Shown here piece after piece: positions 1 through 64,000 of a DNA stretch of 64,000 bases. The position numbers and the translations under genes are program-made. Numbering within the stretch: position 1 is the stretch's first letter; the number at the start of each line of letters is the position of its first letter. Source of the stretch: Cystobasidiomycetes sp. EMM_F5 (taxonomy: Eukaryota); contig JBPGPT010000003.1 in NCBI GenBank assembly GCA_051047955.1, forward strand, positions 496,001 through 560,000. The letters are read 5' to 3'. The notes under the pieces were generated by a model. The model made no database searches and was not told the origin of the DNA. It saw nothing but the letters and a program-made list of their open reading frames with translations.

Positions 1-1448
1 GTTGTGATTTGAGCGGGGGTCCGCTTTCGTCAGGTTCAGGTAGAGGTAGCCATCTCTTGTATACGCCTGTTGCGGATCATAGTACTCGAGATCTCCCGTT
101 GAATAATAGTGCATGTCAATGGCTGTCCAGTACGGATCATCACCATCATAGAAGGTGCGGCCGGGCGTATTGAATTCGTCTGAGAAGACTAGATCGTACT
201 GTAGACCATCTGCGCCCGTCTTTGTGTAGACCTCTTGTGGAGTATCCCTATCGACGAGGCCTCTGAAGTTTTGGATGTCTGGAACCTGCCCTGTACTGTT
301 TGTGTAGAGTGATTTGCTAGCGAGCAAGTTGGTAGAGATGTAGGTCGCCAGAGGGTATCCAGCAAAGAAGGTGACGAGTGCGATAATGATGACTGAGATA
401 CCTACGGCATTGAGCCACCCTCGCCAGGAGGTAAGGCTAGTAGTGCCATAGATTGCTCGCGAGTCTACCAGTCTGCGATCTGGTCCGACGGCTTTGAGTC
501 TTGGCCCGGGGTCGTGCAGAGCGTCGTCTGCTTCTGGTCCATCATAGTGAGCGACGCCGGGAATAACATACGCATTGTACTTTCTGTATAAGCGAGCAAA
601 AGCAAGGAGCATTCAGTCAGCCTGTGATTAGAAGCCGATCCCGCTCGGTGACTTTTCGATGACGCGACTACTTTTTGCGCGTGATGCACCGAAAGACAAC
701 ACAGACAATTTGCAACTCACTCTTCGTTGGATAGAATCTTATGATCACTGTCTTTGAGGTGTGTAAAGCTCGTCTTTTGTCGTAGACCGCGCTGAGCTGC
801 AGCAGTCCCGCCGAGACCGGCAGAGTAGGGCGAGTGAGACGAAAAGGAGGTGTGGTCGCCGTCATCCGAATGCCCTTCATACGACTGAGCATAGCCAGTA
901 TTGTAGTTGCCTCCGCTATTTCGATCTAGAATGAGCGAAGAGACTGAAGCTGTATCGTCCATGTGTCGGCTGAGCCCGACTACGCCAGAGTGCTTTACGC
1001 CTCGTTGACCGTAAGCCGATGAATAGTTTGCTGGGAAGTTGGCATTGTGCACGCCTAGACCGATAGCAGTGGGCGATGAGGGCATACTGAGGTTGGAGTA
1101 GGCTCCCATCTGCGCGCCAGAGAGGTAGCGGTGGTTGTTGGTACTCGACGGTGATGATGGGCTGCCAATTCCGCCACTCAGACTCCCACCGCTGCTACGA
1201 CTCCCAGACGAGGGCGATGATGATTCAAACGACGACATGTGCGTCGTCACGATTGTGGGGTTTGGATGTGATGCTCGTGTGCGGTCGAGACTGGCACTGG
1301 GTCGGTGAGACAGGTTGCTCTCATACATCATTGCCTGAGCCTGTGACGGTTGCACGGCAGTGGTCGAAGAGCCCTGACGGGTGTGGGTGAATGGGTTGAA
1401 AGGGCGGGCATTGTTGTTGTTGTTATTGTTTTTGTGTGGAGCAGCCAT
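1..1448 (-). CDS. KRE6: Beta-1,6-glucan synthesis protein, KRE6/SKN1 family (GH16); 3' part lies outside the window
   Basis: Low-complexity N-terminal ORF (717-1448) spliced to exons encoding EADDALHDPG, a TM segment (SWRGWLNAVGISVIIIALVTFFAGYP) and LVFSDEFNTPGRTFYDGDDPYW...TGDLEYYDP. Confidence 0.92.
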
Positions 1449-2259
1449 CTCTGCAAGCTATCGCAGGCTGGCTCTGGTGATGTTTAGTCGTGGCACATGG
1501 ACCAGCCTTGCCGGTAACTAATTCGAAGGGTGACAGTTGCGGATGGCTGGACTGTACTGTTTACTGAGCGAGCGTGGGTGGTGTACAAGTAATTTGCACG
1601 AGCGAGGTGCGTCGTAGAGGTGTGAATACAGACTATTCTGTCGGAATACTCGTCACTGGTTTCTTATGGGTTCGCTTCGGCCGTTTGGATTGATCGAGGT
1701 CACCTTTTGACCAAGTTCTGCAGGACGTCCAGAAGTGCAAAGGGACGACGCAGCAGCTCGTCAATGTGCAGAATGTCGGCAGAAGTCAGTCGGAGAGCCA
1801 ACACGCTCCAAGCATTGGCTTCGGTCGACACGGCCATTCGCGAATTCGCACGCACGGCTCGAGCGCAGCCGCCGTCCAACAACGGTCTAAAGAGGGACTG
1901 TGCGGAAAGCTATTCTGAATCGCAGTTGCATTCGTTGGACGAGGGCACTTGGGGGTCCTTCAAGGTGTGATTGCAGGAAAGAAGTCTCATCGATGGCTAC
2001 AGGAGCTCTTTACGCGTATCATCTCGACGAAGATGCATATGTCTTTTCTGCAACTCGGAAAACATCTGTAGCGATAGCGAGCTTCAACGGTTCGAAATGA
2101 GGGACAGTAGTTAACTTCTGATGCATTGCATGTCAGGCCTCACCAGAGCCCAGGCATCTCGTTGTTGTAATACTAATTGATCAATCGCTGCTACATTACG
2201 CCGGGCGTACGAAACAACACCCTTGTCTATCTGCATGACTTGTTACATCTGAACAGCCC

Positions 2260-5200
2260 ATGGCAGCGGCGTACGCTATACACCGACAGGCTGCTCCGCC
2301 GTCTGGCGTATCCCATGTTATCAGTGCCCGCCTTACTCCAAGCTGTCTGCAGGAAGAAGCGGCGGCATCGTCTAGCTCGACGAGTACTCCCAAGCGCATC
2401 ATACGGAACCTCGTGACGGCTCGCAGCAATTTCATACAGATATTTGAGATATGCGAACAGCTGCACGGCAATGGAGAAGCGGTGGTCACTGATGTCAAGC
2501 TCGAAGATGGGCAGGGCGAGCAGGTCAGTAGCGAAAGCGGAATGAAGCGTGGACAATCGTCCTGTAGCGTAATATAGAGCTGATATCGTCAATGCATGCT
2601 GCGCTCGTGCTGCACCTATCTGTCGACAATTTGCATCCAATTCTATAATACAAAGCTTTCGAACGGGCATGGCATACACGATGGCAAGGCAGTAGCACGG
2701 CTATACTTTCTCCAAGAACATCAGGTTCATGGCACTATTACCGGAATCCAACGAATACAGACTATCGACACTGCAAAAGATGGTCTGGACCGGCTACTCG
2801 TTTCGTTTCGAGACGCCAAGGTGAAAAGGCCGTCATTTACGCGCAAGCGGGACGCTCCGAACTGACCTCTGACTTTCTGCAGGTCGCCTTGCTGGAATGG
2901 TCGTCGGATATCTATGACCTCGTACCTGTTTCCCTACATACCTTTGAAAGGCTGCCGCAGATGGTTAGCACAAGCTGACATGTAGCCCGATTCTCGCGAG
3001 CATGGCTGACTTCCGCCTTCAATCTCAGGTGCAAGGCAATTTGAACGGCTTCAGAGCGATACTACGGACAGACCCGCTGAATCGATGTGGAGCACTACTT
3101 TTGCCGCAAAGCACGCTCGCAGTCACGCCATTCTTCCAGGATCAGATAGAATTAGAAGGTGCTGATTCGACAAATCTTCAGAGGTGATATTCACAGATGC
3201 CAGAAACAGTCTGCGTTCTCTGCTGACGAGACATTTAACTATGAACGCAGTTTACCATACGCACCAAGCTTTACTCTGGACCTACAGGAAATTAGCCCTC
3301 AACTACACAACATTATCGACTTTGTCTTTCTTCCTGGATTCAACGAACCTACCGTGGCGTTTCTGACGCAGCCATCGCAAACTTGGGTCGGGTAGGCGAA
3401 AGAAACGTATGGCAAGCTCCCTCGCGATACTGACTATAGTGGCTCACACACAGACGTCTGGAAAACTCGAAAGATACTGTACAGCTACTGCTTGTCACCC
3501 TCGATGTGACTTCTTCGCCCCCAGCCTCTACCGTCATTTCGGCAACTCCGAATTTACCATACGATTCTCTCTACCTTACTACATGCCCTCGTGATCTCGG
3601 AGGTGTGCTAGTCACCACCTCCAATACCATTATACACGTCGACCAATCTGGGAAACGAACAGGCATCGCAGTGAATCCTTGGGCGAACATGGTCACTGAC
3701 CTATGTCGCATGGAGAATGGTTTCGAGCCTGGCAATCCATTGCGACTTGAAGACTCCAAGATGATCTTCATCACTGCCGATGTCTCGCTTCTCTTTCTGC
3801 AAGATGGCAATGTACGAGCCGTCAAGATACAGCGCGATGGACGTACGATATCTAAATTGGTACTGCTGCCCGATATTCTACGTCAAGGAATGGCGCCTTC
3901 ATGTGTAGAGCTCATTCGCAGTCGCTTGACTCCCAAAGCAGAAGATGGATCGAGCAGAGCTTGCTATATTTTTGTCGGTAGCATGATGAGCGATAGCGAG
4001 GTCGTGCGCGTCGATATGGACACAGTGTTCAGTCTTGACGCTGCATCCGTCAAAGCGGAAGCTAAGCTCGATAATGCCGATGAGGACGATATGGGTGGGT
4101 CGTCTAACATCATCTTCACAGCGCATATAGCGAAGCTGAAAGCGTGAATTAGATATATACGGATCCGCCGAAGTGAAGGCAGCAGTCTTGAATGCGGAAA
4201 GTGCGGCACGCATAGCAGCTGCAACACGCTTGGAACTGCAACTTACAAAGACGGAGGCTTTGCCTGGGTATGGCCCCATACGCGCCGGAGTCATCGGAAC
4301 TGTCGATATAAATGCAAGTCGAGTGGCTTGTTGACATCTCCTGCACTGACAAAATTCCTATATGCAGACGCCGGCAGAGCTCGTTTGCTGTACTGGCGAT
4401 GCCAAAACAGGGGGCCTGACTGTGCTCCGTGTAAGTCAGATTATTCTTCCCGATAGAACCCCGCAATCCTGACAACGTTACGTAGCGGTCCCTCTTACCT
4501 TCACATCGCCGCAAGCTGAACCTGGATCACCCAACCGAGCACGTGTGGCACGTCTCGTTGACCAAGCCGACGCATCGAAAGCACTTCTTCATTACGTCTG
4601 CCGATCGTGAGACCCAGGTAGTTTCCGACTCAGCATGGCCCAGGCTATTGATATGCTGACAATACAAAACGACAGGTGTATACGCTAGAATCTGACTCGA
4701 CAGAACCAGCTCATATGAAAACGTTTGGAAAGACAACTCTCCTCGCGTGTCCGATATTAAATGGACAGTATATGCTGCATGTGCGACCAGATGCACTAGT
4801 CGTATTCAACGAAGGTAAATGAAATCTCGCTAGCCGTACACTCGGCTGTGCTCATCAGCCGCTCTAGATCTCACCGAAAAGCAGAGCATCAAGTTGGCGC
4901 GAGATAACCTTGCCAAGTCAGCGTCCTGCGTCGGCTCTTATGTGCTCGTGCAGCACGCAGCGGGGGTGCCGGTGCTGTATCTAGCCGATGAAGAACAGGG
5001 ATCGCTCATCCAGCAATCCTTACCAGAAAACGTAACTGGCATTCACTTTCTTCTAGATGGAGGTGAAAAGCTCATGACATATCGTACCGCAGATCACTGC
5101 ATCGTGCATAACGACACTGTTCGATAATAGTCATGGCAGTTGCCGAGTGCGTCACGCTCGCCCGCACCATGCACAAGAGGTCGCGTACACGCGACCGCTG

Positions 5201-7727
5201 CAGCCGCACGGCGATACTGAACTCGCGGAAGACGATGATCTATATGGCGACACCGCAATGCATGCCCCCGTGCAGCCGGAACCAATTAAAGCAGAGTCGA
5301 CAGCTGCGATTGCAGCCGCGTCTGAACTCCCTGACGACACGATCTGGCTGGCTTCATGTGATGTAAAGGGAGTCTTCACGGTCAGTCACGCTGTACATAC
5401 AGCCAGATGTAAGAGACTATTTGACTGACTTCTATCGCAGATTACCTCCCTTCCTTCTAGGCAGATTGTCTTCGGCTGTCAAAATCTATTCGTGTTGCCC
5501 GCTGTTATTGAAGATTCCAGACAAGATGACCATTCCAGCGACGTTTCGGAAGAGACGAGCATGACCGAGATGTGTCTGACGTATGTGGGAAAAGACCGGC
5601 TACGGCTTCACTTGACGGTAGGAGGGAGGCAAGTCTACTGATGCTGCTGTATGCTGACGCACTACTACCGATATAGATCTTACTTGATGACGGCCAATTC
5701 ATCGTTTACGAGGCTGTACCAGATTATGGTCGGTCCCTGCTCGATCCGGACTGCAACACGCTGGGCATTCGACTTATCAAACGACATGTCCGAAGTCTTG
5801 GCAGTATACGTGTGAAACCGCGAGTCACGAGCAACAGTGACGCACTCGGCCCAGCTAGTAGGACCGTAATCGCTTTCAAGCATTTTGGCGGACGTGCTGG
5901 CGCGTTTTTGACTGGAGATGCTCCACATTGGCTCATCGCCGACGATAATGCAGCGTCGCAGCTGTATGACTGTACGGCAAAACCTGTCTATGGTTTTGCC
6001 GAGTGTTTTTCCGAAGAAGGGCCAAATCGATGCCTATTCAGTCTTGGAGAGGTGAGCATTTTGGCATAGTTGTCCGTTGTCTTGCTGATGCCCTTCGGAA
6101 ACAGGAGACATTGCTTTGTGATATGCCTAAAGACGTCCACTTTAGCTCGACTCTGCCCTTTTCGAAAGTCGCGGAAGGCCGCTTGTACAACAGCGTTACC
6201 TTCGATCAACCTTCCCAATCATACGTGGCTTCCGCTGTGTTTGCCGCGCCTTTCGAAATATTCGACGAAGATGGTACTCCAGCCAACCGTTTGTACGGCG
6301 AAGACCTGCAGGAGCCGGAGAGTGAAAGATCTGCTCTCGAGCTAATTGAGCCGGGCAGCTGGCGGACCATCGATGGGTGAGCCGAAGAACAAAGAGGCTG
6401 ATGCTACAACACGCGCTTAGCTTTCGCGCAGGCATGAGTTCCGACAATATGAAATGGTTGTCACAATGTCGACAGTCCGGCTTGAAACGAAAAGCACTCT
6501 GACGGGCTTCAAAGATATGATTGCAGTAGGTACGAGTATTGCTCGTGGTGAAGATCTTTCTGCTCGAGGAGCTGTGAGTCAGACACAGCTGGTATTCTAC
6601 GCATGGTGGACTGACGCTTGGCTCAGATGTATGTATTCGAAGTTATCCGAGGTCAAGCTGCTGCGGATGAAGCCGATCCTCCTCGACAACTTCGTCTCGT
6701 GTTTATGGAGGATTTACGGGCTGCTGTCACGGCCGTATCGGCTCTAAATGGCTATGTCATTCATTCTACGGGCCTAAAACTCTACGCAAAGGCTCTTGAA
6801 CAAGATGAACGCCTAATAGCTGTCGGCTTCCTGGACGTCGGTCCATACACGACCGTCATCAGATCCCTGAAGAGCTTGATCCTGGTCGGAGATGCAATCA
6901 AAGGTCTTGCTTTTATCGCTTTTCAGGTGAGTACTCGACGAACAAACTTGCAAAAATCTGACTGTATCACACAGGAGGAGCCATATAGGCTAATACCGCT
7001 AGGTCGCGAGGTCCGACCGAATGCAACCGCCACTACGGACATACTGGTCTCCGAAAACAAGGGCGTGCTTGTTGCAACTGACGTCGACGGAATCATTCGC
7101 ATGTTTGACTACGACCCGCTGCGTAAGCTGTTTTACTTATTCTCTCACTGTTAGCTTACAGCATGATCAGGTGCCGAAAGTCAAGCAGGCCAACGGCTTG
7201 CTCCGCGAGTGGAATACCGAATGGGCGTGGAAGCTGCGTGTAGCATCCCGTTTACAAAGCTAGCCGCAGGCGACGTCAAACAAGGCGGAATCCTCTTTCG
7301 TACGCTCAATCATGTAGATGCGCGAAAACAGCTGCTGATGTCTGTAACTGCCCGGATAGTGCATATCGACGGTTCTGTATCGACCATGCTGCCTGTCAAA
7401 GATGCTGTTTACAAGCGCCTACAACTACTGGAGAGGCAGCTCATTCGGCATACGCAGCATTTCGGTGCTCTCAACCCAAGAGCATACAGGGCCGTGCAAA
7501 ATGACTATGTGCCACGTCCGCTGACGAAAGGTCTCCTTGACGGTGACCTGCTGAGTACTTACGCATTGCTGGGCGCAACCAAGCAGCAGCAATTAGCAGA
7601 TCGTAAGCGTCTCTAAATGATGAGATAGCATGCGCAGGACACCAATGCTGACATCGCATGGACAGCTCTTGGTTCTGACAGCGACACTATCAATTATAAT
7701 ATTTCATCCTTGCAATCGCCTTGGTAA
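2260..7727 (+). CDS. CFT1: Cleavage and polyadenylation factor subunit Cft1/CPSF160 (multi-exon)
   Basis: Start MAAAYAIHRQAAPPSGVSH; DRLLVSFRDAK, LHNIIDFVFLPGFNEPTVAFL, AVGTSIARGEDLSARG; C-terminal GALNPRAYR...LLDGDLL. Many short introns. Confidence 0.95.
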
Positions 7728-7827
7728 ATAAGTACGTGACGTGAATCGTTGCGGCTTGGCAACTTGTTGTTGTAAATGTGCGCCTGAATTCGGCTACAAC
7801 ATGTATGCGAAACCTGCGACTCATGTC

Positions 7828-9259
7828 TCATGTCTTTCGCCCACCCGACTCCAGGAAAGCTCCAGAGCAGCGCAAAAGGCCCTGGTCCCATAACCCGCAT
7901 ATCAAGAGCTCCGTATCCCCATGCTCGCCAACGTACGCTACTGCTGTTGAGGAAGTGCCATACTGAGAGCCAGGGCATTCGAAAAGGGTTTGAACGCCTT
8001 TGCCCCGGTATACAAACAACTTTGAAAGCTCATTCAGAACAGCCGACGATGACGTCCTCGCGATCGGGATAGAGACAGTGATAACACGGGACGGGGCAAG
8101 AGGGGGGATTTTGCCCTTGTTTGCTGCCGTGCGCAAGAAGCTGAGCGCTGATGGGTGCCCCGCTACAAGAAGAGTCTCGCTTGCCGTTTGTTGGGTCAAG
8201 GCCTGCGGTACAAAATGTAGATTGTCGGGGAGATATCCAACTGGAATAGTTTTACGATACTTGATTTGTGCTCTGGGATCGTGGAGGAGTCGATCAGAAC
8301 CAAGCCAGACATCGTATAGCTGAACTTGATGCGAAGTGCAACCCGATATTGCCAGAAGCCTCCGACCACTGTGATCTGCACTCAAAGCCAGTCCATTCGC
8401 CAAAGCGATACCTGTGCATACGTGCTGAGCAGTGGTAGAGTACTGCTTGTCTGCAGTAGCTGAGCGAGTCAGGAGCATCACGCTTCCTCTTGGCAAAGCT
8501 AGGATTTGCTCCATCTGGAAGAGCAGCTTCTGACCGCGGGGAGAAAAGCCATAGCTGTTCGTAACTAGGATTTGCTGCTCGGAAAGCAAGACCACAGCAT
8601 TTGGCGCCGTAAGTTCAGCATGCTCGAAAGAGCATACGTACGAAGCTCGCAGCAAAGGCTTCCCCGCCGCGCTCAGAGTCGACTGGTCGACCGTCAGACG
8701 GAGTAGCTCGACGGAGGCTGACCGCTGTTCGTAATTGCAGAAAGCGAGAAGGGCTTCACTTTTGGACGACGTCTCGAGCAGCCCAAGGCCCAGCGGATGC
8801 AAAGCACGGTTCTCTGGCCACTCTAGGATGTCGAGGTGGTACACATCACTTGCTCCATCGAGATGAAATACACTGATTCTTCCTGGCTGCACCAAAGAGG
8901 CATCTCCCTCGCCTGTGAAAGGATTGAATCCGTCTCTTTCGGGGTCACTCGAGACAATAGCGACGCGCAAAGATTCCCAGATAACCAGGTCCTCACAATA
9001 CGGCAAGTCTTTTGCTGCCTCACGCTTGCAGTGTGAACCCGCTGGCTCCAGTTTCTGTGTCGAAGCGAGGCGCAACAGAGTCTGCTTTGGTACGTTGGCG
9101 AATGCCGTACGCACTATCCATAGTAGATACGATGCGGGATATAGCAGAAGAGCTGGGGGCTAGTATTTGTTCAGGGAGAACGTGCGTGAGATACGTAAGA
9201 CGGCACCGGAGCTAAGGAATAAAACGCACGAAAACGTAGAAGGGCCAAGGGACAGCCAT
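7828..9259 (-). CDS. Paraoxonase/arylesterase-like calcium-dependent six-bladed beta-propeller
   Basis: YCEDL, HPLGL, APNAV, ANGLAL and PDNL motifs. A 10-codon first exon (ATG 9259) joined across intron 9229-9160 gives a hydrophobic N-terminus in frame with ORF 7828-9114. Confidence 0.82.
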
Positions 9260-9501
9260 TTTGTCGACTGGGATAAAGAGAGTGAATATTGGCTGCTACT
9301 CAAGCAGTCAAAAGTCCAGAACCAGCTGCCGCAATGCGCATTGCCAAAGTCCCGTAAGCTGTGTTGCTCGGCCCACAGGTCTCTGACGGTCATCCAACGG
9401 GTTTGCCAGGTGTCAATCCTGCATTCAAGCTCGCGGCCCTATCAGCGCTGAATGCAGTCTGCCTGTTTGCTGGATCTTCTGTTGCTGAAACTGCCTGTCT
9501 G

Positions 9502-11705
9502 ATGGCTTTGACATTCTTTGGCACGCCGGTGCTGTATTTATTGATTCGGTCGCTGTTCAAGTTTGTCCTCAAGGTATAGCTCCTCATCAGAGTCGCAACA
9601 TCCAGCTGAGGCTGACGGCCAACCAGGTCTTCTATTCGTCCATAATCATCGAAAATGCCGAATACATCGAAGGCGATGGTATTCCAACGTACGTCACAAG
9701 TAATGCGGGTCCCCCGTCCACAAGAATAAATGCTAATGTGGTTGGCGAACAGTATTCTATGTGCTAACCACTGTATGCTCATGTACAATTCTGATGTTAC
9801 CGTGCTAGCGTGCTGACAAGAATTTATATTGTAGCCAACTCGCTGACGGACGCCTTGATAATGATCACATCTATTCCCTTGTCTAAACGCAAATGGCTTC
9901 GAATGACAGCCAAGTCTACTTTATTCGGGAAGAAGACATTCTCTTCCTGGCTGATTGAATCAGTCGGTACTGTCCCTGTTAAACGAGCGAAGGATTTCGA
10001 TGGCAAGCGAGTAGATAATTCTTCAGTATTCGAGCAGCTTATACACGCGCTGGAGAGGGAAGGTGACATGGTCTGCCTCTTTCCAGGTCAGTTCCTGGAT
10101 TGTATTAGACATTTCAGCTCAGCTGAACTTTATGATCAGAGGGAATATCGCATTATTCCCCCGGCATCGTGCCTCTGCGTGCGGGCGTCGCACGCATCAC
10201 CTCGGACGTTCTGCGTCGGAACGCCGACAATCCTGACTTCGAACTCACCCTCCTCACCTGTAGTATAACATATTTGCATCGCCAGAATTTCCGGTCAGAT
10301 GTCCTTGTCTCGTTCAATCCGCCGATCAAAATAAATACGAAGGAGTACAAGCAGTACTTCTCCTCTCCTGATCTCCCGACTGCTGTGTCGAGCAGCCAGG
10401 ATGTCACTCCCATCAGTAGCCGGCCAACAGCACTACCAAGGCTTGACATAGTCAAGCAACTCACGTCCGTCATGGAAGAACAAATCCGGTATGGCACCAT
10501 CGATGCGCCGAACTTTGGCATTGTAAGGATAGCAAATACTGCTCGACGCTTATACGCCCCTTTTGGAACGGCAATGTCACTAGGAGAGCACGTCCACATC
10601 ACACAACGCTTTGTCGACGCTTTTGCAAAAGAGCGCCGAATCGCGCCGAAAACGCCAAAAGAAGCTCTGTTCACTCCACTGCCGGCGCTTGGTAGTCCAC
10701 ATCCTTCGGAGAGCCTGCAGAGGCGCAATCGCCCTGATGCATTAGGGACGAAAGATGCCAATGAGCTCGCAAACGTCCAGTATTTCGATCGCCAACTCAC
10801 AAAACCATCTTCGAACTGCTTATCCGATGAGGAAGTTGATCAGCTGGCTGCTGATCTACATGCTTATCAGGACATATTGAAGCATCTTGGACTAAAGGAT
10901 GATCGTATACGTCGTCCGCCTATGCGCAGAGTTGTGATATTGAAACGTCTTTTCGTACGACTACTGGGGGCGTGCGGACTATTAGCCCTTGCTGCGCCCG
11001 GGTTAGCTCTATGGACGCCCGTATTCTTGACTGCTGGCTTCTTTGGCTGGCGCATGCGAAGCAGCGGCAAGCTGGAAGATGGTGAGTGGTACCAGGCGGC
11101 TGCTCATGCCGACAGAAAATTGATGTCTCGGCACAGTCTGGGATGAGATTGCGCATACAAAGCTGTGAATGACCTACTACTGGGAGCAGATCGTTCCTCT
11201 TACTATTACTGATGCCACTTGTCCTGAACTAGAATATATGGTCTTACTGCTGGCGTGATAGTCTGGACAACGGTCGTTCTGCTCACACTCCCGATTGCTC
11301 TTCTGACGTTCATCGCAACGCCTATCTTTATGTGGCTCTCCCTGCGCTGGCTCGAAGACGGCCTGGCTTCCTTGCGAGCGGCTGTTGCTCTGCTCTCGAT
11401 GCTACTTGTTGGCAAACAGCGACTGGCTGAGCTAAGGTTGCTACGCGAAGACCTGCGCAGAAGAATAATGCAGGTTGCAGTGGAACGTGCAGATCTGCCC
11501 AGCGAGCCTGAGGACCTCCTTGCACGACAATCCTGTGGCAGAGCTCGAGCCGGAATTTCTCGGTTAGGCTATTTCAGCATACGAAGACGCCGAAAGAAGG
11601 ATTACAACGAGGTATGCATAACGGCCGAAATGTAGGAAGCGGCTCACTGAATGTGTATACCAGACCATGCGACTATGGGATGTGGCCGAGTTTCCGAATA
11701 TATAA
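9502..11705 (+). CDS. Glycerol-3-phosphate/DHAP acyltransferase (Sct1/Gpt2 family)
   Basis: Spliced ANHSNSLTD (HxxxxD motif), TAKSTLF, VPVKR, LFPEG, FRSDVLV; C-terminal TM segments. Confidence 0.88.
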
Positions 11706-11747
11706 CGCTTGAGAGTCAAATATAGCTCAGCTATACTTGAACACCTT

Positions 11748-12929
11748 CTAGGCGTCCGAGCATATGCAGGCAGGACCTTCGGCAGCCGAATCAAAATCGA
11801 GTTGTATGGTATGCAGAGCACACACTTCCGCTAATCTTGTAAACATGGGATCCGCAAGGAAAGCATCGCAGACACTGTGGTCGAGGTATCCACGCCTTAG
11901 CACGAGGCGGCTGATGGGAGGGATTGGTGCGGCTGCCGACCATTCTACCAAGTCGCCCAGATTCGAAGGCGGCTGAGACAGCCATGTCATAACGGAAATT
12001 GTCAATGCAGGCGCTTTGATACTTGATGGCAAAGGGTGGAAAGGTTGGAATTTCAATGACATTGTTACGTTCTGCACCTCAGCAGGCAGGCAGAGAGACG
12101 CTGGTGTCATCCAAGTTGTTCCAGCGACATGTAGAGTTGCGAGATTCGTACTGGCCCCATCCAAGAGAGCTTGCAGGGCGTTACTTGGCCGGAGAACAGG
12201 CCGCCATAAGAAGTACAGTTCGGTCACTGATTGTAATACGTCATTCAAGGCCGCCAGGAAGGTACTGGACAGCTCCCAGCGGGAATTGCCTGGCCTCTCG
12301 AAATTCTCGATGAGAAGTGTCCGCACCTGAGCAGACTCCCTTGATGAACTTATACTCCTATAATTCTGCCTCCACGAACTCTCGTCTCCACATTGAGTCT
12401 GACACAGACGCAAAGACCGCAGTGGCCGCTTCGGTATAAGGTTCAGTATCGCCTCGTCGCCCCAACTGTGATCTATTTCCAAAATTGAGAATTTGTGCAT
12501 CTCGAAAGCGCAACGGAGCTTCTTAAGGGTGTCGATATGCATCAAGCTTGAGTCACGGTCCTCTACAATCACGACTTTATCGACGAGCGGGGTGAATGAT
12601 AGGAGAGACGGTAACCAAGGCCCGTCTGACGATGTGCTGCCTATGATCAGGCAGCGGATCGCTTTCCCAATGTTGAGGTTGCATACACACAGCTGCAACA
12701 GCTGTGATTCTCTGGCTGGATGAGCTACTGTGCACCAGTCTCGTTGTTGACGATGTATCTGCCCAATTGCGGGGGAGTAGCCGTACTTGAAAACAGTGTC
12801 GACAGTGTGGTAAAGGCGTGCTTGTGCGATATCTCGAAAAGCTGTGCACACTTGTGCGAGACTCGGACAGTCTCGAAGGTCGGCAAATTGGCAGATAAGT
12901 CCAAGAACGTCGTTGTTCAGTAATTGCAT
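11748..12929 (-). CDS. F-box protein with RNI/LRR-like C-terminus (intronless)
   Basis: N-terminal LNNDVLGLICQFADLRDCPSLAQVCTAFRDIAQARLY, an F-box pattern; 393 aa ORF. Confidence 0.8.
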   Translation of the reverse strand: MQLLNNDVLGLICQFADLRDCPSLAQVCTAFRDIAQARLYHTVDTVFKYGYSPAIGQIHRQQRDWCTVAHPARESQLLQLCVCNLNIGKAIRCLIIGSTSSDGPWLPSLLSFTPLVDKVVIVEDRDSSLMHIDTLKKLRCAFEMHKFSILEIDHSWGDEAILNLIPKRPLRSLRLCQTQCGDESSWRQNYRSISSSRESAQVRTLLIENFERPGNSRWELSSTFLAALNDVLQSVTELYFLWRPVLRPSNALQALLDGASTNLATLHVAGTTWMTPASLCLPAEVQNVTMSLKFQPFHPLPSSIKAPALTISVMTWLSQPPSNLGDLVEWSAAAPIPPISRLVLRRGYLDHSVCDAFLADPMFTRLAEVCALHTIQLDFDSAAEGPACICSDA

Positions 12930-13082
12930 ACTGGGAATTATGTCGCGAAGAGCAACAGTAGCTCAGGCGTTGAGGCCTTCGATGCTGTGCGGGTGCATCT
13001 TCAAGTGACCCATATCATGACGGTCAAACAAGAGTTGCCTTTCGTACGACAGATGTCTCACAGTTTCGGTTGTTTTGATGCG

Positions 13083-14309
13083 CTACCGGTATATGTCCAC
13101 GATGGAAGGGAGGGTCGAGACTTGCAAATCGATGCCGAGTTTCTCGCACCCTTCGTGGATCATGGTTAATTGAGCAGCATGAAAGCGGGCTGGGACATCC
13201 TTAACCAGGTGTAATTTGAGCATTGGCGCTTCATGTAGGATGTCGAGCCAGGTGACAAGAGCAACTATGCAGCGTATAGTTGTTCTAACTCCACTCATGA
13301 CGACCGTTACGCATGGCTTCTTCTTGACTCTCGTTGCTTGGCACGGTGTCACCCAGAATGGGGTGACGGACGCAAGCATAATCACATGAATGATGCTTGG
13401 GGGAATCTCAAGAGACCTTGTGATATCCGTAACCCACGACCAGGCGCCCAGCTCCAGTTCTCGGAGCGTGTCTTTACTTTGCTCAAACATCGCGTTCGTA
13501 CTTGGGCAAGCCGTGAGCAGGCTTCTTGCGCAAAGATGCAAGACGTGCGGATGTCGATAAGTTCTTGAGAAGAGTGATACAGCCAATTGCGCAGCGGATT
13601 CATCTACACTATTGCCAACTCCAGGGAAGTCCAGTATTTTGACAGTCCGTGACCGTTTGGGGCCGAAGAATCTATGTGCTAAATGCGAAGCAGCAATGTA
13701 GGGAGAGGGTTCATCCGTCTCCTCGCCTTTGATCTCTTCTCCTGCGACTAGTGTCACCTCGTCTAAGTCCCGCTTGGGTATAAGAGAGCATTGCGCACCA
13801 TCCATCAGGAATCCCCGCAATTTCAACTTGGTGAAAGTAGCGTTTTCGAATGCCTTTCTCAGTACGCTCCGGTCTCCAGGCGTCGTGTGTGCCCAGCATG
13901 GCGCCCAGAGGTATTCCAGTGATACCAGATTAGGGCATAGATTCAGTATCCGGCAGGTCTCCCCGGGTCCCTTAGCATGGATCATCAAAGTCAAGTGCGT
14001 GACGTTCTTGGCGATATGTACAGACTCGAGCGTATCAAGTAGTCTGCGGTGGAGAGCTGCCACAGTGCGAGTGGGGATACAATAGTATCCGCGCTTGGGT
14101 TCTAGCCTGCCTTCTAGGTCCTTCTGCCTGAACACGTCAAGCCATTCAGCATCGAATGGCTTATTGAGTAGAGGTACGCAGAGCCTTTGACAAAGTCGAA
14201 GCTGTGCGACCTGTCTTGTAACCGACGAAACCAGGGAGACACTTTTAATGTCGTTTGTGCAAAGGAATGTCAGCATGAGCGCCAGAACGTCTGTGCTTAG
14301 TTTTTGCAT
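13083..14309 (-). CDS. F-box protein with RNI/LRR-like C-terminus (intronless)
   Basis: MQKLSTDVLALMLTFLCTNDIKSVSLVSSVTRQVAQLRL; ILNLCPNLVSL; first ATG at 14309. Confidence 0.78.
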   Translation of the reverse strand: MQKLSTDVLALMLTFLCTNDIKSVSLVSSVTRQVAQLRLCQRLCVPLLNKPFDAEWLDVFRQKDLEGRLEPKRGYYCIPTRTVAALHRRLLDTLESVHIAKNVTHLTLMIHAKGPGETCRILNLCPNLVSLEYLWAPCWAHTTPGDRSVLRKAFENATFTKLKLRGFLMDGAQCSLIPKRDLDEVTLVAGEEIKGEETDEPSPYIAASHLAHRFFGPKRSRTVKILDFPGVGNSVDESAAQLAVSLFSRTYRHPHVLHLCARSLLTACPSTNAMFEQSKDTLRELELGAWSWVTDITRSLEIPPSIIHVIMLASVTPFWVTPCQATRVKKKPCVTVVMSGVRTTIRCIVALVTWLDILHEAPMLKLHLVKDVPARFHAAQLTMIHEGCEKLGIDLQVSTLPSIVDIYR

Positions 14310-14781
14310 GTTGACGCTAAGCCAGAACAGACTGCAAGCAATCGAAATCAAGGTATAGGCTGCGACTGACCACGCACACCGTCAAACAGATTGGCGGCGA
14401 ACGTCTCTGAGGATCTGTTTCGGCACGATGTGGGGAATGTATGGTTGTCGTACTAATGGCAAAGCGTTGGAGTAGTGATACCTATGCTGGTCCGACGATA
14501 TGCCGTACGAGTCAGCAGGTTGGGCTGCTGGTCACTGAGACCCGGCGCAGCGTGAAGGAGTCGAAAGGTCTGCAACAACGCAGAGTCATGGCGTGTAGAA
14601 GATTAGCGGAGAGAAGCTGTATTAGTTCCATAAGACTGTGCAGGGATCGCTCAGCTCGCTGGCTAGCCTGTCTACTGAAAAATGTCTATTCAAGCTCTCG
14701 ATCAGCCTCTGCATCAAGACCCTGTCCATTTCGTTCCGTCAGTCAGTTACGGACGGAACGGAATGCATTGAGACTGCCATC

Positions 14782-17700
14782 ATGGTCGCCAAAGTGCATA
14801 ATGTGTCTCTGGACAAGCAGCGCAGCCAGCCGGCTGGGAAAGCTGGACGCGATAAATCTAAAGCCGTCATGAAACCACCCGGGTCCAAGAAGCCAGTCCA
14901 GCAGACGAATGCCAGTACTACAGCGCAAAGCAGCAGCAAGAAGGTCCTCAAAGACAGAAATGCTGGGGCGGTAGTCGAAGAAGGCGAGAGTCAGAACGAG
15001 ACTGCTATTCTGCGTCGCGAAATTCAAGCGCTCGGTGGCGACCAAGCCGACTTTGATCTCCTCAAGGATATTGACAATGACAGCGAGGATGATGCTATCG
15101 TTGGCGAAACCACAGAATCAAAAGACGATGTAGGCAAAAGCCTAGCTTGAAAATTGGCAATTGGACTCGATTTGACAGATAAAATTTTGCATTATAGAAA
15201 GCGCTGGCCAGAGAATTGAAGAGCTTTATGGCTTCGCTAGGTGATTTTGGCAAGGCTTACGAGAATACAAAGGCAAGCGAAAGCGAGATTGATGCGGAGA
15301 ATCAAGAAAACGAGGAACCAGAACGAGAAGACAATAGCAATGAAAGCACAGCAGACGACGATAGCGACGCCGAAGAGTCGCTGCCGACATCAGCGTCGAT
15401 AGAAAGCACAGCCAAGATTCCCGCTGAAGCTGTAACCTTACTACCGGCTTCGACCAAGAGAGCTCAGGCAACTACAGCACAACCCCTACATCGCAGTGGA
15501 CTTGTAAGTACTGTTTCTTATGCGAAGCATCTATTTCACGTTAGTGACGCTGTACTAGCTCGTTGACCCAAATCCGCTGTGGTACGAAACTCCGCTTCCT
15601 GAACTGCCACCAGCGGAAGTCAAAGTAGTCGCTGCCAGCACTGTCGCGCAATTACATGAACGGGGAAAGACCCTGTTGTCTGACCTTGGTGCTGCGTTCA
15701 GTGGGAGCCTGAAAAGCGGCACAAAGAGCGATCCCCTCGCCGCTTCAAGTACCCTATCCGCATCTGACCGAACTTTCATCTCCACGATCCTCTCTAGCGG
15801 TACATCTTCCGACAAGCTATCAGCGTTGATCCTACTGTCGTCCAGCTCGCCCATACATACTACGAACCATCTCAGTCAACTACTATCCTTAACGAAGAAG
15901 AAGTCTCGCGATGAAGCTGTGCGTGCAGTACGGGCAATTGTCGATTGGCTAAAAGGAGGAGGTGGGGCTGGCTCGGCAGCAGGATTGCCGGACAAGAAGC
16001 TTCGATGGTTCGTCGACCAGCCTCAGCTCAGCCAGCTGGCTACGGCTCGACAGGGCGGGATGAAGGTGAATGGTAAAGAAGTTGGAGATGAACACCTTGT
16101 CGTCTGGGCTTTCGAAGATTGGCTCAAAAAGTGGTACTTCGAATTACTGCAGGCTATTGAGGTATGTCAGAGGCCTTTCTATGCGTCTTTTCGGTAACAT
16201 TTCCTGACGGGTTTCTGCGAGCAGACACTTTCGCATGATCCCTTACCATTTGTTCGGACTCAGATGACGGGATTCCTGGCAGATCTCTTGTCTGCCAAGC
16301 CAGAGCAGGAGCAGAACCTGCTGAGGTTACTGGTCGACAAATTAGGGGATTCGGACCGGACGGTATCCTCTCGCGCGTCATATCACCTTCTGCAGATCCT
16401 GCAGCAGCATCCACAAATGAAGCACATTGTCGTTAAGGAGATTGCCTCGGTCGTGCTTCGGCCTATAGCTCCGCTACCAGCATCGAAATCCACCTCACAT
16501 GGCAAAGGCAAGGGCAAAGCGCATGTAGCGTCCGTCCCGGTCGGGCAACTCTCAGCTGCGGCAGGAGCTAGAAGCTCTGATCATGCACGATACTATGGCA
16601 TAATTACTCTTAATCAGGTCATGCTGTCCCGGAGTGCAGCCGAGAAGCTGGTCGCAAATCGGCTCATCGAAATATACTTTGACATCTTTCGCGATTTGCT
16701 CGGTTTCCACAGCAGCGATGTAGAGGAAATATCTCAGAATGGACCAGCTCCAAAAGATCGCAAGCGTCGGCGGGATGAAAAAAGTGGGAAGAAGCAATCA
16801 GACACCAAAGACGCTACTTCTGGCTTGCCACGACAAGAAAGACGGAAGATAGAGAAAATCCAAGCTGCGCAAGAATCTGAAAGCAAACTCATGGCTGCCG
16901 TATTAACGGGCGTGAATCGAGCATTTCCGTACTCTGATATCGAGGGCGACGTTCTTCACAATCGCGCAGACACACTTTTCAAGATCCTGCATACCAGTAC
17001 ATTCAACGTTGGTATTCAGGCGCTCACATTACTGTTCCAAGTGTCCGCGACGCAACAGGCCGTATCAGACCGATTCTATACTGCGCTTTACGAAACACTG
17101 ATCGATGCACGCCTGGCAAGTTGCTCCAAGCAGGCAATGTATCTGAACCTTCTATTCAAGGCTATCAAAGCCGATACTTCAGCAAAACGAGTCGCCGCTT
17201 TCGTCAAGCGTATCATCCAAATTCTCAGTATCCATCAGCCACCATTTGTTTGCGGTGCACTGTTCCTGCTTGGCGAGGTGAGCTATACTACTTTGCGTCT
17301 GATACGACTTGACTGACAACTCTTATTCCCAGCTGTTCAAGCTCACGCCAGGCTTGGTTGGCATGCTCAACGAGCCCGAACAGGCTGATGATGATGTCGA
17401 AGTGTTCAAGGACGCGCCTGACGGCGAGGCAGATGACGGAGATTCAATTCAAGGCGAGGCCGCACTAAAACCGTCCGAGACTTCGGCTTACGACGGGCGA
17501 AAGCGAAACCCAGCATTTGCTAATGCGCAAAATAGTTGTTTGTGGGAAATTATCCCTCTTTTGCGTCACTTCCATCCTTCCGTCGCTTTGCATGCAGCAC
17601 AGCTTCTTGCCAACGTTCCCATTACCACGACACCCGACCTCGAATTACATACACTTTCGCATTTCCTCGATCGCTTCGTATACCGAAACGCAAAGAAGAA

Positions 17701-18724
17701 GGTGGCTGCTGGTCAAGAATCGTTGATGAAGCCAGGCGCAAACGGTCTAGACCGTAGTGGACTCGTACTACTCCGAAAAGGCGCAGCAGCAATCACGGAA
17801 GACCAGCTCAATACTGCCAAGTTCACCGGTCAGAAAGCTAGTGACGTTCCAGCAGATCAGCAATTCTTCCTCAAATTCTTTACGACTAAAAAGGCGGATG
17901 CAGAGGCTGAAGAAAAGGTGGAAAAGATGCGAAAAAGGAAGACTGGCACGATGGGAGATGAGGATGAGGACTTCGATGAACAAGACGATGTCGAAAGTCT
18001 GGGCGATTTGTCGGATGACGACGATGATATCGATGAGTCAATCGCGGCAGATGCTAGTGCAGCGGTTGATCGAACGTCCGAAGCCAGCGATGACGAAGAC
18101 GAAGAGGACGAAGAAGTCGTGCTTATTCAGAACGGAGAGACAGACGCTGATGAAGGCTCTGAGCTGGATGAAGAACAGATACTTGAGGCTCTCAGCAAAT
18201 CATTGCCACCCGACATGAGCGACGACGATGAATATCACAGCGAGAGCGACATCAGTGACAGCGCCTTTGCCTACGAAGATACCGATGAAGAGACACCAGT
18301 CGACACAAGGAAAGAGGCAGATGCAGAAGATGCAGAACTGGAAGTTGATGAAGAGCTCGGCGAGGCAATGATGCAGGGTATCGACATTGTTGCTTCAGAT
18401 GAGGATGAGGAGACGTCCGACGAGCAGGCGGGCGATGATCATGAAGAGGATGAGGAAGAAGTCGTTGCCGACGGTAATCAATCTGGGAGATTTGACTCTG
18501 ACGGTGATGATGAGGACATCGATGCTTTCTTGGAAGAGGACGACGCAGTCTTTGACAGTGACGAAGATATCGAGCTTGGCGGTAAAGTTAGTCTGCCTGC
18601 TTCAGGGAAATCCAAGAATAATGACAGGAAAGAGAAGAAGCGGAAGCTCAAACATCTACCCGCATTTGCCAGTGCTGAAGACTGGGCAGCGCTCATCGAC
18701 GACGGCGAGGAAGACAATCTTTAA
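14782..18724 (+). CDS. MAK21: 60S biogenesis factor Mak21/Noc1 (CBF domain)
   Basis: GTSSDKLSAL, KPEQEQNLLRLLVDKLGD, DRFYTALY, YDGRKRNP, HFHPSV, FLDRFVYRN; acidic tail ending LPAFASAEDW. Confidence 0.96.
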
Positions 18725-18852
18725 GGCATTGTCCGGTCATCACAGAAGTTGTACGAGTGTTCCCTGGCATGACATTGTCGTTGTATACATCTCTTGCAGA
18801 ACCCTGACAATATCTCTGCTACTTCTCCTGCATTTCGTGCCTTTGCCAGGCT

Positions 18853-19777
18853 CTACAACCGTATGTGACCGTCCCTGCCTCTTTTTCTGATGGAGAAGAT
18901 GCCCAAGTACCACTGCCATAACATACTCAACCACGCTCGCATTCGTTCCGTCAAGTTGCGTTTCAACGAGATTGCATAGATATCGATGATGCGCAATTCG
19001 AAATCGCCTTCTTGCGCATCGAAATTCGAGCGACACATGATGGATATTTCTTCGATTGATGAGGGATCTAGTTTCGGTGCGTCCTTGGCTGGCCGACCAC
19101 GGTAAGTCGGCTCAAATTGATCCCATCTACCGATACATTCTATTAAGCTGGACTCCGGGAATGTGGTATTTGACGATATTGGGGGAATGGTGGAGAAGGG
19201 CAACTCGTACACCACTACACTTTCGTTCCGACCATCAGGTCGCTTTTCAGGCAGAGAAGTCTTGACATTTAGCGTGAAGGATGTTGGATGCTTAGCTTTA
19301 CCGCCGGCGGCAACAGCGACGGGACTAGGGAGTATACGGAGACGTATCCCATCATAGGATTCCAAGTCAAAAGCGCGTAGGCAGGCCTGAGAGGCAAACC
19401 CGGCGCCACCGAGAGTATGTGTGTCTGGTTGTACAAACATGCCAATTAACGTCCTGTGTACAGGAGTCTTGTTCATTTCTGTGCGCACCTAGATGACCTG
19501 TTGTGAGGACGAAACAACGCTACATCAGCGGCTCTCAAGGTTCCCTTGTACATGTTACCTCGACTTACCCCAGAAACGAGCGAATATTGTTCCACCGTGG
19601 AGCTTTTCTACATTCAGATGGCTAAGGATTCAAAGGTCTTAGTCTGAAAACTCGTCAGGATACACATTTCGTCAACCTCGTACTGCTTCCACCGCGGATG
19701 CGGTCATCGACGGCGCGGAAGTCGCTTGCACGCCATGGATGGCTTTCCGATCCAAACAGGACAGACGAGCGGGTCAT
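18853..19777 (-). CDS. CIA30/NDUFAF1-domain protein
   Basis: First exon has DDRIRGGSS; later LGGAGFASQ, FEPTYRGR and MCRSNFDAQEGDFEL. Confidence 0.85.
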
Positions 19778-20850
19778 GGTATGAATGTTGCTGTGTCTGC
19801 TGTCAGGGTAGTAAGGCTTTCGAAGTCAGCACCAGCCAATCAAGCCAGCATTCGCTTTCAACGCTGTCAAGGCCGATCGGGCCGAATGTGAAGGCTGTTT
19901 CCTCGTTACATTCGCGCGTTGTTGGTTGCGATACACTGCAGCGAGGTGTGCAGTACAGGACTGAGATGGGGCTGGTGTCGTTCAATGCAGATCTGATAAA
20001 CTGGCTCTCTGGAATGCAATCGGTCCCTTTGGCAGCATCCTGGCCCTGCATGAATTTCCGCAGGAGAAGCTGCCAATTTAACGCAACATTTTGCAAAGCT
20101 GACTGCTGCAGCCGTTCTGCAACCAAGAGGGCAGTGAGAGCTGCTCAACGTCCATCTCAGCTATAGCATACCACGCTCATTCAGCCCGACCCGATACAAC
20201 GCTACCGACGCCGTCCTGCGTCAGAGTCCCCGATCAAACAACAGACCATCTTTCTCGAAAAAAGCTGCAAACAAGCTGCGCAGATGGCGCTGTGAGAGAA
20301 GGAGAAACCGCTTTGTGCCAGCCTCTCAGTGGCGCTGCCGCCGTCGCAAACTTGCTCAAGGCTCCTGGCGAAACCCTCGGAAAACCCGTGACTCTGGGAA
20401 GCTCTGGCTTGAGGCACTGCACTGGCGGACTCGCAAGGGCGTCCAGCCTCCTGCACTCAAACACACACTAGCGCTCGAGTCTCTTGCCCGTAATCCGCTC
20501 GCTCCCCTTTTTCACGCGGCTGTCTTTACTCGCCATTTGCCTAGCGGGATATACCTCCGCCGAGTGGAGGCTTGCCCATTTTCTAAACAGCACGGCAATC
20601 GGCAGGCTCGACACATCGACCCAATTCGACTGTCGCCTCTCGCCTCTGTCGTTATCGTTTCCGCTACATTGGCCTCGCCCATCCTTCAAGTTTCGCAGCT
20701 ATACATTTATCGCTATTCAGCCACCATCGTTCGAACACCACTATCATTTCAAACTTACATTCTACTGGCCAACCCATCGCCAACCTTTGCCGTTTCGTTC
20801 AGCTGTTATTGTTACAGGCACCGTTTATTTGCATTCGCCCTGGCGTCACC

Positions 20851-23800
20851 ATGTACAGCGACCACGTCTACAGCGATGAGGCGTTTCCAGAGGGTACCAC
20901 GATTGTCGACAGTACTCCAAATGAGGCGACAAGCGTCTACCCTCTTGCCTTCACGCCTGGCCGCCCTACTACGCCCACTGGCGACTCTGTTTACGCGTCC
21001 ACCTACGCCCACACCCACACTCCCAAGGCCGCTGCCCCGTCCCAGGCCTACCTCCCTCAAGTATGTCTGCTATAGTCAGAGCTGCTCCACCTTGCTCTTC
21101 ACTGACTGCACCATCAGTCTCTCTCCCCTGTCAAGCCTCAACCTACAGTAAACAAACTACGTACCGCCTTCAATGGCTACGGCGACGCCGACAAGTACCT
21201 CATAAGTCCCATTGCCAACTCTCTGGGTAGTCCAGAGGCATCTGCCTCTTCATATGATGCGTCTCCCACCAAACCTCGGCCTCAGCTACGCCAGCCTCGC
21301 CCAGTACCGTTTGCACTCACCCTACAAAGTCCCTTGGCTGATGCGAGGAGCCAAATTTATTCGACCAGCCTTCGCCCCGCACCAAAGTCTGCCCCTCTCC
21401 CCTGCTCTTCTACGTTATCAGGCGCAAGTCCTCTCCTCGACCCGCCATCTCTCTCCAGAGCCCCTTCCGCCCCGGCCGGCCAGCCCAATTTACGCGCAAA
21501 ATCGCCTCTTCGTTCCGCATCAACTGAACCCAACGCGCAAAGTAGTAAGCGAAAACGTACTATTACAACAGCAAGAATGCAATCATTCGCGGTCGTCGGC
21601 CATCATGGCAACATGATGCCCGCCGCCGCCGACAATCAAGGCCTCGCCATCACCTCCTCGTTCATGTCGCCCGTTGACTTTGAAGCAGGTATGAGGGAGC
21701 GGATCTTGGACGAAGATGGTACTATGATTGCGACTGGCGGCTCACATCCTTCTCATCTCTCCTCAAATTCAGCAATGACATCCCTGCTCGAGTCAGACGC
21801 GAAGCACTTCGGTCTGACAAGTCCAGTCTGTCGCCAGTATGCTCAAGAAACCTTCACCGCTATGTCTAGAAACAGCAGCAGTGAATCCCTCCAGTCTCTG
21901 GGCAGCGGCAATGACTACCGCCACAATTCTCCCCCTGACGCAAATTACGGTCACGTGACCTCAGCTCCATTCCTCAACTTGGACAATATGGTTCAATATG
22001 TTGCACCCAATTCTCAAGCAGCACAGCAAGCTATCGCAAATAGGCAGATTGCTCAAAAGTTTGGAGCAGACGGCAAACCCTCCACCAAGCTTATTCCCCT
22101 CAAGAAGAACTCGCCTAATCCTCAGCACTACCGTCCATCCGCCAGTCCTCAAGTATTGCCGCAAAATGCCTTCTCCCAGCCAGGCTCTGACACGTTCTGC
22201 TCCTTTTCTGTTCATCCTGCTCATCTGCAAGGCATGGACGCCGCTCAACTATCGCTGCTCTCGTCACCGTCCAAGACTGGCTACGAGTCTCAACAGCAAT
22301 ATGCTTACCCCCTTCAGCAAGGTGCCGAAATGGCCATGAACATGAATGTCAACATGCCAAGCTTCACCTTCTCGTATCCTGATGAACAGGATCAGATTGA
22401 TCAGACAATCGCTCCCAACTACATGATACGTGCACCGTCGAGCCAGTCGTGGTCCTCTGCATCTAGCTCTGGTTACATCTCTCCACCCTATGTCCTGTCC
22501 AACACCTCTTCCGCATCCGGATATTCTTCTGATGGTCAAGGTCACCACTTTTATGGTGCTCCAGGCATGGCAAATATGCAAGGTGCAGTTTCATTGGCCG
22601 GGACTATTCAGACGGCACAGATGCAACAGATCGAGCAGCAGTTTCCTCAATCGGTCAACATGAACGAGCAATACTCTCAGCAGTCATCATATGCCCTTTC
22701 AAGCCCCTCGAGCCCAGCTCACTATCAAGCGGACAACACACCGGGCGCTTGGAATCAATATAATGCGCGTAACTGCTTTGCAGGGAATGCTGGTGAATTG
22801 CCTTCTGACGGCACACCTCAGCCCTATATGTACCACACCAATCAAGGACGGCCGATGGTCTCTACGGCCCGGCTCAGGATGATGCAAAGCGCTCCAGATC
22901 TCAATGCAATGTATCATCACGATGCTGCTCTCCATGCAGATCATTATGCTGCTCAAGCCCATATGGACTACTCCAGTCCCCACAAGGCATGCCAGAAGCG
23001 CGCCTACTCCGAGTCTCCAGAGTACAACAGCAGCCCCGCCTCGCGTGTGTCTCAAAACAGTTATTCTGATGATGCAGATGATCTCTACGTGCCAGACTCT
23101 ACTCCTCATCGTCCTGCCAAGCGCGCTGCAAATGCTCGCTCTTACCAAGGCTCTTATCAAGGTTCGTACCAAGGCTCCGACAGCGGAATCGAGGAAGAAT
23201 TGCATGCATCGACCTCCACCTCTGCTTCGAGCTCGGCTGCACCCGCATCCACGGCGACCAAACCCCGAGCTAGGCGTCAGGCCCAGCCACGCAAGCCCGT
23301 TGCACGTAAACCCCCTCGTACCCAAGTCCAAGCTGCACACCAGACTGTATTTGCAGTTGATCTGAATGCTCCTCCCCTCTCCACCATGATGCCTCCAATG
23401 CCCACTGCGATGCTCACACACGGACACCTCCACTCTCACAATCGTGGCCATTGTGGTGGTGACGGGGACGAAGTCTCCCCATGCCAGTCTGTCAACGGCG
23501 CCGAGGAGCCAAAGCCCCGTCTCACTAAGGAGGAGCTTGCAGAGTATTATGAGCCCGGCTTCAGCGACACAAAGTTTACAAAGTCTGGCAAACCTCAACG
23601 TATCTACATATGCCTCTATGTGAATCCCGAGAACAAACAGCCGTGCACCAAACATTTCCCACGCAAGAGCGCAGTCGAGAGCCATGTTCAAACTCACTTG
23701 GGCGACATGCCTTATGTTTGCAATTTTGAGAATTGGTAAGAGTGTTTTTAGGCTGTTATTCGAAACAGTGCTGACGTGCAGTACTCCCGCAGCGTTGCGC

Positions 23801-24125
23801 GATTTGTTCGCTCTCACGATCTCACTCGCCATCAACGAGTCCACTCTGGCTCGAAGCCATACGAATGCGCTTGGTAAGCTTGTTGGAATATGTCATGTCA
23901 ACCCTTTGCTGACTTTGGCTATTCTCATGACGCAGCGGCCAACTCTTCGCCCGCGGGGATGCTCTTCACCGTCATCGTCAACGTGGTATCTGCATTGGCT
24001 CTACGACGCATTTGAACGCAGAGCAATTGAAGGAGCTTTATGCCGTTGAAGCTGTTGCAAGGGAGGCTCAGATGGCGGAAGCCGCTCTCGCGCTCGCTGC
24101 CGATGTCTCCGCATCCCCCGAATGA
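20851..24125 (+). CDS. Ace2/Swi5-type C2H2 zinc-finger transcription factor
   Basis: Exons 20851-21060, 21118-23735, 23793-about 23874, 23936-24125. Three C-terminal fingers: SHVQTHLGDMPYVC, FVRSHDLTRH, YECACGQLFARGDALHRHRQRGIC. Confidence 0.88.
23140..23175 (+). repeat. 12-bp coding tandem repeat (SYQG x3)
   Basis: tcttaccaaggc tcttatcaaggt tcgtaccaaggc. Confidence 0.75.
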
Positions 24126-24535
24126 ACCCCACCTCTGTCGACTTCCACGTCACCCACGCTCTTTAAACGCCCAATACGCCAAATCACGATTAGTACAATT
24201 TCGCGCTTCATCATCTTTACCTTTCCTTCGTCGATGCTCCCTACACAAGGAAAGCAGTCGGCTTATGGACATTTCCTTTCTTTCAGATTCGTATAGTTGT
24301 TGATGTACAGACTCCTGTCCCTGCGGACAAGTCTAGACCTTTTCATTGTTGTCTGTCGTTTCCAGCATACCTGGCTCAAGGCTTCTCCATCTTGTCGCCC
24401 ATCTATAGCGTTGTTGCATAGATCTTAATATCATTATATACTACTTTCCATCAAATGGTCTGTTTGCCAGATTTGCCATGACTTTGTGCTTCAATTTGCC
24501 GCTAACCTTGGCCTAGTCTTGAGCCAAACCAAACC

Positions 24536-26830
24536 ATGTCTGACCGAAAGCGACGAGCGTTCGATGAGCAGGAGAGCGGGGGTTCACCGTCTGGACCCAA
24601 GAAGCCAAGGGTGTGAGTGCGGCCGTGGATCCTTGCATTCTCCAGTCAAGCTGATGCGGTATTGCCATCGCAGAGCCGGCATCGTGAGTTACAGTAAACG
24701 CAGAAGCTCGCAACATGTAATTGAACACCCTTTGACTCAAGTCGCCCTCGCATCGTACAGGCTCAGCCGTCGTTCTTGCCGCCCAAAGGCGACCTCGATA
24801 GCATTGCAGCATTGCCAGCGTCACTGCCGCCCAAACCCACCACCAACGATGTGCGTAACAAGGACATTCGAGAGTCTCTGATGAGAACATTGACATGTAT
24901 CGTATCCACTTGTGAACCGCAGGCCGTCGCCGATGCCATCGCGGCTGCGAAAGCAAAGATTGCAGCCAAGCTTGCTAGCTTCAAAATGGCCAGCGGTGCC
25001 TCTGTTCCGACTACTGCTGCTTCAGCTGTCCCCTCAACCGCTGGCCTTCCTGCCAGGCCTTCCACGCCTGATGCACGACAACCCTCGCTGGACGAACCAC
25101 CAGTCTTGACTGGACAAGCAAAGAGTACTGCCGACGCAATAGCGGAAGCTCGACGCAAGATAGAAGCTATGAAAGCAAAAGCTGCCAAGGCTGCCAATCC
25201 CTACATGGTTAGTCGAAAGATTGATGGTTCCGCAAAGTTAAAAATGCGTTGACATTGGCTATGTCATAGGCTCAAGCAAAGTCTGGCACATCTGCACCGG
25301 CTGCTGGTGTATCTACTGGTCCAGGAGCGCCTGGTATACACCCGCTGCTGGCGCAAAACGATGCACTACAAGCGCGTACCGGCAAAGACCGATACAAACC
25401 CATGGCACCCAAGTTCGCAACCGTCAAGGCCAACATCAAGTCTGCCGTTCCAGTTCAAGTGCAACGACGATACGATCCGCCTACAGCATCGACGTCGAAA
25501 GATGGAGCAGCTCTTCCTTACTCCAGCGTACCAACAGCGAAGCCAGGCGTGAATCCGTACTATGATCCAAATATTGCCACAGAATCCTCGGCTTACAGGG
25601 AGAGGACGTCCAGAAAGCAGCTCAAGTTCAATCAGAAGGGCAAGTACACGCGGTTGGCGGAGCAGATGAGACAGGAACAGAAATTGGAAGCCTTGAAGCA
25701 AAGGATTGCTGAAGCGTCTAAGAAGGCGGGACTGGTGGAGGACATTGAGTCTGGCGCGCTCATCAAGCGACCAGCGCCTCCTGATGTCGAGTGGTGGGAT
25801 GCAGCATATCTTGGAGGCAAAGGCTATGCAGACTTGCCTGACGAAAATCAACCCGAGGATGCGATACTCCGTCACATCGATGCTACTTCCATCTCTGCGC
25901 TTATCCAGCACCCAATACCAATTCCTGCACCAGGCGAGAAGCTGCAGCAAGCACCGAAGCCGCTCTTCCTAACAAAGAAGGAAATGAAGAAGCTTAGGAG
26001 AAATCGCCGAGCGGCTGAGCACAAGGACATGCAAGACCGCATCAGAATGGGTCTCGCACCTCCTCCGCCGGATAAAGGTCAGTCGCGTGCTGAATACTTG
26101 CCGAAAATCACAGGCTTGAGCTAAATGTCTACACATCGTTACAGTCAAAATCTCCAACATGTATCGTGTTCTTACGCAAGAAGCAATTGCTGATCCTACA
26201 AAGATTGAAGCACGCGTCCGACGAGAAATGGCGGCGCGCCAGAATGCGCACGACAAGTCGAATGCAGCCCGCAAATTGACAGACGAGCAACGGCGTGAAA
26301 AGCTCGAGAAAGCAAAGGAGAAGGACGAGTCTACGGGAATATACGGTGCCGCTTTCAAAGTCCGATACCTCTCCGATGGCGGACAGCGTTTCAAAGTCCG
26401 CAAAAACGCAGATCAAAATGCGCTGTCTGGATGCGTCGTTTATGGCCCGAAGTTTAACCTTGTCTACGTGGAAGGTGGATCGAAAGGTGTTCGTGCGTAT
26501 ACACGCTTGATGACAGATCGGATCAAATGGACAGAAGCGTCCGCAGCCCGCGCAACGGCGAGATCGACGCCCACACTTGAGGGAGAGGACGATGCACCAG
26601 AGCCTGCCGCGGTGGAAGCGCCCGCAACGTCCAATGCCATCAACATGGATGAACCACATAACCTTGCAGACAACTACTGCTATCTAGTCTGGGAGGGTCA
26701 ACAGAAAGAACGAAGTTTCCGCGGCTTTCGCTCAAAAGCTTGTCCTGCTGACGCCCTGGCTAAAGACTTTCTGGGGTCGCAACAAGGGCTGTGGGATATC
26801 GCAAAGCGTTTAGAGAACGACGGACTATAA
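24536..26830 (+). CDS. PRP3: U4/U6 snRNP protein Prp3
   Basis: PDVEWWDA, IQHPIPI, LTKKEMKKLRR, RIRMGLAPPPP, DPTKIEARVR, VEGGSK, CYLVWEG. Confidence 0.96.
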
Positions 26831-26980
26831 AATAGTAGCTGTCCATCACATGCATAGGCAGGAAGCTCAATTTTTCTGCTTCTGTACAACGTGCAGTCAC
26901 AGATGACTGAGCAAGAAACTCGACGCTAATTCCAAAATATATTATACTCTGGACGTGATCGCCGTACAATGCTGTTGACG

Positions 26981-27975
26981 CTAGCTGCGGACGTCGTTAT
27001 GCGAAAGCCGTTCCGAGTGACCCTCGTGATGGTTATCAACATGCTTATTGTGCTGCTTCTCATGCAGCCCGCTGTGACCGTTTGTCGCTGAAATGTGACG
27101 ATCGCCATGATGATGACTTTCGTAATGACCGACTAGCGTATCCTCTGGGCCGTATTTGCGAATATGACGGGCTGCCATCGCTGCCAAGACGAAGCTGATC
27201 AAGGTGGTACCGAAACAGATCCAAACGACAATCACTGGTGGAATTATCACAGCAGGCTCAGCAAATTCGGATTAGATACCATTGAAAGCTGAAGAAGCTT
27301 ACTGGTTGGATATGCTAGCGAGTCACGATAGGCTAGGGATTTACCGCTAGCCTGGATGAGGCGTACAAGCAGGGGCTCCGAGAGTCCTGGTGCTGACACG
27401 CCTGCACTTCGCGGTACGATTATAGCTGCAGCACTGCAGAGATTGATGACATCGTTATTATAGCATGATAGATTCAATGCGTAACCACTGACGCGATCGC
27501 GGATCCGAGTATGAATAACGCCATAAAGCCCATCAGAATTTCCTTGATTAATATGGTCTTGCTGGTTTCGCGTCGCTGAATCTTAAGCGTTATGATGGTT
27601 GACAAAGCTGCCTATGATGCCAAAGGCATGCAGTCAGCTCTCCCGATTCTGAGGATTTCAATCTGTCTATCTCACAGTATATAGACTGGCAAGACCTGTG
27701 GCAGTGGTCATGATAGCCGTTACGGCAATTACATCGGTCACTGCCAGTTTGGCGCCAGGTATAGATGCGGCCTGTTCGAAAGAGGCCCTTGCAAATCAGC
27801 TTCCACTTCAGTCCCTAACGGGCAAAGGGAAGAGACTTACGAGCGTTGCTTTATCGCTGTTGAGATTTACAAGGGAGCGTGCTGCCAGACCTGTCGCGGT
27901 GATTGCGAGAGCGCCATTTAGGTTGAAAGCTATCAGTCGCGGCCATTTCAGGTAGGCATGTGGATCGGATGACAT
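26981..27975 (-). CDS. Small four-TM (MARVEL-like) membrane protein with His-rich tail; 5 exons, mostly missed by the ORF track
   Basis: ATG 27975 gives MSSDPHAYLKWPRLIAFNLNGALAITATGLAA (donor GTAAGT at 27840). Later exons encode VIAVTAIMTTATGLASLY, EILMGFMALFILGSAIA and IVVWICFGTTLISFVLAAM. Confidence 0.7.
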
Positions 27976-29415
27976 CGTTAAGGAGTTGTCAACAGGTTAG
28001 GATGCAAGAATGTGAAGCAGGATTCGGCCAGCAGAGCAGGGAGGTTGGAAAGAAGACAGAAGAGCAGCATGAAGTATGCTTTTGCATGGTTCGATGAGCG
28101 AATTGTATAGAACAGCTAGCGATGTACCTCCCAAGCCTCCCCCAAAGTCCACATGATGACGGCAGCATTTTAGTGCCCATATTGGGGAGTCTCCGGTGAC
28201 TCTAAATGGCTCCACAGCCGGGGCACCAAGATCCGGCAGTTGATGGAATGTTACGCGATGTATGGCGCGTCATTGAAGGAGCATTAGAAAGGCGAAGTGC
28301 ATGTTCTTCAGCGTTAGCTGTAGAAACCGGTAGCCGGTTGTGCTCTTTACGCAGGCGGACTAACAAAGTCTCCGTACCTGGCTGTCCGTGAAGGGCCATG
28401 ATGCGCCTACTGGACGTTGCGTTGCTTCAGTACTTTCGCTCGACACTGCGGTATCATCGTTGCCACTTGCCTCTCCCTCTGAACATGCAACACCAAGCAT
28501 TCGAAGGGGACGCTGTCAACGAACGATCTTTGGAAATGATCTTTGGACATGATGTTTGGATTAGCATCTCGATACGACATTTCAAGCTCGTCTCCAGCTG
28601 CGAACACGCCTTGGGCTCCCTCCCGGTTCAGGTTCGCCATGACTATGCTCCTATGGAGGCTCAAATTGCACTTTCGATGTCTGATGGCGAGAGAAGCCGT
28701 ATCAGTATGATTCGCAAAGGGTCGTCAGGCAAATCAGAGTGCAATCGATGGCCACTCCAAATCGATTGGGCTGGGCTGTCTGCACCGCTTGCAATTGGCT
28801 GCATCGATTTACGGGAGGACCCACGAGCTCCCTCAGTAAGGTGAGCTCAGCGTCGAAACCCGGCCTCCGCCCGCATCGGAGGGCTGCCGCAGCTGTGGGA
28901 TGGTCCAGCCCACTCCCGTGGGAATCATGTCAGCGCTGTCATGCAATCCGACGTTGCTGACATAGACCCACTCACGATATATCTTGAGGATTCCATTGAA
29001 GAACCGCTCCGAGGCGGTCCATGTGAATCGTCCCCGCATGCTCAACAAGCTCTCATTGATTCGACCGCGTTCATGCCTCAAAAGTCTGTCCAAGTTCCCA
29101 CGACGTCCCTACGCAACCCGAACGGACGTGGAAATTTACTCTAACGGCTGACTCTACACCTCCGGAGCAGCGGCAAATCTTCTCAACGTGTCGTCGCACG
29201 TCGCGACCAGCAATGTCTCACCTTGTCCAGCACGGCGCGCCTGATCAGACTTGACAAGTTTACGGAAATGCGGACTTTTTAAGCTGAAGACCACTGAGGC
29301 TCCTTTCCTGTCTTTGACCTAGCCCACTGTTTACTGTTTTCCTCCACTGTCTGACAATCTTGTCCACCTGTCTCATCATATCTACACCTGTCGTGAACTG
29401 AGTTGATGACAAGCC

Positions 29416-31560
29416 ATGTCGGGCACTTCAATCAACCCATACGAACAAGCACTCTTTGTGCTCGATAATCGTAAGTCGGGTTGCATGGTCGCACTGACAC
29501 ATAGTCAGTGCTTATATGTGACCCCCCACAGCGGCTCCTCTGCCGCCATCTGGCTTCAAGTATCGTCTAATCATTCAGCTGGTTTTGTGCGCAACGTACG
29601 TGCCAGTCCATCATGACTCTGTACATGTGCCACAACTGACCTCTTCCCTCGAATGTCTCAGCCTGTTCATCACTTGTTCAAGCTATCTAGGACTGTCTAT
29701 CCATAATCGAGTACAAACCGGCAAGCGGATACGCTTGATTGGCTTACAAACACTCAGCGAAGGAAGCATCATCGTCCTTGATGCTCTCATGCTCTTCTCT
29801 ATTGCCGCGTGCATGGCCTGCATACTCATTATCGTCGATCTGGTTTACAAGTATCGCATTTATGTTCTCGATGCCGATGCGCCTTGGCAACTACAAATCA
29901 ACAGCTTGCTCTTGATGTATGTGTTGTTTCATGTTCTGCGATGGAGACGCTCTGACTTCGTATGCGCATCCAATACAGCTTTGTTGCATTCCTGCAAGGA
30001 TGGGCATACACCTTCAGCAATGCAGCAGCTACCATACAGATATTCAAGAAAGGCAGAGGCTTAGCAGCTGCCGGGAGAGTCTGGGTAACGTTACACAACG
30101 GATTCCTTCTCGGCCTTATTTCAGTCTACTTCTGCGTAGCTGTTGTAAGTTGGTCATCTACCTGCGCGTGATACACAGACCCCGAATACTGAACCTAGGT
30201 CACCGGTCAGCCGGCAGTCTCGCTCTTGATGGATCTGGCGCATCAGTCCGCAGATCTCAGACTGGAATTATATTCCGCTCTTCGCCGAGCGTCTGCCGAG
30301 TTTACCGCTTCACCAACGCATACACCCTCCCTTCAAACGCTCGTTGAGGCACAGAATGTGCAGACCAAACTCGTCGATCTCCGCGACAAGTCGAGGACGT
30401 ATCAGAAGGTTTGGTTGTCCATCAATGTGTTCAGTGTCAGCATCTTTGTCATCGCTGGCGTTGCCAGCTTGGCCTTTGTTGTTGTTTTACGGAAGCGTGA
30501 GTACACAGCATGTATCGAGGTAAGGTTTTTGGCTAACGATCATCATTGACAAATACAATACAGAGACGCAGTGGTATCGCAACAACACGGTTCAAGGCTC
30601 GATTCTCGTCTCTGTTCGCAAGCAAACGACCATGGACGATGGACGCGGAGAAGTCAGCAAAGCCGCCTCGCAAGACGCTGACGTAACAGAGGAAGGAGGA
30701 CCGACAAACGATCCCTACCCGACGGCCGCACCCAAGCACCTGAACCCATATCCGTCAAAGACTACTAAGAAAGTAGGCTTTGGGGCAAATAGTCCCTCGA
30801 GCGGCGTCGTTCAGGCCTCCACAAAGAGCGGGGCACGACCTGCCATGTCGCAGGAAAGCCGCGGTGCTGTTGCTGTAACACGACTAGCGGATGACTTGAC
30901 GCTGTCAGTTCCGTGTGTATTATTCATGTGTCTCTTCTTCTTGGTGAGTAAAACTCGCCTTTTTGATAGCGGAGAGTACGTGCGGCTGCTGACGCATTGA
31001 GTGCACATAGGGTGTCGGGACCTTTGGCTTTGTCCACACCGCCTCTTCGTCGGATACGTGGGCAGTTAAGGAGTTTGGACTTACCGCCTTCCCTTGGGTC
31101 TATCTGATGTGAGTGTTTCCGTCTACGACGTTTCGCGGACTCGAAGTGAACCTGACTTGGCGGTATTTCTGTCTTCAGCATTATGAATGTCATCTTTGCA
31201 TTCTTCTTGGTCAACCTGATTCGTAATCCTGGTCGATACGGATCGACGTCTTCTCCGCTCTCTTCCGCCTCACCGTCCATGCTCGGCTCACGCTTTACAA
31301 ACATTTCTCACGCCCACAGTCGCGGTCACGGAAGAAGCGATAGTGGCATTGTCACGCCTGCTTTTGTATACGGCAGAGGAGGCAGCACCGCACCCGGCAC
31401 CGGTCTGGACGGCACAAACAAGAATGCGAGCAACGTAAACTTTAGCAACGGATTGCACGTTGAGATACTCGATTTTGGAGGTGGCAATGGTGCATCCTCA
31501 CTGAGCGACGACAGCGTAGACAAGGACAGCTTTGCGATGGCTACTTTTGACGGCAAGTAG
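29416..31560 (+). CDS. Orphan multi-pass (about 7-TM) membrane protein, paralogue A
   Basis: About 8 exons with successive hydrophobic segments; shares motifs with 34578-36531. Confidence 0.75.
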
Positions 31561-32334
31561 CTTGAGAGAGGGAAGAGTACAAGTTGGAGTAGTCAAAAAG
31601 GCCATAGCGGGGCCAGATATATACGTTACGAGGGCGCTAGATTCGACACGGCGGAGTATTTATTCTATTGATCTATCAACTATCAATATTAGCGGTGTTA
31701 TTGTTGTAGGCGAGTGTTTGCAGGGTTGTTGTAGTGGGTGCTCTGAACGCGTTCAGGAATTGTATCACGTGATCGCTGCTGCCGACTGTACCTGACCAAA
31801 CAAGCTAGCTTCAGAGCCGTTTCCCATTTAACAAGTGCAAGGGAGAGGCTAGCGACAACGTTTGTACGCGCAGAAGCCTGCATTGAAGCTGCTCACATCA
31901 GTGCACCCTCGCATCTCTGAGTGCAACCATTCCTGGCCTCAATTTCTCCGCCACTGAAAAGCCCGCAGCGCGTCCAACCCGTTTTTTGCGTGCCTTTGGA
32001 AGAGCTTGGAAAAGCTCACACGCCCTCCTGACCGTTGCAATACAAATTCCGCCCAACGACCTTCGAATAGCCTAGGGATCTCTTCTCAACGTCTACGTGG
32101 ATCCGAGCAAGAGTGCTGTGCGCTCTCGAGAATTCACACGCCGAGTCCCCTTACGCCTCTCCCTCTGGATCCCTCGGACTGGAAATTGTCAACTCCGTTT
32201 CTGTGAAACGACACCACTCACACGCCCATCCACACAGTCACATCCACGACACACACCTGCTTTGCAAGCAATCTTATACTCCCCCGTCTCCATTCAAAAC
32301 CATTCTACCCTTTTCCTTGACATCATCAATCAAC

Positions 32335-33755
32335 ATGCGGTTCACCCCATCCTCGTCCAATGCTCCTGCCGCTGGTCGGTCATCTACTCGCTCTGTCCTC
32401 GCAATGACTGCCGCATTGGCTCTGTCTGCTTTGTCCGTCACCGCCAACACAATCACATGTGATACATCCCTCGGTGAAGCGTATGTTTGGACAATCTAGA
32501 TGCATGGGAGATTTCCGGATCCTGCTGACTGAATGCTCCACCATCTTCCGCTAATATACAGCTACCCATACTGCGTCAGTGTCCCCGATGGCGCAGGCTC
32601 GACAAAACTACCCACTGTCCTATTCCTGTCTGGTCGTGGCGCTAGAGGACCCCCGTCAAACGTAAAGTCACTAGCGGGCTACGATGGATTTGGCAAGCTC
32701 GTCTCTGAATACGCCTATGGCAAGAAGGATGATGTACATACTCTGGCCGCTACAAAGTGAGTTCCGTGTCATGCTTTTGTCCATTCCTGCAAGCGCAATC
32801 CTGTGGACACGGACCCCTTGTTTGGGCAATTGCGTCCTATTCCTGGCAAGTGCACTGATAATTGACACTCTCATTTCTGTGCTCTAGATTCATTGTTATC
32901 ATCCCAATCGCTCCGGAATCCTTCTCCTCGGGTCTGGACCCGCAATGGTGGTATCCTGAGCTGGTCGACAAGGTCGTCAACGCCGTAGCCGCAAAGTATC
33001 CCGTTGATTTTAATCAGTTCCACTGCTCTGGTTACTCGATGGGCGGAATGGGCACATGGCGGTATGCAGTTCACAATCCTGGGCGATGCATCACCCTCAA
33101 CCCAAACGGAGCATTTGCCGAGCAAAACGTCATTAAGAATTCGCTCGGACAGTCCGTGACTGCTCCTTCTGACCAGTTGAATCTCTTGGCGAGCATCAAT
33201 AAGCCAGTTCGTGCATTCTCGGGCTCCCAAGATACCACGATCCCCGCTTCTTGGGCTCAAGGCACCCAGTCCAAGATGTCAAGCCTCGGAGACTCATCCT
33301 CTACTCTGACCATCCTCAACACGGATCACTCTGGTCTCACGTCTCAACCTTTCACTACCGATCTGCTCAATTGGATGCTTAGCCACAGCGGATCGGGTTC
33401 GGCTGCGTCTTCTCCTTCGTCATCAGGCACTTCTGCCGTAACTGCTCCTTCATCCTCCGCCTCCTCTTCTTCTGGTAGCACATCATCATCCGGCTCGTCC
33501 TCCTCGTCCTCTACTGGCACAAAGAAGACTTGCAAGCGCCGTCGTCGTCGCAGTACCGAGTCGCCCATCGTCGAGCGTGACATTACTGCCTCGGACGTAT
33601 TGCGCAACATCCTGTCGAAGCGAGCTGAGCCAGTTCAAGAGAATTTGATGGGGCGCAGGAATTTGGGACCACGAGCCGCTGCGCAGGTGAACGCGAGAAG
33701 GCATGCGAATGAGCGGAGGACTTCGGGATATAACCGTCATGAGAAGCCATGGTGA
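32335..33755 (+). CDS. Secreted alpha/beta hydrolase (carboxylesterase/predicted peptidase type) with Ser-rich linker and basic tail
   Basis: Signal-like VLAMTAALALSALSVTA; PTVLFLSGRG; nucleophile GYSMGG; GSQD and TDH as candidate Asp and His. Confidence 0.85.
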
Positions 33756-34577
33756 GGGCGTGTACGCAGAGTAAAGAGCAAGATAGGAGAAAAGAAGAGT
33801 TTTCGAGGGGACTGGTTTCTCCGCGTGTAGTTGAGTTGTTGTGGCAACGAGGAAAAAACAGGGCTACCTCCTCGCGTATGTTGTAATGCTTCTAATTTTC
33901 AATTTCGTCTTCAAGTGCGCGTGGAAGCGCATAATTGAATAAATGGTTAAATGGTTACAGGATTGAATCTTCGCCTTCCACAAAGTCGCCGGAGTATACC
34001 CGTCTCTCCCCGCAACAAAACGATGGATGCATCAACTACTGCTCTCGGACCTCTTCTATCGCTCATGATACGCATGCGGAGCGTGCCGATGATAGTATCC
34101 TGGAATGCTGCGAACTTGATTCGACGCACCATCTCAGCGGACCAACACACACTGCTTTCACCTTACTCAACTGTTAACAGAAGGCTTACGAAACTGACAG
34201 ACACAGACGGAAGCGGAAGAGACGATCTCACACTTCGCCCGACATCACCTAAATTTGACCGGGGCCGAATGCTGAGGAAGTCCCCACTTTGTATCATCAG
34301 CTGACACACACTTTCCCGCTCCACACGCCTACAATCGAATCGCGTTTGCGCAATGTAGAGCGGGTATTCTGGAGTCGTTGTCAGATCGACTCCGCGTCGC
34401 AGAGCAGACGCGAATCGTGTAAATCACCTGAAACGCCGAGCCTCATTTACCAAATTGCAGAAAGGCGCATCCGTCTACATATATCGGACTGACTGTGGGA
34501 ATTGACAGATCCTACGCTGCATCTGTGAGTGGTCGCCAGCCTCTTACCGGCACCCTCAATTTTGCAATCTGCAAGTC

Positions 34578-36531
34578 ATGGCGGAACCGTCCAACGATTT
34601 TCTCCGCGGGTATATGGATGAGATTTGTGAGCTGGCCAGGAAATGCAACTGCAGTTCCGTTCCATTGCTCAATGAAGACACATTCTGCCTCTTCTGCATC
34701 AAAACAGCAAGCTGGTTATATCCCACGCCTAGCCGTGGCTTCGAAAGTCGTCTGATTACCCAACAGGTCTTGTGCGGGCTGTACGGGACGCTCATACCTT
34801 CTCTCGCAGGAAAGGTGCTAACCGACAGATGTATCATACCAGCGAATTCTGCTTGTGTTGCGCGTATCTGGTACAGAACATTCGACAGTCAATCAAGAAC
34901 GGCAAAGGAGTGTGGCTGTTCCGGTTGCAGCCCCTAGCAGAAGGACGAATCATTATCGTGAATGCTCTGCTCCTCTACGCCACCTTTCAGGCTATTTCAA
35001 GTTGAGCTGAGGGACGAGACTCAGCGGAAAAATCCAGACTGAGCTCCTTCTCATCCAGCGGTCTTCATGAGTGTCTACAAAGGCTTTGAGTATTGCACGT
35101 ACATGGCTCGATCCTGTCCTCCTAGGTATTCCATCATGCTACAGTCCATGTGTTGGTATGTGAAGGGCAATTCAGTATCTCGTGGTACAAGCATGCTGAT
35201 CTGGTCGTTTGGCCTTCAGGATGTCTGCTATACTGTCAGCCTGGTGCTACATTTTCTCGAGTATCGGGGCTGCTACGCAGACCCGCGCCAATGGAAAACG
35301 GCTGTTACCCGTTGGCCGACAAGGAATACTCACGTACAACATTCTGCTTGTGTTGCCCATTAGCGTATACAGCCTCGTGCATCTCGTTGCGTTGATCGCC
35401 GCCAGCTATAAAAGGAATTGTATCTGATTTCGATGCCTTAGCAGATCTTGGCAGTATCCGTCAATAGTCATCAAGACGAGGTTGTTGAGCGAGCGTTGAC
35501 CTTATACGGTCTGCTTGACCTCCTGTCGAGACAGTCTGCATCGTCTATCACCGGTGCTGTACTCCTGGATCTGATGCAACAACACGAGCGGGTACTAGCA
35601 TCAAGAGGTGCATTCTTCACTTTCGCCCGTGCCATTATTGCCTTCAACGTCCTCATCTCCATTATCTTTGCGATCGGGGCTACTATCAGCATGTCATTTG
35701 TTCTACGGATGCGAAAGGGTAATATTCATCCATTCGCATCTCTTGTGTGCAAGAAGCTGAGGTGGTTCATGGGTCAGAATGTTTTCGACTGGAGGAGGAC
35801 TCCCGCCTGAACCGCTTGTCCTCAGATTTCGATAGCTGCTGGCTCTATAAACCGAACACTAGTGTCAATCCTCGCGTAGAAGAGCAGTGGGTTGTCGACC
35901 CTACACCGCCTCCCGTAAGACCCCCGATACACGCCAGGGAACCGCAGCAAGTGGCCATCAAGCGTCTCGTTCACGATCTTAGCTTGAGTGTTCCCGCGAT
36001 CGGCGTCCTCTCGGTGTACTTTGCTGTAAGTGCGGAGCGATGAGTTGCTAGTGACGACATCTAATGGTAGACTCGCAGATCATCGGTATACATGCTATTC
36101 GGGTGATGGACGATTCCGGAACATGGTCAGTACAAGAGTTCATTCTCGACTCGTTTGCTTGGGCGCATTTGACCCTTGGCAGCGGAGTCATCATCTTCTT
36201 TCTTGTCAATCTCGTTCTTCACCCAGATCGCTACGGGGATCAGCGAAAGAGGTGCTCGGATCCTCCAGAAACAAATCTGTGCAGCAACGACTTTACGCAG
36301 CATCCAATGCAGCACCTGTCAGGCCTCGAATATCAACTCCATCAGCTACATGGATCGGTCAACCAGCGTGAAAGTCCTCTTCAGCCATGTACAGACTGGA
36401 CCGTGACGAGATCAAGAGAATCTTCATGTTTAGAGGCGCCTGTTACAATTGCGCCCTTCATTCGACTGCAACACTCAACGCACCCGGCCGAGGTAAGATT
36501 CGGTCGTCTGACAGCAGTGCAAGCCATGTAG
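34578..36531 (+). CDS. Orphan multi-pass (about 7-TM) membrane protein, paralogue B
   Basis: Multi-exon with hydrophobic segments; PSRGFESRLITQQVLC, HDLSLSVP and FFLVNLVLHPDRYG mirror paralogue A. Confidence 0.72.
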
Positions 36532-36659
36532 ACGACGCGCTGCCTGATAGTGGCGAGCGTCTTCTACGCCAGACATCCAAATGGCGGATGCGCAACGAGA
36601 CTGTGATGTAGCTAAGCCTTACAAGAATGATGCTCGTTGAGCCTGTGTTCGCCTCGCAT

Positions 36660-39027
36660 TTATTGTTGCCAGTCTGTCCAGCCAGCTGTTCTGCCGCGCG
36701 TCGATTCTTCGAATAGCTCTAGGGTGACGGTAGACAAGAATCCAGGTATACAGCCTCTTTCCGCAACCCAGAACTGCAGGCCCGTCTGAACCCGCTGCGA
36801 TGTGACGAATGCCTCGTGGCCGCCGACTAATTGGTACTTGCTCCCATTCGTCGCTGCCTCCTCCGGTGTAGACGGCCCAAAGATGAGTGTATAGTCTGAC
36901 CCACCGAACACAGATGTAAGCTTTATGCGACCATTCTCGATCGGTTCAAGCTTGTATCCAAGCAGTCGTCGACAAGCTTCTCGAAATTCTTGGGCAGTGC
37001 GAGAAAATATTTCCTTGAGACGGATGCGCGACTTGCGTTCTTGTTCGAGGACTTCTTCTGCCTTCTGCAGCTCTGCTTGAAGATTGACAAATGTCTGCGT
37101 CGGAACGGAGTCGCCAGGTACAGCCTGCTTGTCTGTGGAAGCAGGCTGCTGAGCTGGATCCCTGACCGACTTCCGATCCAATTCTGCCACTCTTTCCAGC
37201 AGGATGCGGTTCTCTTCCTTAAGACGATCGAGGGTTTCCGTGCGCACGGCGAGATCCTTTGCAGCGGGATTGTTTGACAGCGAATAGACCTTGGTCGTAC
37301 TGATGTTATACTCCCCTCTGCCTAATGCTGAATTCAGAGTATCTATCTGTGCGTCCAAGGAATCAATTTCTAGCTGCAAATTCGACAGCTCCGCTTGCGT
37401 GGTCCGCAGAGCTACGCAATCAATCGTCATCAGCCAGATTTCATTTCAGAATACAATACTTACTCTCTTGCAACTCCTCGTTGACTTGCAATTGCTTCGA
37501 CAAGCTAGCAGCTACAGCTTTAGAAGGAGTGGTGGCTGCCCGAAGCAAGTTATGCTTTTCATCTGTGGGCGTGGCAGGAAGCGAAGCATCAATGACCGCC
37601 GTCTCGTCGCCTCTCGCCTCTAGTATGCCCCTGAGACGGTCTGCTTCTTTGAGAGCACGAAGTCCTTCCTGCTTGTGAGCAATCAAAAGCTCTTCCAAAT
37701 GCTGAATTCTCAAGCTCTTCTGAAAATCGTATGCTTGAGGTGGTACTGCATCTCCCGTCGACGCCATAGCTGCCTCCTCCGTTGCATACGTCGCAATCTG
37801 TTCTCGAAGCATCTCCAGTTCTTTCCGGTCAAGCGCACTAGAGCGTTCCGTTGCCCTCCGTGCATCATTTTGTCGTTCCAATTGCTTACGTAAGTCCTCA
37901 ATTTGTTGTTCGCCATGACTGAGACGGTCTTCGAGTTCTGCTATTGAGGTGTCTCGAGCATGAATGGATGCCTGTAGTGCGCCCTGCTGTTCTCGAAGTG
38001 ACAGGACGTCAATCTTGCTGCTAGCTAGCTCCTTGGCCATCTGAGCGGGGGAAGTGTAGGTCTTCGCCGATGGCGAATCATTCGAGGAAGTGCCTCCTTC
38101 TGCCGATTTTGGTCCCGCCAAATAGGACGCCCACGCGTCTTTCTCCCTTTGCAACGCATGTACGATACCTTCCGCTTTCGCCAATTGCACTCTCATGTCA
38201 TTCATTTGCTGCAATTTAACCTCCAGGGTGTGCTTTTCCTCCTTTAAGAGCTCGACACTTTGCCTTTCGTTTCTGAGAGCCGTGATTTCTCGATTGAGGC
38301 GGGCATTGCTATGTTCCAGCGTTTTAAGATGCGTAACTTGGTGATGCAGCTCTTTCCGAAGGACATCCGTAACGGATCGGTCTTGAGTAGCCAGAGCTCT
38401 CTCGCCTCCGGCGAGGACAGCCAGCTGTTTCTTCAGTTCGGCAATTTCTTCTTGGGCAGCATAGAGTTGTGATTTGTCGTCGTTGACTTGCTTGACGGCG
38501 TTCTCCAATTCCACCAGTTCATCCTGCAGGACTTGCATCTGCGCATCAATATTCGCCTTTCCATGCTCGGCAACATCTCTTGCATGTCGGGCTTTGCTTT
38601 CACTGTCCACCAGCAAGCTCACTTCCTCCTCTAGAGTGGAACATCTGGATCTGAATTCTCCCAAACTTGCAATTAGCTCCTTCCGCTCTTCGTCCTGTCG
38701 AGCTTGTACACTGTTGTCTTTCTCGAGCGCTCTTTCCTGCCTGTCGAGCAGTATTGACCGCTCTTTCTCAAGGTACTTGACACGTTCCTGCAGTGCACCT
38801 AGCTCTCGAAGAACCTGATTATTCTCGCGTTGAGCAGAGGTGAGTTGTCGCTGCAGAGCAGTCACAGAACCAGTCGCTTCCAAATCGGCTCGAAGCGCTG
38901 CAAGCGACTCTGATGGAGTTTGTGGGACCAGAGACGCTGCGGAAAGACTGGAGTGTGGTCGCTTTACTGTTGATGGCGTCTGCAGACCAGCTTGTCCGGA
39001 GCTGCGTTTCAGTGTCCGCATACCCAT
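36660..39027 (-). CDS. MAD1: Spindle checkpoint protein Mad1
   Basis: Long coiled coil with VELLKEEK, KVYSLSNNPA, RLKEIFSRTAQEFREACRRLLGYKL and CIPGFLSTVTLELFE; one intron near 37.4 kb. Confidence 0.94.
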
Positions 39028-39536
39028 AGTGGAGCTAGAGGATGGATAATTCAGTGCCGGCGCACTGCCACTGCCAGGTGCGGAGTCTGATCGTAGTGAT
39101 GTACGTTACTATCAGTGAACGCAATGTGGGTCGCGGCGAGCATCGTTACACTGACCGGTGCTCCGCGATAGTGCGCCAAGACCAGTTGACATTCGCCGAG
39201 GTATCAGCGAAGGTGTAGCATATCCTAGTGAAGTAGAAGGTCGAGGCGCCGCCATGCGTGGGCGTTTTACAGATTGCCGGCTCAAGCCCGTTGCGGCAGG
39301 ATTCGAAGATGACGGCTATTAGTCAGATAGACAAACGCAAAGCAAAGATGCGGGAAAGGCAACAACTTTATCTAAAGTATCATGAGTATCTTCTATTGTC
39401 CGTTGCTGTGCTGCGTCCTCGAAGTTTCCCTACCACTACCTGCTAAATGACAACGATCTTGAAACCTGAGAGACCTATGCTAATAATGTGAGAAATGCTA
39501 CATGAAAAGTGGAGATTTTTGTGACAGGTTCGTAAT

Positions 39537-40244
39537 CTAACTGAATCCTGCACCGATGAATTGGAAGGTTTGTGTTGCGGGGGAGTCGCTGGCAGCGGAC
39601 TCTAGACCGTAGTGGGAACCCTGGTCTCCGACGAGGTAGTTCGAAGGCTGAGCAATGATGGTGCAATTGCCGGCGACGAGATCTCCCAGGTTGGGCAGTG
39701 TTCCAGGTTCGCGGCAAAAAGAGCACCGCAGGTTCCAGTTCGTGTTGCTGAGTGAGGTTATACGTAAGCTTACGATCATGACTGGCTCGTTGACGCGCCT
39801 ACTTTTGTACATCTGCAATGACGAGCGTTCCGTAAATGGGATCACTACCGAGAATCAAGCCATTGTCGGGGACAGGATACAAGCTGCATACAAGTCGAGT
39901 CAGATTGATCTGTGCCCATTGAGAAACACCACGCACCGAACGAGATACGCTCCGGGATACATTCCGTTTTGCTGCCACAGCCACATTGCCGCCAGAGTAT
40001 TGTTGGGGACGACCGTATTGCCAACGTAGTGACCGTCGGGAACGGACATGAAATTGCCTGTCCCGAGGTTCTGTACAGCGACCGGTTGCCCTTGGAAGTT
40101 TGGCATGCACGTTGTTGAAGCGGTTGAAGCTGTGCCACTTGAGGAGGCGTCCTGTCTCTTCAGCGCTGCACTGCGAACTGGTCCTGTCAGTAATACTAGA
40201 GCCGCAAGCAGCGATACTAAGCGTGAAGGCGCGGAGAATGCCAT
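39537..40244 (-). CDS. Small secreted Cys-containing protein, ricin-B/CBM13-like
   Basis: Signal peptide MAFSAPSRLVSLLAALVLL, Kex2-like KR, CMPNFQG, CSFC, terminal QTFQF; two introns. Confidence 0.65.
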
Positions 40245-40748
40245 CTTTCTCGCTATACTCAATAGGGCTGGCAGATATTCGGGACTTTCGGAGTGGCTGG
40301 TCCTCTGATGGCACAGGCACCGAGCGCGAGCGGGTTGTTTATGCAAGTTTGGACTCGGACTTGACGGCTGAGTTGGGATGCTTGTGTGATGGAGAGAAAG
40401 CGAGAGCAGGCCAGTCGTGCGCACATGCCTTTTTATACTGCTTTTGCGCGTACCCCTGGAAAGAAAGATGTTCAAACCGTCAATCGAGCAAGATCACGGT
40501 TGATCGTTAATGAGCAGCTCCTTGTCAGCGATGGATGGCAAGGACGAAAGAAGCCCGTGTGACGAGGACGTGGTGTACAGCAGTCGATTCCCGGCTCATA
40601 TCAATTGTCAGACTTCAGTTGGTCAAGCAAAGACCCAAGTATGTAATCGAATCGTGCCTGACAGCGGTAGGGCCCCGCATGAGGCGCAAAAACGTAGACG
40701 GCCCACAAACGTAACTCCTGCTACGTAGACTGTATTCTGACATTCCCT

Positions 40749-41373
40749 TTACAATGCTAGAGACGGCCTAGATTGCTTTTCCAAGTCGTCTGCTTGTTTT
40801 CGGAGTACATCGATCCTAAACTGACGAAAAGCCGACTCGATACGCGCTCTCGATGTGGGATCTGCTGATACTGTCCTACTAGCTGACGCGGAGCCCACCA
40901 ATAAGCCAATCTCTCCGCCGACAAAGAAGCCTCCTAAGCCGAAGAAGAGCCCCGATAGGATCTGGCCGGTAGTGGATCTGAACGAACGGACTAAACGTTG
41001 CCGACATTAACGAACGGCTATACGAGCAGTCAACTTACGGTCGGAAGAACTCGGTAGTATCGGGGAACGGTACTGTAAGACATGGTCGAATGAGTATACT
41101 GTGCAATGCAGTCACCTGATTCGGCTCACCGGTATGCCCATCAGCGAATTGGATAGCAGTCGGCTTCTCTGCCTTCTTTGCGGCGTTGTAGAAGACTTGG
41201 CCAGCTCGTCGGATGCGTAGGCTGAGGAAGAGACCCAGACCTAGCCCTACAGATGCGCCGATAGTCGAATACAATCCGAACTTTTTGGCAGCACTCTCCA
41301 GTACTTGTCTATCGCTGGTCGTGAGGTCATGCTGGAGGTGTCTCTGTGCGAGTTCTGCATACTCCTGCGACAT
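40749..41373 (-). CDS. Conserved fungal two-TM hypothetical protein
   Basis: Three exons; TIGASVGLGLGLFLSLR, EKPTAIQFADG, FFGLGGFFVGGEIGLLVG, RIESAFRQFRIDVLR. Confidence 0.75.
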
Positions 41374-42064
41374 CAACGTATGTCAGGGTACACAGTACGT
41401 CATGGTAGCCGGGACAGTGAATGTAGACAGGGAGGCCATTGGATAGTATTCGGCATTTGAAGTGATTGAGCATGCTAAAGGCGCACCTTCTGTGCTCCGA
41501 TGAGCCTGTCAGTGTACGCTGATTGAGTGTGCATGCTTGCTGGCTTTCTCGATTGATCAGATGGATGAGAGTCAAAAAGCTCGACTGTCAGACTACAAAG
41601 ACGCGTGCTTCAGACAGAGATGCATCTATACTGTCCGCTGTTACAGGCTACTGTAACACATGCTGATAACCACACTACTGCTACGCCATCTTCCGCTCGG
41701 CTCGCGTCAAGTCATGCATGACCACAGACCCTGCCAGCAGCCGAGCGGGCTTCGACCCTGTTTGGCAGCGCGAGTCCCGGCGTCGTTTGAATCAGATGGC
41801 GTTGATGCGAAGTGACACGCATTCCCAGACCATATGACGCGCTGGGATCTCTGAATCTGTCGCATAGCTAACACCTAATGAGCAGTCAACCTCACTTTGA
41901 CCCATCTCCTTCAGCGTTCTAGGCCAGCCCATCTCGCGACTTATCCTCGCGTGTGGTCCGGACACCTTCTAGGCGACCATCGAGAACGCGACTGAGCGTG
42001 TCGCACATTCGTCGTGTCAGCCTTGATTGTCCGGTACACCGCGTTAACGCGGGTATCGCATACC

Positions 42065-44250
42065 ATGTCGGGACCAACATTTGCAGACACGACTGCACGG
42101 CACCGACTCATGATGAGCAAGAGGCAAAGTCCAGGCGAAGGCCAGGGTGGTGCAGGCGCAGTCGGGGATGACGGCGACGACAAGGGGAATCCCGACTCAG
42201 GACAGCCAGAGGGTCAGTCTGCAGTATCGTCCAGTCAGGCATCGCTGCAGTCAACTTCAGCTGCGCTTGCTGTGACGAGTGCGACAAGTGCAAGCCTAGT
42301 TGCCGCTGACTCCAGTACTGCCTTCACAGATACCACAGGCAAGGCTGCATTTACTCGAAACGACGAAGCGAACGGATGCTTATGCTTTTGCCTTCTACCG
42401 TCTTTATTCATTTACTTCGCTCGCCTTGACTACGGTGACTGGACTCCACAATCAGCAGGTCAGGAATCGACAGGTCTGACAAACGGTGGTGGCTCTGGAC
42501 TATCGTCTACATCCTCTGATTCGCCCAGTGAAACACCTGAATCCTCGACCACGTCCAGCATCTCGACTTCAGTCACTCAGCAGCAACCCGTTACAACAAC
42601 TTCTTCAACTTCAGTCGCGTACACTCCTACTACTAGCTCACAGTGGAAAACCCCCGTCACTACCCAACAGCAGACAACATCACACACTTCCATTCAGCTG
42701 ACCCAAGATACCGGAAACGACAATACGGCATCAAGTGATGCATCCTCCCCGAGCTCCTTATCTAATACGCTCAGCACTCAAAACAAGGCTAACCAGCAAG
42801 GTTCTCAAGCAGTTTCGCAGCAGCAATCACAGTATACATACCCTCAATCACAGTCACAGACTCTGATGTTTGCTGGCGTTGCCAGTCAGGCTACAGACGG
42901 GTCATACAATGCAATGCCGCTTCCAAGTACCCTTTCCGTCGATTCCGGCATCAATATACCAGCAGCAGGCCCACTAGGAACAGCAGCGGACGCGACAACG
43001 AGCATAGCGCCCTCTGGTGGCATGTCTACCGGCGGAAAAGTAGCAACTGCGCTGGGCGTACTGGCTGCATTGGGCCTGGCTGCGCTCTTGCTTCGCCGCT
43101 TCTTCAGATCTAGAAATCGCATTTTGTCAGACAGGTGTAAGCTTGCTTCAATCCTTACAATTATTTGTTCTGTGCCTTACACTTTTTTGGGGTCCTTAAT
43201 CTAGTCCTGCGCAGAGCATCTTTTGTCAGTCTATCTAACGACAGTACGCCCAGTACTGCGGGATACGGTACCAATGACCGCAAGGATTGGTCAGAAAAGG
43301 CAATGATGAGCCCTCCTCCCATTCGACAAATGCGTCCACGATCAGCTGTGCAAAATCAGCGAGTCGATAGAGGTCTGGTTGACTTTCTTAATGATCCTTC
43401 TCAAGGGCCGCGAGACGATCCTACGCGATGTTCTACGCCACTGTGGATGCGCAATGTCGGTGTCAGCCGCCCTCCGCCATCTGCTGCTAGTCCTCCTCGT
43501 GTTTCAATTATGGCACCATCAGACTCTAGCTCTCGTGCTACTACTATGGTATTCGGTGAAGCCAGATACGGCAACAGGGCTGCTTCAGCCGATTCTGGTA
43601 ATCATCTGCAAGCTCCAAATCCTTTCCTGAAAATGCGAATCCCTTCTCCTACATTGTCGTCGCCTCATCTAGAGTTTGGCGAAACTTTGGCCGGCCCTCA
43701 GAACCCATTCGAGGGTCAAGACGAGATTGACGAATACCGCTCATCGTACGCAGAAGGACGAGCAGAGCCGTATGCAATGCGTCCTCAAGAACACGGTAAA
43801 GAGGTCCAGCGCGAGTCGGCGAATGCAGATTCTGCATTCGCGTCCAAGAACCCTTATCGCAATTCCGTTGATCCGCGTTCATCATACGGCTACTCCACCG
43901 TCTATCGTCATTCTGCTTCGTCAGGAGATTCCGATGAGCAGAATCCATTCGAGCTTGAGCCTGATCTTGCTCACATTACTTTCATGCAAAATTTGGCAAG
44001 CTTGCCAATGTCGGAGGAAGTCATCAAAACCCCTACAACCCTCGAACCAGAATATCGTCATTCGGCTTCTTCTTCGCTGTATACAACGGATCAACGCACA
44101 CCCGCTATGTCGTCTGCGCCCCGCTCGCGTGACGAGATGGTAGATCTAGACGCTGATGAGCATGTTAGAGGCAGCTCGCAAGCCTATGGCACGCTCCTTG
44201 ACTCGTACGCAAATTCGGCACGGAGTTCAATCGTAGGCAAAGCCATGTGA
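42065..44250 (+). CDS. Ser/Thr-rich single-pass membrane protein (Mid2/Wsc-like architecture)
   Basis: S/T/Q-rich ectodomain; TM GGKVATALGVLAALGLAALLLRR; cytoplasmic tail with several NPF motifs. Confidence 0.75.
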
Positions 44251-44581
44251 GCGGCCTATGATTGCCTTGACTCCTTCTCTGCGTAATCGAGATCCTTCGC
44301 TTTTGTCAACCTTTTTCGGAATAGCTCTCTATCGTTGAACGATTGTACTGCTCTGCATAATAGTTACAACAAGACTGCGGTATGAAGGGGGATATATTCC
44401 TACTAATACTTAGCTTCTACATGCCGCTAGTCGTTTTCAAGAGCATTTGTCCTTTCATATATCTCCTTTATAGCTTCTACTGTGATGCCCGGCTGTTGTT
44501 ACCTTCGAATGCTTGGATGCTTGAGTGCTTGACGTAGATGCGGAAATAAGGTACATATGCTTGAAGCATTTGTCCAGTCTA

Positions 44582-47174
44582 TTACGCCTGCTTCCTGAAC
44601 TTCATGTAGTCATCGACCATACTGAAATGACGCAACAATCTTTAGTTGTACTTGCGGTATTACATGATCTGAACTCACTCTTTCTGCACGTTAGGAAGGA
44701 CAGGCGAGTGGCGAAGGTAAGTCATGCTGTATTCTCCTTTTCCTTGCGTCATGCCGCGCAGTTGTGAGGAGTACCCAAACATGTCGTTGAGTGCAACTTC
44801 GGCCAACAGCGTAAACTCATCATCTCTTGCTTCAGAGTCGACGATTGTGCCTTTACGCTGATTGATACCTCCGATGACTGTTCCTTGGAATTCTGCTGGC
44901 GCGACGATTTCGACCTTCATGATTGGTTCCAGCACTACTGGCGCAGCTTTGGTGAAAGCTTCGCGGAATGCACCCTGGCCAGCCAATCTGAATGCCAACT
45001 CTGAAGAATCAACAGCATGCGCCGCACCATCTTCCAGGGTGAATTTGACGCCCGTGACGATATGACCTGTCAGCGGGCCCCTTTCCATTGCGTCCCTGAA
45101 GCCCTTCTCGACCGCTGGGATGAAAGCTTGCGGAATATTGCCACCGACGACGGTAGATTCGAATGCCGTATCGGCACCTGCGCTCTCTTCGTCCGCTACA
45201 AGGGGTTCGATTTTGCCCTGCACTTTACCATATTGTCCTGCTCCACCCGTCTGCTTCTTATGGACATACAGGAAGGAGGCCGGCGCAGTGATTGTCTCGC
45301 GGAAAGCGACTCGAGGCTTTCCAGTGACGCAGGGAACGTTGTATTCTCGCTTCATGCGCTCAATGTAGATGTCGAGGTGCAGTTCACCCATACCCGATAT
45401 GATGGTCTCTTGCGAATCAGCATCAGCGTGCACGCGGAATGTGGGATCTTCTTTCTGGAAACGGTTCAGCGCCCTGGAGAAGTTGGGGGACTCTTGACCT
45501 TTGGGACGTATAGCGAGGGAAATGACTGGTTCGGGCACGTACATCGATGTCTGCGTAAATCGATATATCAGTGTCCTTCCGCAATCATATCGGAATTCCG
45601 CACCATCGAATACGGCACCGTTCCATCCGTAAATGTATCGCCAGTCGAGCATTCGACACCAAACATTGCGCAAATCTCGCCTGCACCAATGCCATCAACG
45701 TCTTCGAGCTCGTCCGAGTGCATACGGACTAAGCGGGGAACCTTTACTCTCTTGCCCGTTCTCACATTTGTGATGACTGCTCCTTTCTTGAGGAAACCCT
45801 GGTATACCCGTAGGTAGGTGAGCTGGCCGAATCTACCTTCTTCCAGTTTGAATGCCAGTCCAACGAGTGGGGCGGAAGCGGCGGGCACGAGTGACAGGGG
45901 CTCTTCGGTAGGTTTGGAGATGTCAACAGCTGTAGTGGCTACTTGATTTGGCGCAGGAAGGTATGTGCATACAGCATCGAGAACCGGCTGGACAGTCTTG
46001 TTTGCCAATGCTGAACCCATGAGTACAGGGGAGAATTTGAGACTGATGGTTGCTCGTCGAATAGCATTTGCTAAATCTTCGCTGGTGATGGGTTCTTCAT
46101 TTATAAACTTTTCAGCGAGTATATCGTCGGCGTCGGCGACAGTCTCAATGAGCTCATTTCGCTTCTCTGTCGCCAAATCTATGAGATTTGCCGGAATCTC
46201 ATCATTCTCCACGATTGTCAACCCCTTCTCGCCTTGGTTTCTAACTGCCTTCATCCGAACGAGGTCGATAATGCCTTCAAATTCGCTTTCCGACCCGATG
46301 GGAATCTGTATCGCTGCGGCGTTGAGGCGTAGCTTCTTTCGGAGCTGTTCAATGACCCGCCAAGGATTTGCGCCCGCTCTGTCCATCTTGTTGATGAACG
46401 ATATTCTGGGGACGTTATATCTCCTCATCTGCCTGTCGACGGTGATTGTCTGACTTTGCACACCGGATACTGCGCAGAGGACTAGGACAGCACCGTCCAA
46501 AACACGTAGAGCTCGTTCTACTTCGATAGTAAAATCGACGTGCCCGGGCGTGTCGATGATGTTGATGTTGTACATTCCCGACTGCCCCGCTACTGACTGC
46601 GCGTCCCCTACAGACCAGTCGCAATGTGTTGCTGCAGACTGGATGGTAATGCCCTTCTCTCGCTCCAGTTCCATAGAATCCATCTTTGCTCCAACCGCAT
46701 CCCGCCCACGTACTTCATGGATGGCTTTGATGCGACCGGTATAGAAGAGCACTCGTTCTGTCAAGGTCGTCTTCCCGCTGTTAACGGGAAAAGCACTCTC
46801 TGTCAGCGCGACTGCAGTTCCGTTCAGAAGATATGGGTGAATCACCTATCGATATGAGCCGATATTCCCACATTTCTCAGCTTGTGCAGTCGCTGCTTGT
46901 CTGCCGCTGATAATTCTGGCAGTAGCCGTGCGGGCGGGGCGGTATTTGACGCTTCTGCAACTGTTGCATATTTTCGTCTGGGCGATGAGGAGATTGATCT
47001 GGTGGAGGAAGACGAAGAGGGGGTAGGAGTTTGACGGGAGCAGGTGCATGCGATGTAGACTGCCAAAGGCTGAGGCCGTCTCGAAGACAGATTATTCGAA
47101 AACGTCGATGTATGCAATGATCTTGGTCTTCGCAATCCAGTCGCTGCTCGAGCAGCAGGCCGTGACAGGCTCAT
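44582..47174 (-). CDS. MEF1: Mitochondrial elongation factor G1
   Basis: Arg/Ser-rich presequence; spliced [51 protein letters not shown]. Confidence 0.97.
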
Positions 47175-47987
47175 GGCGTGCAGGATCACAAATGCGCAGC
47201 GCACTTGTAAAATGACTGCAGATAACTTTGCATACGTTGTTCTACGACAAGTATAGTCAAGTCTGAAATTCTTTGTCTTTGAATTCAAATTCAAAAAACG
47301 CCACCAAAGTTTGCGAATGCTACCCGGGCAGTGTTACACAAGCACTGGCAATCTTCCAAGGCTACTGATCAGCGAAATGATGGCCTTGTGCTCGATGACC
47401 ATGGGAGCTGCAATGCACGATGAGACCGGCATATCTCAAGTAGGCTTCCGACTTGCTTCTCAGAGCCGAGCTTCCAAGCTTGTAGTAAAAGATTGACTGG
47501 CTTATCGACGTGCGAGAGGCAGTCAAATTCACGGCATAATGCGTCGTATATACCCCCCTGCCGTACTCCGCTCTCCGCAAGTGCATGTTATACTCCGCTC
47601 CAGCCGAACCTCCGTGTACAGTACCCGTTCTGCATGAATTCGGAAGCGAGCGTAAATGGGTGACCGCTGCAGTCTGCAGAGGCCCTTGCATGGTTTCATT
47701 TCCACCCTTGACGTGTGCAGCGTCGACTGACTGCGCAGTGCCTCACCTTTCACATCGGTCTCGCTGTCACGGCAACCCAGTACGCGCAGGTGTTTTTCAG
47801 TTTCTCGACATTTGACGAGGCTGGGAACGGACTCGGGAAACGGGACTCGCCTTTGCTTGGAGCACGGGAGGCGACAGAGTTGGCCTCGTTCCATGCCTCC
47901 AGTCCATTGGCTGGACATTGTCATACTGCTCCAGAGTCCCGACGTGCTGGCACATTTTCAGGGGCACCACTCAAACACGACACCGTC

Positions 47988-50531
47988 ATGGGCATATTCT
48001 CCAAGAAATTAGCATCCACCGTCACATCCTCTACTTCCTCATCGTCCACCGCTTCCATCACAGCATCGCTTACAGACTCTGGCAGTCTACATTTGCCTCG
48101 TTTGACACGAAGCGGCGATATCGCTACTCCTGGACAATGCAAACACCAAAATCCACAGCAGGATAATGTCGGAGCGACTTTGCAACCTCCTATAATACCT
48201 AGTCGCACGCGCAAGATATCTAACGCTCTCTCGCGCTCCTTGGGCCATTCACCAAGTAGCACTCTCACGACCGAAACACACTCTTTAAAAAAGTCACAGA
48301 GCAAAGCTTCTCTATCTCCATCAAATCACGCTATGCTCGTCAAGTCGGCTCCGGAAGGATCGAAAGAATGGAAGAAGCTGGAACGGAAACGGCTAAAGGA
48401 CGAGGAGAAGGCAGCGAAGCGAGCAGAAAAAGATGCAGCAAAAGTAACACAAAAGGGAAAGAAGAAGGGGATAGATGATGGTAATGGCACTATCGATGAC
48501 TTTCTCAACAAGCCGGCGTACAAGTCCACGTATACGAAATTGGAATTGGATCTCTCGTGTTCCGGCAATACAGGTTCGCAACGGGTCCAAGCATCGCCAT
48601 ACGGGCCTATACAGATCTCTTCACCTGGAAATTCTCATGCGATACCACCCCGAACAAAACGAGATGACTTTGCCAGATTTTCCGTCAACAGCATGCTCAA
48701 TTTCGTAGACAAGCGAATGGAAGCCGAGGAAGAAAGTTCGGCAAGGCAAGCGAAGCAGCACGTCTTGCGGACGAACTACCTCGCGTCAGGCAGGGCATCG
48801 TCCAATCGTGAGGAAGAGCGCGAGGAATTGGTGCGAGACCAGCCGCATCCTGCTGTTGTCGGTCTGCCTAATCCGCCGCTCCGACCGCCCGAAGTATCGT
48901 TAGATAGTATGAGGAGCGTCTCGGCGAAGCAGCTGCGCAAAGAGATTTCGTATCTGCTCTCGTCTTCTGAACACACCCATGCAGACGATGCGCCGTTGGG
49001 GATCACATTCGCTACCACACAATCCAAGGGCGATACTCTTACTCACAGTCAGGTCAGAGCAGACGAATTGCATTGCAGAGGAATGCCTTACTCCATGTCA
49101 TCGCCGTCGTTGCTGCAGTTGGGACATGCTCAGCCGAAAACACCAGCCCATCCATGGAGGCCGACTATTGTGGAGAAGGCAAAGCTTCACGCAAGAGTAG
49201 ACCCGACCTCATTATCATCAACTACATCTGCTCATGAAGGTAAAGCTGGGAATACCCAAATCCTGCAAAATCCCCGCATTTCATCTCCACACTATGGCGC
49301 TTTGACTCGCGCCGTGCCGGTACAGCTTCCGGGAAGCAACGAGCTTGTTCAGACATCCTTGGAGTCAGCCCAAAGCCCCAAGCATATGCGCAAGCGCTCA
49401 CTTTCGAGTCCTGCTCAACAATTGTTAGCGAGGGACATCGCTCAAGCCAGTCGCGCACCGACGCAAATGCGTAATATGGAAACCCAGTACGGTGATACTG
49501 TAAACAAGGCAAAGCCGACGATGCAGCCTTCGCCTGCCTCGTACGTTCGATCGCGGGTACAACATTCGTCTCCACGCTGCACAAAGGGCAGCGAGCACGC
49601 TGTTCCACACGAAGCTGACCTGCAGTGGGAGCAGGAAGTGGTTGAACTATGGCAGAACTTGCCGGATAGGGTATCGTATGTGCCCATCTCCCCTCTAATT
49701 GTCTATAAGGACAAGAGGACACAACAGTCTTCTAAATCTTCCGCCCCACCCCGTTCGTTGAATGCAGCGAGATCTTGCGATGCGCTCCGACACTTTGCGC
49801 CAGTGCCAGCGGGGAGCAGAGTCGCGGGAAGGGAAAGGTCAAGCTCAGACGCATCCGTTGTGGACCCGTGGTATTCGCCTTCACCAGCTTATGCCCGCTC
49901 GGCCGCAAACACGCCCACACCTGCGCGCTCCCCTGTGCTAACATGCCACGCTGCTCAATCCCCTATAGGCCCGCCTCCGTCTTCTCCGCTTCCCGACCTG
50001 CCAAGTGATGCAGGACTGCCTTCGTCTCCTGATAATCAGCGAAACTTTGCTACTGAACAAGCTCGGCATCCTTCACATGCTCAGCCAATACCTGGCGAAG
50101 AAACAGAAGCGCTGTTTGTCACTCCTCCCAACCGCTCGCAACAACGCTTTGTGACACCTAGCGTGGACAGTCATTCGCCGAATAGTGTTGCTGGTTCTAG
50201 ACCGAGCTTGAGTATCGGGTCGTGCTCTGCTTCAAGCTTTGCAGATGCCGACGAAGAGGATTTCCGAGTATGGTCGCCTCCCTCTTCGGCCTCCCACCAT
50301 GTTGGGCAGGTGTGGATTGCCGAGAGCCCTGTAGAGTCACTCGTGGAGCGCGCCATTGAAAGACATGGAAAGCCGAAGGTTGCAAGCCAGCCCATCCAAT
50401 CTCATACAAACGTCAACGCTTCTTCGCCCCTTCGACTCAAAGCAACCTCAACGCGCTCTGATCTTGCTCATGAGTCAGATGTACAACGTAAGACACCCGC
50501 CGTTGAGTACGGGATCGAAAGCGGCGGCTGA
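47988..50531 (+). CDS. Hypothetical low-complexity Ser/Pro-rich protein (about 850 aa)
   Basis: Long ORF with first ATG at 47988 (MGIFSKK); no domain recognised. The 3' end may be extended by a short intron. Confidence 0.7.
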   Translation: MGIFSKKLASTVTSSTSSSSTASITASLTDSGSLHLPRLTRSGDIATPGQCKHQNPQQDNVGATLQPPIIPSRTRKISNALSRSLGHSPSSTLTTETHSLKKSQSKASLSPSNHAMLVKSAPEGSKEWKKLERKRLKDEEKAAKRAEKDAAKVTQKGKKKGIDDGNGTIDDFLNKPAYKSTYTKLELDLSCSGNTGSQRVQASPYGPIQISSPGNSHAIPPRTKRDDFARFSVNSMLNFVDKRMEAEEESSARQAKQHVLRTNYLASGRASSNREEEREELVRDQPHPAVVGLPNPPLRPPEVSLDSMRSVSAKQLRKEISYLLSSSEHTHADDAPLGITFATTQSKGDTLTHSQVRADELHCRGMPYSMSSPSLLQLGHAQPKTPAHPWRPTIVEKAKLHARVDPTSLSSTTSAHEGKAGNTQILQNPRISSPHYGALTRAVPVQLPGSNELVQTSLESAQSPKHMRKRSLSSPAQQLLARDIAQASRAPTQMRNMETQYGDTVNKAKPTMQPSPASYVRSRVQHSSPRCTKGSEHAVPHEADLQWEQEVVELWQNLPDRVSYVPISPLIVYKDKRTQQSSKSSAPPRSLNAARSCDALRHFAPVPAGSRVAGRERSSSDASVVDPWYSPSPAYARSAANTPTPARSPVLTCHAAQSPIGPPPSSPLPDLPSDAGLPSSPDNQRNFATEQARHPSHAQPIPGEETEALFVTPPNRSQQRFVTPSVDSHSPNSVAGSRPSLSIGSCSASSFADADEEDFRVWSPPSSASHHVGQVWIAESPVESLVERAIERHGKPKVASQPIQSHTNVNASSPLRLKATSTRSDLAHESDVQRKTPAVEYGIESGG

Positions 50532-50963
50532 CGCAATTTCCTGTTAGCCTGGCCAGCAGGTCGCTTTCCCTACTTAGAACAGCACGGTCTCCGTATCATG
50601 CGATAGGATCTCGTTGACCATCCGTCTGCGCTGTTGCAGTCTGTTGCTCGGCCAGGATCTATATTTCAATTTCATAATGCTTTAGTGCTCGCAGGCTCGA
50701 GCCATCTAGTCTTATGAGTAGATTTCAGCAAATACAAACGCAAGGTCTGCTGTTGTCGTAATACTACCTTTCCTAGCTTCAACATGCTGTGTATGGGTAC
50801 ATGCCTTGCGCAAAGTGATTCAGATTCACATTGCTTTCTAATTACATGTCGTTGATGCGATTCAATGACCACATGTGCAAGTGCCCCCAAGAACTTGAAA
50901 CAATTCAAACATCCACATAACGCTACATCGTGCATGTTGCACATCTTTCGCAAGCTCAAATCT

Positions 50964-53900
50964 TCAGTCTACTTGCATACTGTCGGTTGGCTTGACGATT
51001 TCCGTGCGCAAAATTTGTGCTGCAGAAACGTTATCAGGACGTGTGACCTTGATGGGGAAGCTAATGGAGATGCTTACCTATTTGCTGGAAGAGCGCGCTG
51101 ACGCCAACATTTGTTTCAGTATTCACCGTAGCGTGGAAGATATTGGCGTGTCGGGAGTCTTTGCGGAGTCCGTTTTGAAATGATACGGTAGCTGTACCAC
51201 GGACATCATTGACAACAACGATGAGCGGGTTATTGCTACCTTCCAATGCGATGTTCTGCATAAGACAGGAAGTTGCGGCCTTATCGACACTCTTTCTCTG
51301 TTTGATTACGTCAGCCAGTTTCTGACACTTTTCGATCCCGACTCACACCATGAACTGATTTCTGTAGCAGGATATGTACGTCGCGCTGTCTCTTGAAAGC
51401 ATTGATGGCGTAGTATGGATTATAACGCATCCAATTGTCTCCGGTGGTAGCCTCGTTGACATTGCTCAGGTAGCGATATACCAGCTCTACGCATCTGTCG
51501 CGCTTTGCGAAACACTTATTGAAGCTCGTCCAGCCGTATTTGGCGAAATCTGCCGGAGATTTGGGATGCATCTTGCCGGTCTCGCTGTCATACAACTGAC
51601 TGACATGCTCAAGGCCAGATGAAGAATGCGTAAAGACAAGATGGAAAGCATCGCTATGTACTTTAGGAGTTTCTGAGCTGCCGAAGGAGTACTCCGATGC
51701 GGTAGACGAGCCGTCCGACGCGAAGCGGTCATGAGCGGAAGGAACATCGCTAGTTGCGATAGTTGCGATACTGCCAGTATCGCTAGGCTGGGTCGGAGGC
51801 ACTGTAGCCCGCTTGTCAACTGCGGCCGACGCTCGCGAACCCACCAAATCCACATCGTCTTCGCCTTCGTAAACTTGATCAGATTTGGTGGTAGGCTTGC
51901 GCGTAGTTTTGCGCTTCGCGGCTGTGCGTGGACGATCAGTATCCGATGAGCCAGACTCTGGCTCGACAGAAGCTGCCGGGGTCCATGGCTCTCTGGGCTG
52001 ATCTGGTTCCGTCTTGACTACCGGCGAGCTTGATGCGCTGCGAAGTACTCTCTCGGTCACGTTAGGAGTGCTCGACCTCCTGCGACTTCTCTTGCTGGGC
52101 GTGATGTTCAATAGATCTGCATCGGCCGGGGCCGTCATACAAGCTTTTCGAAGCGGGCTACCAGCAGACGGACCGCCAAGAAGCGAAGCAAAGGCAATCT
52201 TCTTTTGCACAGGATTTGGAGACGACCTTTGAACTTTTGCATTTCTTCGCGGCACGATGTCCTCGCTCTCTGATTTGATCGCCTGAGAGGCACACGAGGC
52301 GTCACTGTCTGCTTTAGCGGGCGTTGCGATGCGTCTAGCAGCCGCCAGAATCTCAGCAGAAATAGGTGAATCGTGCTTCCGCGGAGACCTTAAGCCAGGT
52401 GTCTGCTGAGCTACAGTCGCCCGCTGTACAACCGGACGCAATTCTACTGTAGCTGTCGGAAGCGTCTTCTTCGCTTGCGGAGTCCGTATGACCGGCTTGC
52501 CTTTTCTCACACCGCTCGTCTGCGCCGGAGTGACTTCGATACCGGGCTTCTGGCGAGCCAAGCGGAATAGGCATCTGATCAGGTAGAGAAACAGTACAGC
52601 GAGACCGATAGGTATGACAATATGCATATCCACCGATGAACATTCTTCCGAACCGGTAATTGCAGCAGACTCCAATGTGTCGATGTTGGCCGGTATTATG
52701 ACTGCGGCTATAGTTTCCGCAGAAGTTGTCGGTCCGTCATAATTTACGAGCATCAACATTGGAGGATATTCTTCCATAAAATGAAGATCATCATCGGTTG
52801 GCGGGAGATCTTCATAAACATCTGGTCGAACTCCTTCACCACCTATGTCCTCGATTGATACGGTCACACTCTCGCCGTGATGCACTTCATTGTATCCATA
52901 TTCCACAGATAACATTGCCTTGTTGGCCGTTTTGGACAGATAATGCGCGCTAAAGCAAAGTATTGCCATGGTGAGCAAATTGGAGCCAAGCATCATCGCA
53001 ATTATGCCCTTTAGCAGTTTCATGGGATTTCGCCAGACAAATCGCAAGTTCTTGTTGCTGTCCGGATGTGTGGCCGAAGTATTATGCTCAACCGCTCCGG
53101 GCTCCCCGCTGTCAATGATACCGTTTTCTTCAGGGTGTGAAGGAACGGCCACGACAGTTGCATCATCTTGAGATACTTGAGGTACGATCTGAGTGCTAGA
53201 CAGTTGTTCGTGGGTACCTTTTGCTTCCCAAGAGCTACCAAAAAGCGATGCGGATACCGCCTCGTCACCTGAGTTGACGGTAAAAGCGCGAGACATCTCT
53301 GTTTGAGCCATGCTTGCCGCTGCTGTATCGATGTGCGATGTTCCTGCTGCGGAAGCCGACGCATCAACAATGCTGCGAGATGCATTGGCGGAGGCATCGA
53401 TTTGCGCACTCTCGAAGGCAGAGTCATGTACGGTTCGGACTGCTTCACCCCCATTCTCGGCACGACCGACTAGATTCGACACTGCTGAATTTTGACCCGC
53501 TGGAGAAAGTATGAAGCTCGCCACGCTGGATCCGGATGGCGAAAGCACGCTCTGAAGAGGATGCGGGACTTGTGCATCCTTGAGAGCAGCACTCGTCAAT
53601 GGGACACCAAGTGATACTGGTCGTGTTGCGAGCGAAGAACGAGGCTGAAGCGGGCTATCGCACACATCCCAGCTACTAATACGGCTGCTGACGTCTGTTA
53701 GTCCAGACTTTGAGATTGTATGCAATGATGGAGGCGTCTTGACACCATCACATAGGATTCCTGCGCCAGAGTCCGCCACGCTGTGAGACATGGCGCTCTT
53801 CCTCTTGGCAAGCTCATCGCTGCTCGAAGGATAAGCAAGGGACGCAGTTGAAATACACGCTGAATCAGCACTACCATAGTTCTGGTATACCCTCATCAAG

Positions 53901-54397
53901 CTGTATGTGTCCGGCTTCTGCTTGATTTCAGGCTGATCGCGTTGACTTGGAAGTACAGCCGCAGCTGATTCGGCTACACCCAACCTGCCACGACGACGCT
54001 CTGCCATTGCTTCAGCATACGATAGAGGTTTCCCTCTGTATCCGAGTGATTGCAGTGACCCATCCGCCAATCGAGCGAGCACTTCATCCCGAGCGTATGA
54101 AGGATACGTAGGCTCAGACTGGGCATAGTGAGAGTCAGAATTGAGATAGAATGTATTGTGTACGCTAGGGCTGTCGCCAATGTCCGAGGCGAGAGCAGCG
54201 GAATCTAGCGAGATGTCAGATGGAGCGGACGACAGAGTCGACCAGCAGTCTTGTTCCTCTTCTGTACGGGATGGCACATGATCTGCGAATCCCAGACCAG
54301 TATCGTCACTCCCTGATACATCGCTGCCTGTATCGAGCGGGTTAGGCATGATGAATTGGACTGCCGAGCCGGGTGGGTTCAAGTTGATATCGGCCAT
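50964..54397 (-). CDS. Hypothetical large two-TM protein with uncharacterised C-terminal globular region
   Basis: 1028 aa ORF splices in frame (intron 51346-51298) to ORF 51061-51261, then to a final exon with stop at 50964; two central hydrophobic helices. Confidence 0.72.
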
Positions 54398-54940
54398 AGT
54401 TGGCTAGGTAGGCCAGCTGGACTTGAGGCTGTACGCCGTGAGCAGAATGTGTTTATGTCCAGCCTTGCGACTGTTTCTCCTTCCCGCCGTCCACAAGTTC
54501 TCCGCAGCCCAGCCCGCCCGGTTCACAAGAGTAGTCGCGCAAACGAGCGAGGCCGGTTCAACGCGGTTTTACAGAGTCGCACACAGCTGTGGATGCAGCG
54601 GGGATGCGTGTGTATGTTTGCAGGATGAGTCGTAGAGGAGGAGAAAAGTGCACGCTAAAGTGATCATCGATCCCTCCTCGCAGTGCAGTGAGGGTGGGAA
54701 TTGCTCGTATGGCTGGACCGGACCTGAAATGGGTGGCAAATGGTAGACTCGCAAACGGGACAGACACTACAGGACGTCACAAGGCATAAGGTACAACGAC
54801 TGCGAGAGCTACACTATGTTGCGAGATTCAATTAGGTCAGGTCTGCACAAATGTTGAGAGAAAGCAATACAATCAGTCAGTTTGCAAATAATGCACCCGC
54901 GAAAAATAAAGCGAGACAGCGAGCGTGAAGGGACTGTGGT

Positions 54941-55371
54941 ATGTCAGCAAAGCCTGTAATTAAAATCCTGAGCGCTATCACGGCCAGTCACGCGTTATCG
55001 GCACGCTGGCTGACCCTTCCTGTGTGCCAGAATATGGACACCTGACCCAAAGCCAAGCGCTTTCCAGTACATCACAACGCGCCAACTGCAGCGGAACTCG
55101 GTCATATTACGTATTAATCAAGCAAAATGCATCGACATAGTCGGCGACGCGAACGCCACCTTTCTGATGATGCAAGTACTCTTTCTCACGTAATACGACC
55201 GAGTCTGCCGAAACAGCTGAGCGAAGGATGACACTGTAATCACACTGTCAAGGACTGCAGAAGTACCGTATTCCGGCAGGACAGTCCGCCATGCGCGACA
55301 AGCAAGACCGGCCTTTGTGCAAGCGCGTGTATCATAGAATGGATTTAGCGATTGTGTTTTCATCGGACGAG
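54941..55371 (-). ncRNA. Very long (about 430 nt) box C/D RNA with SNORD17-type LSU guide
   Basis: Box C CCGAUGA (55366-55360); guide AAUCCAUUC plus D' AUGA (55335-55332); 17-bp stem; box D CUGA (54947-54944), 67 nt from the branch site. Confidence 0.62.
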
Positions 55372-55561
55372 ATGGCGTGTAGGACGAGGAGAATGACTCG
55401 AAAAAGAAATGCCGACGTACCAGTTTGTAAGCCCTTCAAGTTGCTTCACTCTCGCATGTACATTCATCTGCAAGCTGCGCAATTTCTGCCGAAACGCAAA
55501 TCAGCATATGGCCCATATACAGATGACGAGTGATGAGATGCGACAAAGGGAATGCAATGAG

Positions 55562-55678
55562 AGATCAGACATTGGTAAGCTATTGGTAAAAGGAGTTGGC
55601 TGCATTTCGCTAGATTCCACGCTGGAAACAGCAATCAGAAGCAGAACTGATTATTGATATTTTACTGTCATCAGGAAA
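55562..55678 (-). ncRNA. SNR61: Box C/D snoRNA snR61/SNORD38 (yeast 25S Am1133 equivalent)
   Basis: Box C UGAUGA (55673-55668). Guide CAGUUCUGCUU before D' CUGA (55638-55635) pairs with LSU AAGCAGAACUG, and the +5 rule gives the known Am. Box D at 55568-55565. Confidence 0.9.
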
Positions 55679-55693
55679 GAAGGAAGGGGACGG

Positions 55694-55716
55694 GAACGAG
55701 AACGAGAACGAGAACG
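55694..55716 (+). repeat. (GAACGA)~4 microsatellite in host intron 2
   Basis: gaacga gaacga gaacga gaacg. Confidence 0.85.
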
Positions 55717-55880
55717 GTCTGTATGTATAGTGAAACGTATCAAAACTTACTGGTCAAATTCCATCCGAACGACTTCCTGTGCAATAACGAAACGTTCTGG
55801 TGAAGTATGTAGAGAAAGACGCAGCGTCAGCGTGCTCTTCTATGCACCGCTGCTTCCAACAAACGTGTTGAGCGAGTACA

Positions 55881-56010
55881 AACTCAGTTGGTGGTACATG
55901 AATAAAGCGAACATTCCCAATCCTCCGCCCTTGCAGGCAAGAAGACAGCGGGTATCATAGAGCTAATTTCGTGATATGCAACGGTTTAGGCTGCACAATT
56001 CATCAAAGAC
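55881..56010 (-). ncRNA. SNR55: Box C/D snoRNA snR55/SNORD33 (yeast 18S Um1269 equivalent)
   Basis: Box C UGAUGA (56005-56000). Guide CAUGUACCACCA before D CUGA (55887-55884) pairs with SSU UGGUGGUGCAUG (one G-U), and the +5 rule gives the known Um. Confidence 0.87.
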
Positions 56011-56583
56011 GGGGAGGTGTGGAATTTGAAATCGAAGACGGTGCGTGCGTTTTCCAAGCAGAAAACTCACAGTCGGTAAGTGCAGACGATGTGGGCGTTG
56101 CACTCGTATAATAGCGGATCATAAGGTGTCGTTACGGGGCGAAAGTCAATGTCGACGCACTCCCATGCTCGGTCGTCGGTAAGTTTAAAGGCAGGCTGCG
56201 GCTTGAAATTTTGGATCGAAACTAGGATGCGACCTCTGACCAGCCTGCGCGACCGAGCTTTTGTTTGGACTAAAGGCGTGTTCTGCGACTTCTCGTGAAG
56301 CTCTACGCTCCATTCCAAAGCCTGACCAGCTGGTTGTGCTTCTTGCTGAGTCAGTTTGAATCCAACTTTAGGCCTTCGTTCGAGGCCGTCTGCGCTTTGA
56401 CCCTGGAGCAACTTGTCGCGGATCCGAACTGAGCTTCCAAGGGCAGCCAGTCTGACTGCAGACTTCTTGGACATCGGACATTAAGGCCAAGCACCCATAA
56501 TCAGAAGATACGCGTCAATTGCAGCAAGTACGGCCAGGTGTTCTTCCAGCATTCACGGTCGAGCACACCTCTGAACCACCAGC

Positions 56584-58200
56584 ATGTCGTGGAGATGTGA
56601 GTACTTTTCAATACATGCAGTCAAAAGCACCGTTGCTCTAGCTGACTATCGTACACCCGCTCGCCCTTCCTCGTCCACAGCAAACTCCCAGCGGACCGGC
56701 GCAAATGAGGCACCTCTAGCAAACCAGCGAGGCTGGGGAGGCGGAGGGGGTGGACCACCCAGTGGAGGCAGGCCACAGGATGGTTACGGTGGACAATCAT
56801 CCTACGCTCCGCCTCCCATGTCTGGCGGTGGACCTCCCGGCGAGAGGAAGCGAAAATCACGATGGGGTGACGAAAACGACAAGATTCAAGTAGCAGGTCT
56901 TCCTACTGCCATCAGTGGTGATGTCAACAGCAAGGATTTGGAGAATTATGCCGTACATCTGCGTCTCGAGGAGATTGGCAGAAAATTGAGGTCGGGAGAT
57001 GTAGTCCCGCCTGAACGTGAACGTTCCCCATCCCCTCCTCCCACATACGACCACCAGGGCAGACGTACCAACACGAGAGATATCAGATATCGCAAAAAGC
57101 TAGAGGATGAGCGCAACAGGCTCGTCGACCGCGCTATGCGCTCCGACCCAAACTACAAACCTCCAACAGAGTACCTCATGGCAAAGAGGATGGGCGGCAG
57201 ACCATCTGAGAAGATCTACCTACCCGTCAAAGAGTTTCCAGAGATCAAATGGATCGGTCTCGTCCTCGGACCCCGTGGAAATTCGCTCAAGCAGATGGAG
57301 CGCGAAACGGGCGCCAAGATTGTCATTCGAGGCAAAGGTTCCACAAAGGAAGGCAAGACATCGTATGGTAACCGTGCACAGGATGAAGATGACGAGCTGC
57401 ATTGTAACATCACCGCCGACACGCAAGAAAAAGTCGACGCATGCGTCAAGCTGGTCAATCGAGTCATTCAGACTGCTGCATCCATGCCAGATGAGCAGAA
57501 TGAACACAAGCGAATGCAGCTTCGTGAGCTGGCCATGCTCAACGGTACGCTCCGAGACGACGAAAACCAGCCATGCCAGAACTGCGGTAAAGTCGGTCAT
57601 CGCAAGTACGACTGTCCCGAGCAGCGCAACTTTACAGCAAACGTCGTTTGTCGAAACTGTGGTGGTATGGGACACATGGCAAGAGACTGTATCGCTCATC
57701 GCAACAAGGCAGCTGGAGAAGCTACCCCTCAATTCGATAGCGAGTATTCTGCGCTCATGGCAGAATTAGGTGAAGGTCCTCCAGGTGGAGCTTCAGGACC
57801 TGCAGGAGGCAACAACCCAGGCGGCCCTGATGTAGGTGGTCAGGGCTACAATGCCGCACCACCAGCCCAGCCTCTCAAGGCCCTCCCGCCATGGCGCATC
57901 CCGTCCAACTGGCATCCACCCCAGCCTCCCAATCAAGGACCTGGTGGTCGTGGTGGTGGAGGGTACACATACACTCCAGTCGGACCACAGCCAGGCGCTG
58001 CAGGAGGATACGGTGGTTATGAACAACCCGGTGCAGCTGGATACGGAGGACAGCAGACCGGTGGTGCCGGATACGACTATTCTTCCTACTACAGCAGCGG
58101 TCAGCAGACTGGATACGGCCAGCAAGATGGCTATCCACCTGCAGCTGGCTACGCTCAAGCACCGGCCTATGGTACACCAGCTGCAGGATATGGCTATTAA
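56584..58200 (+). CDS. MSL5: Branchpoint-binding protein BBP/SF1
   Basis: RKRKSRWG, RSPSPPPTYD, KH-QUA2 domain (GPRGNSLK), two CCHC zinc knuckles, Gly/Tyr/Pro-rich tail. Confidence 0.97.
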   Translation: MSWRCEYFSIHAVKSTVALADYRTPARPSSSTANSQRTGANEAPLANQRGWGGGGGGPPSGGRPQDGYGGQSSYAPPPMSGGGPPGERKRKSRWGDENDKIQVAGLPTAISGDVNSKDLENYAVHLRLEEIGRKLRSGDVVPPERERSPSPPPTYDHQGRRTNTRDIRYRKKLEDERNRLVDRAMRSDPNYKPPTEYLMAKRMGGRPSEKIYLPVKEFPEIKWIGLVLGPRGNSLKQMERETGAKIVIRGKGSTKEGKTSYGNRAQDEDDELHCNITADTQEKVDACVKLVNRVIQTAASMPDEQNEHKRMQLRELAMLNGTLRDDENQPCQNCGKVGHRKYDCPEQRNFTANVVCRNCGGMGHMARDCIAHRNKAAGEATPQFDSEYSALMAELGEGPPGGASGPAGGNNPGGPDVGGQGYNAAPPAQPLKALPPWRIPSNWHPPQPPNQGPGGRGGGGYTYTPVGPQPGAAGGYGGYEQPGAAGYGGQQTGGAGYDYSSYYSSGQQTGYGQQDGYPPAAGYAQAPAYGTPAAGYGY

Positions 58201-58662
58201 TCTGAACGCAAGGCGTCGGCAACGTAAGAAGCCAGCGGTCGACGCACCAACGTACATAGCCATCGTTAGGAGGTGTCTTCGAGGTTGCTCCCACCGGCTT
58301 GCTCTGTCCCGCGTCTTCTGCCTCTGACAATCAAATTTGTGTTTACTTGTTAGGTTGTACGGTCGATGTACGAGTAGATACTAACAGCGTCAGTCCATTG
58401 AAGTTCTCCTTGAGTCCTTTTACCTGGCCTTTCAATCTTTGCTTCATCCTGTAGTTTGACGTTTGTCTACTGATTCATCGATGAAATCAATCGTTACGTT
58501 ATCGGCAGTTCAACAGCATGCTTGCTCTAGACCACTCTGCCAATTGTCTGATCCAACGCATGTATGCACCGAAGATGCGGTAACATTAGCTATTCCCTAC
58601 TTGCTCGCACATTACCCTTCACTCCCTTTCGTTATATTCATACCTCTGTCAAGCTTGCCAGA

Positions 58663-60436
58663 ATGAAGGCATTAGATCTGAAACCCCCGGTCAACCGAGG
58701 AATGACGTTGGAAACCTTTGACAAGGATGCATTCTCATTGCGGATACCTACCTTGGCTGCAAGAGTGCCGACGAACTTGGTTGGCAGTATGCGCAAAAAA
58801 TTGGAAGGGTGTGTATGTAATGCCGCAAGACTGCGATATGACAGGAGCAGCCACTGACTTCTTGCCGAACAATTGATCCATCATCGTACAGAGCAACACT
58901 TCTTCTCCCAAGAGTGTCTACTGTCATCGAAGACCCGCAATCTAGCGATTCAAAGCTACTATTATTGAACAAGCCAGAATCTGGTATTTTATCAAGCAGG
59001 ACAGATGTGATGTCGCATTGCTGACAGGCTTCATACTCATAGACCAGCTGCCGACCGAATGCCTCGATGTTCTTGAACGAACTGGCATTCAGATCACTCA
59101 GCATACCGTCACCCTCGGGTACGATTATTGGACTGCCAGTAGGCACATTTGCAGTCTCACATGCAGTGGTTTCATCCAACTGTGTTTTCCATAGATCAGA
59201 TTCTTCGCTCTGTACTGCCTGAAGACCTCCTCGATGATACGCCAGCTTCCTTCACCTCAGTGGGGCACATAGGTAAGCTGGTACTTCCTGCTGCAGGAGT
59301 ACGCTCTGATCGCCCCTTGTGGACAGCTCACTTCAATATACGTGAAGAGTTTCTCCCTTACAAGTATCTGATTGGTCGTGTGATATTGGACAAGAATGCC
59401 ACAATACAGACGGTGGTCAACAAAGTGGATAATATAGAAAATGAATTTCGTTTCTTTCCGATGGAGGTGCTTGCGGGAAAGCCAGACTACGAAGTTGAAG
59501 TTTCCGAAGAAGGATGCAAATTCCGATTCGACTTCAGCAAAGTCTACTGGAATTCAAGACTACAAGCAGAGCATGCACGGCTTGTCGAGACATTCAAGCG
59601 CGAGGACGTAATCGCGGATGGTTTCGCAGGAGTAGGACCTTTTGCAATCCCCGCTGCCAGAAAAGGATGCTTGGGAGTATATGCAAACGATCTCAACCCT
59701 GCCAGTGCATCAGCCTTACGTGACAACTCTGTCCTGAACAAAGTGGAGCACAATATGCGCATCGCAAACATGGACGGCGGCGAGTTCTTTCGACAGTCCG
59801 TGGTGGACGCCTATAAAGATCCTTTCATCGCACCCAAACCAAAACTTTCAAATATGCAGCTCAGAAAGCTACGAAATCGTTCAGGCATAGCCGAATCTAA
59901 CGCTGGACAAGTTGCGCAAACATCAATAACATCTACTGTTTCCAATACCGCTCCAGGCACGGCTTTAGGCTCCTTCATAGATCACTTCGTCCTGAACCTA
60001 CCTGCAACTGCTATTGATCTCCTTGGATGCTTTCAAGGTTTATACCGGCCATTATATGGCGACTCTGCTAAGAAGAAAGTGGAAGTGATCGCTGCTCTGG
60101 TGGCCTATTCGAGAGCTCGCGGGCAGATGGAGAAACTACGGTTGCCGATGGTGCATTGTTACTGTTTCACCAAGGAAGTGGACACTTATGAAGCAGACAT
60201 CAACAAGGTGAGATTTCATTGCCCTATGCCAGGCACGGATCTGTTCTGAAACTTCCGCATAGCGCGCTGCCGCATCTCTGGGCTATGCAATTGCTCGCGA
60301 TACTGTGCAAGACTACAGCGTCTCGTTAGTCAGGTCAGTTGCACCGAAAAAAGACATGTACAGGCTGTCTTTCAGACTTCCTGGCGAAGTTGTGTTCCAA
60401 TCAGATTGGTCTGAAATTTCCGCTACGGCTTCATGA
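58663..60436 (+). CDS. TRM5: tRNA (guanine-37-N1)-methyltransferase
   Basis: GHIAHFNIR, FRFFPMEVLAG, FDFSKVYWNSRLQAEH, FAGVGPFAIPA, ANDLNP, VRSVAPKK. Confidence 0.96.
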
Positions 60437-60615
60437 TGGCTTGCATGTGTTCATTAATATTATTGCTGTCGTTGTATATCTATAGCTAACCGACACGTAA
60501 TGTGTGCAAGTATATAAGGTTCTTAAAGCCAATCTAATCGTACATAGTACGTAATCAAACATTCGCGAAGCCCATAGCAGTCGGTGAAAATCGCGATTTG
60601 GTAATTATGATGTTA

Positions 60616-63600
60616 TCAGTAGGCCCTGCCCTTGCCCTTATCTACGAAGCCAGCTTGTTCCCAATCTCGGCTCGATTTGCTTAATTGCGCCCTGATTCGA
60701 GCGTACGCGTCACCTTCCTCATCCGAAGATACATCATCTTGTTGACTGTTGCGAGTCGCCCACTCGCTAACGTACGGGGTAGCTGTGTTTACGCCATTAA
60801 TCTGCGCAGGTCCTCCTGCATTGGGATATGAGGCTTCGCCGAGCTTCGTGTCGCTTGCCAAGCGAACAGATTTGCGCCTCTCGCTTGAATTACTACCGAC
60901 GGAAAGAATGGATGCGGGTGGTTTAGGCGGGGCAAGAATGGATGATGGTCTTGTAGCCGGCTTCAATGCCGAAGCAGTGAGAGCTGGGCTGGTAGCAGAT
61001 GTACGCAATGGTGTAGCTGCACTCGACGGAGTCAGACCGGCATTACCCCCAGCAATGTTGGCACTAGTCGAGCTCTTCTTGACAGTCTTCTTCTTCTTCA
61101 AAGGCTCGGCAGATGGAGCGGGAAGCGTTCCAAGTGTGGCAGGACCGGTCGTTGTAGCAGATGCGGCTGGGTTCTTTGCGCTAGGCAAATGCATGCCTGC
61201 CGTGGCGCTGGGCTGCGAAGAAGGCGCGACTACGCTCATCAAGCTGGGGGTCGTGCGAGTGACACGTTGGGCGGGAGTCTGCAAGACGGTCCCAGTCGTA
61301 CCACGAAGGTGTGCGCTAGTGGCGAGTGCTACAGCAGCCCCGGCATCGTATGGCGAGGAAGAGATCGTTGCCGCCCGTTTCTTCTTTTTGACGGTTGTAG
61401 TGCCGTCTACCGAGGCAGGAGCAGCTGCTGTCGACTTAACGGACGACTTCCGCTTGATAGCGCTGGTCGTTGCACTCCGCGGCATGCCAACATCCGACAT
61501 GGCCTTCTGCCTCTCCCTCTCCGGAGGAGGCACCCAAGAACGGCTTGTGGGAATGACACGCGGTGCGCTTCTTGTATCCAAGGCGGCCCAGTCGACAGAT
61601 GTCGGAGCTGGCCGTCCAATATTAGTATTGTAGACCTTGACAAGAGACTTGCGGTTGGGAACATCAGAATCTGATCCATCATCACGTTTCGCCGAAGATT
61701 TCTTCGAAGCACCCGAGTTCTTGCGGATTCTCGGACTAGTCTGAGGTGTCTCGTCGTCGTCATCGACGTATCTCTGCGAAGCTGTGATGTCGCGCTTCTT
61801 GAAGAGGCCAGTCAGGGCACCCATAAAGCCCTTGTGCTCAGTCTCAGATCGGATCTTGCTGTGACGTTTATCGCCGCCTTTCTCAGTTCTTCCACCCACA
61901 GTCGACTCTCCAGCATCACTGCGTTGGTACACGGCGTTACTCTTGGGTACGCGAGCGGTGTGAAGTTTTCTGCTTGTAGAACCGCCAAATCGGGATGACC
62001 CATCAACGCTTTCGTTGTCCTCCGACTTGCCTCGTCTAGATCCACCTCGAGCACTCCTCGAGCCTGCATGGCTGCGTAACTGACCGACCTCGTCGAGTTC
62101 CTCGTCAGAATCGTCCTGCGTTACTCGATAGCTTGTGGTCCGCGTGTCAGAGCTTGGCAGGAAGAGCGTAGCTTCTGGTGCGGTACGCTTTTTATGCGCG
62201 TCGAGCGAGTATTGAGTAGCGCTCGGCAAAGCTAGAGGAGGCGTTGCAAGATCGCCATAGGAACCAGCCGCGGAACCCGTTTGAAGTGCTGCGAAGCGCT
62301 GTTGCCGCTCTTCAGCAGTCTCACGTCGCGGTGCGGTAGCCGCTGCCGACGTAGTCCCAGGTGCAGGTGCAGACGAGACCCGCTTGCGGGAGGCTCCATT
62401 GACTAGCAGACCCGCATCTTCACCAAATTGCGTTGCTCTTGGAGTAGTATTTGCGGATGACACTTGCACTTGCGGTGCCGTAGCCATTGGCTGCAGAGTC
62501 CGAGCAGAAGTATCGCCTGGCGAGGTAGTAGAACCATTCTGCTGGGTCGGGAAGGGCATCTGAGAGGCGGTTGGCTGAGAAGCACGCTCCGCTGCAGCTG
62601 CCTTCTCAGCCCTCTCACGAGCCTTCTGCTCTGCAATTTCCGCGGGTTTCAGCGGCTTATTGACGTGCACCTGAAACCGCTTGGCGTCGAGCCCGTCAAC
62701 ACCGCCTTCGTCAGACGAGCCACCTCGTTCTTCCTCGTTCTCTTCTTGAATAGGTGCAGTTGCACCGAGCATGCGCGATTCGTGCGTTCTCGATCCCTCG
62801 TCTTCATAGCCGTATTCGCTGTAATCATCCGGGTAACCTGCGGCTTTGCGAGCCATCTGCGAGGCCGAATGCGAAGGTGCTATGACTGAGCCTTCTGGTG
62901 ACTGGAAGATGACCGATCCGTCCATGGTTCGGCTGTCTCGAAAGCGAGTGGATGGCGTTGTTGGCGCAAGCGATTGCGGTGCCTGTGAAGGAACCGGTGC
63001 AGGCTGGAATTGTTGTTGCTGCTGATTCCCAAGGCGCAAGTCGGCTGTAATAGACGAAGACTTCGTCAAACTAGGGTAAGAAGGAATCGCACTTCGATAA
63101 CACATACTCATGCTCCCGCCGTCAATACCAGGCTCAAGACTATCGAGGATCTGCATGCTCTTGTCTGCAGTCGAACGCCATACATCCGCGAGCTGCGCCA
63201 TTGCTCGCATTCTCATTCGTAGAGCTTCTCTGAAAATACGACGCTTGACGCCGACAAGAGCCCGTTCTTCACTCTTGAGGGTAGACTCGCATGCTGCTAA
63301 TTCTGCTCTTGCCTCTTCAAGTTTGGCATTGTGTGACTCCAAGGCAGACTCGGAGTTTGGTGTTCTCTTGCTGTTTAGCTTTACGAGCTGAAGGCAGGAG
63401 GAAGGCGACGTTGGCTAAAGTTGCTTGCTTGTCCAGACTAGTCTGCAATAACTCACCCGGCTAACAAAGATATCACGATCTCGCAAGATGATACGAATCT
63501 CCTGCTCGCGTGCGGCAACGTCTTTGAGGGAAGCGCGGTAGTTTTGCAGGCTTATGAGGTATGTCTTTTGGGCATCCGCTGCGTCATCGAACAGCTCGCA

Positions 63601-63861
63601 GACTCTGTTTGAGACGGTCAGGACATCGGCTGTTGCAGGGTAATCCAAGTCAGGAGAAGTCGTTGGTATACTCGGTATTGAGCCAATTCGCTCACGAGAG
63701 TCTCCAGTGTCTGCCGCCGCCCATCCATTCAGAGCATTCGTCGCATTCTCGCAGGATGCTGTATACGTCTTGAACGAGTCGTGGGCTTCCTTCTCCGCTT
63801 TGACGAGGTTGACCAGTAGCCGACTATCGTACGGCGCGCTCCCTCCCCTGCCTAGCACCAT
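60616..63861 (-). CDS. Protein with N-terminal Pil1/Lsp1-like helical (BAR-type) domain and long disordered tail
   Basis: DSRLLVNLVKAEK...LKDVAAREQEI...RDRDIFVSRL...ELAACE...KRRIFREAL helical region, followed by about 800 aa of low complexity. Confidence 0.65.
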
Positions 63862-64000
63862 GACGGTCTACGCTTTCTGCTGGAAATGCAGCGGGATGGC
63901 TGAACGAGCTCTGAGGTTGCTGCAGAGTGTCAAGCTTGCGCAGTCTGAGCAGGTGAAGGCAATCAGGTCGACGAACGTGAGAGCTGCAATCTCGAGTAAT

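Follow-up and report, generated by a model that had tools for sequence, protein, structure and literature searches.

A putative oversized box C/D guide RNA of the SNORD17/CD_53 functional type in an intron of a basidiomycete gene

Intron 3 of a small minus-strand gene with three introns, located in a 64-kb window of basidiomycete DNA (the window being the whole stretch analysed here), probably encodes an oversized box C/D guide RNA of ~432 nt which is of the SNORD17/CD_53 functional type and in which the loop between boxes D' and C' is expanded. The intron would give rise to the snoRNA on the minus strand (55371-54940), the spacer before D' would pair with GAAUGGAUU in helix 71 of the LSU rRNA, and this guide would place the 2'-O-methyl group added by fibrillarin (Nop1) on the U of GAAUGG, a residue that would correspond to the human target of SNORD17. 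The D'-C' loop would be expanded into a rod that must stay paired for D' and C' to stay adjacent. Assembly of the snoRNP, methylation, the ends of the RNA and the pairing of C' with D' are features that we infer. Judged by its sequence, the candidate would resemble SNORD17 and CD_53 in its manner of working, the likeness proposed being one of function.

Table 1. Positions of the features discussed in the text; position 1 is the first letter of the window.
Feature	Position	Strand	Remarks
Host gene first exon with 135-aa ORF	56067..56474	minus	ORF of no known family
Host intron 1	56070-55797	minus	274 nt; contains box C/D RNA
Intron 1 box C/D snoRNA	55880..56010	minus	~125 nt; UGAUGA at 56005, CUGA at 55887-55884
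Host intron 2	55750-55486	minus	265 nt; contains snR61/Z1/Z11-like box C/D snoRNA
Intron 2 snoRNA, snR61/Z1/Z11-like	55562..55679	minus	RF00476, 32.7 bits (gathering score 45), E 0.014
Host intron 3	54843..55420	minus	578 nt; donor GTACGT 55420, branch CTGAC 54880-54876, acceptor AG 54844-54843; read from sequence and motif positions, splicing predicted
Predicted mature RNA	54940..55371	minus	432 nt; ends placed by inference ~5 nt outside boxes C and D
Box C candidate CCGAUGA	55360..55366	minus	GAUGA core intact; CC replaces RU
Antisense element AAUCCAUUC	55337..55345	minus	followed by U, then AUGA (D'); one nt before D'
Box D' candidate AUGA	55332..55335	minus	sequence reading
Rod, one imperfect hairpin	54972..55326	minus	355 nt; base GCGCU 55326-55322 with AGCGC 54976-54972; apical loop UUCG 55153-55150
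Box C' candidate AGGAUUU	54963..54969	minus	placed from k-turn geometry in one sequence
Spacer upstream of box D, UAAUUACAGGCUUUG	54948..54962	minus	15 nt; possible second guide
Box D CUGA	54944..54947	minus	motif position
Union of four 100%-identical contigs	54956..55239	strandless	four runs, four studies (Logan contigs)
X1 contig	54967-55239	strandless	100% identical to intron interior
X2 contig	54956-55196	strandless	100% identical to intron interior
X3 contig	54986-55194	strandless	100% identical to intron interior
X4 contig	55000-55184	strandless	100% identical; metatranscriptome library
Block common to 214-nt X2 contig	55326..55361	strandless	34/36 nt; last 36 letters of the contig
Splicing factor 1 / branchpoint-bridging protein gene	56584-58200	plus	intron-less, divergent, ~110 nt from host ORF start
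1028-aa uninterrupted ORF	51311-54397	minus	open reading frame downstream of host gene

The candidate reads on the minus strand as box C, a 24-nt spacer, D', 5 nt, the rod, the C' candidate, a 15-nt spacer and box D (Table 1). CCGAUGA lies 54 nt after the donor of intron 3 and CUGA 67 nt before its branch A (54877, in CTGAC), and these distances are matched in introns 1 and 2, where box C follows the donor by 64 and 76 nt and box D precedes the branch A by 57 and 64 nt, respectively. Like the candidate, these ordinary intronic C/D neighbours present one snoRNA per intron and the same order of boxes; they measure ~120 nt, whereas in the candidate the D'-C' loop has grown to 355 nt. NNGATGA words occur only four times in the 1.8-kb host region, two of them being the C boxes of the neighbours, with one in exon 3 and one in intron 3, while the chance of meeting both a GATGA within 30 nt and a CTGA within 15 nt is ~0.002 (calculated by hand). 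All coordinates and motifs were re-read on the minus strand, and the intron length, the two box motifs, their distances and the geometry of the two neighbouring snoRNAs are as an earlier note on this DNA had described them. The same note put intron 3 at ten times the usual intron length, which in a rough check holds against the 10 candidates of 49-81 nt among the 33 coding introns proposed by a crude scan (the remainder are probably noise), but not against introns 1 and 2 of the same gene, at 274 and 265 nt.

Both box C, with CC in place of RU, and box D', with AUGA rather than CUGA, are non-canonical. A clean C' box was not found in the candidate, for which the best choice, AGGAUUU, overlaps a GGAUUU near the 3' end that the minimum free energy (MFE) fold pairs with AAAUCC from the guide region (pair probability 0.64-0.86), so that the guide may be partly masked. 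Following the standard kink-turn pairing scheme, the GAUU of the C' candidate and the AUGA of D' would be able to form G.A, A.G, U.U and U-A pairs in this one sequence, and the unusual A of D' could be matched by a U in the C' candidate. No complementarity that would provide a terminal stem is present directly outside boxes C and D, and the snR61-like neighbour is likewise without one. A 17-nt pair of 82% complementarity does link 55455-55439 in exon 3 with 54935-54919 in intron 3, that is 73-89 nt upstream of box C and 9-25 nt downstream of box D; it is one of four such pairs in 611 nt and could represent either an external stem joining the ends of the snoRNA or chance.

The antisense element AAUCCAUUC is complementary to the LSU motif GAAUGGAUU over nine uninterrupted Watson-Crick pairs; we take this motif to be the conserved eukaryotic sequence of helix 71. 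A55340, the fifth nucleotide upstream of D', falls opposite the U of GAAUGG under the +5 rule, and the sequence supports a guide in this register before an AUGA D' box, as previously proposed. A 9-bp duplex is short, at the low end for methylation guides. Pairing of the 24-nt spacer with a 23-nt 25S segment, taken from a published grass 25S rRNA primer that stands in for the rRNA of this fungus, was computed at -13.1 kcal/mol, a value equalled by 12 of 5000 shuffled spacers. When 24-nt windows along the whole 432-nt RNA were compared, those centred on the guide were among the best (-14.7), with one window inside the rod at -14.9. Scans of viral contigs gave no match either to the LSU motif or to a 20-mer from the rod; a pattern combining boxes and guide had three matches there, to phage or giant virus, which were taken as chance.

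The rod begins 5 nt after the AUGA of D' and ends just before the C' candidate AGGAUUU. On the minus strand the stretch 54930-55385 folds at -182.5 kcal/mol (z -5.6), with none of 100 shuffled sequences as good, as against -141.7 kcal/mol (z -1.0) for the plus strand of the same stretch. The MFE fold contains 151 pairs, 23 of them G-U and nearly all within the rod, and when 40 nt at the 5' end and 31 nt at the 3' end are constrained to be unpaired, only 6.1 of 179.3 kcal/mol is lost and the rod does not change. Aligned to the reverse-complemented 3' arm, the 5' arm gives 121 Watson-Crick columns, 17 G-U pairs and three A-C oppositions (one-sided binomial 0.0013, by hand). Neutral decay of a DNA palindrome predicts equal numbers of G-U and A-C, and the 17 against three found here thus indicate selection at the RNA level. 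At the DNA level only a 17-nt near-perfect inverted repeat is detectable; taken with the strand asymmetry of the fold and the excess of G-U, this points to pairing of the rod that is maintained on the transcribed strand, as RNA. The ~350 nt of extra structured sequence proposed in the earlier note is in this respect a real RNA-level structure, and on stronger evidence than was claimed for it. If D' and C' have to be held adjacent, the pairing would be kept at the RNA level through G-U pairs, and that it is kept only to hold these two boxes together is the simplest reading. The 64-kb window contains no second copy of the rod or intron sequence, and no target-site duplication is seen at the base of the rod.

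Seven public runs carry part of the stretch searched and none carries half of its words. In four of these runs, from four studies, contigs that are 100% identical to the interior of intron 3 were found (X1 to X4, Table 1); the analysis makes no use of X5 to X7, whose shares are 0.25-0.30. An RNA library is on record for X4 only, an RNA origin of X1 to X3 being a guess, and identical contigs are evidence of presence, not of transcription, strand or ends. No contig in these four runs covers the exons, the snoRNAs of introns 1 and 2, 54843-54955 or 55240-55371, apart from one 36-nt piece; at contig depths of 2.6-4.5 such gaps are evidence neither for nor against any RNA end or species. The starts of the four identical contigs fall within 44 nt, which under uniform placement in the query has a chance of ~0.003 (by hand), and this clustering hints at a locally more abundant part, which may reflect either coverage bias or a shorter RNA.

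The 36-nt piece forms the end of a further contig of 214 nt in X2, which matches the window at 34 of 36 positions, for a chance expectation below 1e-5 over the letters read (by hand). This block comprises the end of box C, the whole spacer between C and D', D' itself and five more nucleotides, while the other 178 letters of the contig are unlike intron 3; alignment to intron 3 of the 30 letters beyond the shared block is no better than for shuffled sequences (624 of 2000 as good). A match so far beyond chance argues that in a related sequence the part retained is precisely the one that a guide RNA cannot lose; the contig would derive from a paralogue or from the orthologue of another fungus. 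Its length of 214 nt is close to that of Neurospora CD53, and it may represent a shorter form of the candidate.

The host gene itself appears to serve its introns. Its 135-aa ORF has no Pfam family, and a protein atlas search with it gave nothing (low recognition score). The reading frame stops 14 codons into exon 2, so that introns 2 and 3 would fall in a 3' UTR, and the gene for this reason looks more like a snoRNA host than a protein gene; its sequence suggests a non-coding or NMD-prone host. Pfam returned nothing credible for the three ORFs overlapping intron 3. In intron 2 the guide block before D' of the snR61/Z1/Z11-like snoRNA, UCAGUUCUGCUUCUGA, is identical to the RF00476 consensus, and the D-side half carries an insertion of ~22 nt. 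Rfam returned no match for the snoRNA of intron 1 at E up to 10, and the spacer before box D of this snoRNA ends in ACCACCAA, presumably complementary to the UUGGUGGU stretch of the LSU rRNA. Divergent from the host lies a gene for splicing factor 1, whose named relatives among the 120 matches listed are all basidiomycetes, at 51-65% identity, the closest relatives among the matches listed (P0003-P0011) reaching 61-77%; this is a lineage with few sequenced relatives. A search of metagenome contigs with the same protein yielded 11 loci, only one of which (L001, 65% identity) is a true relative; the contig of this locus, 2008 nt long, extends no more than 135 nt upstream of the SF1 gene and stops short of the orthologous intron. 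The 1028-aa ORF downstream of the host has no Pfam family and no protein atlas match, and its exact sequence is absent from the protein collection.

The candidate stands closest in kind to a small set of long guides. The U of GAAUGG is, we assume, both U3797 of human 28S rRNA and psi2314 of yeast 25S rRNA. On this equivalence the candidate is like SNORD17 (HBI-43), as that RNA is described, in the LSU uridine that it would target, its unusual length, its intronic location and the placement of extra sequence between D' and C', which here amounts to ~352-355 nt. It differs in length, at ~432 nt against the ~237 nt of SNORD17, and its extra part is a single rod of ~150 bp, compared with the SNORD17 insert by position only. 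Rfam includes a SNORD17 family, and no Rfam family matches intron 3 at E up to 10, even when a 461-nt stretch was searched alone; over the whole 64-kb window there are no matches at the gathering score. Homology to SNORD17 finds no support in these searches, with no sequence or covariance-model similarity between the two being detectable.

SNORD17 is listed with 28S U3797 as its target and SNX5 as its host (PMC5025248), and is characterized as an 'unusually long' C/D RNA in which the stretch from D' to C' holds extra sequence and a reactive segment (bioRxiv 10.1101/037259). Human 28S rRNA is reported to contain psi-m3797 (PMC8677024), while psi2314 of yeast 25S rRNA is assigned to snR86 (PMC5699541), an RNA given as ~1 kb (PMC5824354). 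What the earlier note had said of SNORD17 and U3797, of psi-m3797 and of psi2314 and snR86 is borne out by the relevant passages of these sources (PMC5025248, PMC8677024, PMC5699541, PMC5824354). In the fungal survey Nc_CD53/CD_53 is the only C/D family with members of 200-300 nt, is reported from Pezizomycotina only, and has as its best predicted target 25S-3500, loosely conserved with a mean energy of -11.56, which is the position that the survey gives for snR86 (PMC5824354). Its Neurospora crassa member, Nc_CD53, is described as a 212-nt intergenic RNA that was cloned and detected by northern blot, and is called an orphan (PMC2780460). CD_53, as these sources present it, and the candidate are alike in being long fungal C/D RNAs that would be directed at the snR86 site through a weak duplex, the -11.56 of the former being comparable to the 9 bp found here, and they differ in that the former measures 200-300 nt (212 nt and intergenic in N. 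crassa) and the latter 432 nt within an intron; the two are likened by unusual length and predicted target. The yeast RNA snR86, from the same accounts, is exceptionally long for its class and presumably acts on the same rRNA residue, but it is an H/ACA RNA that directs pseudouridylation with a bipartite guide, whereas the candidate is without H/ACA architecture. A long C/D RNA aimed weakly at this residue is, on the evidence of the sources cited, already on record in ascomycetes and vertebrates, and the precedents of CD_53 and SNORD17 make the idea of a long guide for the site less novel than first thought. Literature searches for a link between positions 3797 and 2314, and for surveys of basidiomycete snoRNAs, returned nothing usable.

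A near-continuous duplex of ~150 bp dominates the molecule, the boxes are degenerate and without an Rfam match, and chance alone would be expected to yield a 9-nt match to rRNA at some point along 430 nt (~0.02 per 9-mer against ~5.5 kb of rRNA, by hand). These properties would suit an intron that carries a long structured hairpin other than a snoRNA, be it an RNase III or Dicer substrate, an intron-derived stable RNA or a structure by which the donor and branch point of a long intron are brought together, with the boxes and the 9-nt match coincidental. We regard this as unlikely, since it leaves unexplained why the box positions copy those of two neighbouring snoRNA introns, why the match lies in register beside D' onto a known methylated U, why the 34/36 conservation is confined to the block of C, spacer and D', and why the rod is placed so precisely between D' and the C' candidate. 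The stretch covered jointly by the identical contigs (54956-55239) would accord with a shorter RNA of ~290-300 nt consisting of the apex and the 3' arm (~55243-54940), with CCGAUGA and the guide outside it and perhaps with GUGAUUA at 55243-55237, one position off RUGAUGA, acting together with box D. Such an RNA is decidedly improbable: the GAUGA core is complete in CCGAUGA but GUGAUUA has lost the G with which the C of box D pairs, the rod would be halved and ~190 nt of its 3' arm left unpaired, the conserved 36-nt block would have no role, and contigs at a depth of ~3 cannot define the ends of an RNA.

If a DNA foldback or an inverted repeat of MITE type had inserted into an intron that was empty or carried an ordinary short snoRNA, no RNA function would be required and the contigs would represent multi-copy DNA. 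The 17-nt near-perfect inverted-repeat core of the hairpin, and the fact that three of the four runs may be DNA, agree with such an origin; it is nevertheless very improbable, as there is no second copy within the 64-kb window, only 17 nt register as an inverted repeat at the DNA level, the rod base has no target-site duplication, and a strand-asymmetric fold with 17 G-U pairs against three A-C is not what neutral decay of a palindrome predicts. Hardly credible is an H/ACA guide that pseudouridylates the same U: although yeast is reported to modify the site by means of the long H/ACA RNA snR86, and an ACA is present near the 3' side at 54957-54955, intron 3 forms one rod rather than two hairpins with a hinge H box, and the target U lies inside an unbroken stretch of complementarity, not unpaired within a bipartite pocket.

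Within the preferred reading of intron 3 as an expanded box C/D guide, the rod might have a function beyond keeping D' and C' together. Great length would then be a required and ancient property of the guides for the helix-71 uridine (SNORD17, CD_53, snR86 and the candidate), the rod a working domain and the RNA also an assembly chaperone. The rod could in that case serve as a docking arm, or could offer a double-stranded platform to a helicase or to an assembly factor that binds dsRNA, and this factor would hold or time the folding of the intersubunit-bridge region in the pre-60S particle. We consider this extension doubtful.

If made as predicted, the RNA of intron 3 would extend the long SNORD17/CD_53-type guides to basidiomycetes for the first time and, at 432 nt, would to our knowledge exceed in length every methylation-guide box C/D snoRNA described so far. 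The orphan CD53 family of Neurospora would gain independent support for its weakly predicted target. The rod also illustrates clearly how selection keeps an inserted RNA segment paired, G-U being far more frequent than A-C. An odd pattern would be sharpened as well, in which three separate lineages have oversized guides for one uridine at the subunit interface.
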